Positions 1-64,000 of a stretch of DNA of 64,000 nucleotides are shown here, piece by piece. Within the stretch, counting starts at the first letter, position 1; the number at the start of each line of letters is the position of its first letter. The position numbers and the translations under genes were made by a program. The stretch is from contig OZ176051.1 of assembly GCA_964247055.1 (NCBI GenBank), positions 8,370,001 through 8,434,000 of the forward strand. The letters run 5' to 3'. The notes below the pieces were generated by a model, which saw only the letters and a program-made list of their open reading frames with translations, made no database searches and was not told where the DNA came from. The stretch comes from Paragordius varius (taxonomy: Eukaryota > Animalia > Nematomorpha).

Positions 1-53
1 GCTAAGCTTAAAATAAACCATTGAATCAATCGTTTAATTTAACACTATATTAG

Positions 54-530
54 CTTTTGGGGCAGTTTCATATCCCCAGAGCGATTTAAAATTGGAATAT
101 CTAAATAAGGAATTAAGCCGAATTTAAATATGCTTTTTTGGCCTTTTGGGCGAAATTATTAAAAAAGGTAAAATTGTAAAAAATCATCATGTCAAACTTT
201 TTTGCCGCTATTTTTCATATAAATTGTTTAAAATCGCTATTTCCACAGGCAAATAGATTTAGTAAATGTGAGTAATTAAGAAAAAAATTTCAGGCTACAT
301 TTTAACAGCAAAAACTTTATATATTTTAATTTAATTATCAGCTGTTTGATGCGAATCGTGTTTTAAAGCTGTTCCAATTTTAGACCATAGCAGTCACAAA
401 ACAGTAATAATTATAAGCCTTTTTATCTAATAGATAACAATGTTTGATAATTAAATTTAAACTAAAATAGCTTTTATAACTGTTGTTTTTCAATATTTTT
501 GAACTTTGGGATATAAAACTACCCCAAAAG
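54..530. mobile_element. MITE with ~24-bp TIRs
   Basis: CTTTTGGGGCAGTTTCATATCCCCA (54-78) versus TGGGATATAAAACTACCCCAAAAG (507-530). Confidence 0.55.
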
Positions 531-1797
531 ATAAACCAAGAAAAGTAATGATGTGTAAATTATGCCTTATATATTTCCAATTAATATATTTAAAATGTTT
601 TAATGTTTATACAAAATATAGAATTCTTTGAAAATTAGGTTTGTAATAGACATAAAACGGTGACACTGAATGAACTTTAATTCCTAATCCATTTACCCTT
701 GAAAATTCTTATCAATAGTTTTTATTTATTTTTTCTGTCTAGTAAAATTGTTAAGCTTATATGTAATATATGTTAATTGTATGAATATTTTTGATTAATA
801 AAAAAATTTAAAAGAAAGTTATTTAATCAAGGTTAACAAAGTTCTTTGTTAATTAACAACAATTATGAAAAATATCGGTAAATTAACCATATTTTAATGA
901 ATTCCAATTATCTTTATCAATAGAGTAGTTTTATTTACTTATTTTCTCAAGTAAATAAAACTTGGTGGCTGCGAAATATACACATCGATTTCAAATTATT
1001 CTATAAATACCTTCCATAATTTATAATATTTTATATGTTTAAGAATGATTATAAGCTTTTGAGACTGAAAATTGTAACCGTGATTAAAACAGCTGTTTGT
1101 TTCAAAGATTTGGCAAAGATGCAGAAGCCATAAAACTTTAAAATTAAGGGTTTTTACCCAATATCCGCTAATGCTTCTCATGTTTTAGCAAAAACAAATT
1201 AGATAAAATAAAAGAGTGTACATAAAAGTTGTAAGTTTAATAAATAAAGTTATAGGAAATTGATATGGGTTTCACCCTTAAGTTTAAATTCAATATAATT
1301 TAAACAATTTATCAAAAATTAATATATAGCGAAAATTATAGGATACATTTAAATAACATCAATCATAATCGCTTGATTTAATTTGATTAAATATCCAAAT
1401 TACAAAATGAAAATAAAAAAAATAAAGCGTTAAAAACTATTTGTCCCAAAAAACAAAGGACCAAATTTTGACATAAAATAAGTTAGGACACGAAACAATA
1501 TTACAAACACGTCGGCTTAAGACCTCTAGCAGTGACTTAGTAACGGATTAAAGGAGTGTATACATGAGTGTTGAAAATTATGGGAAATTAATTTTGTCAA
1601 AATTTAATTCAAATTTATACTCTACTTTTTTGGCACCAACAAGAAAGAAGGGTCGTCATCGAGGATTCGTTTGGCGCCATAAAGCTATCTGCCTATCTAA
1701 ACGATCGGTTCTAATTTTATGAAAATTGTCTAAATTAGATATAAGGATTTTAAAAACGTCAAAATTATTGTGCATTCTATTCCGCTGTGGTGTACAT

Positions 1798-1799
<2 letters not shown>

Positions 1800-1839
<40 letters not shown>
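1800..1839. repeat. (TA)n microsatellite
   Basis: About 20 TA units. Confidence 0.95.
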
Positions 1840-1842
<3 letters not shown>

Positions 1843-1930
1843 CTCCTTTTCAGATAGGATATTTTTTAAATTAATGAGTAATTTTATGTTATGACAACAG
1901 GTTAACTAGCAGAGTTAATGTAAATAATTA

Positions 1931-2400
1931 CTTTGATTCGAATTGGGGTAGCTAAAGACCACAGACTATATTTAAGTTAACATTTCTAAAAAACTACTGA
2001 AAGAAACGGTTCTAATTTAAATTTATGCTTTTATTCTAAATTATAGTCAAAAAAGCTAAATAAATTTAGTTTTGACAAAAATTCCATATCAAATTACTTT
2101 GACGCCATTTTTATTTTAAAACATCTTTGTAAATAGTGTACGCTAATATTAAAGCTAATATTTTATTTAAACATCTAATATTAATTTAATTAAAATAGTG
2201 GTGTATATTGTCTTATTTTTATTTGACTGACGCACACATGTCAAGGTTTATGGATAAAATAACTAGCATCGATGTTATATAAGTGCAAACTTTTATAATG
2301 TTTTTTCCATATTTTCAAAATATTTGACTTCACAAGCCTGGGGTCCCCAGACACCTCAATTCGAATCGGAGTACTGAAATGAATGTCTTGTATCCAAGTG
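1931..2400 (+). mobile_element. piggyBac-like MITE (degenerate left end)
   Basis: TTTGATTCGAATTGGGGTA ... AATTCGAATCGG-spacer-CCAAGTG|TTAT; body matches the other copies. Confidence 0.65.
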
Positions 2401-2738
2401 TTATTTATAATTATTGTAGTATAGTCTTTTTGTTATGTTTTGAATGCCGATTGTAAATTTTGGTCAAATGTTGTTTATGTCGTACTCACTTTGATAATTT
2501 ATAAATTTTTGTCAACCACAGTTAGTACTTTTTGGTTTTAATGTTGTAAACATGCATTAAAAAACATATTAATTCGCAAAAAGTAAGGAATCCCATTTTT
2601 TCACTATTGGTAAAACTTCAAGTTTTTCCCAAATTTTAGAATATTTTACTTAAATAAAGTATAAAACCACATTATCATTACATATTAATTATTATACTTT
2701 ATATTTATAGACACCTCTAATAAATCAGGAATATATTT

Positions 2739-2740
<2 letters not shown>

Positions 2741-2777
<37 letters not shown>
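2741..2777. repeat. (AT)n microsatellite
   Basis: About 18 units. Confidence 0.95.
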
Positions 2778-2780
<3 letters not shown>

Positions 2781-3229
2781 GAATAAAACAATGCCAAAAT
2801 ATTAGGCAATAAATTTATACATCCTTTGACATTTAATTTCAGATTTATTACAATAATATAATACTAATTTATCACCCAAACTGACATAATCAATAATTGG
2901 AGAATAAATAATATTTTATAATTTATTATGATAGTTTTTGGCCATTTTAAGATACAATTTCGTGAATAATAATTTTATTGTAATGAATGGCATGAGTGAA
3001 ATTGTTTTTGATAATTTCATAATTTATTAGCTTATTAATATGGATAAATTGCTGATAAAAATTCGGAGAAATCTATATGGTGAATTCATAAAGTATATAC
3101 ATTTGCGCAAGATTTTGGAATCAAATTCCATAAAAACAAAACATTCCTTTTATGGTCTCACTAAAAATTATTGTCATAACATTTTTATCTGGATGAATAT
3201 AACTGTCAAACGCAAACAAAGTTTTAATA

Positions 3230-3232
<3 letters not shown>

Positions 3233-3262
<30 letters not shown>
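3233..3262. repeat. (AT)n microsatellite
   Basis: About 15 units. Confidence 0.95.
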
Positions 3263-3264
<2 letters not shown>

Positions 3265-3400
3265 TTATGGCGCTGTTGCTATCAATTACAATATCTGGAA
3301 TATGGCCTCAACCGATCTACCGATACCGTTATATAAATATGGAAAAATCTAGTCTTGTATTTATTAATTTATTTACCTTACAAAGGGGAATATCGAAAAG

Positions 3401-3402
<2 letters not shown>

Positions 3403-3432
<30 letters not shown>
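3403..3432. repeat. (AT)n microsatellite
   Basis: About 15 units. Confidence 0.95.
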
Positions 3433-3434
<2 letters not shown>

Positions 3435-4509
3435 AAAAGATTAAATTCTTTGTGATAAGGCAAAACTATACCTACCGTTGTTCGCATTAGCTGAAATTCA
3501 AAGAATAATGAATTATTTACTGGCATACTATATAATAATAATTTATTATTATTAATAAAATAAAAGTCAAAAGAAAGGACAATTGTTTCTTGTGGCTAAA
3601 GAATTAAAGTTTGACAAAAGTTATAAACAAAAGGCTCTAATCTTTTTCCTTAGGTTGTTGTACGCTAATTTTATTTTGTTAATATTTATGAGCGTATTTA
3701 GAACAATATTAAATTTAATTTGCCTTTGGGACGACCAGTATTAATTATTTTGAATTGTGACATATCTTACTATTTGCTACTAGAGTTAAAAATTTCTAAG
3801 CTATATTGGGGAATCATATAGCCGCTTTTTTAATAAAGAGCATAAATAAAGCAATTTTAGAATACTGTTTGATTTTAAAAGGTCACAAATTAGATATAAA
3901 TTTACTATTACGTATTAATTATTATCTTTATAAGTTACTGTAAAAATCATTTATAAATAATCCATTATATATAATTATTTTATACGAATTGCAATCACCT
4001 GTCTGACAACTGTCACGTATAATTTATAATCTTCTAATTATTTTTTTGATTGAGGTTTTAAGTGTCGTGTGGTGTGGACCTTATGTCCTTTTAATACTGT
4101 AAATTATATAAAAGCAAATATCATATTATCGTTATAAAATTAATTTCTTAAAATTTCATAGTTTATTATTTTAACATTTCCAACTAATTACATAAGTATA
4201 AGTATATATTGGTAGAAAGTTATTAATTATTGCCAAATACATATGCAGGAAAGAGAATTATTATTGGCTATTAATGGTAAAAATTGCGAAAAATAACTAT
4301 ATGCCAATAATACTGCCCTTTGCTGTATATATGCTATTTGGTAATAATTAATAACTTCTAGCAATATATACTTACTTATACTGTAAAATCGTAATAAAAT
4401 ATCTTTAAATAAATTTACTGTACCGTTTTTGATCAATTTTACAAGTATACTATTTTTTAAAAATTTGTATTAAAAACAAATTGATATTTATAAACATATT
4501 TATTAAATA

Positions 4510-6819
4510 CTAGCTGGCCCTAAAACGCTTCGCTGTGACGCAGTCTCACCTTTGCAATAAATAGAGGTAATGGAGATAAAAAAATAATAAAAAACATATT
4601 CAATAAAAAAATTTTAATTATTCTTTTACAGGTTTTTGCATAGGCTCAAATATTGTTTACTCGAAAGTGACCATATTTGAACTGTCCCTTATGAAAGTTA
4701 ATATTCAACTATCATTGGATTTAATTTAAGATTTTCGCTATACGAAATTATGGTTAAAAGTTTTATTTTTTTTCACACAGCTGGGATCAAGGGATATAAA
4801 AAAGTAACCATTTTGGTCCCTTTTTAAAGGAATGATATACAAATTCGCCAGAAATGTGTTTAACTGAAGTTTTTAAATCAGCCCCAAAACCACCCCATTT
4901 TAATATGCCGTCTGTTTTAAACCGGTAGACCCTTACCCATAGACCTATATGGAAAAGCGCTGGGTTAAATTCTTTGCCTTTATAGGGTAAATATTTGGAA
5001 TCATCTTTTATACTATCGTCTCATGGGGTCACTATATAATCGTTATGTGATGGCGTATAGGGGCATAAAGGACCCAAATTAACGGCTGATTAAAAAAAGT
5101 CCGACCCAAATTTTCTATAGTTACGGGTTATATTTCGAACTTTAAATGAGCTCATATGGCAAAAGTTTAAATTAGTTCAACAACGCAATTTCTATATAGT
5201 GGCGCAGTTTTTGGCGGGTAGCTCCTAACCAAAAAGCGTTGGGCAAAATTTTTGCCCTAATATGAGCAATGTCTGGAATTATCATGCCATATGTTCCTAT
5301 TAGGCTTATAGGTTTCTTAAATTTGGCTCCAAAGGCATGCTGCTATGGTGACGCAGTTGTTAACGGGTAGCCCCCTACCCAGAGGCCAATATAAAAAGAC
5401 GTTCGATAAAAAAATTTGCCTTATAGGGAAAATCATCATTAATTCCATATGTTCTTAATAGTTTTTGGAAGAATGGCTTCAAAACTAAATAATAATTCAA
5501 TGATAGCGCAATTTTTAGGGCGTAAAGGGTATTATTAACGGCTAATTATAAAAAACCGCATGACTTAAATTTTTACCTTTTTACGTGTATTTCAGGCTCA
5601 TATTAAACTTATGTGGCCTGATAAGTTTTCTGAAAAAAACTACAAAACAACGCAACTTCGATATAGTGCCGCAGTTTTAGGCGTGTAGCTCTCTACCCAG
5701 AGACTGATACAAAAAAGCGCTTGATTAACTATTGCCTATTAACGGAGGATACCTGGAATATTCCATATGCTCTCATTAGTTTTTGGAAAAAATTGCCTCA
5801 AAAGTAAAAAATCATTCTATGGTGGCGCATTTATCAGGGCGTGGGCCTAATTGAGGGCTATTTTAAAAACCGCATGACCTAAATTTTTGCTTTGTTACGG
5901 GTAATATTTTAAGCTATTTAACTCATATGGCTTGATAGGTTTTTTGAAAATTAACAACTAATCAACGCAATTTTGATATGAGGGCGCAGTTGTAGGCGGT
6001 AGCCCCCTACCCAGAATATACAAATGTAGTTAGATAAAAAATTTTGTATACGGGAATACCTGGAATCATCTTAATTCCATATGTTCTTAATAGTTTTGGC
6101 TTCTAAACTAAATAATAGTTCAATGATAACGCATTTTTAAGGGCGTAAAGGGCCTATTTAACCGCTATTTTAAAAAATCCGCTCGACTTAAATTTTTTAC
6201 CTTGTACGGGTAATATTTTAAGCAGCTATTGAACTCATATGTGATAGGTTTTCTGTTTAGCCCCCAAAGCACGCTAATTCGATATCACGGGTCAGTTTTT
6301 AGCGGATATCTCCTCACTCTGCAGCTATCATCTAAGAAAAAGGCTTGACTAAAATTTTTGCCTTTTAACAGGGGATACCTGGAATCCTTATTGAATTTTT
6401 ACGGTCTCATACTTTGGGCGAAAAATAGATTCAAATATTTTTGAGGACTTAATTTTTTTGAAAAAAATGGCAATTTACGAGGGGAGCGGGTAAAAAGAGG
6501 GCCTACATTAAAAAAGCGAGCCGACTATGTTCAGCGCAATCGAAAATAAGTAAAAAATTATATTTGAAATCGAATGGTCCAACACGTTTTCGGGAAAATT
6601 GTCTTAAAGACACGATTTTGGTGGACTTTTATTTTCGAAAAATACCCGTTTTTTACACGGGGTGGGCCCGAACTGGGGGCCTAATTCGAAAAAGGGCGAA
6701 GCTATTGTCGGGGCATTCCTTAATGATTATATTCTTTCGACATTTGGATTTGAATGGGTCTACCGGTTTTCCGGTACCAGATCACAAAGCCACCACTTTC
6801 CATTTTATAAATATATAGA
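4510..6819 (-). mobile_element. Non-autonomous Helitron, copy A
   Basis: 5' end A|TCTATATATTTATAAAA at 6819 on the minus strand; 3' end ...GCGAAGC...GCCAGCTAG|T at 4510. The body matches copies B-D, with degenerate internal subrepeats at about 150-310 bp spacing in 4.9-6.4 kb. Confidence 0.8.
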
Positions 6820-7515
6820 TTAATTTATTGAAGACATATTTTGTACATTCAGAAATAAAATAATGGAAAAAAATAGCTACTATCTATAGACTAGGATTAG
6901 ATACTATTTTGATAAGCCTGATTTCATACAATGAGATCAGGAAAACAATTAAAATTCTAGTAAATTAAACGGCGAATATGATATGCCAAAAATCACACTC
7001 CATATATTTGTAAAATAAATATTTTGAGAGATGGCTCCATCGGTTATAAAGGGCCATTTATAAATAAATATATTCGTTTTTGATTCAAGGATTTTTAGCG
7101 GAAGAGAAGCCACGTTCCTTTGCACCAAAATAACTCTCATCAATATTTAAAAAGAAGAATTGGCACAAATTGTCTTGCCGCAAAATTTACAATAAAACAT
7201 CCACCAAATATTATATAATAAAGTATTTCATCTATCCATATACAATACCCTTTATAAATAGAAATATATATATTAAAATTAAATCATTTATTTTTATTGT
7301 TATTACACATTTCTTCGCATAATAAAAATAATAATTTTTTAAATGGATATCATATAAAAACCAACCATATTGTGTAATACTAAAAAATCATTAAGGTTTT
7401 TGGTGTTGTCGCAATCAGTGCTGCCTGAAAGGTGTTGAGTAATAATGAGCTCAATACATTTTTTTTACAAAAAATCAATTCTGTTTGTTGTGATATATTT
7501 GTGCCGATAAATGAT

Positions 7516-10500
7516 TCAAGCTAAATATATGTATTCATCGGGATATTCGTCCCCCCGCCGTTTCATAAATTGTTTTTCAATCAAGCCCTCAACACATTTC
7601 TTTATCATTGGGACACTAGGGAGAAATCGATGTTTGGAATGCTCTATGACCTAAATAGCCACAATAAAAATTGTATAATATAAACCTAGCCAATCAATTT
7701 CGTATTGAACATTCATCTTTAAAAATATAAAAGAACTTACAATAAAATGGCAACAAATGTTAATATAATTAGGAGAAAAATATTAGATTAGGTCCTGTTT
7801 TTTGACTCCTTCGTATTTATATACATGTACGATAAAATTTGGGGTCAGAAACTGAACAAATTCATATAGCTGGTTAAATTAAGTGATTTTGGCTTTAAAA
7901 TTTAAATATAGTATTAAACAAGTGCTTTATATAATCGTAAATATAATTTATACAGGGATGTCCAAAACAAATGTTTTCGCGGTGTGATATTTTCCGATTT
8001 CTGACAATATATTTTTAAAATAATCATAAAATTTTGATTAAAATCCACATTATTTTACATTTTTTAGATGACCTTGGACATTCCTGATTTAAATAGTGGT
8101 GACCAATTATGTCCAGTAATATTTTCTTTTTTGACACTATGTCTTTGGATGTATTTAAAATTAGTGTTTGATAGCAGAATTAAATAAAAAAATAACCGGA
8201 CATCACAATTCGTTAGATTAAAATAATCAATGTTTAATATTAATAAATAACCGATTTCAACAATTGTAATAATGTATAATTTGGAAATACCCAATAAATT
8301 TATAAATAACCTATAAAATAATAATAAATTTCAAAAACATTCAAAAGCGACATCATCTAAATACCTCAGGTATCAAATTGTTGTGATGTATAGATTTTCG
8401 AGATTTCAGTATGCGTACAATCACAGTTTGTAAAAATAATTTTCGGTCCTCTTCAATGGCATAATTTGTGGCATCAGAATCCTTCAATTTAAAACAAATA
8501 TATAATCTATAAAAAGCTCATTTTTGTATAATTTTGGGGTTTAACATTTTGAATATATAGTAAAACTAATTCTAAAACCAAAAAATATCTAACCAAAAAA
8601 TGAGTTCTCAATACTTTTGCCATATATTATTCTATTTTTATATAATTTTTTCCCTCAAAAGTACGTTAGTTTATAATGTAAAAATCTTACGTTAATTCCA
8701 ATCATCAGAGTGTCTGATGTGCCAATGTTAACAGCATTATTCCCAGTATTTTGTGTAAATATGTGTGCAGGTAAGTTAGGGGGTAAAATTGGTAATTTAA
8801 TCTTCGTTTTTTTGTTACTAAAACTTTGGTTTAAGGCAAAAACACCACATTCCATTTGACAACAAATGTGTTCTATCATAGAAATTTTGGATTGATCCAA
8901 AATGGTTGAGGTAGTGCCAGGATTGGACATAAGAAGAAGAATAGATTTTGTAGATGGTACAATTTCCAATGTATTATCCTTTGAAAGGTAAAAAAAGCGG
9001 TTAAACACGCAATAAAAGGAAACTTTAGGTGATATAGTGGATAAGGCACTTTTTAGTAAATAATAACCTCTATAAACTATACATGCGTTAATAATCAAAA
9101 TTATCCTGAAAAAAATATCCAATTTTTCATGATAGAACTGATAAAAGTTGTGCGTAAAGCTATCATAAAGACATTATATTTAACACTTGGTATATATTTT
9201 ATCATACATTTAAGACTAAAACGGATTATCAACCAAATATTTATGGATAATAAACCTTATTTTTTTATCAACTAAGGTCATTTATTCTAGTAAAAAAAGT
9301 AAAATATGACTTACAATAGTGTTAATTTTGTACATATCAAGCACGCCGAAATCCAAAAAAGTTAGGAGATGTCTTTTAAGTTCGGCATTAGCAAGTGTTG
9401 TAACACTTTGTATAGTATCGTATGTAATATAAGGGGAAAGGCACCCTTTGTTCTCACTATTTAAATTTTTTGCATGATTTTTATTATTCTTGACATTAAT
9501 GTCATACGAGTCATCGTTAAAGAGGAGTAAAATAGCCATTTGATAAGTGTTGAGGGATAGGAAATAAGGCTTAGTCAAGTATGTCAATTTCAATTCACCT
9601 ATCGAACAAAAAAAAAGAATATGTAATAGAATATTTTCTAATCTAAACTGTATATTAACAAAATTTATAGCTTATTTTCCCCGTTATTCATAAAATACTT
9701 TGGAAAAATCTTAATTTATTGTAAACAATTTTGCTAAATTATGGTTAATTGACCTAAAAATAAATAAGAATATTTAAAGATATTGTACGCATTGATCATA
9801 TTCATTAATTAAGTTGTTAAACATCAAAATATTGATAAAACTTAAAAATACCCATAGAAAGATGAAATAACCAGGTGAGATTCCGTTTTTTAAAATTTGT
9901 CCCATAAAATTGTTCAAACTAAAAAATAAATAAAACATTTGTAATGATATATCGATAGTATATATAATTTGATTGTATTAATTGCTAGAAATTCAAATAA
10001 ATTAAAAAAACCCAAGTATATGCAAATAATTTAATGTAAAAAATTTGGAAATAACTTTGCGAAAATGATAAAGTAATGGTATAAACCAAAATATAACGTT
10101 ATCATATGTAATTTTAACTTAACATATAATTTAAATTTATTTTAAATGTAAAAAAATAGTTTTTCTATAAAACTCTTATTTCTTTCCTATGTTTGGCAAA
10201 AAATTACTTGATTTAGGCATTTTTCCAAAATTTGGGGTGCCTGAAATGATGGAAGATTCGATTGATTAATGGGCCATGAACCAGCCTAATAACAAATAAG
10301 GAATATTCAACTTAAAATTAACATTTAAATTCGCAAAACATTTAATTTGTTTCGATTCAAACAAAACGTTAAGACACAAAAAACTATATTTTGAGCATAA
10401 AAGTATATCAATAAAAGGCAAAAATGTATTTGTGTAAAAAAAGGACCTTACATTAATTATATGTATTAATAAAATATAATACCTGTAAAATATAAACGGA

Positions 10501-13500
10501 AAAATTTGAAATGGGAATCCCTCCATCATTGTCGTTTTTGAGCTTAAGAGATTGGAAAAACTTTTCATTCAAATCTTTGCTTATGCGAATATCGGTAAAC
10601 ATGCGCGTTAATTTGCTAGTGAAATCAAAACCACACGCTTGCTATTAAAATAAAATTTTGAGGTAATTATAATTTAAAACATATTTAAAGGATTTCATTT
10701 TAAAAATAGAAAATATATAGTTAAAATTTCAACATATTTTGTTCAGAAACTGTTAAAAATTTTTTTATTAAAAACTGTGTAAAGACTAAAAATTTATGCA
10801 TTTTTTCCCCTTTTTGTCGACAATTATCATTCATTTTATCAAAAATCTAAAAAAGTAATTTTTAAATAAAACCTTTAACTTATTAATCATATTTTCTTCC
10901 GTATCCAATGATTGGGAGGAACCAAAAATTAACCGTTTTGCCAACATATTTGCATAAAACTTGTTTGGTAAAATATAAAACATATAAATTTGGATAAAAT
11001 TTAATGATTTAATAAAAATTCTAACAAACAATAAAAAAATATAGATTATTAGAGACTTTTTTATATAACTTTTAGTAAAATAGGATATAAATTATTGAAA
11101 GATTGAATAATATAACGCAATAAACTATTTTAACAAAATTAAATATTTAAATTTATATGACGGAGAGCAAATATACAACAATTTTAATTCTGCTTGTGGC
11201 TTTTATTATATTATAAAAGTATTAAATTAAACAAAAAAGTATAAAATTTTTACTTGTTGGAAAGTATCTTTATCTTGCAAATATTTAAAGAGTGTCACCA
11301 CGTTACTCAAATTTATTTCAATATCGGTTTCTGACATTGAGCGCGGGTTTTTCTTGAGCAAAATATCACAATATCGACTAAGCTAAAATATATATCACAA
11401 ATTTAATAACATATATTTAAGATAAGATATATACCATTTACGATTCAAATTCACCCTTGAAGGATTCAACTTATCCTTGAACAGTTCAAATGCACTCTAA
11501 AAATAAATTATGTGTTTTCGAGCTAATGTAACTCATTATTAATATGAAATATATCTTTATGGCTTAGTTTATTTATTTTTCAGTATAGTTTTGATTTTAA
11601 CGAAATTACATTTTTTAATAATATAGGTTATTTTTAAATTTAAAAAACACATAATATATTTTAGCGATTTGAATTATTTAAGGGTTAATAATGTGAAATG
11701 TTCAAGGGTTAATTTAAAGTGTAAATGGTATATTAACCGATTGAAAATATTCATTATTTTAAAATTAAATTAATTAAATATAAGCATACTACCTGTTCAG
11801 GTGCTCGACAAAATTGTTTTCCGGGTGATTTGTAATTTATTGCATTTGTACAAGCCTATTTTTATATATATAATTCTCGATATTATTGTATTGGTAAAAG
11901 CAAATATTTGTGATATTAAAATGATATGGTTTAATAATAAAGGGGACCATATCTACACAACAAAATATAAAAATAAATGTAAATCAAATATTTATCACCC
12001 AATTTTAAAACTCCCCAAATAACCCAACAAATAAATTAAAATATAATAATAATAATGTTTGAATTGCATATTTAAGAAAAACTAAAAAAAACTCAGGATA
12101 AAAACGCATTCATTTTAACAAAAAAATATTTTAAAAATATTACTCGATCTAAAGCTAGTAAAAACCGGGTATCGTTATCAAACGTGATAGCTATAAATTG
12201 CTTAAATTTTTGATGAGTGCTCAATATTGTTTCAACGTATGATACCGGATCCTAATATATATAAATATAAAGTCAAATGTACGTCTTTTTATGTGGAATA
12301 TTTATTCGATATGAATTTACCCTTGATTTACATGTGTGTGTGAAAATAACTATTTAATATTTTTATACGCATAAATGACATATTTTTTAGCATTTCCGGG
12401 CAAATTTTATTATTAAAAATACTTTATTATAGTTTGAATCAACAATATGATTGATTAAATTTCAAAAAGTTATTTATACAATTTTTTCAAATAAAAACGT
12501 AGTTAAAAAATATATTTTTTGCAAACTTTTATCCGTTCTCATTTCACAAAAAAAATTATACATATTATTTACAATTCAAGTCACCCTTAAACAATTCAGA
12601 TTTACCCTTAAACAATTCGACTTTACCCTTGAACAATTTATTTCACCCTTGAACAATTCAAATTCACCCCTAAACAATTTAAATTTCGTCGAACAATTCA
12701 AATTCACCCTTAAATAATGGAAATCCACTGTAAAAATAAATTATTATGTGTTTTCGGGCTAATATAATTCATCATTAATATGAAATATATTTTTACGACA
12801 TAATTTATTATTTTTTCAGCATTATATTAATTTTAAACAGAATTGCATCGTTTAAAAATATTAAAAAATAAAGGTAATTTTTAATCTCAAAAAAACACAT
12901 GCTTTATTTAGGGTGAATTTGAATTGTTCAAGGGTGTGAATTTGAATTGTTCAAGGGGGAATTTTAACTGACACGGTATAAAATATTTAAATAATTATTT
13001 TTTTTATAAAATTATATTTTAAGCAAACGAAATACATTTTGTTCTTCCATAGCAATCATTTGTGCCATTAAAACTTCCGTAATGTGTTGACATAGTGTGT
13101 CCATTAAAGCTTTTAAACTGTCATCGATTGGATTAAGTAGGGTGTACATTAAATGTAAATCTGAAAAATAATTAGGTTTTTTTTAAAAAAAATTATTATG
13201 ATTTATATAACTTTTAGTTAAATGATATATATATTTTTGATTTATTTTAGTTAAATTATAAACTATACAACTAAGTAAATTTTAAAATTCATGTCAATAT
13301 AAGAAAAATAAATAAATAATTCATAACACAAATTATTAATAGCAATTTCAATTTGAAAACTTGATAAGGTGTTAATAAAAAGCTGTACATTGAAAACAAT
13401 ATAAGACACTTATAAACCCAAATTAAAAACCGATTTATTAACTCTTTTTTGTCTTTATAAATATGCCCCCAAAAAACCTTTAATGAGTTCATCTCGAATC

Positions 13501-16500
13501 ATATCACGTGCTTCGGTATGTAAAAATGGTAAAACATCGGTAACCAATCGCTTTTGGCACACTAATTCAACCTTGGGGAGTGTGCTGTGATCCACCAAAC
13601 TTCTATTGCGACGTCCTTCCTCACTCAATTTCGCTACCACCTATATGTATAAAATTTACAAATTTTCAAAATAATGTTTGACTTTGTAAAAATGTTTGCC
13701 TTAAAGTTTTTATGTTTTTTTAAATCTTAATAATTATAGGGTGTTAAAAAAGGATCATTATTCTAACATAGAAATTACTGGAATAAAGGGAGAATAAAAC
13801 TTGATATTTTATAGTAATTACTGGATTTTTAAAAAATTATGGTAGGGTATATTTAAATAATAAGGTTTACTACAGTTTGATATATAAATTTCTATAATTT
13901 CTCATTGAGACGAATTCATTTACCCAAAAAATGATGCGATAAAAAATGATTGCAAAAACTTTAATGCTCCTTCCGCTAACAAAATGAATCGAAAAGTGTA
14001 TCTGAACTCGTTTGATAAATGTAATTGGCCTGCAAATTATTACAGGTTGGCAACAAAAGATTTTCCATTCCAAAATCAATGTGTTTAACGGCAAGGCTCG
14101 ATTTCAAAAAATCGAGAAGACCTTCTGAATCCTTTATCAAATATCTATTACGAGTGAAGTAAGCCGCGGCCATATGTGAATATGATATCTCATACTTTTA
14201 TAGTTGTTTTATAACAAACAACACAACGCGGAATCAGAATTATTATCGCGCTTCCCACATGTAAAAAAGTAAGGCGAACAGGAGTAAACATAATTGTGAC
14301 ATTAAAATGAACTAACCACGAAAAGCAAATGAGCTCAACAATAGTTATGTGCAATAGGTGTGGTTACAGTCTCCTAATATCAATGTATTCAATCACATTG
14401 CAATTGATCATGTTAATCGAGAATGAATGATTAGTGTAGAAAACATTTGAAATGGTATAGATGGAAACAAACCACCAACAATAGACAAATAAGTATTGGT
14501 TTATGGCATAAATTGTTAAAATCTATCGTACGTGAGCAATGCTTGTTTGAGGAAGGGAATTAAGAGAGGTATTTGCGACACTATCAAACGAAAATATATT
14601 AATGTTATTGTTAATAAAAATCTCAAAATCCCTTTTTAAGAATAAGGTGTTACACTTATCTTCATTTGTATGGGGATTCGCCATTTAATTGGGGTACACC
14701 CGTTAAAATTTCTCTCCAACTTTTTCTTGATCTAGCTTCTAGATTAAAATTAAAACAATTCGAGCTTTTGACATTGTTTTAAACCATGTGGTAATCAACC
14801 GAGTATTTTTTATAATAGTAGGGATATGCGCATCTTTCCATCTTCCCATGTTCAGCCCATTTTAACCGGGAGATTTCTAGTAACATTGTTGAGGGTGGGA
14901 AATCGAATACCTTCAGCAGATCGTTGATTGAAACAATTATATCCTAAAAAAATTAAACGAAAAGGACGACCTAGCCATTGCAACTTAAAAGGGAAAAATA
15001 ACACGTTTAGTAAAATCAGGTATAATCAGTAGAGCCGAAAAAGAAATGACATAGCTACTTTCATTGTAAATATTATTGGGCTAATGAAGATCTTATTTGT
15101 CCGATCAGTTAGTGTACAAAAGCTACGTTATACAATACCCTGGTCCCGGCTCTAATTTTTAAAGTATGGTTGGAGAAACATTTTTAATTCTAAAAGACGC
15201 TTATTATCAAATTCCTATATGCGAAGAGTGCCAGCACCCTTTAAAAATCACTACACCACTTGGGTACTTTACTTATCAAAAAAACAAATTATGATATAAT
15301 TTTTAATAGAACATTCATATAACGACGTGTTAGTAACCAGCCAAACAGAATCAGATCAGACATAAAATCAAAATTTGATTCTGCAAATGCAGGGAGTCGG
15401 TCTTAAGCTACATGGATATATGAAATATTTTAAACCTTTAATAAGTTATTTGGTATATATCGTTTGGAACCAAGAAGTCGTGAATCCAAAAAATAGAGAC
15501 CCTAAAAAATTGTTCCAGATCTATTGATAGAACATCCCTTAATTCCAATAAATCCTTTGCCAATATTCATTCTCAATAATTATATGAAAATAAATTAGAT
15601 ATTGTATAACATTATATCATACCTGCTGCATATATTGGGGACAATTAAGTTTTTCCTCGTTCAACAAGTGTTGACTATATTGCTTGTAGTAATTGCTCGT
15701 TTCGGTTAAATAAGCATCTTCAAATACACTTTTATACAACTATATACAAAGAGTCATATATATAAATATAAAAGTTCCTTAATTCTTAGTTTTTTACTAA
15801 ATTAAACGGATCTTTAATCTTAAGTTGGTCCTTGAACAAGTTCATCATTTAACATTTACCTTAAGCTTGGATAAATATAATTATATTGTATTTATTATAT
15901 ATTTTATCATTTAACTATAATAACTTTACTATAAACTTTTTCATAATTGATCATAGATTTTATTAATCTTTTTAACGCAAAATTGTTAATAATTCAGAAA
16001 ACTTATATATTTTCATATTACCCATTACAAATAATCAAGATAAAAATAATTTTCTAGATTGAATAAAAAAATATAAATTTTAAGCTAAAAGTTGGGCTTG
16101 AATAAAAATAGTTAAATGAGGACATTAGGTTGATGTGTATTATAGATCGTAGGCTTCGCTAGATAAAAGTTATGGGAGAGAAAAGAATGTCTGAAAAACA
16201 AGTCGAAATAAAAGGCACTCCTTAAATGTTCAAAGATCAACTTAGCGTATTAATAGTATGTATGTAAATATAATTAATCGGTTAATTTCCGAGCCCAAAC
16301 ACTTAATAGGCTGCTTACAAATATTTTTTGACGATAAACAGTTTAATATAAAAAATATATGGATAACTGATATATTATACTCTTTTAGGATATTTGGTAT
16401 TGCGTTCAACTTCTACTAAACTTTGTATGACTTCACTTAAAAGTGTCAAATTGTAACAAATGTTTGGGATAAGCTTTTGATCATACGTAACACCATTGAG

Positions 16501-17790
16501 ATGGGAATTTTTACCCAAATTTATATGGTTATTATGCATATGTGGAATGCTAAATAATGCATTCCTTTCTTTTTCTTCAAGGTTAGGCACAGAATTACTA
16601 ATATAAACATTTTTTTATCTCAAGAAACAGTAAAAGCTGATAATATTTAAATGGATATTTGTTATAGATACATAAATTATGCAGGCCAATACTAAAAAAT
16701 TAAATTTATTTTTGCTTAATATGCTTGAAAGAAAAAAGTACCTATATAAACCGTTATATCTGTATGAACATATAAACAGAACCATATAGCTGTTTACTTT
16801 TAAACAATAAAATATTTTAACCAAAATTTCAATAATATACCCCGATTTGCTCAAATTATTATTATTAGTTGAAGTCAAATCATTTATACAATTATTATTA
16901 GTGTTGATTGCATTGGTTTTGTTATCATTCTGTAAGGAATCATCTAACGTTTTAGGAACTAAGGACGTTTCCAATGTATTGGCTTGATTAAAATTGGCTG
17001 TGAAATTGTCACATTTTTGGCGTTCAGCCAAAATAGCGGTCATAAGCAAAGACATAATTCGATATGCATTAGGTTCTATCACATACGATTTCCAAATACT
17101 CAGAGCTAAATCACCAATCTCAAGTAACATAAGGTTTGTGGGAGATGTATTATAATAGACCGGATTTGAAGGACCTGCTCCTACATCAGCATACAAATTA
17201 TTGTGAGATGAAACATCAAGAGAATTTTGAGAATCGTTCATGGCGGCGACGTGGTGATTGTTGGGACTTCCAAGCATGTCCACAAACATGCGACCATATT
17301 TGATGTCGGCTTCTTTGTACTTTTGTTTCCGGATGTATTGTGCATTTAAATAACTATTATTCATAAATTTGAAACCAGTAAATAATATTCGTGTTTGAAA
17401 AACAAATTTAATTAATAGTAATTACCTATAAAGCAAATTGAGATATAAAGCTCCACGACTATAATCTGTCCAATGTTTGTGATACATTGTCAAGAAGTGT
17501 TCGTTTGAAATAGCATGCAATTTCTTAAAAATATAAAACCTAATACCATGTTAATATCTTGCACATGAGATCGCAAAAAAGCATTAGTTGCTTGATAAAG
17601 TTCTTCACACAATGGATCAGGTATTGCGGTACATATGACATAAATATCCCTAAATTTAATGTAGTGCCTACAAGAATCTATCGCTCCAAATATTTTTGGG
17701 AATATTTGAAAGTGTCATAACGCCATGAATTGTATCTTGTATTCCATTCCAAACATTATCAAAATTAACCCTCCTGGGTTTCAGCGACAT
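7516..17790 (-). CDS. CUL2: Cullin-2 (CRL2 E3 ligase scaffold), 19 coding exons, 989 aa
   Basis: Exons in transcript order: 17790-17672, 17649-17547, 17523-17426, 17353-16841, 16597-16381, 15739-15623, 13640-13478, 13160-13036, 12251-12144, 11855-11793, 11382-11254, 10959-10873, 10641-10483, 10285-10208, 9918-9852, 9598-9315, 8978-8691, 8481-8365, 7650-7516. All introns are GT-AG, phases match, and the CDS is 2970 nt. The translation follows CUL2 throughout: [66 protein letters not shown], neddylation motif [10 protein letters not shown]-terminus [12 protein letters not shown]...DEYIYLA*. Confidence 0.95.
7953..8086. mobile_element. Small TIR element in last cul2 intron
   Basis: TA|CAGGGATGTCCAA ... 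TTGGACATTCCTG. Confidence 0.45.
11432..11730. mobile_element. TA-flanked MITE with subterminal ~20-bp repeats (cul2 intron)
   Basis: TACCATTTAC ... GTAAATGGTA flanked by TA; subterminal units AATTCAAATTCACCCTTGAAC inverted at the two ends. Confidence 0.7.
12560..12978. mobile_element. Same MITE family with expanded 20-bp repeat array (cul2 intron)
   Basis: About 7 copies of AACAATTCAAATTCACCCTT at the left end; inverted copies at 12910-12960. Confidence 0.65.
13900..15560 (+). pseudogene. Degenerate Ty3/Gypsy gag-pol relic, antisense within cul2 intron 6
   Basis: gag-like [30 protein letters not shown] and CNRCG knuckle; RT segments [18 protein letters not shown]...ITTPLGYF (15193), YNDVLVT...GLKL (15318, decayed YxDD); multiple stops and frameshifts. 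Confidence 0.75.
17524..17546 (-). other. 23-nt GT-AG intron (cul2 intron 2)
   Basis: GTATTAGGTTTTATATTTTTAAG. Removal restores the frame to ...QDINM|[25 protein letters not shown], matching human MYHRYWEEYSKGA; retention frameshifts to a stop. Confidence 0.88.
17650..17671 (-). other. 22-nt GT-AG intron (cul2 intron 1)
   Basis: GTAGGCACTACATTAAATTTAG. Removal gives DRF-L-DIYVIC, matching human DRFSDIYALC; retention gives an immediate in-frame TAG. Confidence 0.9.
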
Positions 17791-18769
17791 ATGATACCAA
17801 AGATTGATTTAATGAAACTAACATTTTTATAAGCTTTTTTGTAAATCACCTAAAATTACCGAAACTTTGGTGATCTGAGTAATAGATGAATAACACGAAT
17901 TAATATTGCCAGTATTTTGAACATAGCCTATATATTTAAAATCTTAAACATTTTGACTAATATATATTAACACTTTGTTACCTCTTTTCTTTTTTGCCCT
18001 AGTTTACATTTTTAGGTAGATTTATATCCCAAAGATGATTATTGTCACTAATTATAATTTAAAAAGTTTTTCTCGTTAAAATTAAATTGTTATCAAGCAT
18101 TGCACTTTTTTATAAAAAGATTATATTTTTAGCAGTTTGGATGAGTGTAAGAATGGGGAAGAAGCGCCACCCAATTGATATGAACAGCTTATATTTAACT
18201 CAAAATATATCATGTTTTTGTTGTATAATTTACCCTGACAGCACATTTATTTGGGTTGCATTAACGAATCTAATTATAAAAAAATAACGGTACAAAGATG
18301 CGGATTAATTATAAAAAAAATTTAAATAATGCACTTAAAATGCTAAAAAAAGTATATATTTAAATTTGGCTCAATACTTTAAATATTTATAATAATCAAA
18401 CTTCAAATGGCTCTAAGATATCGTACCTTTAAAAATTACAGCAAAAAATTTGAGATGAGGGATTTTTGACAATTTTCATTTGTTAAAAAATTATTCTAGC
18501 CCTGGGATAAAACAAAAAGATAATCGAGTGTTAAATCGCTAATCCAATAGAAAAAAATGAATATTATGGTAAGAATGTTATTTAACTTTATTAAGATAGG
18601 TTGTAGCAAAAAAATTTATTTACTGATTAAAAAAAAGCAGTTTGGTTCAACCGTGTTTTTAAAATGCCCCTAAAATAAATCTTAGAAATATAAGTTTTTT
18701 ATTTATTACAGGATAATGTTTAATAATTAATTTTAACTAAAATTTATTTTATTTTTTGCAAGATTGAGA

Positions 18770-19625
18770 GAGAATAAAGCTATCCCTCCTTGCGGAAAGT
18801 GAAAGGTCTTGAAGTGTTAAAGCAAATACTTGCTGCAAAAACTTGAGATAAATCCAGGTATCCAGAAAAGGGTGTCTGCTCCATACCGTCACTGTCCGCA
18901 CAGGACGACCCTTAGCGCCTTCCTACGCTTTTACCCGCCTCAGGGCAGGGGGACGTCAATCATTCTTCAGGGCTTCTAACAAAGATATTCAATGGAACGT
19001 ATAATATATATATTTATAAATGCAAAACGTATCATAGGAGGTGTCCCTCTCATAAATTAATGGTAACAAGTTTGATTACGGCTGACCCAATGGGTTATTG
19101 TCACTTAAACCGTCTGGCAAAGCCAAAACGAGATCGACATTAAATTATAGTTTAAGGCCCAAAGTAAATGTCAATTATGGATAAATGTTCATAAATCAAA
19201 TAAAATTAATAATAATAAGTTAATAAAGGTAATCAAATAAGTCTTATCTGTTAAGGCTACATCCAAACTGCTACAGCTACACAATCTCTGCGAAGACAAT
19301 TCTGCCTACCTGACGCGACATCCCCAAGCGCTCCTATAATTATGCCGGGAATGGCAAAGGCATACAGTGAGGTTGTCGTAGAGCCCGGTAGGAGACCCTT
19401 GCAGAAGATTGTATAGTGTAGTTAGTGCCATCACGGAAGACTATGCAAGATCAGACAGCCATGTCCTATTGATTGCCAGCTATTGGTTCTGCGCAGTCTC
19501 CAGAGTAGTGTATCAATCTTCCCAATCCGCCCCATTAGCTTCAGCCAGCGCAAAGCCACTATCCAACATTTTCATTGATTGCATTCTAGCCTGGAGGGGA
19601 ATTCTCCATAGTTGCGTCCAGTGTC
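18770..19625 (-). repeat. GC-richer unclassified TE-like relic between cul2 and ppib
   Basis: Two blocks of higher GC (18770-18990 and 19250-19625). The reverse complement of about 19330-19420 matches 33505-33565 (TGCAAG..TCTCCTAyCGGGCTCTA; GGCATAATT.TAGGA.CGCTTGGGG). Confidence 0.5.
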
Positions 19626-19922
19626 TGATATTTAAATCAATTTTTTTCTCCTTTTATATGATAAATGTTAACAATTTTGTATTTTTTAAATGTTTTTTAA
19701 ATCATGGGCATAAAAATAAGAGTTTATTTTTTTTACTCTATTTAATCATTCTGGATTATATAACTGACTCAAGGAGGATAAATTTTATTTTGTTAAATTA
19801 GTTTACTCATATTATAATATTTACTTTATTTATGATAAAATTTATCCTATATTTATCCATCTAAAATTAAATAAATTTTAACATACGATACATATTTGGT
19901 TGTGTGTCATAAACGTGTTCAA

Positions 19923-22852
19923 ATGCACCTTATTATTTTGGGGATTACTGTACTTGCAGCTTTTGTAAATGCTGAGAAAAAGGGCCCGAAAATATCTCAC
20001 AAGGTTACTTTTTATTTAATAAAAGGTTACTTTTCATATCGATAAAGGTGACGGGTTAGATTATCAACTTGAATTGGCGCTTTTTAAATCGACGCCTTTG
20101 ACTGTTAAGAATTTTTTAGTTTTGTGTGGTCAGGAAGGTGAGAGCCCTTTGGAAAAGAAATTGCAAGGCAAATATATTGGAACAAAATTTCATCGAATTA
20201 TTAAAGATTTTATGATTCAGGGAGGCGATTTCGAAAAGGGAGACGGCACTGGAGGTAATTAGCTATTTTTATATATAATTCATTTAGGTTTAATATTTTT
20301 GTTCATCCATTTATTTACTTGGCCATTTTTTTTACTTTTTGGTAGTTTTCTAATTAAAGCTAATTAATATTCAAACATCTATAATTTGGGTTAAAAATTT
20401 TAAAATACTATTAAAATTGCCTGCCATTTATATCAGCTTTTGCCGCTAATTTTTGCCTTTTATTGATCGCTAAGGGATATAAATACATATATTCGTTAGA
20501 TAATAATTACAAGTACATTAAAATGTATAATTCAGCATCTTATAATATATGTTAAAAATCAGTTTTTTAGATGTATAGAATAACCATTTAAGTTTCTTTG
20601 AAATTACAGAATTATTAAAAAATGAATTTATTTAAAATTATAATAATTGGAAGAAGTTCCCTTTAGATATTATCCAAAAAGATCTACATTTAACAAAAAG
20701 TGTGAAATCATTATTTAATTTAATCTAAATCATAATAATTAATGAGTTTTTCTCCTGGGATTTAAAATAGCCAATTTTTTTGTATTTAATAAAGGTTTCA
20801 ATTCAATTATATCCATTAAATTATGTTATCGATATTACTTGTATATAAACTAGAAAAGTTTTCTTAACTTAAAATATCCCTTAAAATTTTAGTCGGGAAA
20901 ATTTATAATCCTTTTGGTCATAAAACCCATTTAATCCAATCATTGATTATTTAAACAAACTCTATACTTTTAGGGAGTAGTATTTACGGGGATCGCTTTG
21001 CCGACGAAAACTTTAAACAAAAACATACGGGCGTAGGAACCCTTTCTATGGCAAATGCTGGTAAGGACACGAATGGTGCCCAATTCTTTATAACGTCCAA
21101 GGAAACGCCATGGTTAGATGGGAAACATGTTGTTTTCGGTCAACTTATTGCAGGATTGGTAAGAACTTTTTTTTATCAAATTTAAAGACAATTTTTTGTT
21201 TAAAATCTCTATCTTATTTTGTAAACCTTGTCTTTTTCAAACCTATTTAATCATTATTATTTTGGGTTGCGCGAAACAAGGAACAGCCGATATACTTTTA
21301 ATTATCATTTAAGTCATATAGAGATGTAATCACAAGGAAAAAAATAATTTGTTTCTTACAGACAAAAATATTGATCTTTTAATTCTTTCCTTTTTTTGAA
21401 AATATTTAAACTAAACCTATATTCTTTATGCATTGAAATCGATTATTAGCTTGTTTGATTCATATTTTATGTAATAAAAATTTATAAATCGTAAAATTCT
21501 TCATAGTTAAATATATATTTCAGAATTTTCGATAAAAATTATAACCTTTTTAAATGGATACCAATATAAAAGGATAAACCATTTTGTATATAATTTGGAT
21601 ATAATTTAGTTTTAAATAAATTATGATTGAAATTTTTATGCAAAAATTAATTTGTTTCCTTGGGTGTTTTGCAATTAATTAACAATTTTACTGTTTTTAT
21701 AAATGATAATGTGCGTGTGTATTTATATCGAAACTGTTATAAGTTTTAAAATAATTCGTAAAAAAGTTACGAACCCGTTTTACACTGGATAATAATATAA
21801 TAATTTTTTATTTTTAGGTTTTATTTATACAGATGTTACCCTTATTTTAATTTTATTGTTTACTAAATACACTGTGTGCGAAAAAAAATTATTTCATAAT
21901 ATAACTTATAGCCAGCGAAATCATTTGTGGCAAAAAATTCTTATTTGTTGACAAGACCTAGTTTTGAAATATCAAGATAAAATTAAAATTGAGTAAAAAG
22001 TAAAAAATAAGGTTAATTAAATTAAAATAAAACTTGAGATATTGAAAGATATCATTTTATCAGTATTTACAATTTATAAATAGCCTAAAATCATATAGTT
22101 AAGTTATTCTTTAAACTGAGATCAGATATTCTTGTATTTTCTTTGACATCCTTCTTTTTACGCAATTTTTTTATTTAAGTATAATAATTTTAATATTTAT
22201 TAGATCTCATATTATATACAATAAAAATAACTTATAATCAAAATATAGTTTTATTTTTTCATTTTTTTGTCATTGAGTTTATGAGTGTATAATAAATCTA
22301 CTGTTTTATTTTGGAACAAATAACCGGAAAAAAGTATATAAATTTAAACAAATAAAATTTACAAGTAGTGGGATATCAACCAAAAATTCTTATACAAATC
22401 CCAGTAAAAATATTAATGTGTTTCAAAAACTTGCTAATGCGATTTATATTAATTTATTAGATTTCAAACTTGAAATTGTAAAATGCAAACCAACATAACA
22501 ATTTTTTCTAGTTCTTGTCAATTGAATAAGCATATTTTTACTTATTATGGATATCCAGATAATCGCCCTAGTTTAAGATTTTAATATGACAAATATAGTA
22601 CAATATTATTAATTGTATTATAATAATAAAATAAATTTTCAACAGAATAACTTTCGTGCGCTTGAACGATCGCCTACAAACAAACAGGATAAACCAGTCA
22701 AAGATATAATCATTCGTAAGATTGATATTGTTGATGTGAGTAATCAAGATTTACGTTACGCACCGGGGAGTGAAATACCCGACTTACCTACGCCCTCATT
22801 GGACTCTGTCCTGGAAAGTTCTCAAAATGGAAAACAAAGTCATGAATTGTGA
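19923..22852 (+). CDS. PPIB: Cyclophilin B-type peptidyl-prolyl cis-trans isomerase (ER-targeted), 4 exons, 233 aa
   Basis: Exons 19923-20003, 20026-20254, 20974-21158, 22646-22852 (702 nt). Signal peptide [17 protein letters not shown], then [57 protein letters not shown]; ends SHEL*. Confidence 0.95.
20004..20025 (+). other. 22-nt GT-AG intron (ppib intron 1)
   Basis: GTTACTTTTTATTTAATAAAAG. Removal gives GPKISHK|VTFHID (compare GPKVTVKVYFD); retention frameshifts to a stop. Confidence 0.88.
21870..22430 (+). mobile_element. Solo arm of the 1.26-kb foldback family (ppib intron 3)
   Basis: TA|CACTGTGTGCG... aligns with 52891-53490; no partner arm. Confidence 0.6.
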
Positions 22853-23223
22853 CTTTCTTTACCGGAAAGAAACGTTGTTTTTAAAATTTATAAAAATATA
22901 TTTTTTTCCCTCCCATACAATTCCAACAACACCTTGTTTATTTTGATATGTTTGATTTGGTTAATCTTAATATTTTATATCTTTATTTGTTTAAAACGAT
23001 TATCCAAAACAAAGTGCAAAAGTAAACTTTCAAGATTTATCCATAAATTGTACCGAAAAATACCAAACTGTCATTTTTTAAAGTGTAAAATTTTACCCAA
23101 AAATTATTTGCAAAAAAAATTAGCAACGAACGTTTAAATGGCATTTCCACACTTGGATCTTATATATTTTTTTGTCAAATATTTTAATAAAATTCATTTT
23201 TAACTTATCATTTTTGGTTTGTA

Positions 23224-23556
23224 TACCATTTACAATCAAATTTATCCTTGAACAATTCAAATTCACCCTCAAACAATTCAAATTCATCCTTGAACAATTC
23301 TAATCCTAAAAATAAATTATGTGTTTTGGGTTAATGTAACTCATCATTATTAACAAATATATTCTTATGGCATAGTTTATTATTTTTTCACTATTATATT
23401 AAATTTTAAACGAAATTTCATTATATATAAATATCAAAATATATAGATGATTTTTTTATAAAACTTTTAGGGTGAATTTGAATTGTTCGAGGGTAAATTT
23501 GAATCGTTCAGGTGTGATTTAAATTTTTTAAGGGTGAATTTAGACTGTTAATGGTA
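23224..23556. mobile_element. Same MITE family
   Basis: TACCATTTAC ... TTAATGGTA with the same subterminal units. Partial copies at about 27810-28032, 35610-35760 and 52290-52350. Confidence 0.7.
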
Positions 23557-24347
23557 TTTATTTATATTTATAAGTCATATATATATATATATAATATATA
23601 TATTATATCATAAAGTTAATTTGATTCAAATATAAATTTTGAAATAGGAAATGGTATATTCTGCATCTTTTAGTGATGGCTTTTACTCTGGAAAAACTAC
23701 AATAAAATAATGGATATTAATTATTTATAGCACTCGTTTTACTTTTTTTATCTTGCTATTTTTTGCCGGGAAATGATATGATATAAATAATTTATAAATT
23801 TTTACCTAATGGAATTTTATGATAACAAAGGACGCGAAAACTTTTCAATGAGTTTTCATTATAATTTGACCATATATATTCTATAATTACCACTTATAAC
23901 TCTTGTCTAATTGTTTAAGGCCGAAAATTTGGAGCATTTATGACGACTGAAAATGGTTTATATATTTTATTTGTTTAGTGCAAAGTGGAGATAATATATT
24001 TACATAAGAAATGTTAGCAATTTTTAAGATATATAAATACCTCTTTTATTATGAAGTAATGATCGAAAGATTGCACGTGCACTGAAAATTTATACCTGTG
24101 TATTAATACACCAAAAGCAAAAATTAACAGCGTAACAAAACTTATCTTTCTAAATCCTAATTAACTTTTGCGCGTTTCTCATTACCCAGAAATTGGTAAA
24201 ATAGATGAGGACATGGTTTATATCAGGGATGACTAACACGCTTTTTTTGGGTTCGCAAAAGTGCTCTAAAAAATGTTAAAAAGTAAAAAATTAAATTTTA
24301 ATTAAAAAATTACGATTACTTAGATTTAAAAGATATATTTTCCAAAA

Positions 24348-26137
24348 TCTATATATTTATAAAAATGGAAAATGCTGGCTTTGTGATCTGGTACAGGAAA
24401 ATCGGTAGACCCAATCAAATCCAAATATCGAAAAAATATAATCATTAATAAATGTCCCGACAATAGCTTCGCCCTTTTTTTGAAATAGGCCCCCAGTTCG
24501 GGCCCACCCCGTATGAAAAACGGGTTTTTTTTGAAAACAGAAGTCCACAAAATCGTGTTTTTGAGACAATTTTCCGGAGAACGTGTTGGACCATTCAATT
24601 TCAAATATGATTTTTGTTTACTTATTTTCGATTGCGCTGAACATAGTCGAGCCACTTTTTTGATTTAGGCCCTCTTTTTACCCGCTCCCCCCGTAAAATG
24701 CCACCTTTTTTAAAAAACAAAGTCCACAAAAATAATTTTTAAAATCGATTTTTCGCCCTAGGTATGAGACCGTAAAAATTCAATAAAGATTCCACGTATT
24801 CCCTGTTAAAAGGCAAAAATTTTAGTCTACAGTTTATTTGATGATAGCTGCTGGGTAAGGAGCTACCCGCTAAAAACTGATTTTTCATATAACTTTGTGA
24901 TCTGTTTCCGGAAAACCGGTGAAGCCATTCAATTCCAAACATCGAAAAAATTTAATCATTAATGAATGCCCCGACAATAGCTTCGCCCTTTTTTGGAATT
25001 AGGTCCCCAGTTTGGGCCCACCCCGTGTGAAAAATGGGTTAAGTCAATTTTTTGGAGAACGTGTTGGACCATTCAATTTCAAATATGATTTTTGTTTACT
25101 TATTTTCGATTGCGCCGAACATGGTCGAGTCACTTTTTTGATTTAGGCCCTCTTTTTACCCGCTACCCCCGTAAAATGCCATTTTTTTCAAAAAAACAAA
25201 GTCCACAAAAATATTTTTTTGATTGTATTTTTTTGTCCACGGTATGAGACTCTAAAAATTCGAGAAGGTTTTTTCGTATTGCCTGTTAAAAGAAAAAAAT
25301 TTTAGTCAAGCGTTTCTTTGATGATAACTGCTGAGTAAGGAGTATCTATCATATGTATAGCATGTTAAAAGATATATGGATATTAATACATTATTTATCC
25401 TCATCTATATATTTATAAAAATGGAAAATGCTGGCTTTGTGATCTGGTACAGGAAAACCGGTAGACCCAATCAAATCCAAATATCGAAAAAATATAATCA
25501 TTAATAAATGTCCCGACAATAGCTTCGCCCTTTTTTTGAAATAGGCCCCCAGTTCGGGCCCACCCCGTATGAAAAACGGGTTTTTTTTGAAAACAGAAGT
25601 CCACAAAATCGTGTTTTTGAGACAATTTTCCGGAGAACGTGTTGGACCATTCAATTTCAAATATGATTTTTGTTTACTTATTTTCGATTGCGCTGAACAT
25701 AGTCGAGCCACTTTTTTGATTTAGGCCCTCTTTTTACCCGCTCCCCCCGTGAAATGCCACCTTTTTCAAAAAACAAAGTCCACAAAAATAATTTTTAAAA
25801 TCGATTTTTCGCCCTAGGTATGAGACTGTAAAAATTCGAGAAAGATTTTTCGTATTGCCTGTTAAAAGGCAAAAATTTTAGTCAAGCGTTTCTTTAATGA
25901 TAGATGCTGAGTAAGGAGTATCTATCATATGTATAGCATGTTCAAAGATATATGGATATTAAAACATTATTTATGGTAATCTATATATTTATTAAAATGG
26001 AAAATGCTGGCTTTGTGATCTGGTACAGGAAAACCGGTAGACCCATTAAAATCCAAACTTCGAACCCCCTCCCCTCTCCCCCCCCAGAAGTCCGAAGGAC
26101 TTCCTCGGGCTGCGTAGCAGCACGAGATTCACGCTAG
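24348..26137 (+). mobile_element. Non-autonomous Helitron composite, copy B (three 5' ends, one 3' end)
   Basis: A|TCTATATATTTAT at 24348, 25404 and 25980; tandem body units of about 520-550 bp; terminal hairpins then CTAG|T ending at 26137. Confidence 0.88.
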
Positions 26138-26186
26138 TTAATAAATAAAAATTAAAAAACCAAAAATAATCAAAGCAGCGAATATA

Positions 26187-26364
26187 CAGTATGAGTAAGT
26201 ATACATTGCTAGATAGTTATTAATTATTGCCAAATAGCATATACAACAAAGGACAGTATTATCGGCTTATTTCACTTTTTACTATTATTAGCCAATAATA
26301 CTGCCCTTTGTTGTATTTACTATTTGGCAATAATTAATATAGCAATGTTTACTTACTAATACTG
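26187..26364. mobile_element. Palindromic Tc1/mariner-like MITE (178 bp)
   Basis: TA|CAGT ... ACTG|TA with long imperfect TIRs. Further copies at about 4191-4383 and 35770-35939. Confidence 0.7.
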
Positions 26365-26799
26365 TATTTTTGTTGGACACTCCTATTTTATATATTGGTA
26401 TTTTAAACAACTTTTCATTTAACGCCTTTCACTTTATAACTTGTTTTGTCCATAAATCTACATATTTAGTATATTCATAAAAAGGATTATTTACCATGAT
26501 TTATGTCATGGATAAATGGTGAAAGTTCGTTAAATTTTAGATTATCACTAACAAAAGCTTAGTTTTTCATTGCTTGCTGCAATTTTAAAAATGAATTGAG
26601 TAAAAATGAAAAGATAAATAAGGATATTTTATAATGAACGATGGGTTAAATATTGGCCAATCTTAGGAAGATTGCTATGAAAGTATTCTAAAAATTCCAT
26701 TTAATTTTCCCCGAATTAAATCAATATCAAAGAGATCCCATAATTAAAGAGAATCTTTTAAATAAATACATAACCATGCTCACATATTTCATTTAATTT

Positions 26800-28110
26800 A
26801 TGGGTGTCCAATATGCGCCCCTTCAAAACAGTATGTGCCGCCCGCGAAAAATATGTAAATTCCAACAAAAACTTGATAAAATTTATATCTTTTATACAAA
26901 TTGTTTTAATAAGTCTATCCGATCGGCAACAAACTAAAAAAATCTAAAAAAAATGTTGTATTGTGCTCGCATTTTATTGTCATTAGGGGGCTGATACACC
27001 CGCCATATTTTTCATTTTATTTTAACACTTCGATTCAAATTGGGCTATCTAAATACCCCAGACTATATTTAAATTAATATTTTTAAAAAACTACTGAAGA
27101 AAACGGTCCCAATTTAAATTTATGCTTCTATCCTGATAAAAATTATATAAATATGCCAAAATATCTTGATAAAATTTTGTTTTGAAAAAAAAGTTCCATT
27201 TCAAACTACTTCGACGCCATTTTTAATTTACACAATTTTTGCAAAACATCGTATTTAATTTTAAGGTTAAAACTAAATCTAATTTTTTATATAAATTACA
27301 TCTAACATTGATAGAAAGAGAACAAATGGTTTATTTTGTATTATTTTTTAATTTTACAATTTGACACATGTCACGTTGACGAAATTTTTACCTTTCGGTT
27401 TTAGCTTAAAATATGTAATATCAAGTATTTTTGAATAAATCTTTTTATATATTTCGGTTTATTAATGTTATATAAGTGCAAAATTTTGCCATGGTTTCGA
27501 TTCCTTCCATGTTTTTTAAAGTATTTGATTTTAAACAGGCCTGGGGTATCCAACTACCCCAATTTGAATCGAAGGACTAAAATGAGTGTGTTGTATCCAA
27601 GTGTTAAAAAAATAGGTATTTAAAAGTTATTATTTTTAAAAATTCATCCGTTTGGAAGTACGGTTTGATTTCATATTTTTTTGAAATGCAAGGGGTGCAT
27701 AGAAGGGAAGATGGTCTCTCATGGATTCATGAACCCCGTGTGCCAGAAATGCAAACGCCTCTGTCTTATGTTCGAAATCTCAAAATATTTTTGCCTATAT
27801 ATATTATTTTCAAATTCACCCAAAAAATAAATTATGTGTTTTCGGGCTAATCATTAATTTAAAATATATTCTTATGGCATATATTATTTTTTTAGTATTA
27901 TATTAATTTTAAACAAAACTTCATTTTTTAAAAATATAAAATAATATAGGTAATTTTTAATTTAAAAAAACACATAATTTATTTTAGGGTAAATTTGAAT
28001 TGTTCAAGGGTGAATTTCAACTGTAAATGGTATATATTTCGAATGCGACCCGTCTTGTTTTGTGAATCAAAAATATGGCCTGCAAAGCCATCTGTATAGG
28101 ACACCCCTGA
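26800..28110 (+). mobile_element. hAT-type MITE carrying two nested MITE insertions
   Basis: Ends GGGTGTCCAATATGCG (about 26804) and GGACACCCCTG (about 28109). Both ends match the inverted copy at 61065-61550. Confidence 0.6.
27026..27603 (+). mobile_element. piggyBac-like MITE
   Basis: TTAA|CACTT ... AAGTG|TTAA, with an asymmetrically spaced subterminal inverted repeat (TCGATTCAAATTGGG / CCCCAATTTGAATCGA). Confidence 0.75.
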
Positions 28111-28926
28111 TTTAAATTAGCATTTTTACATTTTAAACCTTTCTAAAAATTTAAATGAGCAAGTATTCAAACAGTCCCATAATTTATAAAGTATTTAAAT
28201 TCCATAGATTATTATTGATTACTAAGTACTGAAAAATTAATCCACATTTAAGTAGATAAATTGTTTTTATTATACCCAGTACAAATGTTTTTCGTTTTTC
28301 CAACATCTTAAGAATTTGAAAGTAGTTCAGAAAAACCATTAACAACCATTATCTTTTATAAAACTCTGATTATATAAATATAAAATTTATTAAAGCCGTC
28401 TAAACCTATATACCTTTGAATGATTTCGGCTCGCCAAAATACTAATTGTTTTCTTTGAGTTCAAGCCAAATGTATAGAAGAAACCCTTTTATAAAAGGTA
28501 CAATGTAAAAGCCTGCAAACATTAATACATAATTAATGGTTGTATGTGTTCATGTATCCTGAAATTAAGGTTTAACGGAATTTTTTTTGCGAACTGGAAT
28601 CTTTAAAACGTATTTTTTGATGTTTAAAAGTAAAATAGTGATGCCAAATAATTAAAATTGTTAATATTTTCAAACAAGATTAATATATCTTTATATTAAA
28701 TTCTCTTTATACAAACATATTTCTACCAAAATATTGGATATTAGAAATCCGGTTATATCGTTCTTGTGCATTAAAAAAGTTGTGGCAAATCATAAATGAC
28801 TTCTAAGAAGAATGGGCATCGGTTTTAGTTGTTTTATGTTTCTTTAGTAAATGTATCAATAATCAGAATAAAATTTCTTAAGAAAACTTATAAAATTAAA
28901 TAACTGTAAAGTTGTATCAATAAAAA

Positions 28927-29449
28927 TTTGATTTCGAATTGGGGTACATAAATACCTCCAATTTAAGTTAATACTTTAAAAACACTACTGAAAGAAACGG
29001 TCGCATTTTAAATTTATGCTTCCACCCTAATAAATATAAATAATAAAAAATTAATTTTTTTTGAAAATTACATAACAAACTAATTCGCCATTTTTTTACA
29101 GCATTTTTGCAAAATATCTTGTTTATTCAATTAAAAAAAAATTAAAGCTAAATTTTTATTACATCTCACATTGATCGAAACAGAAAAAGTGGTTTATTTG
29201 TATTATTTTTAAATTTAGCTTGGGCACACATGTGATGATGGCTAAATTTTTACTTTTAAATTTACCTTAAAATACCTATTATCAATTATTTTTAAATAAT
29301 TTTTTTATATTTCGGTTCATCAATGGTACATAAATGCCTTTTGCCATGGTCTCAATATATTCCATATTTATATAATTTTAAACAGGCCTGGGGTACCAAC
29401 GACCCCAATTCGAAACGAAGAACTAAAATGGATGTGTTGTATCCAAGCG
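28927..29449 (+). mobile_element. piggyBac-like MITE (degenerate left end)
   Basis: TTTGATTTCGAATTGGGGTA ... CCCCAATTCGAAACGAA-spacer-CCAAGCG|TTAA. Confidence 0.65.
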
Positions 29450-30093
29450 TTAATAATTATTTTCAGAAAAACTGTGAATAGATATTAGTTTTTAGGCCCA
29501 CTGGCCGGATTCAAACTAATTGTTCCACCTTTATTTTTTCTGTATCTGGTTTGTACAGTTGACTACCCATATCACCCTCAAATATTATTCGATATATATT
29601 AGAATTAAGTATTTATATAGCCTTTTTTGCAAAAATTGTATCCATTTTTTGTCCGATTTTTAATAACTACACCTTACTTCTAGCGACTGATTTGAAGGAC
29701 ATTTTCCGAAAATCTCAGCTCAGTCGTCAATCTTTTAATATGAATCAAAGAGAAAATGGTTACAAAAAAATTTATTGCATCGTTTGGGTTATATTATATA
29801 TTGTAATGAAGTACAAATGCCTTAGACGACTATAAGTATTTAAAATCAAATGGTTAGGCATAAAGATAATCACAATAGTAATCTTTTTTCATTAATAATT
29901 GAAAAAAAGTGTTGTCCCGAAAGATATATACCAATAAAACCGCAGTAATTTCAAACTAGAATAGAATCAATCGTTTTGTAACAGAATTATTCTGGTATAC
30001 ACCCGTTAAATTAACAAATATCTTATATCCAAATATGTACTTTTCCTTTGGTCAAAATTATCCTTTGTGTTAAAACCATAGTTTAATTTTAAT

Positions 30094-31941
30094 TTAACTA
30101 ACAAAATGATTCCACCAGCTCAAAGCTTTATGATTCAACATTGGTATCAACCAAAAGGATAGGAAAGCATTGGAAGTATACATGGATAAGAAAACGATTG
30201 AAAAAAAGTATGAAATTGCCAAACTCGTGTCACCCCATTCAGGATGGATCGAGAATATTGTAAAACATATAATTTCAACTATGTAGATTAGAAAAAGGGA
30301 AAATGCATATTTTATGACAGAATTTTCTCGACGTTTCCTTAAAGCATGCCTTTCACGCCTCAATGAATCGGTGGGATAGGGAAGGTCCATTTTATCACAT
30401 TTTGTTAAAGTTGTCGATTTATCAACACCATCTTGTTTTGTCATCTTTTTCGCAATCTTCCAGGGGTTTGGAACTTTACTAGTTACATAGTCTGAAACGG
30501 AGAAAGGGTTATTTACCGTTGTATTATTCGTGTTTGTAGTTAATGTCGTAGTAACATTATTGATTTTTCTACGTTGTTTTTGTAAAAACACTTTGATATA
30601 AATGTACAAGACAAGGGTCGCCATTATGTTCATATATTGCCACACAATGTGCACGAGGAATATGGGAATTCTGAAGCCATGATAATTATTGTAACAGGCA
30701 TAAAATAGGGGCACAAAAGCCACATCCCCTGCAAGAATATGTAACACACGGATGACAGATGAAATCAACCATATGAATCCTATAATACACCAAACTTTGC
30801 CGGGTTCCAACCAATTCTTTAGCCTTGTGCTGTGGGGAAAACATACCATAATGAATCTGAACGATGAAAAAAATATGAAATTATTCAATAAATATTTAAA
30901 GAAAGGACAATGAAAACATTTAAAATTGGCTGTAATTTTAAGATGGAGTATATCCATGTTAAATTTCTGGAGCCTAACAGAATCTAAGTTTTTTATATAA
31001 TAATTTAGGTGGCTCATTATTTTTATGACAAGATAAAGTCTGGTTGGTTTCCGTTTGCCGGATTTTATTTTCGTTTCGCCAAACGATATTATTTAGATAA
31101 TATTTTAAGAGTATTTTAATCTTTTCTGATCATGAACTTTCATTGAATAGTTTTTATATATCTGATATTTGTTATTTTGTCTTTAGGGCGACCCAACTAG
31201 TTAACATTATAGGTTATAATAGTTTTATTAAATGAAATAAGGATTAGACGAATACATGTATCTGTAAATCGACACATTTAAAGTTTCAAACATATATGTG
31301 CTAAACAAGCAATCATTTCAATATCAAATAAATATAAATGCTTGATATTCCTACTTAAAAAGGAATTGTAGTATATTTTTCGAAATTTCTTATGAACAAT
31401 AAGTTACTTAAACCCTAAAAGTACGTTATCATGAAGTAGTAAATATAAAGTGCAGCGATAAAAATTAGCTATATTTTTTGGGCCATGGATTATATTAAAA
31501 AAATCAATTTAAAACGGGGATATTTTCTTTTTTTCGATTTTCCATTAACATTTATATATTATTATCATATTTCATGGTTTTTACCATTTTTCCTTCCCTA
31601 ATTAAATAATATACAAGATATGCTAACCTATTTAGGGCTAATGCAAACATATGGATAGAATTTGATAACAAGAAAGTTTCATTCAACCAACCAAAAGTTC
31701 GGCACACCACCACGTGATCCATGAATAAGGGTGTCAAAATACCCAACAAATAATTTGTAATGTAAGTTATGGCACCCAAGATATCACAAGCCGTAACACT
31801 CAGAATAATGATGAAAGTTGAAGATTTTCTCATTGATTTTGAGCGCCATATAACGCCAAATAAAATTATGTTTGCAACGGTCCCAATCCCAGCTATTAGC
31901 GTAAGAATAATGGAAAATGGATATCTGGGATTATTTTTCAT
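30094..31941 (-). CDS. Orphan class A (rhodopsin-like) 7TM GPCR, 2 exons, 358 aa
   Basis: Exons 31941-31628 and 30856-30094 with a phase-2 GT-AG intron. TM1 GTVAN, TM2 ACD, TM3 with Cys (VVCRTFG) ending ALNR|F across the junction, TM4 Trp (GFIWLIS), long ICL3, and TM6/TM7 hydrophobic segments. A short N-terminus leaves an upstream exon possible. Confidence 0.85.
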
Positions 31942-32879
31942 TTTTGAAGTGGTTGAAAGATTTTTTTTTCATATATTTACACACAAAGGATCCAATCAAT
32001 CAATTATAGTTCCCGTTTAAGATTCTGGCGAGAAAATTTATGCCGACCTTAAATATTTATAAATATATGCGTTTTCGAATGAATAAACTAACGGTTTATT
32101 TAGAGAGAGATGTAAGAAAAATAATTAAAAAATGTTCATATTCAGTATCCCTGCATAAGTCATGGTTATTATTGCACCATTTTTTATGGAGAATAGTTCA
32201 AAAAATGTTGTGTATATTCGAAAATAATATTATATAATACAAATTTTAAAGTGGTTTTAAATACGTGGGAAGGACGTCAAAATATACACCTAATTGATGT
32301 TAATTAAAATTATATCTAGATAAAAAATTCATTATTATTCGGATAATTTTTTTGTTAATCTTTATAATCCTTATTTACAGTTTAGGATAAAAGAATAGGA
32401 ATGCTGAATCATTATACTATATAATAATAATGATAGAAAATTTTTCGAATTGTTTAAAATTAGCAGCTTATGTCTCCCCACCTTTGTATATATGTAATAT
32501 TGTTATTTATAAATATGTATAATAATCAATATAAGAAGACCTATAATATAAATATAATAATTATAAAATCAGCACAAAAGACAAACCTATTTAATATTTT
32601 TTGAATAAAACCTAATTTTTTCATTAGCCTACTTATCTAATTTTTAATAATTGGTAAAAAAATGACAAAATAACACTAGTCGACAAATTCTAACATTTTT
32701 AAGCACCACCACTCAAAATTTTAAATTATGACTAATTTGATTGTTCTAAAACCGAATCTGAAAAACTTTTGATCCCCCCAATCAGAATTTTGAGATATTA
32801 TAGGTTTTTCAATTTTTAAAAAACAAGAGAAAATCGAGAGAAAATTAAATATAACCTAATAATAAAAAGGTATTATATT

Positions 32880-32997
32880 ATTCTAAATAATCCACATATG
32901 TGGATCATTTTATTGTCCCTTTTTTTCAAATAGCCCCCCCCCCCCAGAAATTCGAACGAATTCCTCGGGCTGCCTAGCAGCACGAGATTTACGCTAG
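32880..32997 (+). mobile_element. Helitron 3' end, copy E (5' end not located)
   Basis: ATAATCCACATATGTGGATC... is shared with copy C, followed by a poly-C tract, hairpins and CGCTAG|T at 32997. Confidence 0.7.
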
Positions 32998-33889
32998 TTA
33001 TATTATAAAATTAATATCATTTAATAAGAGTTTTAAACTCCATCTTTTGAATATAAATATGTCATTTAAATATCAGAAAGAAAAAAAATAGTACGGATAT
33101 AAACGTCAAAATTCAGTGATTTTTTCAAGTTAATTTTAAACACGTATAATTTAAATTAAAAAAATACTAAAAGAGGCATTCTATGGTTTAAACCTTCGGC
33201 TTTCAGATAGGCTATATTTATTTTGTTAGTTTTTGTTATTTCGAGTATTTATTAGGGTTTTTCTCTTCGGTTTATTCTTACAAAAAATCCTCTATTTATA
33301 CCTAGTGGATATTATTTATTTTTTAAAATGATTGGTTGCCCTGTATTTTAATTTCAGATGGATGTTGGGTAGCCACTTTTAGTAGAATATATACTGTTAT
33401 AGGATTGGACCATTTGTATTTACCTAATCTCTTTCGATTTAATGGTCGAATTTATCTAACTTTATTCTGTGAATTGGTTAATTTGACTATCAATTTGCCT
33501 GGATTTCGCTTGCAAGTCTCTCCTATCGGGCTCTATATCTGGCATAATTTAGGATCGCTTGGGGTATAAGTTGCAGAGCTTATGCAAGCCGCCCGGATCT
33601 ATCACACCATACATAAGCCCTTTAGATTTATAATACTTTGGCTCTTAGCTTGTTTAGTATCTCATTTTGTTTAATGCCTAGAATTTTGTCATTCGCAAAT
33701 AAATTATTTGTACAAATTTTAGTGTTGATTATAGTCTATATATCCATTTACTCGTATATCTTTGTAGGTACTTCCATAAAAAATTGTATAAATATTTATT
33801 AAAATTATACTCAATATTTTCATTGTACTACAAATTTTTAATTATGAATATTTTATATTTTAAATAATAATTATGTAGCATTAAAATTC

Positions 33890-34930
33890 CAGAAATCAGA
33901 AATATTGTTTTGCGACCCTTCAAATCTTTTTATATCCTGGTGCATTCTCTCACCAACTTGATCGGTTATGCAATTAAACGGAAATCTTTCAATATGTTCA
34001 TTTATTGTGTGTAGCTTCATATCATTTTACAGCCTACATTTTATAAAATAATATACCCATCCGATGTTAACTTTCTACAAGCTCCTGGCCTAATATGACT
34101 CCTCTGACTTATGTGATACTAATATCTAAAAATATATTATACTCCAGGGTTGAATTTTTTAAAGCTTCATTGCTTTTTTTCCTTTGCATATAATAGGTTT
34201 ATAAAGTAGTTATCTTGACAAATTTTTTTAATTATAAGCCCATTAGCTATCCCAGCCTCAGCTTTGGGTTTACTGAGTTTATAATAATTTTGAAAGTACA
34301 TGAATGAGGCTGAATCTTTCTCAAGATTTTTTATGAATAAGCAGCATTTTTAGGCAGTTTATATTTTTTAATATAAAGATCTACGGCATTTTCAGATAAA
34401 GTTTTATTTAATGGATCACCAATAACATTTTCTGTAGAGTCTTCGTTAAGAAAAATGGGGGGGCCCATGCTCTGTCATTATCAATTTTGGTATCAAAATA
34501 TTTTGTAAAAAGTTTTCCAGTATTACATCGATATTCCGCAAGTTATTTTTTTCAAATATATATTACCACAATAGATGCAAATTTTATTTGGATCATTTTT
34601 GCATTTTCATACTAAAATTTTATGAAAATACCTGAATCTAGAATGTTACTTGTATCAAATTGCGCGTTTAAATATTTTAACATATGTACACGAGGAATGA
34701 TTGTTTTTTTAAATTAAATACAAAATTAAAAATTAAATTTTGGAAAAATCCTATTGGTGGCCTCAAACTTTTTTTTGTTTTGGCCTTTCCATGCCATTAG
34801 GTATCAGAAAATGCAAAAAAATGTGGTGATGCAAAACCTTGTTAAGCAGTGTAATTGTTGAAACTGATACTCTCTGTTTGACAAATATCAACTTTTTAAC
34901 CTACCAGTTCCATCGAACTTTCATCCGCCT
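33890..34930 (-). pseudogene. Chapaev-like (CMC superfamily) transposase relic
   Basis: MKLHTINEHIERFPFNCITDQVGERMHQDIKRFE at about 34020-33920 resembles the Chapaev3 motif KxHFLHSHLDFFP...SDExGERFHQDI; many stops upstream; TIRs not found. Confidence 0.6.
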
Positions 34931-37900
34931 ATAAAGTTTTTACACTAAAAATTACATTTTAAATATATCTAACAAATCAATATATGGATATAGGTGATTT
35001 ATTGATTACAACACAGAATGCAATATGATTTTTAATTTGTTTAATAATATATTATTGGTAATATAATATGATGATACATGGTTTATAATTTGGGAAAAAG
35101 AATCTAACATAATAATTGAGCAAACATGGATTCGAAAGATTTAAACATAAAGAAACATCCTTTTTTAAATGTTAAGCAATTTATAACACACCAATGCGCC
35201 ATTTTTCGTACAATTGTATTGGGTAGCGACCGTATCAGACGTTGCCAGCACTTGTATAATCCTTAAAGAAATAAAATGTATATGTATCAATTATCAATTT
35301 TCTTAGGAACTACACTTATTGTAGCAAAATAAAATGTTCTTTAATTAAGAAAGTTTTTGGCCTTATTAGGTATTATAAGAAAGAATTCAAAGCTACACAC
35401 TCGACGAAATAGTGTATTTAAAAAAGCGGTGCTCTTTCCCTTAAAAATTTTCCAATTTTTCATGATTGATAGAAGAGAGATTTTTATTTGAAGATTAATA
35501 ATATCCCACTATAATATATTTTATATGCAGTATACACTGTATTTAGAGTTAAATTCTTTTATGAGAAAAATTATAAAATAATCATCAACTTACACACCTC
35601 AAATATTCCATTTTTCAAATTCACCCTCGACAAAATTTATTAACAATTCAAAACAAGTTCACCCTTGAATAATTGATAACCCTAAAAATTCAAATTTACC
35701 CAAAAAAATACGTCTTTTCGGGCTAATATAACTTATCATTGATATAAATTACCGTATGGTCAGAATATATCTAGTAAGTTATCGATTATTGCCAAATAGG
35801 ATATAAAATAAAGGGCAGCATTATTGGCTTATAGTTATTTTTTTCACTTTTTACTATTATTAGCCAATAGTATTTCTCCTTGCTGCATATGCTATTTGGC
35901 AATAATTAATAACCTAACAATATATACTTACTCACACTGTACAACTTCAATCAATACTAATATTTTGAAAAATGTAAAAAATATTTAAAAATATATATAC
36001 CTTTCCAACATATGTGGTGATTTAAAATTATCAGAAGACGAGCAATACTCCTATCATAAAGTAAAACAATTAAAATCGAAATAATAAAGTTTTATTAGTG
36101 TTAAACCTGTATAATTTGAGATACTAACGTGGGTTCAACATGGACTTGCCTGAAATCTAAATCCGCAGATTTATTCTATATTACAATAAAATTACAAGAT
36201 ACTAATGGTATAGTATAGTTATATGTGTTTATGTCACACATATTATGATAACAATATACGCGAGTTTTTAGAGTTTATCAAGTAATATAAAGTATGATAC
36301 AAAATTTAAAATAAATATTGAAATGGAAACAACAGGACTTTATCCAAGTAAGACGGGTTAAATAAAATTTATGATCTCTGAATTGATAAATTTAAGATTT
36401 TTATGAAAACATATAAATTTAATTTTGGTCTAATTTAGATAGACCGGGTTGATCGGTAACATTTAATTTATTATTTTTTTGATCAAAAATTTAACCGTTA
36501 TAAATTAAAAATTGCAAAATAAGGCAAAAAAACAACTTTCATATTGACAAAATGAAAATTATACCTTAAGATTGGCGTAATACACAAGATTCAATGCTCC
36601 ACGAATGACATTATAGAAAGCGTACTCTACTTTGGTGTCGCAATCCTCAGAAGTCAAATTCACTATAATCATTAAATTATTTAACAATTGGAATCCAGTT
36701 AATTTTAAGGCATTAAATAATTAACGTATTTGAAATTTATATCTTTAAGATAAATTAGATTGGTACACCCTAAGAAAATATAGCAAGACTGGTGTAGCGG
36801 TTTGTTCGGAATTTCGATTCTTATACTTTATTTATGTTTAATCAATAAACTATTTTATAAAGTTAATGGTGTAAGACCCAAGAACTTTTTATATTCAAAT
36901 TAAGTAAAAAAAAGAAAAAAATTTAATAAAAAAACATTTTGTACTTTCTTAGCAGTTAAAAAACGAAATTTGCAGTTTTGCGCCATATTTTACATATAAA
37001 GTTTTCCGTCGGTTTAATTTTTAAAATACCTAAAATCTTTGATATTTTGATAGAAATCCATATATTAAATAAAATTTAGTATTCACTTCTTAATAATATT
37101 AATTTCTCTTATGACCTAATGACTGAAAAAAATGCCATTTTTGAGTATTGCTAACTTCTATCCTTTTTCCGCTTTGTAACGATCTTTGTCATTGCGATTT
37201 TCATTTCCAAAGAATTTATCAGCTGTCAAACTCCTTTTAAATCTAATTATTTTCATTCGACTTAATGTGCGAAAAAAGACATTTTTTGATTTTAGAAAAC
37301 TATAAAAAAATTTCTAGTTTATTACGCTAATGACTATTTAAATGGTCATTATTTATCCCTTTGTTTTTGGCCCTCCATTTATTTCACATATTATACTGCA
37401 TAAACTGTAAGGTTTCATTCATTTTAATATTGAAATAAATATTATCCATTAAGATGTAGATTAATATAGAAGCTTTTAATGGGTGCACCATCAAACAAAC
37501 TAAGATTAAATTTCATATCATGTAATTACAAAAATAATTAAAAGGTTTCAACTGAAATTATACATGCCAACCAGGATATTAAAACCAAATTGACGCATAT
37601 ACCTATATAAATGAGAAATCTAAAACATGTAATTTATCTAAATTCCAAGTTGAGGTGAAAAAAGTTTTTTTAGTTGTTAAATCAATTTGAAAAAAAAACT
37701 AAAAAAGGGCTTAGTTATAAAAATTATAAGCGTTTAAATGAGTGTTAAAAGTTACAAAACCGCATAAGGATGTTTAACTGCACAAAGCCCTAAAAAATAA
37801 TATTTATAATGAATCTGCCAAAAATCATCTATTTCATTACTATATATTAAAAATAGGTTATAATAGCTTCTTACCACGTGCGTACATAATGTTAAGTGCT

Positions 37901-39633
37901 GTTTCAAATTGGTTGCTAAAATATATTTTATAAAAAATCAGACAGTATGAATTAAATTTAATATATATATTTAAGCAGAAACCAAAATATAACTTACTTA
38001 CATCAAACTATTTTTTGTCAATCGTAGATTCACAGCATATTTTGGCCTATATTAGGTAAAAAATTTAATTATGCTTTTAGGTAAATATTTAAAGAGACAT
38101 AGCATAGACTATTATTAGACATCATAGTTTAAAATGCTTATCATGGTCCTCTGTGCTTTTATATTTAATAGTAACGATTATTAAAGCTACTTCAATATCA
38201 GGGGTGTTTAACACGAAGCCCTCCAATATATGTCTGTAGCGAGGAATTTGAATTACAAAATTTTACAATTAAAAAAAATTTTTAAACATATTTTCTGAAT
38301 ATGTCTTTCCAAAATTTGGCAATCGACTATCAAAAAGCTATATAGATGGTTGTGTCGTTATATTGAAAGAACTATAATCCTTAATGACTTATTATTATCC
38401 TCGTTAAAATATAGAATTTAAGTTATTTTTTATTGGTACGTAGTTTTATTAAGTTATTTTATATGATTGATTTTCAATTGAAGTAAATTAATTATATAAT
38501 TTTTGTAATCATTAATACTTGATATATTCCAAATCATAGTACAAATGATAATTGACGATGGCACACTTAAACATGTTGAATAGATAATATTCCCCACCCG
38601 CTCTAAATGGAATCTGTCATTTACAAAGAAACAGTATGAAACTATTATAGGTATGAAAATAATAATTTTTAATTTATTTCGGAGTTTTGCCTTATTTTTA
38701 CTATAAAATTATCGATGAGCAGAAAATGAAGTGGTATGTATTTTTTTCAAATATTCTGATATTTCCACCTTAAAAACATTTTTTGGATACCTACTTTCAA
38801 CGTTAAAATAAAATTTTTTATAGGGTATATTTTAACCCTAAATTTGGTAAACTATATATGTCTTACCTTTAAATGGTTATAATGATCCAAATGAGTGATT
38901 CCTGGTTCCTCCTGCAACACAGAAATATAAATAATTTTTTACAGTTAGCATATAGTTTAAATGTTTTTTTAGGCGTCCCAATAATGTTATTACATTATTT
39001 TACGGTAATCAAATTGCACACAATGGCTATAATAACATTATTTATATTGGAAAACGTTTATACGTTATCCAATATGAATTGGAGAAACCAATTAAAAATT
39101 ATTTTTTAACTTATCATGCCAGCATTCACAACAGGGTTTGAAACTGATTCGAATTGTTAAATCCTTTGTGTATTTCGGTTCTGTTTTAATTCTTAAAGAA
39201 TTTTAGAACCCGTTTTTTAGAAAATAAAACTTAGTTCAAAGGGCTTTAACAAAATAGTATCGGCTTCGATTATGATTTTTCTAATTTTGCAGTTCTAAAG
39301 CTAATTTTATGAAAATGCAACCTTTCTTGCGAATGCGGTTCAACTTCATAAAGCAAATATCTAATGCCTAATGCATACACGGCCCTATTTAAACTAACCC
39401 AATAACACCATCAATAATTAACAAATAATTTAGATGTGCAGGAAATTTAATAAGGCGTTAATGTTTTATTTGGCGGTTGTATATTTAAATATAAATGATC
39501 ATTGCGTTTGGAGCATCCCGCGTCCATGATAATTTAAATCCGTATAAATATTAACTTTGGAAACAATGTGTTAGTTAAAATATTTTTCTAACGGTAGTTT
39601 TATCGGATATTGGGGAAATACATGAAGTGATAA

Positions 39634-40692
39634 TCTATATATTTAAATAAATGGAAAATGCTGGCTTTGTGATCTGGTACCCGAAAACCGGACCCATTCA
39701 AATCCAAACATCGAAAAAATATAATCATTAATGAATGCCCCGACAATAGCTTCGCCCTTTTTTTGAAATAGGCCCCCAGTTCGGGCCCACCCCGTGTGGA
39801 AAACGGTTTTTTTAAAAAAACAGAAGTCCAATCGTGTCTTTGAGACAATTTTCCGGAAAACGTGTTGGATCATTCAATTTCAAATATGATTTTTGTTTAC
39901 TTATTTTCGATTGCGCCGAACATAGTCGTCTCGCTTTTTTAAGGCCCTCTTTTTACCCGCTCCCCCCGTAAAATGCCATTTTTTTCAAAAAACAAAGTCC
40001 ACAAAAATAATTTTTTAAATCTATTTTTCGCCCTAGGTATGAAACCGTAAAAATTTAATATGAATTCCACGTATTCCCTGTTAAAAGTCAAAAATTTTAG
40101 GTGTTTCTTTGATGATAACTGCTGGGTAAGGAGCTACCCGCTAAAAACTGATTCCTCATGTAACTTTGTGATCTGTTTCCGGAAAACCGTGAACCCAATC
40201 AAATCCAAACATCGAAAAAATATAATCATTAATAAATGTCCCGACTATAGCTTCGCCCTTTTTTGGAATTAGGTCCCCAGTTCGGGCCTACCCCGTGTGT
40301 AAAAATGGTTTAAGACAATTTTTTGGAGAACGTGTTGGACCATTCAATTTCAAATATGATTTTTGTTTACTTATTTTTGATCGCGCTGAACATAGTTGAC
40401 TCACTTTTTTGATTTAGGCCCTCCCGCTACCCCCGTAAAATGCCATTTTTTTCAAAAAAAAACAAAGTCCACAAAAATAATTTTTTAAATCTATTTTTCC
40501 CCCAAGTAAACAATATATTAGTGTGAATGCACCGTTTTAAAATTCCTATATAATTATATTTAAATAATGTTTCGAAATAATCCACATATGTGGATCATTT
40601 TATTGTCCCTTATTTCAAATAGCTCCACCCCCCCCCCCCCAGAAGTCCGAAGGACTTCCTCGGGCTGCGTAGCACCACGAGATTTACGCTAG
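39634..40692 (+). mobile_element. Non-autonomous Helitron, copy C
   Basis: A|TCTATATATT at 39634, two body units, hairpins and CTAG|T at 40692. Confidence 0.88.
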
Positions 40693-41343
40693 TAAAATAT
40701 ATAATTACATGAATGAAGAAATTATATGGCTTTGATAATGAAGTGTTCTTTCATTTTATTTTATAGCATTATTTATCACAAAAAATATTTTGATTACCAA
40801 AATATCAGGGTATATATATCTTATATAATATCTTTCAGTGGATGTAGAGTCTTTTGATATTATTAAACAATGATTAACCGATAAATTATTAATTTATAAA
40901 ATATTTTTAATAAAATCGGTAAAATGGATTAAACATATATTTGAAATTTGTTTATATGTTCACATAATCTCAAATTTGTTTATGCCGGTAAGAAATCCCA
41001 TCTGGTTTAGAAACGGTTTTAAATCATGAAATTGGAACCGTTTCTGGTTTTACATCGTGGTGTTGAGTATTAAGTTTCAGGTTTTAAAAAATATTCTAAA
41101 ACCGATTATGTTTTTGATTCTGATTTTAAGCTTAACTAACCGCGGACCTAACTATCGTGGTTTACAAAAACAATATATCTTGAATGTACTATTTAAGAAA
41201 ATATTAAATTTCACTACCTTTCCATTTTTATTTTAGATAATTATATTTTTTGGGCTAGTTAAATTACCCAAAACTCAATGTTGTAAATAAACTATTGTTT
41301 TGTAGTTGTTTTGGTTAAATTTAATTATTTAATCAATGTTCAC

Positions 41344-43456
41344 CTGTATTAGAAGAGCTTTTTGTAACTCAGGAGTCTATCTATAATAAGGATATCTCCG
41401 AAACCCGATTAACAGCTAATTGAATCAATAAATATCAAGTTTTTGCTGGAATATAAACTGAAAGCTTACTAAAGTTAATTATATACATTTTCTAACCCTA
41501 ACATACATTTATTTGCCTTTTGTATTAGCATTTAAAAAAATTTAAAGAAAAAATGGCGGTAAAAAGGTTAAAAATGAGGATTTTTTACAATTATACATTT
41601 TTAGATAAAAATTTTTTGAAGCACCCTAAAAAGCTAAAGAAAGCATATTAAATTTGGCACAATTCAGATATTCAAATTTTAATTCGCTCAGAGATATAAA
41701 ACCCTAACAAAATGAAATAGAGTGTTAATAAGATAAAATCTTACAATATAAGTCAAATCATTGGAAAAGCGAGTGATGTCTGGCAATGAAGCATCAATCA
41801 ATGAATCTTCCAATCTCCTAAGCTATAAAATATGTTTTCATTATTTAATATGGTGATAGATATAAAAGATACAACATATTATATTTTTTTATACTTTGGC
41901 CATGTCAGATTTGGTGACATTATGATACAATAAATAGTGATCTATGTTACGCATTTGAATATCAAGTATCGTTAGACATCGATCCTCAAAATTTTGTGTT
42001 TTAAGGTGTCTGTCCTCATCAAAGACTTCAACTCTAAGGGGAATTTGGGTAGGCATGAATGTTCCAACATCGTAAGCCAAGAGACTCAGTAATAAATCAT
42101 GATAAGCTCTACAAAAAAATTATAGTATTAATACATATTATATTAGTACCTCAAAAAAATCTAAAGATGCAACCGAAATTTTGCAGGATCTTTTTCATAT
42201 CCAATAATTTCTTTGTCATATCTTTTGAGCGCCTTTTCGGAATACAGGAAAAATTGGGTTTGAGAATTAGTTTTCATATTTAACCGATTGAGTCGTACCA
42301 GAAGTAAATTCGTTAAATTAACCTGTAAAACGTTTTAAACCATATTTAACATAAAAACACGTAAATATTTAGTTTTGCTAATATAAATATTATGTTAAAA
42401 TACATCTATTTGGACAACTTACACTTTTAAGAAATCCACCAAAATTCTGGGGTGATATTAGACGGTATTCATTCTATAATAGTAATTAGGATATAGTGCA
42501 AAGGATCATATAAGTTAACTAGAAACACTACACTTATTTTATGAATTTTCTTTGGTAAATTTTATAATAAAAGATACTCTTATTAAAAAAGGTGTTTAAA
42601 AAAAATAAATTAAAAGGATATCATCGAACCCATTCATTTTTCTTTTCCAATTTTCGCATTAGAGCAATATGCGATTCATATATTGTCATAATATCCCTAA
42701 CATTTTCCCGTAATCCTCCTAGCACCTCATAAAACTGGGCCGTAAGATTTAACTCGTGAGCCAATTGGTCATCGGTCATTAGATTGCTGGGTAGGAAAGT
42801 TTGTAACAAAACATTTTGAACAAGCTTGGGAACTGTTACATTGTGTGTCTTCTTAACATCCCCAGGTCTCCAGAATTGCCAACCCCGATCACTAACATAA
42901 TTGATTACGATGGCAAAAATGAAGTGCATATCTTGGTGTAAATAATTGATTTGTTTGCGTAACAGTTCAAGTTCCCCCGGTTTATACGTTGTTGGTTGGG
43001 TGTAGGGTAAATTATAAAGCTTACCATACCGTTGAACATGTAAAAAATCTGTAATTTGTTTAATCAAATGTTGTTCATTCGTAAAAACGGTATCATTTAC
43101 ATTCTCAGAAGAATTAAAATTGACATTTGTGTCGTTTCCTAAATCATTTTCTCTTTTTAATAAAACGAAGTTTTGATATAACGGTTCAGTAACGTAGGCA
43201 TGGTGATGATAGAATTCTACGCAAGAATTATAAAATCTTTGTAAATCTTGGAGGTGAACGAAACCCGGACCATAGATATCCTTCAGATTTCGATCATACT
43301 TTCCACCTATAGATATTATTTATTAAATAAAATATTGTAATATGAGTTATTTGGAAATGGTTTTAAATATAAATTTATTTAACATAATTTTGAAAAGGAG
43401 TCTTTTACATCCTTAGGTGTATAAAAATTAAGAAAAAATACTTTTTTAAATGCATA
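41344..43456 (-). CDS. Highly divergent neprilysin/peptidase M13-like gene (partial; possible pseudogene)
   Basis: Phase-consistent exons: 43456-43384 (tentative), 43306-42630, 42322-42150 (or 42174), 42108-41895, 41822-41745, 41376-41344 (tentative). M13-like motifs recalled from memory: LC|GKY (FACG), RFYNSC (FYxSC), ENVRDIM...EW|V...RLNRLNMK (DW...KLDKM), SNDLTYI|TPELQ. No HExxH was found, and one splice choice leaves an in-frame TAG. Confidence 0.5.
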
Positions 43457-43707
43457 CTGTAATACATATGTAATTAATATATTTTTAACAGAACTATTAT
43501 TTTTGATATGCAATAAATTCTACAATCTAACTAGTATTTTTTTATCAGGATGTTCTTTTTCATTTTTAATAAACAGTCTTGGTGGTAACATTGATTAAAG
43601 ACATGTCCATATTTACAATATGTCCCTTTTCAGCACATATTTCATTAAAAAATGCCTAACATTGCATATGCGTTATATACATATAAGCTATCTGGCAATC
43701 AATGTTT

Positions 43708-45046
43708 TATATTACAGTAGCGTATGCAGTAAAAGATTGTTAGTGCAAAATAGAATAAAAAAATCATTTTTTTTAAAAAAACAAGGGGGCGTAAATGTTA
43801 ATTTTTAATATCAAGAATTTTTTTTTAATCCATGTGGCATTTTTTTATCCTTTTAAAAGTTGTTTTACAAGCATATAAAAAATAACACTTACATATATAT
43901 TTGAATGTACTTACATGTCCCTTTTCTGTACACATATATGAGAGATATATATTAACATTGCAATATGTTCCCCTTTTCGCTACATATCTCATTATAGAAA
44001 TGGTAACATTGCATATGTGTTGTGCCTACTTCATTAAATAATTTTTTAGGTTTTATATATAATTTTTTTTTATAAAAAATTAAGTTTTTAATAATTAATT
44101 AAAAAATATTTCAGAAAAGACTATAAAAAAATATATTAATTAACATATAAATCGCTTATGTGCGTAATAAAACTTGTATTATACAAATTTAAATATTGAA
44201 TTGATTTTGCTGACTTTTTTTGAAAACACTATATCACCTAATATGAGAAATGTCACGAAAAATGGTAAAACAATACCATTTATAATTAATTATTTTACAA
44301 GTGGTAATTTATTTAAGCAAATATTTTTGACAATTTTTTTGGTGTGCTCATAATACTTAAAAAAATGAATGTGCTGAATATTTTCAAGAATTTGAGTTAA
44401 GTTTTCAATCAATTCTTCCACATTGAAATGGCATCTTTCCTGACTTTTTTGATCTTTGGAGTCTGGGTTAATGTGCCATAGTTTGAATCTAATGTTGATG
44501 GCAAACTTTCATCTATACTATCTTCTTCACAAAAACTATACATTTATTCTAAATTTCTTTTTGACAAAATAATAAAAACTTAATATTTTTTATAAAAAAA
44601 AAATATATAAACTTATAAATTAAAAATCAAAGTATGCACAACACATAACATACTGATTAATACCTAATTTTATAAAAAATGTTATATCAAACCTAAATAT
44701 TTATCAAAGTAGGCAAAACACATATGCAATGTTACCATTTCTCTTATAAGATATGTAGCGAGAAGAGGAACATATTGCAATGTTAATATATATATCTCTC
44801 ATATATGTGTACCGAAAAGGGACATGTAAGTACATTCAAATATATATGTAAGTGTTATTTTTTATATGCTTGTAAAACAATTTTTAAAAGGATAAAAAAA
44901 TGCCACATGGATTAAAAAAAATTCTTGATATTAAAAATTAACATTTACCATATGTGTATTTACAACTAGGATTGTTTTTTAAAAAAACATTTTTTTATTC
45001 TATTTTGCACTAACAATCTTTTACTCCATACGCTACTGTCCTATAA
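43708..45046. mobile_element. Element with ~330-bp terminal inverted repeats
   Basis: About 43708-44032 is the reverse complement of about 44706-45046. The roughly 670-bp interior contains a short minus-strand ORF at 44409-44543. Confidence 0.7.
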
Positions 45047-45152
45047 CTTGTTTTTTAAATCTTTATTAGACAAGATGTGTTTATAAATATTTTAACCATG
45101 TGGATACATTTATTTAAGGACCAATATATTTTTAAAATTTTTATTTTTTATT

Positions 45153-45860
45153 ATGTCAAGCTTTTTTAAAGATGAAAGTATTAGTGGTGAAAGTTTACCA
45201 TCTACATCATCAGATTCCTACATTAAGGATAATATATCAAGTCAACAACATACGGGAACCAGAAAAAGTAAATTTATATCATTATATTTTAGGGCAATAT
45301 TGGACTGAAACTAAAATACAAAAAGCCATCCCACTATTTCTGTTACACAATGAAAAACCAAGTCAATGGTTTTGTGAGGCATTAGATATGTCCGAATCTA
45401 GTATTAATAAGTTACGACAAAAGTTGATGCGAGGAGATAAAATGGTTATTACTAAACAGGGCAGAAAGAAAAAATTTGAAAATCTTGAGTTGCAAAATAG
45501 CATAAGGAATATCATCATGAATAATAATCATCAAGTAATCTTGGATGATATTTTAAAGTACATTCCTGAACACCTACGAATCTCGAAAAGCACTTTGCAT
45601 AAATGTTTAAAACATATGAAAATAATCAGACGAGGAGGATACTTTGTACCTTTTTCGATTTGAATATGTTACTATGGATATGTCAAAAAAGATATAGATT
45701 AGTTTTTTTTCTTGGCAAATTCGGGTTAAATGTGAATATCTTAAAGTTATTCATGGACCTTATAACGAAAATCAGTCGTTCCAAATTTCCCACACGTATT
45801 CCTTTGTGCAGTATGATTTGTATTAATTTATTTTATAAAAATATGAATATCATTTCAACA
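45153..45860 (+). pseudogene. Frameshifted IS630/Tc1/mariner-like transposase relic
   Basis: HTH-like region ALDMSESSINKLRQK...GRKKK...ISKSTLHKCLKHMKIIRR, then LVFFLGKFGLNVN in another frame (decayed version of xFIDESGFN). Confidence 0.6.
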
Positions 45861-45953
45861 TGAAAAGAAAAACGAGAAAGATTTACTGATTGGACCAATG
45901 GATTCCTGAGATTAATACAAACACAAATTGCAGAAAAAACTTACAAGATTAGC

Positions 45954-46329
45954 TATGTTTTGTAAATAACAGTTGTTAAAATCCGTAATTAATGATAAAG
46001 GATAATTAAATAGATTTAAATGAAATTATAAATTTCAAATTTTCAGTTTAATTTTCATAAATTACATTAAATTTAATTTAAATTCGTAAAACCAACTGCA
46101 TTTATACCAAAATTGCAAAGTTGGATATATATGCGAAATCGATATGCGAAAACCCCATGTCAAATAGTTGTGTCGTACTGATGAGTGCTAACAAGCATGA
46201 AACTAGTCTGCGATTACTATTGACGAAGGGTTTCACATATCGTTTATAATTTCTATTTATAATTTCATTTAATTCTATTTAATTATCCTTTATCATTATA
46301 TTACGGATTTTAACAACTGTTATTTACAA
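45954..46329 (+). mobile_element. Hammerhead-bearing inverted-repeat element (Penelope-like pLTR or retrozyme-like relic)
   Basis: Near-perfect inverted arms of about 73 bp (45960-46032 and 46256-46329) enclose the ribozyme. A 13-bp direct repeat TTACAAGATTAGC lies at 45941-53 and 46324-36. Confidence 0.6.
46173..46213 (+). ncRNA. Minimal type I hammerhead ribozyme (Penelope-like)
   Basis: Stem I UCGUA (46173-77) pairs with UGCGA (46209-13); core CUGAUGA 46178-84; stem II GUGCU-aaca-AGCAU; GAAA 46199-202; stem III C-UA-G; GUC cleavage triplet 46206-08. Confidence 0.85.
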
Positions 46330-46431
46330 GATTAGCATTTGCATATATGCTTTAAATTGTAAACATAAATAAATCATATATAAATTTACATGTACTATTC
46401 TTTTTCTAATTTACTTTTTGGGTGCTATATA

Positions 46432-46660
46432 CAGTCATGTATCCTTTATTTAATCCAAAATTTATTTATTTTCGTTATATGAATCTAAATATTTGGTAAA
46501 GAATGGAAAAACAAGAACTTTATTGCGATTCTTATACTTTTTTAATGAATATGATATTGTAAATACCATAGAGCTCTTGTTTTTTCCATTCTTTACCAAA
46601 TATTTATACCCATTAAACTAAAAAAATAAATTTCTGATAAAATAAAGGATAACATGACTG
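46432..46660. mobile_element. Palindromic Tc1/mariner-like MITE (229 bp)
   Basis: TA|CAGTCATGTATCC ... GGATAACATGACTG|TA; almost fully self-complementary. Confidence 0.75.
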
Positions 46661-47287
46661 TAATATGGTTTCCATAAAATAAAATTTGTTTCAGATAAAA
46701 ATTGCCTTCGTAAACCAGAATAATTTTCTCAAAAAATAAATAAATACTTATAATCAAACGTTAAAATTAATTGGACCTCATCCTTTATTTCATTAAGCTC
46801 TTGAGCACATTTGTTAATTTTTTATTAAAGATATGTAACTATAACATGGACATTTTGAATACATGTAATGATTGACCAGGACTTTTTTTTTAATAAAACA
46901 TTACCACGCGCATTATAAGAATATAAGGATTTAAGTATTTACTGTAAGATACATATTTATTTAATAATTAGTATCAGGGATAGAACATTTTTTGAATTAA
47001 TTTGAAGTCAATAATCGAAAATGGTTTCTAATTTACAAACTGTTATAAGTTTTTTTTGACCTTTTAATTTTTTTGTCTGCAATGACATATTGGGGTAATC
47101 TAATAACCTAGAGCTCAATCGAAACAACTGTTAAGTTAAAATTTGATTAACAAACACTTTTCTCCCGTATTACATAAAAAAAGCTTATATTATTTTATTA
47201 CTTCTAGAGCGGTATAAACCTTTACTTAACACCCACGATGTCATTTTGTTTTTATTATCTTATATTGAATATATTTTTCTTAACTTA

Positions 47288-47320
47288 TCTCCTGATGATG
47301 CATATGGCGAAAATTTGAGA
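47288..47320 (+). ncRNA. Degenerate minimal hammerhead ribozyme
   Basis: UCUC-CUGAUGA-U-GC(auaug)GC-GAAA-AUUU-GAGA. Stem I UCUC/GAGA; palindromic AAUU in stem III; cleavage triplet would be UUU; stem II is only 2 bp. Confidence 0.45.
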
Positions 47321-48161
47321 ATAAATAAATTATATTTTATTTTTACGTGATTTTACGACCATTCTAACATCATAATTTTACATTTTGTTTTATAAAGGCG
47401 CTTAAAAAGTTAATATTTTTAATCTGACCTAAATAATATTTAAAACTATATTAAATAAACTACCCAAAATGTAAATTTTATATCAAAATCTATCCAATTG
47501 TAAAAAATCTCAAAGTAACTGCTTATTTTTAAATAATGAAACAAAAGGGTTATATGTAAATACTCCAAAATATATTTTAAACACTATTAGATAATGGGTA
47601 TTATATAGTGTCGTAATAACCTGATTTTTAAAAATAAAATACATATAAGTACCGCAGTTTAATAATTAGCAAGTAGCTACTAGACCCTATTAATGCCTCC
47701 TATAATATTCATTTTTAACAATTCCATTTGAAATTATAGAATAAATTTAAATTTTTTTTAAATATAATGTTTTAAAGTTTATGTATAATGTAAAATAGGT
47801 AAGATATACGTAATATATCAATGAATTTTGAAGATAACTTGTCCCTTTGTTGACCATTGCCATGTTTAACATTTAATTTTTTGAGTTGACATACTTCACG
47901 GATTTTGTTGAAACAAGAAGGCAAATTTTTTGTGATATGCTTAGATTTATTTTCATTGGTCATAGTGTATTCTATTTGATTTATTTCAAATTTAAAAAAT
48001 ATCTCCTTAAAAGATTTTATTTTATAAAATGATTTTCATCTATATTTAAAAATTTAGTAAAAATTGAAAACCTAAAATTTATAAATTATAGATTTTAAGT
48101 AATTAATCTCTCATTAAGCTTGATTATTTTATACTAAAAAATGTTTAATTAATATATAGAA

Positions 48162-50311
48162 CAGTGGTACTCACCAAAAAAATTTGACGGGCCAAATAAA
48201 ATATATTTTTTTTTCGAGGGCCATGCCTTATAATGGCAAATATTCCATAGCTATTTGACACATATGCACATATATATACTCTAAATCAGCACGAATTTTT
48301 TGCGTATCCCATGATCCAACTAAAAATCATTTTGCACCATTTAGTTTAAAATATTTATATTAACCCCATATGATCATCCGTTAAGCGATTTCTGTATGTA
48401 TTCTTGACATACTTCATTTTTGAATATGCCGTCTCACACGTGTAAGAGAGAAAAACAGTTAGGATAACTGAGCACATTTTTTTATATTTTCATATTTATG
48501 TCGCACATCTTACCAAAACTCTACATATCTTTCTACTCTACGATTCTCCTTGAATATAGCCTCCAGATTGGAATCATTTTTAAAATCTACGAATTCTTTA
48601 ATGATATGCGCCTGATCAAAACCGAAATGCTCAAATCGCTTAATATTGGATCCATATGACATGGATTTTAAATGAGTTTTAAGCAATTTTTAATATTTCT
48701 TAATTCAAATCTGAATTTCATCTCATTATATAAAATGTTAAATGATTGTCTATTATTAAATTAATCTCCGCGGTAAATTCTATATTTTCTTCATGAATCG
48801 TTTTAAGTGTTGGAAAATATGGGAGTGTTTTATTTATAAAATCTGGAATATATATTATTAATTTTTCTTTAAAAGCAATATTTGATTAGCAAATTGGCTT
48901 ATTATTTTGCTCCCTTGAAGACTTGGATTAAAACTAAGACAATAATGTCGCAAAGGTAGGCTAATAAAACTCATTATTTGTCACTATTAATTTCCCCGTC
49001 AATTTTTCTGTTATCTTTATGATAATAGAATTTAATAACTTACAAAAAATCACAGCGGTGCACAAAAGAATATCATCAAACTCACTGTGGATATCTTTCA
49101 GAAGGTTTTTGAATGTACGCGGTTTAAATTCTATGCCACGGATGTGGTTAACCATATCCACAACCGTTTTAATTACTGAATTGAGTGATTTATCTTTTAC
49201 ACGCGAAACCATTTGCGGATGAATAAGGCAGTGAAAGGATAAAATATTTGGCAAATTATATTTGTTTTTCAAAAGAGGAATAAATCCTTTGTTTATTCCA
49301 ATCACAGAGGGACAGCCATCTGTGCAGATCACCAATTTCATAATCCATTATTATCGAAAAAGGTGCTAATTATTTTGAGAAAACTTCCTTTTGTGGTATT
49401 ATTCATTGGTAAAAATTTTAAATTTTCCTAGTTGATCATGTTCTCGTTGCAAAATCTCACGAAGAGCTCACATTGAGGTGTTATAATATCAGTCCTAGAA
49501 TCAATAGCAATGCTAAAATATTTGCAGTTTTTCAGAGCCAATAATGTATTGTTAAAAATATATTTAGACATATCTTGAATGCGCCGAGCACATGTTGAAT
49601 CAAGTTAAAGTTTTTTTAATTTGCCTCATGATTTGATCTTTATTATGGAATTTATTAAAAAAAGTGCAACCATTTATTAGACATTCTTTTATTAATTGGA
49701 ATTCAGTAAACGGTTTCATATTTTTTCCTAGGTAATATGAAAATGGATTGTAAAACGTCTTTCAATATTATATTTTTTTATAATTATGTTGTCCTTACAT
49801 ATACGGCAGTTAACAACATTTTTATTTTGAACGACAAAGAATTTTTATTCCCATTTTTAAGATGCGATTTTCATCGGATAATTTATGTTTTTTAGCATTA
49901 GATGTCATACTTTGAATTTATGTTTAAATATTATGTAGATTTTTTCAAAAAATTAGGAATATAATTTGAATTTTGATATAAATTTTTATGGGAATGAGTT
50001 ATAAAAAATGATACAGGATAGCAATGAAAAGAATATGTATATGGAAGTTTGAGTGAAATGCTTGCTTAAATTCAAAAAAAGAATGCAATAAAAAATAGAA
50101 AAGAAAATAGAACAAAGAAACAGAAACAACTTGTGCCAACATTTTGAAATCATTCATATTGGGTAAAAAATAAAAACTACGAAAATTCGTTTATGTGTAT
50201 TTTAAAATTCATCAATAAAAAAATAATATAAGTATCAATATGGTCATAGGGCAATTTTAAAGCACTCTAAGGGCCGCATGCGGCCCGCGGGCCGCGGTTT
50301 GAGTATCACTG
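48162..50311 (-). mobile_element. hAT transposon (Buster/Charlie/SPIN-like) with degenerate transposase
   Basis: TIRs CAGTGGTACTCA and TGAGTATCACTG; perfect 8-bp TSD ATATAGAA (nnnTAnnn) at 48154-61 and 50312-19; transposase fragment ICTDGCPSVIG...HCLIH at 48961-49341, with stops and frameshifts elsewhere. Confidence 0.93.
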
Positions 50312-52024
50312 ATATAGAAGATAAAATAAATGTTTTAGTAGATAAAAACATAATACTTGCGAAGATTTGAATAGAAACCGACAATATAAATATCCTATAT
50401 AAATACGGAATCATAGTTTTTAGAGTATGGCAAAAATAATCAAACAAATTGACAAAGATTTATATCGTAAAAATTTATTTTGTTTTAATAATAAATTAAT
50501 CTCAATTAAATACGTTATTTTATGTATGTCTGAAACATTGTTTCATTCATCCATCATAATTAATTCATGGAATTTTTTTTGACAAATAAAATATATATAT
50601 AAAATAAGTCGCCTCCAGAAAAGTAAGTCAAAAATTTTGATCTATATGGGATATTTTGTGTAATCTATGTAGTCAAAATTTCCCTAGAAAAAATAATACT
50701 AAAATTGTTCGAAATTGCTAATATAATTTTGATTTGGTTCAGTTCCGTTAAGTATTATGTTAATTTAAAAGGTTCATTGAACAAGGACATATGTTTGATT
50801 TAATTACCGCGTATTTATATATATCGATATATTTATTAGTTTTGACATAATAGGTAGTTAAAAAATCTATTTTCGTATTTATTTCAACAACAATATCTAC
50901 AAAAACAAACATTTGAAGGACAAAGTAGGTTTTAAATATTTGTTTTAAGAACTCATTTTAAGGATATAATGAGGATAACATTTTCCAAAAATTATTCTGG
51001 ATTTCTCTATCTAATGCCCTGTCACGCGTCTCTGTGTTTTAGTAGATACGATCATTAATGATTGGTAAAATATTTTTCTGCAATAAACATATTTAAAAAT
51101 TGTCTATTATTGGTGTCTATAGACACCATTATTGGAAACGTATTTTACACAGGGCGATCCTTAGAAAATATTTTAATAAGGGACGTAATATGTCATTTCT
51201 CATAAAATACTGAAAACCATTATTGACTGCCTAAGTATTCAAAGTTTTATATAACAAAAACACGTTATTTTTAAATGATGACTTATTCCAGCTAATACAA
51301 AAGGCTAAATTATTACTTGTTAATGGTAATTACTTAAAATATTGAACCCACGTTATTTTTGCATGATGGAATTTCGCTAATTTACCAAAAAAATACCTTT
51401 ATAAGAGACCATTACTTTTACATATGGTGTCTGTTTTAAAAAATTAAAGTAATATTTTTATACGGTGGGCTATTTGCACAGGATAGATCCCTCTTAACGG
51501 GTAATTTTGAAGAAGCCTTTGACTAAAAAATTTGCAATGGAAAATAATTAAAACCATTACATCCATACTTATAAGTACTAACAGGAATCGCTTCAGTAAA
51601 TTACTTTTATTAAAACTATGTCATTTTAACGGAGTTGCGGATAAATTCAAGGGTAAAAAGGTTCTGTTAATCTGTGCATATAGATAAACTTTCAAAAGTT
51701 ATTCCATTCGGCAAAATGTCCATAGAGCAACCAAAGATTTTAAGACAACGGTTTAAACTAGAAAAACTATTGGATACTTTTAGGTTTTTTATTAATGTAT
51801 TAAATTAATATATAGAACCTTTACAATTGAAGTCGATTACAGCTATATGGCAAAGTTTTTCCCTTAAGATATTGTCATGGTATAAAACATTAAAATCGTT
51901 TCAATAACCCAACGCTTGTGAACCCTAAACTAAGCATTCGCCTTTTAACATGCATAATGCTCATAAAAATCAGAATATTCCAAAATATTTATTAATCCCT
52001 ATAATTAATAAAAAACATTTTTCA

Positions 52025-55000
52025 TTAATTGTATGTAGTACAGTTAGGAGGAGGTCTTAAAACTTGTGGTATTAGATTTTTGAGTCTTTCATTTACATCG
52101 TTATACACTGCGTTAGCTAAAACATCCAAAATTGATATGTGGTTATAATCAAATCTTTGCCCATTCGTAGTCGTTCCAACAATGCAATTGGTATTTGGGT
52201 TCAAAAGAGGACTGTTTGAACATAACTAATATATAAATTAATATATAATATCATTGAAATCTCAAATTTATATTTAATCATCTTATCATGCCTGCAAAAA
52301 TTCAAATTCACCCTGGTACTATTTAAATTCACCCTTGAACAATTTGAATTTCGTTCTAAAAAATTTTGTGGGTTCAATATCAACTCAAAATTTAATTAAA
52401 ATATTTGACACTAGTCGGCCATTTTTTTAATAGTTATTCTGGTTAGTATGCAAACAAAGCATGATTTAATACAAAAAAAGGCTGTTTAAAACGAAAGTTG
52501 TCTTTTATAAAAATCCAAATAGGAGACCAAAGTTGGAAACAGGAAAAGAACTATGCCCAAAACAAATATCCATTTTCTACAAATAATTTAGAGGGTTCCT
52601 ATATGTGTCAAATTTGAAGAAAAAAAGATTAATTATTCAATGTCAATATGAAGTTTCATGGTGATATTAGTGCCGATATAATTTATCAATCATTTTTATA
52701 TCTAGATAATAATACAATTTTGGTCCCTGGTGTGTTGAAATTGGTAAATCGTTGATTAGGAACCTCATATACAAGTCTTTCGTTTCCAACAATCCCATTG
52801 TATGCATTGTGCTGTAAAACTGGAATCAACAATGTTTGCGTGCATGTGTAGTTACTTTAAAAATATTATTATTTAAAAAGTATTGCTAAACTCTGTGTGC
52901 AAAAAATTTTTGACAAAAAATTTTATTTTCATGAGATAGCCTATAACCAGCGTATTCATTTGACGCTAAAATTTTTATTTGTTCAACCTAGCATTTGAAA
53001 TACTGAGAGAAAATCTAAATCGGGTAAAAAGTGAAAATTAAGGATAATTCATAAAATAAAGATAAAATTTGAAATATGATTTATTATAATTTTAGGAGAT
53101 ATTTTCAATATATAAGTAGCCTAAAATCATATAGTTAGGGTTACTATAAAATTTTAGTTCAAAATAGGGCGTTTTTCTTTTATCACACTTATAAGACAAA
53201 AAAATTTAATGAAACTATATTAAAATATTTTTTTTTAATTACATATTACCTAAACTCACTATTAAAATCTTAACATCATATTTTATTCAGTAAAAAATAC
53301 TTATTCAAAATAAAATCAAAAATATTGTTTTTTATTTTTGCATTTTTTGTCATCTGGTTTATGAGTGTATAAAAAGTTTATACTGTTTTATTTTGGATTC
53401 TTACATGAGTGGGAATCATTAAGTATATGATTTATGCAAAATAGGATTTAAAAGTAGTGGAATATCATCCAATAATCCCTATAAATCCCTGTAACAAATA
53501 TTTTATGACAAATTAATATTTGTATTGGGATTTGTACGAATTGTTGGTTGATATTCCACTAATTTTAAATCCTATTTTACATAAATTACATACTTTATAA
53601 TTCGCACTCATGTAAGATTCCAAAATAAAACAGTATAAATTTTTTTATATGCTCACAAACCAGATAAAAAAATGTAAAAATAAAAAACAATATTTTTTGG
53701 ATTTATTTTGATATATAAGTTTTTTTACTGAATAAAATATGGATGAAATATTAATAGTGAGTTTAGCTAGAAAATAATTTAAAAAAATTATTTAAATATA
53801 GTATATAAAAAAAATTTGTCTTGTGAGTGTGTTAAAAGAAAAATGCCATCTTTTGAATTTAAATTTTATAGAAACCCTAACTATATGATTTTAGGCTATT
53901 TATATGTTGAAAATATATCCTAAAATATAAATAAACCATAAAATCCCATATTTAATCATTATTTTTTGAATTATCCTTAATTAACCTTAATTTTCACTTA
54001 TCGTCCGATTTCTTTTTTCTTTCAATATTTAAACTTGGTTGTCAAAAAATAAAAATTTTGGCGGCAAATGAATTCACTGGTCACTAGCTATCTCATGAAA
54101 AAAAAATTTTTTTGTTAAATCTAAATGACCCTCTTTTTTGCACACAGTGATATAATAAGGATACTTTTAAAACACTCTTAAATTTTTATTACTTTTCTTT
54201 TTTAACTATATATGGGATGTTTTTGACGTAGGCTTTAATCTGTTAACACTTTGATTCGAATTGGGGTATGTAAATACCACAGACTAATGGTTATTAAAAA
54301 AATAAAAAAACGGTTCTAATTCAATTCTATGCTTCTATTCCTATAAAATATATAAAAACGCCAATATATCTAAATATAGTTTGTTTTGAAAAAACTCCAT
54401 GAACATTTTGACGCCATTTTTACAACATTATTGCAAAATATGCGTTTGATTCTAATGCTAAAACTTAAGTCAATTTTTATTTAAATCACATCTAAGATTA
54501 GAACAAAATTGGTTAATAATAATGCATATTTTATAAAGCTATGTAGACTAAATTATTACCTTTAGGTTTAACCATAAAATTAGTAATACGAAATTTTAAA
54601 TGAATCTTTTATATATTTCGGTGCATTAATGTAATGTTATATAAGTGCAAACCTTTGCTATGGTTTGAGTTTGTTTCATATTTTTAGAATTAATTGATTT
54701 TAAATAGGCCTACAATTCGAATCGGAGGACTGAAATGAATGTGTTGTACAAGTGTTAAATATCTATTATATGAAAATTTTTATGCGGAAATAGTATTATC
54801 AGACATTATTATTTATTAGTAAATTTATCTTTTGATATATTTTAATTGAATAATGTAAAATTTAGGCCAAATAAAAAGATCCGATTACCAATAATTTTTG
54901 ATAGCTGTCAAAATTAAAAACATTTCAATAATTTATGAATTTTTTAACCATAATATATTTATACTTGCCACTTTTATAGCCTCTTTTCATAAAATCTGAA

Positions 55001-55571
55001 AACAAATTTTTTCAATAAAAAGTTGAAATGATAATTATTTAAAACTTGGCATTTTCAAAACTTCATGTGAAATATGCCGAAAAATCTTGCCCATTTTTTA
55101 CATTTAAGTTCAATATGAGTTATGAAATAACCCTCAAAAGGTTATGAATAAAATGTCAAAAATATACCATGTCGTTGTAAATATATTACGTAAGGCTTGA
55201 CAAGATGCCTAATAATGAAACAATTGGATTAGTATATACATTCATGTATCCTTTATTTTATCAAAAATTTATTTTTTTCGTTAAATGGGTGGGTATATCT
55301 GGTAAAGAATGGAAAAAACAAGAGCTCTATGCTGATTCTTATACTTTTTTGATGAATGTGATATTGTTAATACCATATAGCTCTTGTTTTTTCCATTCTT
55401 TACCAAATATTTATAAACATTTAACGTAAAAAAATAAATTTTTGATAAATAAAGGATACATGACTGTAATAAAAATTTAACTTGATATTTAAAAATTGTG
55501 TAAAATTACACCTCAAAATCAACTGACGGTTGTGAAAATCCAGTCGGATTTATTCTAGGTGGTACATAATT
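52025..55571 (-). CDS. Four phase-linked exons of an unknown gene, possibly the 3' half of the 61.7-kb secreted-protein gene
   Basis: 55571-55512 (NYVPPRINPTGFSQPSVDFE), 55208-55168 (ASCQALRNIFTTT), 52854-52716 (NYTCTQ...PGTKI) and 52225-52025 (LCSNSP...NCTTYN*). All boundaries are GT-AG with phases 0/2/0 matching. No homology recognised. Confidence 0.4.
52891..54149. mobile_element. 1.26-kb foldback/palindromic element
   Basis: CTCTGTGTGCAAAAAA ... TTTTTTGCACACAGTG; imperfect arms of about 600 bp meet near 53510. Confidence 0.75.
54247..54754 (+). mobile_element. piggyBac-like MITE
   Basis: TTAA|CACTT ... AAGTG|TTAA; homologous along its length to 27026-27603. Confidence 0.75.
55239..55466. 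mobile_element. Second copy of the 229-bp palindromic MITE
   Basis: TA|CATTCATGTATCC ... GGATACATGACTG|TA; homologous to 46432-46660. Confidence 0.75.
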
Positions 55572-56290
55572 CTACAAAAACATATTTTATAAAGTTTGTT
55601 CATTAAATTTTATGTTACTTTCCATCCATATCCCGATACTAAAAAGCATAAAAATTATACATTTGTATCAAAAATTCAAAAAAATTTCACAAAAAAGGTC
55701 AAAAAACATACTTGCAGAGAATATTGAAAATAAAATTAAAATATTTAGCATATCGGCCATATTTCTACTAAATATAAATATATTTAACTAAAATTTTTTA
55801 ATCAAATATTTAAAAATGAGTTTTAGGGGCAATCAAATATCAAGGTAAATTACCTAGTCATTTATATAAATATATATAATGATTAACTTAAATGTATCAT
55901 ATTTCTTATCTATATCTTATTTCGGTATTTTTATATTTGAAAATTTATCTTGGTTTTTTTTACTTGAATTAAAAACTTTGGCAATCGATATATATAATTT
56001 CACTGTGTTAATTTGATAATTCTATTTTTACTATATAATTAAATCCATGTTAAGTCTTTATCGTAAGTTATAAACAGCTTCTGTGAGCGTGGATTATTAC
56101 TTAACATTTTTTAAAGAAAAAAGATTTTACACTAATTTCTCTTGTTCTAAAGATGATTTGTTTTTCAAAAATCGCTTTGATTTCGGTTTTTGGTTGAATG
56201 GCTTTATCCATTCTTTTTATTTTATCACTTTTCACAAAAATTTACACGTACAAAACCTACAAAAGATATTAATCTATACCACTTAAATAA

Positions 56291-58351
56291 TCTATATATT
56301 TATAAAAATGCAAAATGCTGGCTTTGTGATCTGGTACAGGAAAACGGGCAGACCCATTCAAATCTAAACTTCGAAAAAATATAATCATTAATGAATGCCC
56401 CGACAATAGCTTCGCCCTTTTTTGAAATAGGCCCCCAGTTCGGGCCCACCCCGTGGGAAAAACGGTTTTTTTTGAAAACACAAGTCCACAAAAATCGTGT
56501 CTTTGAGACAATTTTCCGGAGAACGTGTTGGACCATTCAATTTCAAATATGATTTTTATTTAGTTATTTTCGATTGCGCCGAACATAGTCGTCTCGCTTT
56601 TTTAGCTTAGGCCCTCTTTTTACCCGCTCCCCCCGTAAAATGCCACCTTTTTCAAAAAACAAAGTCTACAAAAATAATTTTTTGAATCGATTTTTTGTCA
56701 AGGTATGAGACCGTAAAAATTCAATATGGATTCCAAGTATTCTCTAATAAAAGGCAATAATATTAGTCCACCGTTTCTTTGATGATAGCCGCTGGGTAAG
56801 GAGCTACCTTCTAAAAACTGATTTTTCATGCAACTTTGTGATCTGTTTTCGGAAAACCGGTAGACCCATTCAAATCCCAATATCGAAAAAATATAATCAT
56901 TAATGAATGCCAAGACAATAGCTTCGCCCTTTTTTTGAAGTAGGCCCCCAGTTTGGGTCCACCCCGTGTAAAAAACAGGTATCTTTGAGACAAATTTCCG
57001 GAGAACGTGTTGGACCATTCAATTTCAAATATGATTTTTGTTTACTTATTTTTGATCCTGCCGAATATAGTCGACTCACTTTTTTGATTTAGGCCCTCTT
57101 TTTACCCGCTACCCCCGTAAAATGCCATTTTTTTCAAAAAAAAACAAAGTTCACAAAAAAATTTTTTGATTGTGTTTTTTTGCCCAAGGTATGAGACCGT
57201 AAAAATCCAATAAAGATTCCACGTATTCCCTGTTAAAAGGCAAAAAATTTAGTCAAGCGTTTTTTTGATGATAGCTGCTGAGTAAAAAGTATCTATCATA
57301 TGTATAGGATGTTAAAAAATATATGTATAATAAAACATTATTTATGGTAATCTATATATTTATAAAAATGGAAAAGGCTGGCTTTGTGATCTGGTACAGG
57401 AAAACGGGCAGACCCATTCAAATCCAAACTTCGAAAAAATATAATCATTAACAAATGTCCCGACAATAGCTTCGCCTTTTTTGAAATAGGTCCCCAGTTC
57501 GGGCCCACCCCGTGTGAAAAACGGGTATCTTTGAGACAAATTTCCGGAGAACGTGTTGGACCATTCAATTTCAAATATGATTTTTGTTTACTTATTATTG
57601 ATTCTGCAGAACATAGTCGACTCACTTTTTTAGGCCCTCTTTTTTAGGCCCTCTTTTTACCCGCTCCCCCCGTAAAATGCCACCTTTTTCAAAAAACAAA
57701 GTCCACAAAAATATTTTTTTAATCGATTTTTTGCCTTAAGGTATGAGACCGTAAAAATTCAATATGGATTCCATGTATTCCCTGTTAAAAGGCAAAAAAT
57801 TGAAAGCGTTTCTTTGATGATAGCTGCTGAGTAAGGAGCTACCCGCGAAAAACTGACCCGTCATATCGAAATAGCGTGCTTTTGAGGCTAATTACAGAAA
57901 ACCTATCAGGCCATATGAGTTCAATAGCTGCTTAAAGTATTACCCGTAAAAAGTCAAAAATTTTAATAGAGCGGATTTTTTGAATTAACCGTTAAATAGG
58001 CCCTTTACTCCCTAAAAATGCGCTATCATTGAACTATTATTTGGTTTTGAAACCATTCTTCCATAAACTATTAGGACTGAACGATTATTCCAGGTATAAA
58101 GGCAAATTATTTTATCTAACTACATTTTTATATAGGCCTCTGGGTAGGGGCTACCCGCCTACAACTGCGCATTTATATCCATACAGCATGTTTTTGGAGC
58201 TAAATTTCAAAATATGACACTATGTGATTCATTTAAAAACTTCGTGCCGCATACCAAAATTGCTTATAAAATTAAAAATGCCCCCCCTCTCCCTCCCTCA
58301 GAAGTCTGAAAGACTTCCTCGGGCTGCGTAGCAGCACGAGATTTACGCTAG
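56291..58351 (+). mobile_element. Non-autonomous Helitron composite, copy D (two 5' ends)
   Basis: A|TCTATATATT at 56291 and 57351; three body units plus a segment shared with copy A; hairpins and CTAG|T at 58351. Confidence 0.88.
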
Positions 58352-58667
58352 TTTACTTATAAATTTTAAGTCTGTGCTTTTTAATAAAAGCGTTTACTTA
58401 AAACGGTTCCAATTTCCATCAACAAAAATAGTTTCGGTGCCATCTCCCAAAAATGTCGTAAATTCATAAATTTTGCGCCATAAAAACTTACTTATGAAAT
58501 TTTCGTTGCAATGAAACAAATGTAAAAGTATTTATTAAAATCACATATTTCTAAAAATTTTGAAATGGTGGGTATCACACTGCAAAAAATTAAAAGGTTT
58601 TCCTGGTTGAAAAAAGCTTATATAAAATTTTTGTTTTACTAAATTTTGTATAATGTCTTTTATCGTT

Positions 58668-61600
58668 TTAAGGGCATTTAACGTCGATTTCAATCATGTG
58701 ATATGTTCCATTAAGAAAAACATTCCCTAAATCATTGTTGCACACCAGTGATTGGATAATTGTGTTGGGATGAATTTTAGTTCTTGCCCCAATAATATAC
58801 TGAACTCCATTATGCAATTGTTTGACTTGTGCCTTTAAAAGTGCGTAATTTTTAAATAACATTCGGTTTGATTATGAAAAAATAGTTAATTTTTTCGATC
58901 CAAATCGGGATATTTGATACCCCAGGTTAACTATCGCTATAAAGAGGGTGGTCTTAATTTATGCTTGCTTAACTTTAAAAAATATTATAAAAACACTAAA
59001 AATATATAAAATTATATAACAATGTTGAGAAAAAAGTACCATACTAAACTATTTCGTCTCCATTTTTATTTCTCAAATCTAATAAATGCTTTTATATACG
59101 GCTAAAAAATTTTTTTGAATTAACCAGGGCATTTTTAAGATAGCTACATTTTTATCTATTAAACCATAAAAGATAAATATTTAATCTAAAGTTAAATAAT
59201 ATTTTTATATTTTGGTGCAAAGATGTTCGATCCATATTTTTCTATTATCTTATTACGGCCAGAATCAGGACTGGCCCTAATAAGTACATGGATCATAAAT
59301 TTAAGTGATAATTGGACAATCCTGATATTTAAAAAAGCTATATTTTGAATCAGATATCTGGTCCACTATTATTGGTCGGCATAGTAATGCGTTGTAACAA
59401 AAAACGATCTCAAATTGCACACTTATCTTAAAAAGTTGTTATATTATAAAATAAAAAGTTTAAAAATATGGTTTATTTGAAATTTTTTTGTAAGAGGCAA
59501 AGTTTTAAAAAGTCCCTGCTTTTTTGATACACGGTTCTAGTTACCACTAAACTGTTCGATACATCAACAATCATCAAAAAGAAATATTTGTCCAAAAGAA
59601 AGATAAAGAAAGTATATACGGAAAATGATGGCTGTAAAGGATTGCATTTTGTTTTGTTTTCAGTGTAAACGTATCCACAAATTTCTCCTGTTGCATTCGA
59701 AATTGTAAACATTAGCTATTCGACATAGAAAGATATTTAACCGTTATATAATAAATGCCAAAGATAATTAAAAAATTAAAAATTCTATAATAATGAAGAG
59801 TTGGTTTAATATATGAGACGATGGTAAAAAAATTATTATATATTGTTATTTATTGTCTTCAAAGATTAGGGACATACAAAGTTTTTATAGGATACAAAAT
59901 TTAATTTTTAAAATGAAACCGGGGGCTTCCTAAAACTTTGGGACCGGAACCGAGTTGTTTTAATCCTTACGAAACCGGTTTCCGCTAAAATCTTAGCATT
60001 CCGGTTTTATTTTATGGTTTCTCTCGAAGCCATGAGCAAAACCAACTGAGATAATAAATTTTAATGCATAAATTTAAACGTATAAATATATAGGGTGATG
60101 TTTTACCTAGGTATTAATAATAGGGCTTTAAAATAAAATTTGTACCTTACATAAAATACCTAATGCCATTTTTTCTATAATATAATTAAGCGAAAAAATT
60201 TCTTTAAAGTCAAATATTTATGGTAATGTATATTAGGGTTGAGTCCTAAGAAGCGGATTATGTACCAAATTTTTCTTTCATTCTGGAATTTTCAGCCATT
60301 ATAAGTCATACAACTGGAGCGAAAATTTGCTCCAAAATTTAATATTTAACTCATAATCATTTTGCAAAAAATGTAATTTTACGGATAAAGCGCTAAATAT
60401 GGGTGAAATTTTAAAATGGTCAGAAAATGAAAAAAATCTTATTGAGAAATCGGTCGATCTTTGAAAAATTTTCTTAGTAACCGATCTTTAGGGATAATCT
60501 CTTTTTTCCTATTTTTATACGGGTATCTAGGATAAATAAAAAAGTGGCATGACATAGTTGGCGCATATATAAAGAAGTAAAAATTTTCGACTTTTGAATT
60601 TGCATGGGCCTACACTTTCCAGATATTTTTATTCAAGGCAATATCCTAAATATATTGTATTTATTTGTATATAATAGACTTACATCTGAATCTATTTTTA
60701 CTGTTACGAATGTAAAATAGGTAGGATCATTATTTGTGAATGATTGTATTATATCAATAAATCCTGTATGCAGAACGTAAGAAGTGTTTACAGAATTTTT
60801 TAGTTGAGATAAAAACGATTTTGCATCTAAATACATTTTAATTTGTTTATTCGGAAGTTTGTCAACTTGAACTGATGTATCGGTAAGATATCTAAAGGGA
60901 GAGAATAAATAAATTTGAAATATTAAAGACAAAATTATATATTTACGGAATAGGATTGGTAAAGATATCTAGAATCGTATAAGTTTTAGCATCCCAGTCC
61001 CGAGTACATATATCTAAATATTTAATCGTTAAAACGATTTTTTTTCATTTTTAGGTTATTAAATTAGGGTGTCCAACACAAATGGCGTTACGGGCTGCAT
61101 TTTGAGCTCAAAAAATAAAAATCCAATCACGAAAGTATAGAAAGAGTTACGATCACAATTATAAATTATTTATTATTTTATTAATTCCGTTGGCAAAATT
61201 CGGAAAACGATTAGATTTGCCAACATTATAAATCAAGAAGTCAAGTTTATCTCCAATGAAAAAAAATTCCTTTACTTATTTAACGTTTTTTGTTTTTAAA
61301 AATTGGAATGAATAATAATTTTTACCTTAATTAGAGCTTACGGCCGCCTTAAATAACGCTTTATCGAAATATTGGTTTCAAAAATCTGAATAATACGTTA
61401 ATTTTAAATCAATAATATTTTGAAGTGAATGAAATAAAATTTTACTAAAATATATTTAAATCATAAACTGTAGTATTTATATCGTTTTTTTGTTCAAATA
61501 TTTCGCGGGCCATAAAAAAGATTTGAAGAACCGTATATTGGACACCCCTGATCTCATAATTTATATCCGGTAAATAAAAATTTTCTATTTAAAACGATTT

Positions 61601-61701
61601 TTGATCATGATAATTATATACAAATAACCTGAGCGAATATTTAAGGAGCCCAGAGCCAACGGAAATATTATGCAATAAACAAATACTAGAGACTTCATCA
61701 T
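58668..61701 (-). CDS. Orphan secreted protein (signal peptide, Cys, N-glycosylation sequons)
   Basis: Exons 61701-61629 (MMKSLVFVYCIIFPLALGSLNIRS), 61013-60947, 60891-60684, 59715-59620 and 58832-58668 join with phases 1/2/0/0 at GT-AG sites. The 3' part is uncertain: extra exons near 59.2-59.4 kb are possible. Confidence 0.55.
61065..61550 (-). mobile_element. hAT-type MITE (same family as 26.8-28.1 kb)
   Basis: TAGGGTGTCCAA ... TTGGACACCCCTG; TSD not preserved. Confidence 0.6.
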
Positions 61702-62140
61702 TCAAAAAGAAATTAACAAGTTTAATGAATTCACAGTTAAATTTTAACTAGCTTTTAAATTTATTTTTAAACTTTTTTTATACCTACATTTCTAGTTTTA
61801 GGTACATTTAACTCACGTAAATAAATAATTAATGCTTTTTTTGGCATGGCGAAATTTCACATAATATGTATGTATTTCTAAATATTTTAAAATGGTGGTT
61901 TTTGTTGTGCATATTTTTATAAATAAACGCAGTTATAAATTAAGCTTTCCTTTAGTTTTTATCGATATTTAAAGAAAACTATAATATTTTTGTTTTGTTT
62001 TGGATGCACATATTTATATTGTGCCTATTGGTCAGGAAGTGTAAAATAATTCGACAGTTAGCTAAGACTTTATTTTGATTAAGTTTGATGTGACTGTTTC
62101 GAAATTTTCTCCACTTTGCGGCATGAATCATAAGTATGCC

Positions 62141-63400
62141 TAGGGTGACCAGATTTTTTGAAGGAAAGAGCGGGACAAATCTGAGAAAGGGGGGGGGGCA
62201 TCGGCGTACACCCAAAAATTATACAAAAAATTTATTGTGATATTTATTTATTTTAAAACAAATACTTTATAAATATAAAAAATATTTTATCCCTTGGTCT
62301 CAGGTTATTCGTACCTTATTCAATAAATTTACATGTGCAAGAACAAAGGGTGAAGCGATTGTAAGCAATGTCATTTCACAGATTCATTTTCTAAAATAGA
62401 AAAAGATTTGCAGAAAATTAATCTCATATCGCTATATTCTAATGCACAAAATTATTTTCCACTCTCATTCTTTAACCAGTGAAAATTCTGACATAAATTT
62501 TACCTCAATAATGAATATTCTGGAAAAAAATAATTTAAATGACAAAATCATCGCAAAGTGCGCTAGGTGGAAATGCAAGGAGCGGCACAAAAAATATTTT
62601 AAATAATTTAGCGAATAATCTTAACCAAAACATTATTGGGGGATACACAACTTTATTCAAACAGCTGCTGATTGTCCATGGATGATGAAAATGTAGTTGT
62701 AAAAATCCTAGGATATTGTAGAACTTGTTGGTTAGTTCTTTTGCCAGCTATTGAAAAAATTTTAAAAATGTATGATCGCCTAGAATCCTATTTTTTATCA
62801 CAGGACAAATGTCTTAAATTCCAAGTCAAGAAAGGTTAGAAAATAATTTTATACCATTAACCATCCGCAATATTATAAATATAGGAAAACAAGGCTAAAT
62901 AAACCGCCAAGATATCCTGTACTATATAAAAATGTTTTATACAAACTGTAAATATTATTGAAAGACTGGACGGTGCAAATCAATGAAATTGATCATTTTC
63001 ATTGGATAACATTAAAACCAGAATTTAATTGGTGCGATGTTCAAATATCATTTGATTACATCTGCATCTCCCAAAAATTCCCAACAAGTAATCTTTAAAA
63101 AATGATCTTTTTTCTGAAGTATCATTAGTTTATATTAATAATAAACTTAAATTATGGACAAGAGAAAAAAAAACAGTAGAAAAGAAATGGTAGAAATATT
63201 TTATCATTTTGAAATAAACTATGTTCCATACAATTATAAAAATTGTGGAATTTGCATTATATTTACCTGGATCCAACGCTGCTACTGAGCGCGTTTTTCC
63301 CACAGTAAATCAAGCGTGGACATCGGAAAAATCTTAAATGTTGAAACTTTAAAGGCCATTCATTCTGTTAAATATAATTTGACTCCTTGTGAAAACTTTT
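62141..63400 (+). mobile_element. hAT (Blackjack/Tip100-like) transposon relic
   Basis: Left end TAGGGTGACCAGAT at 62141. Broken ORF segments ILGYCRTCWLVLLPAIEKILKMY...SYFLSQDKC and PGSNAATERVF...WTSEK (hAT C-terminal motif). Right TIR not seen. Confidence 0.75.
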
Positions 63401-64000
63401 AGAATATTTTTAATAACATTTTGAAAGAGACAAGCTTGATTATATAGGAACTCTAACCATATACTTTGAAAAATTTTTTTCCAAAGTTACATTTGTCCTG
63501 TGATAAAAAATAGGATTTTAAAAGATCATACATTTTTTAAATTCTTTCCATAGCTTACAGAAGAGCTAACCAACGAGTTTTACAATATCCAAGCATTTTT
63601 TGATATTGAACTTCTGCATTTTCGCAGAATTCCTTAAGCGTTCAACGTGTACCGTGTATATAAAAATAAGAATATATTTTAACTACATTTTCTACATCTA
63701 GGGGTAACAAATCAGCAGCTGTTTGTATATCGTTGTGTATTATATGCGCTGCACACACAACGCCAATAATGTTTGATTAAGATTATCAGCTAATTTATGA
63801 AAAATATTTTTTGTACCCCTTCTTGTTTTTCCACCGAAGTTCGTATTGGTGTTGTCAGTGCAATATGCGATGATTTTGTCATTTAAATTATTTTTTTCTA
63901 GAATATTCATTATTGAAGTAAAAATTATGTCGGAATTTTCACCGGGAGCGAAATAAAATCTAAAATTAAATTTTTACTTCGGTTAGATTATAATATCTTA

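Follow-up and report, generated by a model that had tools for sequence, protein, structure and literature searches.

The window, i.e., the whole stretch of 64,000 nt that was analyzed, is AT-rich and repeat-rich, with a GC content of 27%. It contains the housekeeping genes CUL2, whose 19 coding exons extend from 17790 to 7516, and PPIB, which comprises four coding exons (19923–22852); their features are listed in Table 1. When each exon was searched singly, CUL2 exons 1–3 gave contiguous matches to Cullin-2 in three different frames, and exon 4 was found to begin at Cullin-2 residue 107. The CUL2 model was cross-checked with fetched cullins. A large protein search with CUL2 retrieved orthologous loci and no close relative, with a best true hit of 46 bits; the CUL2 exons were unmatched in a Pfam search, and word searches using them yielded no match. 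PPIB exons 2 and 3 encode the cyclophilin domain, and a word search with exon 2 retrieved distant orthologues only (50–58% identical). Repeat arrays were observed in CUL2 introns 8 and 10, and many GT-AG pairs fit as candidate 5′ UTR introns of CUL2.

Table 1. Coordinates of the CUL2 and PPIB features within the window
Feature	Position	Strand	Description
CUL2 coding exon 1	17672..17790	-	119 nt, ATG at 17790; Cullin-2 residues 1–39, E 3.7e-6
CUL2 intron 1	17650..17671	-	22 nt, phase 2, GT-AG, ancestral position; in-frame stop if kept
CUL2 exon 2	17547..17649	-	103 nt; Cullin-2 residues 41–72
CUL2 intron 2	17524..17546	-	23 nt, phase 0, GT-AG, ancestral position
CUL2 exon 3	17426..17523	-	98 nt; Cullin-2 residues 79–103
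CUL2 intron 3	17354..17425	-	72 nt, next-shortest intron, ancestral position
CUL2 exons 4–19	7516..17353	-	each open in implied frame; introns 197–1,982 nt, all GT-AG
PPIB coding exon 1	19923..20003	+	81 nt; hydrophobic leader and GPKI motif
PPIB intron 1	20004..20025	+	22 nt, phase 0, GT-AG, ancestral position
PPIB exon 2 start, second 22-nt unit	20026..20047	+	itself GT..AG
PPIB exons 2–4	20026..22852	+	introns of 719 and 1,487 nt

The original prediction identified three GT-AG segments of 22, 23, and 22 nt as introns of these genes, and on re-checking, their coordinates, lengths, and ends were all exact. None of the lengths is a multiple of three. Removal of the segments was also confirmed as a requirement for the conserved proteins, as the exons match Cullin-2 and cyclophilin piecewise across the frame shifts, and stops are encountered if the segments are kept: translation would end after 40 residues with CUL2 intron 1 unspliced, after about 52 residues with CUL2 intron 2 unspliced, and after 40 residues with PPIB intron 1 unspliced. 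Longer alternative introns that would restore the frame were examined and rejected, because the frame-keeping GT-AG pairs either delete 4–46 residues or read through an in-frame stop. The closest CUL2 alternative, a 41-nt form of intron 2, loses six residues, four of them inside the Cullin-2-aligned stretch. Of the window positions, 0.17% begin a 22-nt stretch with GT and AG ends.

Orthologous introns were found at all three sites, with lengths of 46–1,245 nt. The phase-0 site in PPIB is also occupied by an intron in three loci from other organisms (1,245, 126, and 57 nt), and Mesorhabditis cul-2 has introns at CUL2 sites 1, 2, and 3 in the same phases (609, 46, and 40 nt). A further locus, L011, has introns of 169 and 101 nt at CUL2 sites 1 and 2, flanked by exons that are likewise 119 and 103 nt long. 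As positions and phases are shared with longer orthologous introns, the three ultrashort introns are taken to be old, ancestral introns that have been reduced in length. From the GT-AG ends, the need for removal, and the orthologous positions, we infer that the segments are obligatory and almost certainly real spliceosomal introns. They agree with the U2 type in having GT/AG ends, a frame restored by removal, a shared position and phase, and presence in genomic DNA. Minor (U12) type splicing was rejected for them, as minor-type donor and branch sequences are absent from all three. The ultrashort introns contain A residues at positions −6 to −11 relative to their 3′ ends, which is uninformative in sequence that is 68–86% AT.

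The first CUL2 site differs among the orthologues in intron type. The L011 intron at this site is AT-AC and carries both a donor and a branch site of the minor-type consensus, whereas intron 1 here and in Mesorhabditis is GT-AG without minor-type signals. The minor-type intron in L011 and the lack of such signals in the 22-nt intron suggest that CUL2 intron 1 was probably converted from the minor to the major type before or while it shrank. The proposed change from AT-AC to GT-AG ends resembles the U12-to-U2 conversion described for the minor intron class, which is nearly one-way (PMC3584512), and differs from it in that the converted intron was also cut down to 22 nt here. A single converted site does not demonstrate loss of the minor spliceosome.

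At the PPIB junction, intron 1 and the 22 exon bases that follow it agree at 16 of 22 positions (shuffle p of 0.009, or about 0.05 after correction for six comparisons); no resemblance was observed between the CUL2 ultrashort introns and their adjacent exon edges. The likeness may be due to chance, or to local duplication or conversion. The reading frame is also kept if the second 22-nt unit is removed instead. We favor the first unit as the intron, based on the ancestral position and on similarity to 11 homologues, against which the mean BLOSUM sum was 7.5 with the first unit removed vs 2.1 with the second. Removal of both units (44 nt) is out of frame and leads to a stop after three codons; thus, PPIB would need the acceptor at 22 nt to win over the one at 44 nt. 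The competing size falls in the nematode intron range of 38–46 nt, as taken from the comparison with Mesorhabditis cul-2.

All 19 CUL2 and four PPIB exons are open in frame, and every intron is GT-AG. As originally noted, the ultrashort introns coexist with long ones in both genes: the 21 introns measure 22, 22, 23, and 72 nt and then 197–1,982 nt, with a median of 289 nt. The ultrashort introns are thus a minority (3 of 21, in two genes only), and no other intron of the 21 has a coding offset as small as theirs (81, 119, and 222 nt). The chance of that set of three introns is 1/1330, or 4/1330 for any 5′ prefix, both calculated post hoc on two genes. No ultrashort intron was found among the 18 downstream introns, and no length falls between 23 and 72 nt. 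Donors are weak, mostly GTA, in both length classes and show no clear difference, with mean matches to the U1 consensus of 3.7 of 6 for the ultrashort and 4.1 of 6 for the long introns. A 41-nt candidate intron at 42149–42109 was rejected, being better read as a 65-nt intron.

In the original prediction, introns this short were listed as reported mainly for ciliates, nucleomorphs, and dicyemids. The dicyemids stand, and the list was incomplete, as the myxobolid myxozoans were missing from it (PMC13644364). In a 2026 survey of 51 animal genomes, introns shorter than 30 nt, as all three are here, were found only in myxobolids and dicyemids and were tied to genome compaction (PMC13644364). The introns of myxobolids and Dicyema (PMC13644364; PMC6543705) are likewise 20–27 nt long and GT-AG, lie at ancestral positions between conserved exons, and show a donor signal of little more than GTa, a scant pyrimidine tract, and A residues close to the 3′ end. 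However, ultrashort introns are the majority there (medians of 22–27 nt), whereas here they occur only at the starts of genes, in a region with few genes and many repeats. The microintrons of trematodes and other flatworms (PMC6530080) also form a short class beside long introns and are clustered and enriched at gene 5′ ends, as observed here; their length peaks at 37 nt, unlike the 22–23 nt below the 30-nt limit in the present genes. Ciliates also splice near-minimal introns with a U2-type spliceosome (15–16 nt in Stentor and about 25 nt in Paramecium; PMC9505925, PMC5014332), but in these protists practically every intron is tiny, and the same genes lack a class of kilobase introns.

The account that we consider reasonably probable is that ancestral introns shrank to 22–23 nt and are cut by the major, U2-type spliceosome, with extreme shortening tolerated mainly in cap-proximal positions. 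The spliceosome would pair donor and acceptor across the intron, using a branch A about 6–11 nt from the 3′ end with hardly any pyrimidine tract, in line with the proposal for myxobolids; U2 snRNA and U2AF are conserved in myxozoans that splice introns of 22–27 nt (PMC13644364). CUL2 intron 1 would have passed from the minor to the major type before or during shrinkage. The most plausible reason for such tolerance close to the transcript start is that the cap-binding complex aids U1 loading on cap-proximal donors, while downstream introns would remain longer than about 70 nt and gather mobile elements. Such favored loading at the cap-proximal donor is on record, and its effect fades at about 250 nt by a Drosophila estimate (PMC4889658). 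All three ultrashort introns lie no more than 222 coding bases from the start codon, a placement compatible with assistance from the cap-binding complex, and the cap step is put forward as our reading of distances counted in coding bases, not from the cap. CUL2 intron 2 is a second intron at best. The majority status of ultrashort introns in myxobolids and dicyemids argues against a cap requirement in principle.

That majority class equally suits a serious rival, which we regard as possible although rather unlikely. It holds that these are real U2-type introns, that a 22-nt intron can be spliced anywhere, and that the 5′ bias arises from mutation and selection on length, through a bias toward deletions, selective removal of insertions close to promoters, or avoidance of confusion with a trans-spliced leader. 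Flukes, which combine 5′-clustered microintrons with leader trans-splicing (PMC6530080), provide a precedent. A positional threshold is instead suggested, as far as two genes go, by the empty interval from 23 to 72 nt and by the lack of ultrashort introns among the 18 downstream introns.

A modified or second spliceosomal pathway for the ultrashort class, e.g., one with branching factors trimmed in the way conjectured for Stentor, whose own branching factors are divergent (PMC9505925), appears improbable. Animal introns usually measure at least about 50–90 nt (PMC13644364), far more than 22 nt, and the competition between the two PPIB acceptors would also be in line with such a pathway. However, the donor signals of the two length classes are alike, no U12 signature was present, and the window contains no spliceosome gene or snRNA, an Rfam scan of it having returned no snRNA. 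With U2 snRNA and U2AF also conserved in myxozoans, the spliceosome with a distinct ultrashort class that was envisaged in the original prediction found no support here.

It is very improbable that the segments are poorly or never spliced, whether as errors of the assembly, as lesions of pseudogenes, or as introns that are mostly retained. Excision is deduced here from the sequence, the PPIB segment resembles a tandem duplication, which is a typical assembly error, and very short microsporidian introns splice inefficiently, as cited in PMC13644364. Against this, the segments are carried by deep DNA contigs of two samples. All four sequencing runs examined were DNA, covering introns and intergenic DNA with no splice joints at any intron. 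A search across sequencing runs turned up no RNA run containing the region, and five runs guessed to be RNA had none of the words searched for. In a second individual from the same study (X4), a gap-free contig at 19867–20249 with a depth of 530 bridges PPIB intron 1, and another at 17615–17836 bridges CUL2 intron 1, so that two of the three segments recur without gaps. For CUL2 intron 2, read depth stays even (438 and 491) and it is not skipped by any joint, with no bridging contig among those listed. A deep run that is possibly the source of the assembly (X1) showed two alleles at 17665, inside CUL2 intron 1 and away from its ends. The allelic differences in CUL2 exons 1–3 comprised three silent and two conservative changes. 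The gap-free contigs and the mild alleles make assembly error and pseudogene unlikely, and both were rejected, the latter also in view of the open exons and canonical ends throughout; the exact coincidence with orthologous intron positions likewise argues for splicing.

Non-spliceosomal excision by an IRE1-type endonuclease, an enzyme that removes introns of 20–30 nt from XBP1-type mRNAs and would be suggested by size alone, is scarcely credible and was rejected, as paired stem-loops were not found at both cut sites (junction hairpins were not significant, with z of 1.27, −0.07, and −1.11) and the segments have GT-AG ends at ancestral spliceosomal positions.

The GC content and repeat load agree weakly with those of the Gordionus genome (26.9% GC and 64% repeats), as myxobolids are AT-rich too. 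No match was obtained from two metagenome scans, and a search for literature on intron lengths in Nematomorpha found no paper. We tentatively suggest, as a possibility short of even odds, that a third animal lineage, possibly the horsehair worms, independently acquired introns of 22–23 nt and, in contrast to myxobolids and dicyemids, has two position-dependent splicing regimes per transcript. If this is true, a cap-proximal mode would excise near-minimal introns, including a former minor-type one, and an ordinary mode would serve the long introns filled with mobile elements downstream. Aligners and gene finders run with the usual minimum intron sizes are expected to mis-annotate the N-termini of genes in this lineage. 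Because one pre-mRNA combines introns of 22 nt and 2 kb, the lower size limit of the spliceosome would become testable with internal controls, and the PPIB junction with its acceptors at 22 and 44 nt would be a ready-made test. The occurrence of ultrashort introns only at gene starts, in a repeat-rich and gene-sparse setting, would separate intron shrinking from genome compaction.

Intron 1 of CUL2 is 169 nt long with AT-AC ends in L011, the orthologous locus from another organism (2869-3037), and a minor-type donor and branch site are both present in it. Within the CUL2 coding sequence of the window, long, lineage-specific Asn-rich insertions were observed in exons 4 and 5 (16841-17353 and 16381-16597, minus strand): approximately 46 extra residues separate Cullin-2 positions 132 and 133, and additional residues are inserted beyond position 172. 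Exons 16 and 17 likewise bear insertions.

Other genes and repeats noticed in the window are listed in the table. For the multi-exon gene, an intron of 65 nt is probable at 42173-42109 and one of 41 nt is a candidate at 41744-41704; a family search of the gene's 232-residue open stretch returned no match. The arrays of 21-nt units, which look like the termini of a miniature inverted-repeat element, sit within CUL2 introns and also elsewhere in the window, and the hammerhead-like match falls within an inverted-repeat region.

Other genes, repeats and gene arrangement in the window
Feature	Position	Strand or orientation	Remarks
7TM receptor gene, two pieces	30094-31941	-	weak Srw-family match, E 1.6e-5
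Multi-exon gene	41600-43319	-	open stretch of 232 residues
Arrays of 21-nt units	11440-11495, 12571-12718, 12911-12964, 23232-23549, 52291-52350	both
Hammerhead-ribozyme-like match	46167-46218	+	Rfam HH9, 22.4 bits, E 0.005, under the Rfam gathering score
CUL2/PPIB pair	17790-19923	head to head	2.1 kb from start codon to start codon

The interval between CUL2 and PPIB holds high-copy repeats, with a depth of up to 100-fold over unique sequence, and 17837-17945 is absent in the second individual of the same study. Between 15550 and 21300, non-coding DNA diverges strongly between the two haplotypes of the deep DNA run X1; one stretch of about 570 nt, for instance, shows 53 substitutions and 35 gap letters. 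This indicates high heterozygosity.
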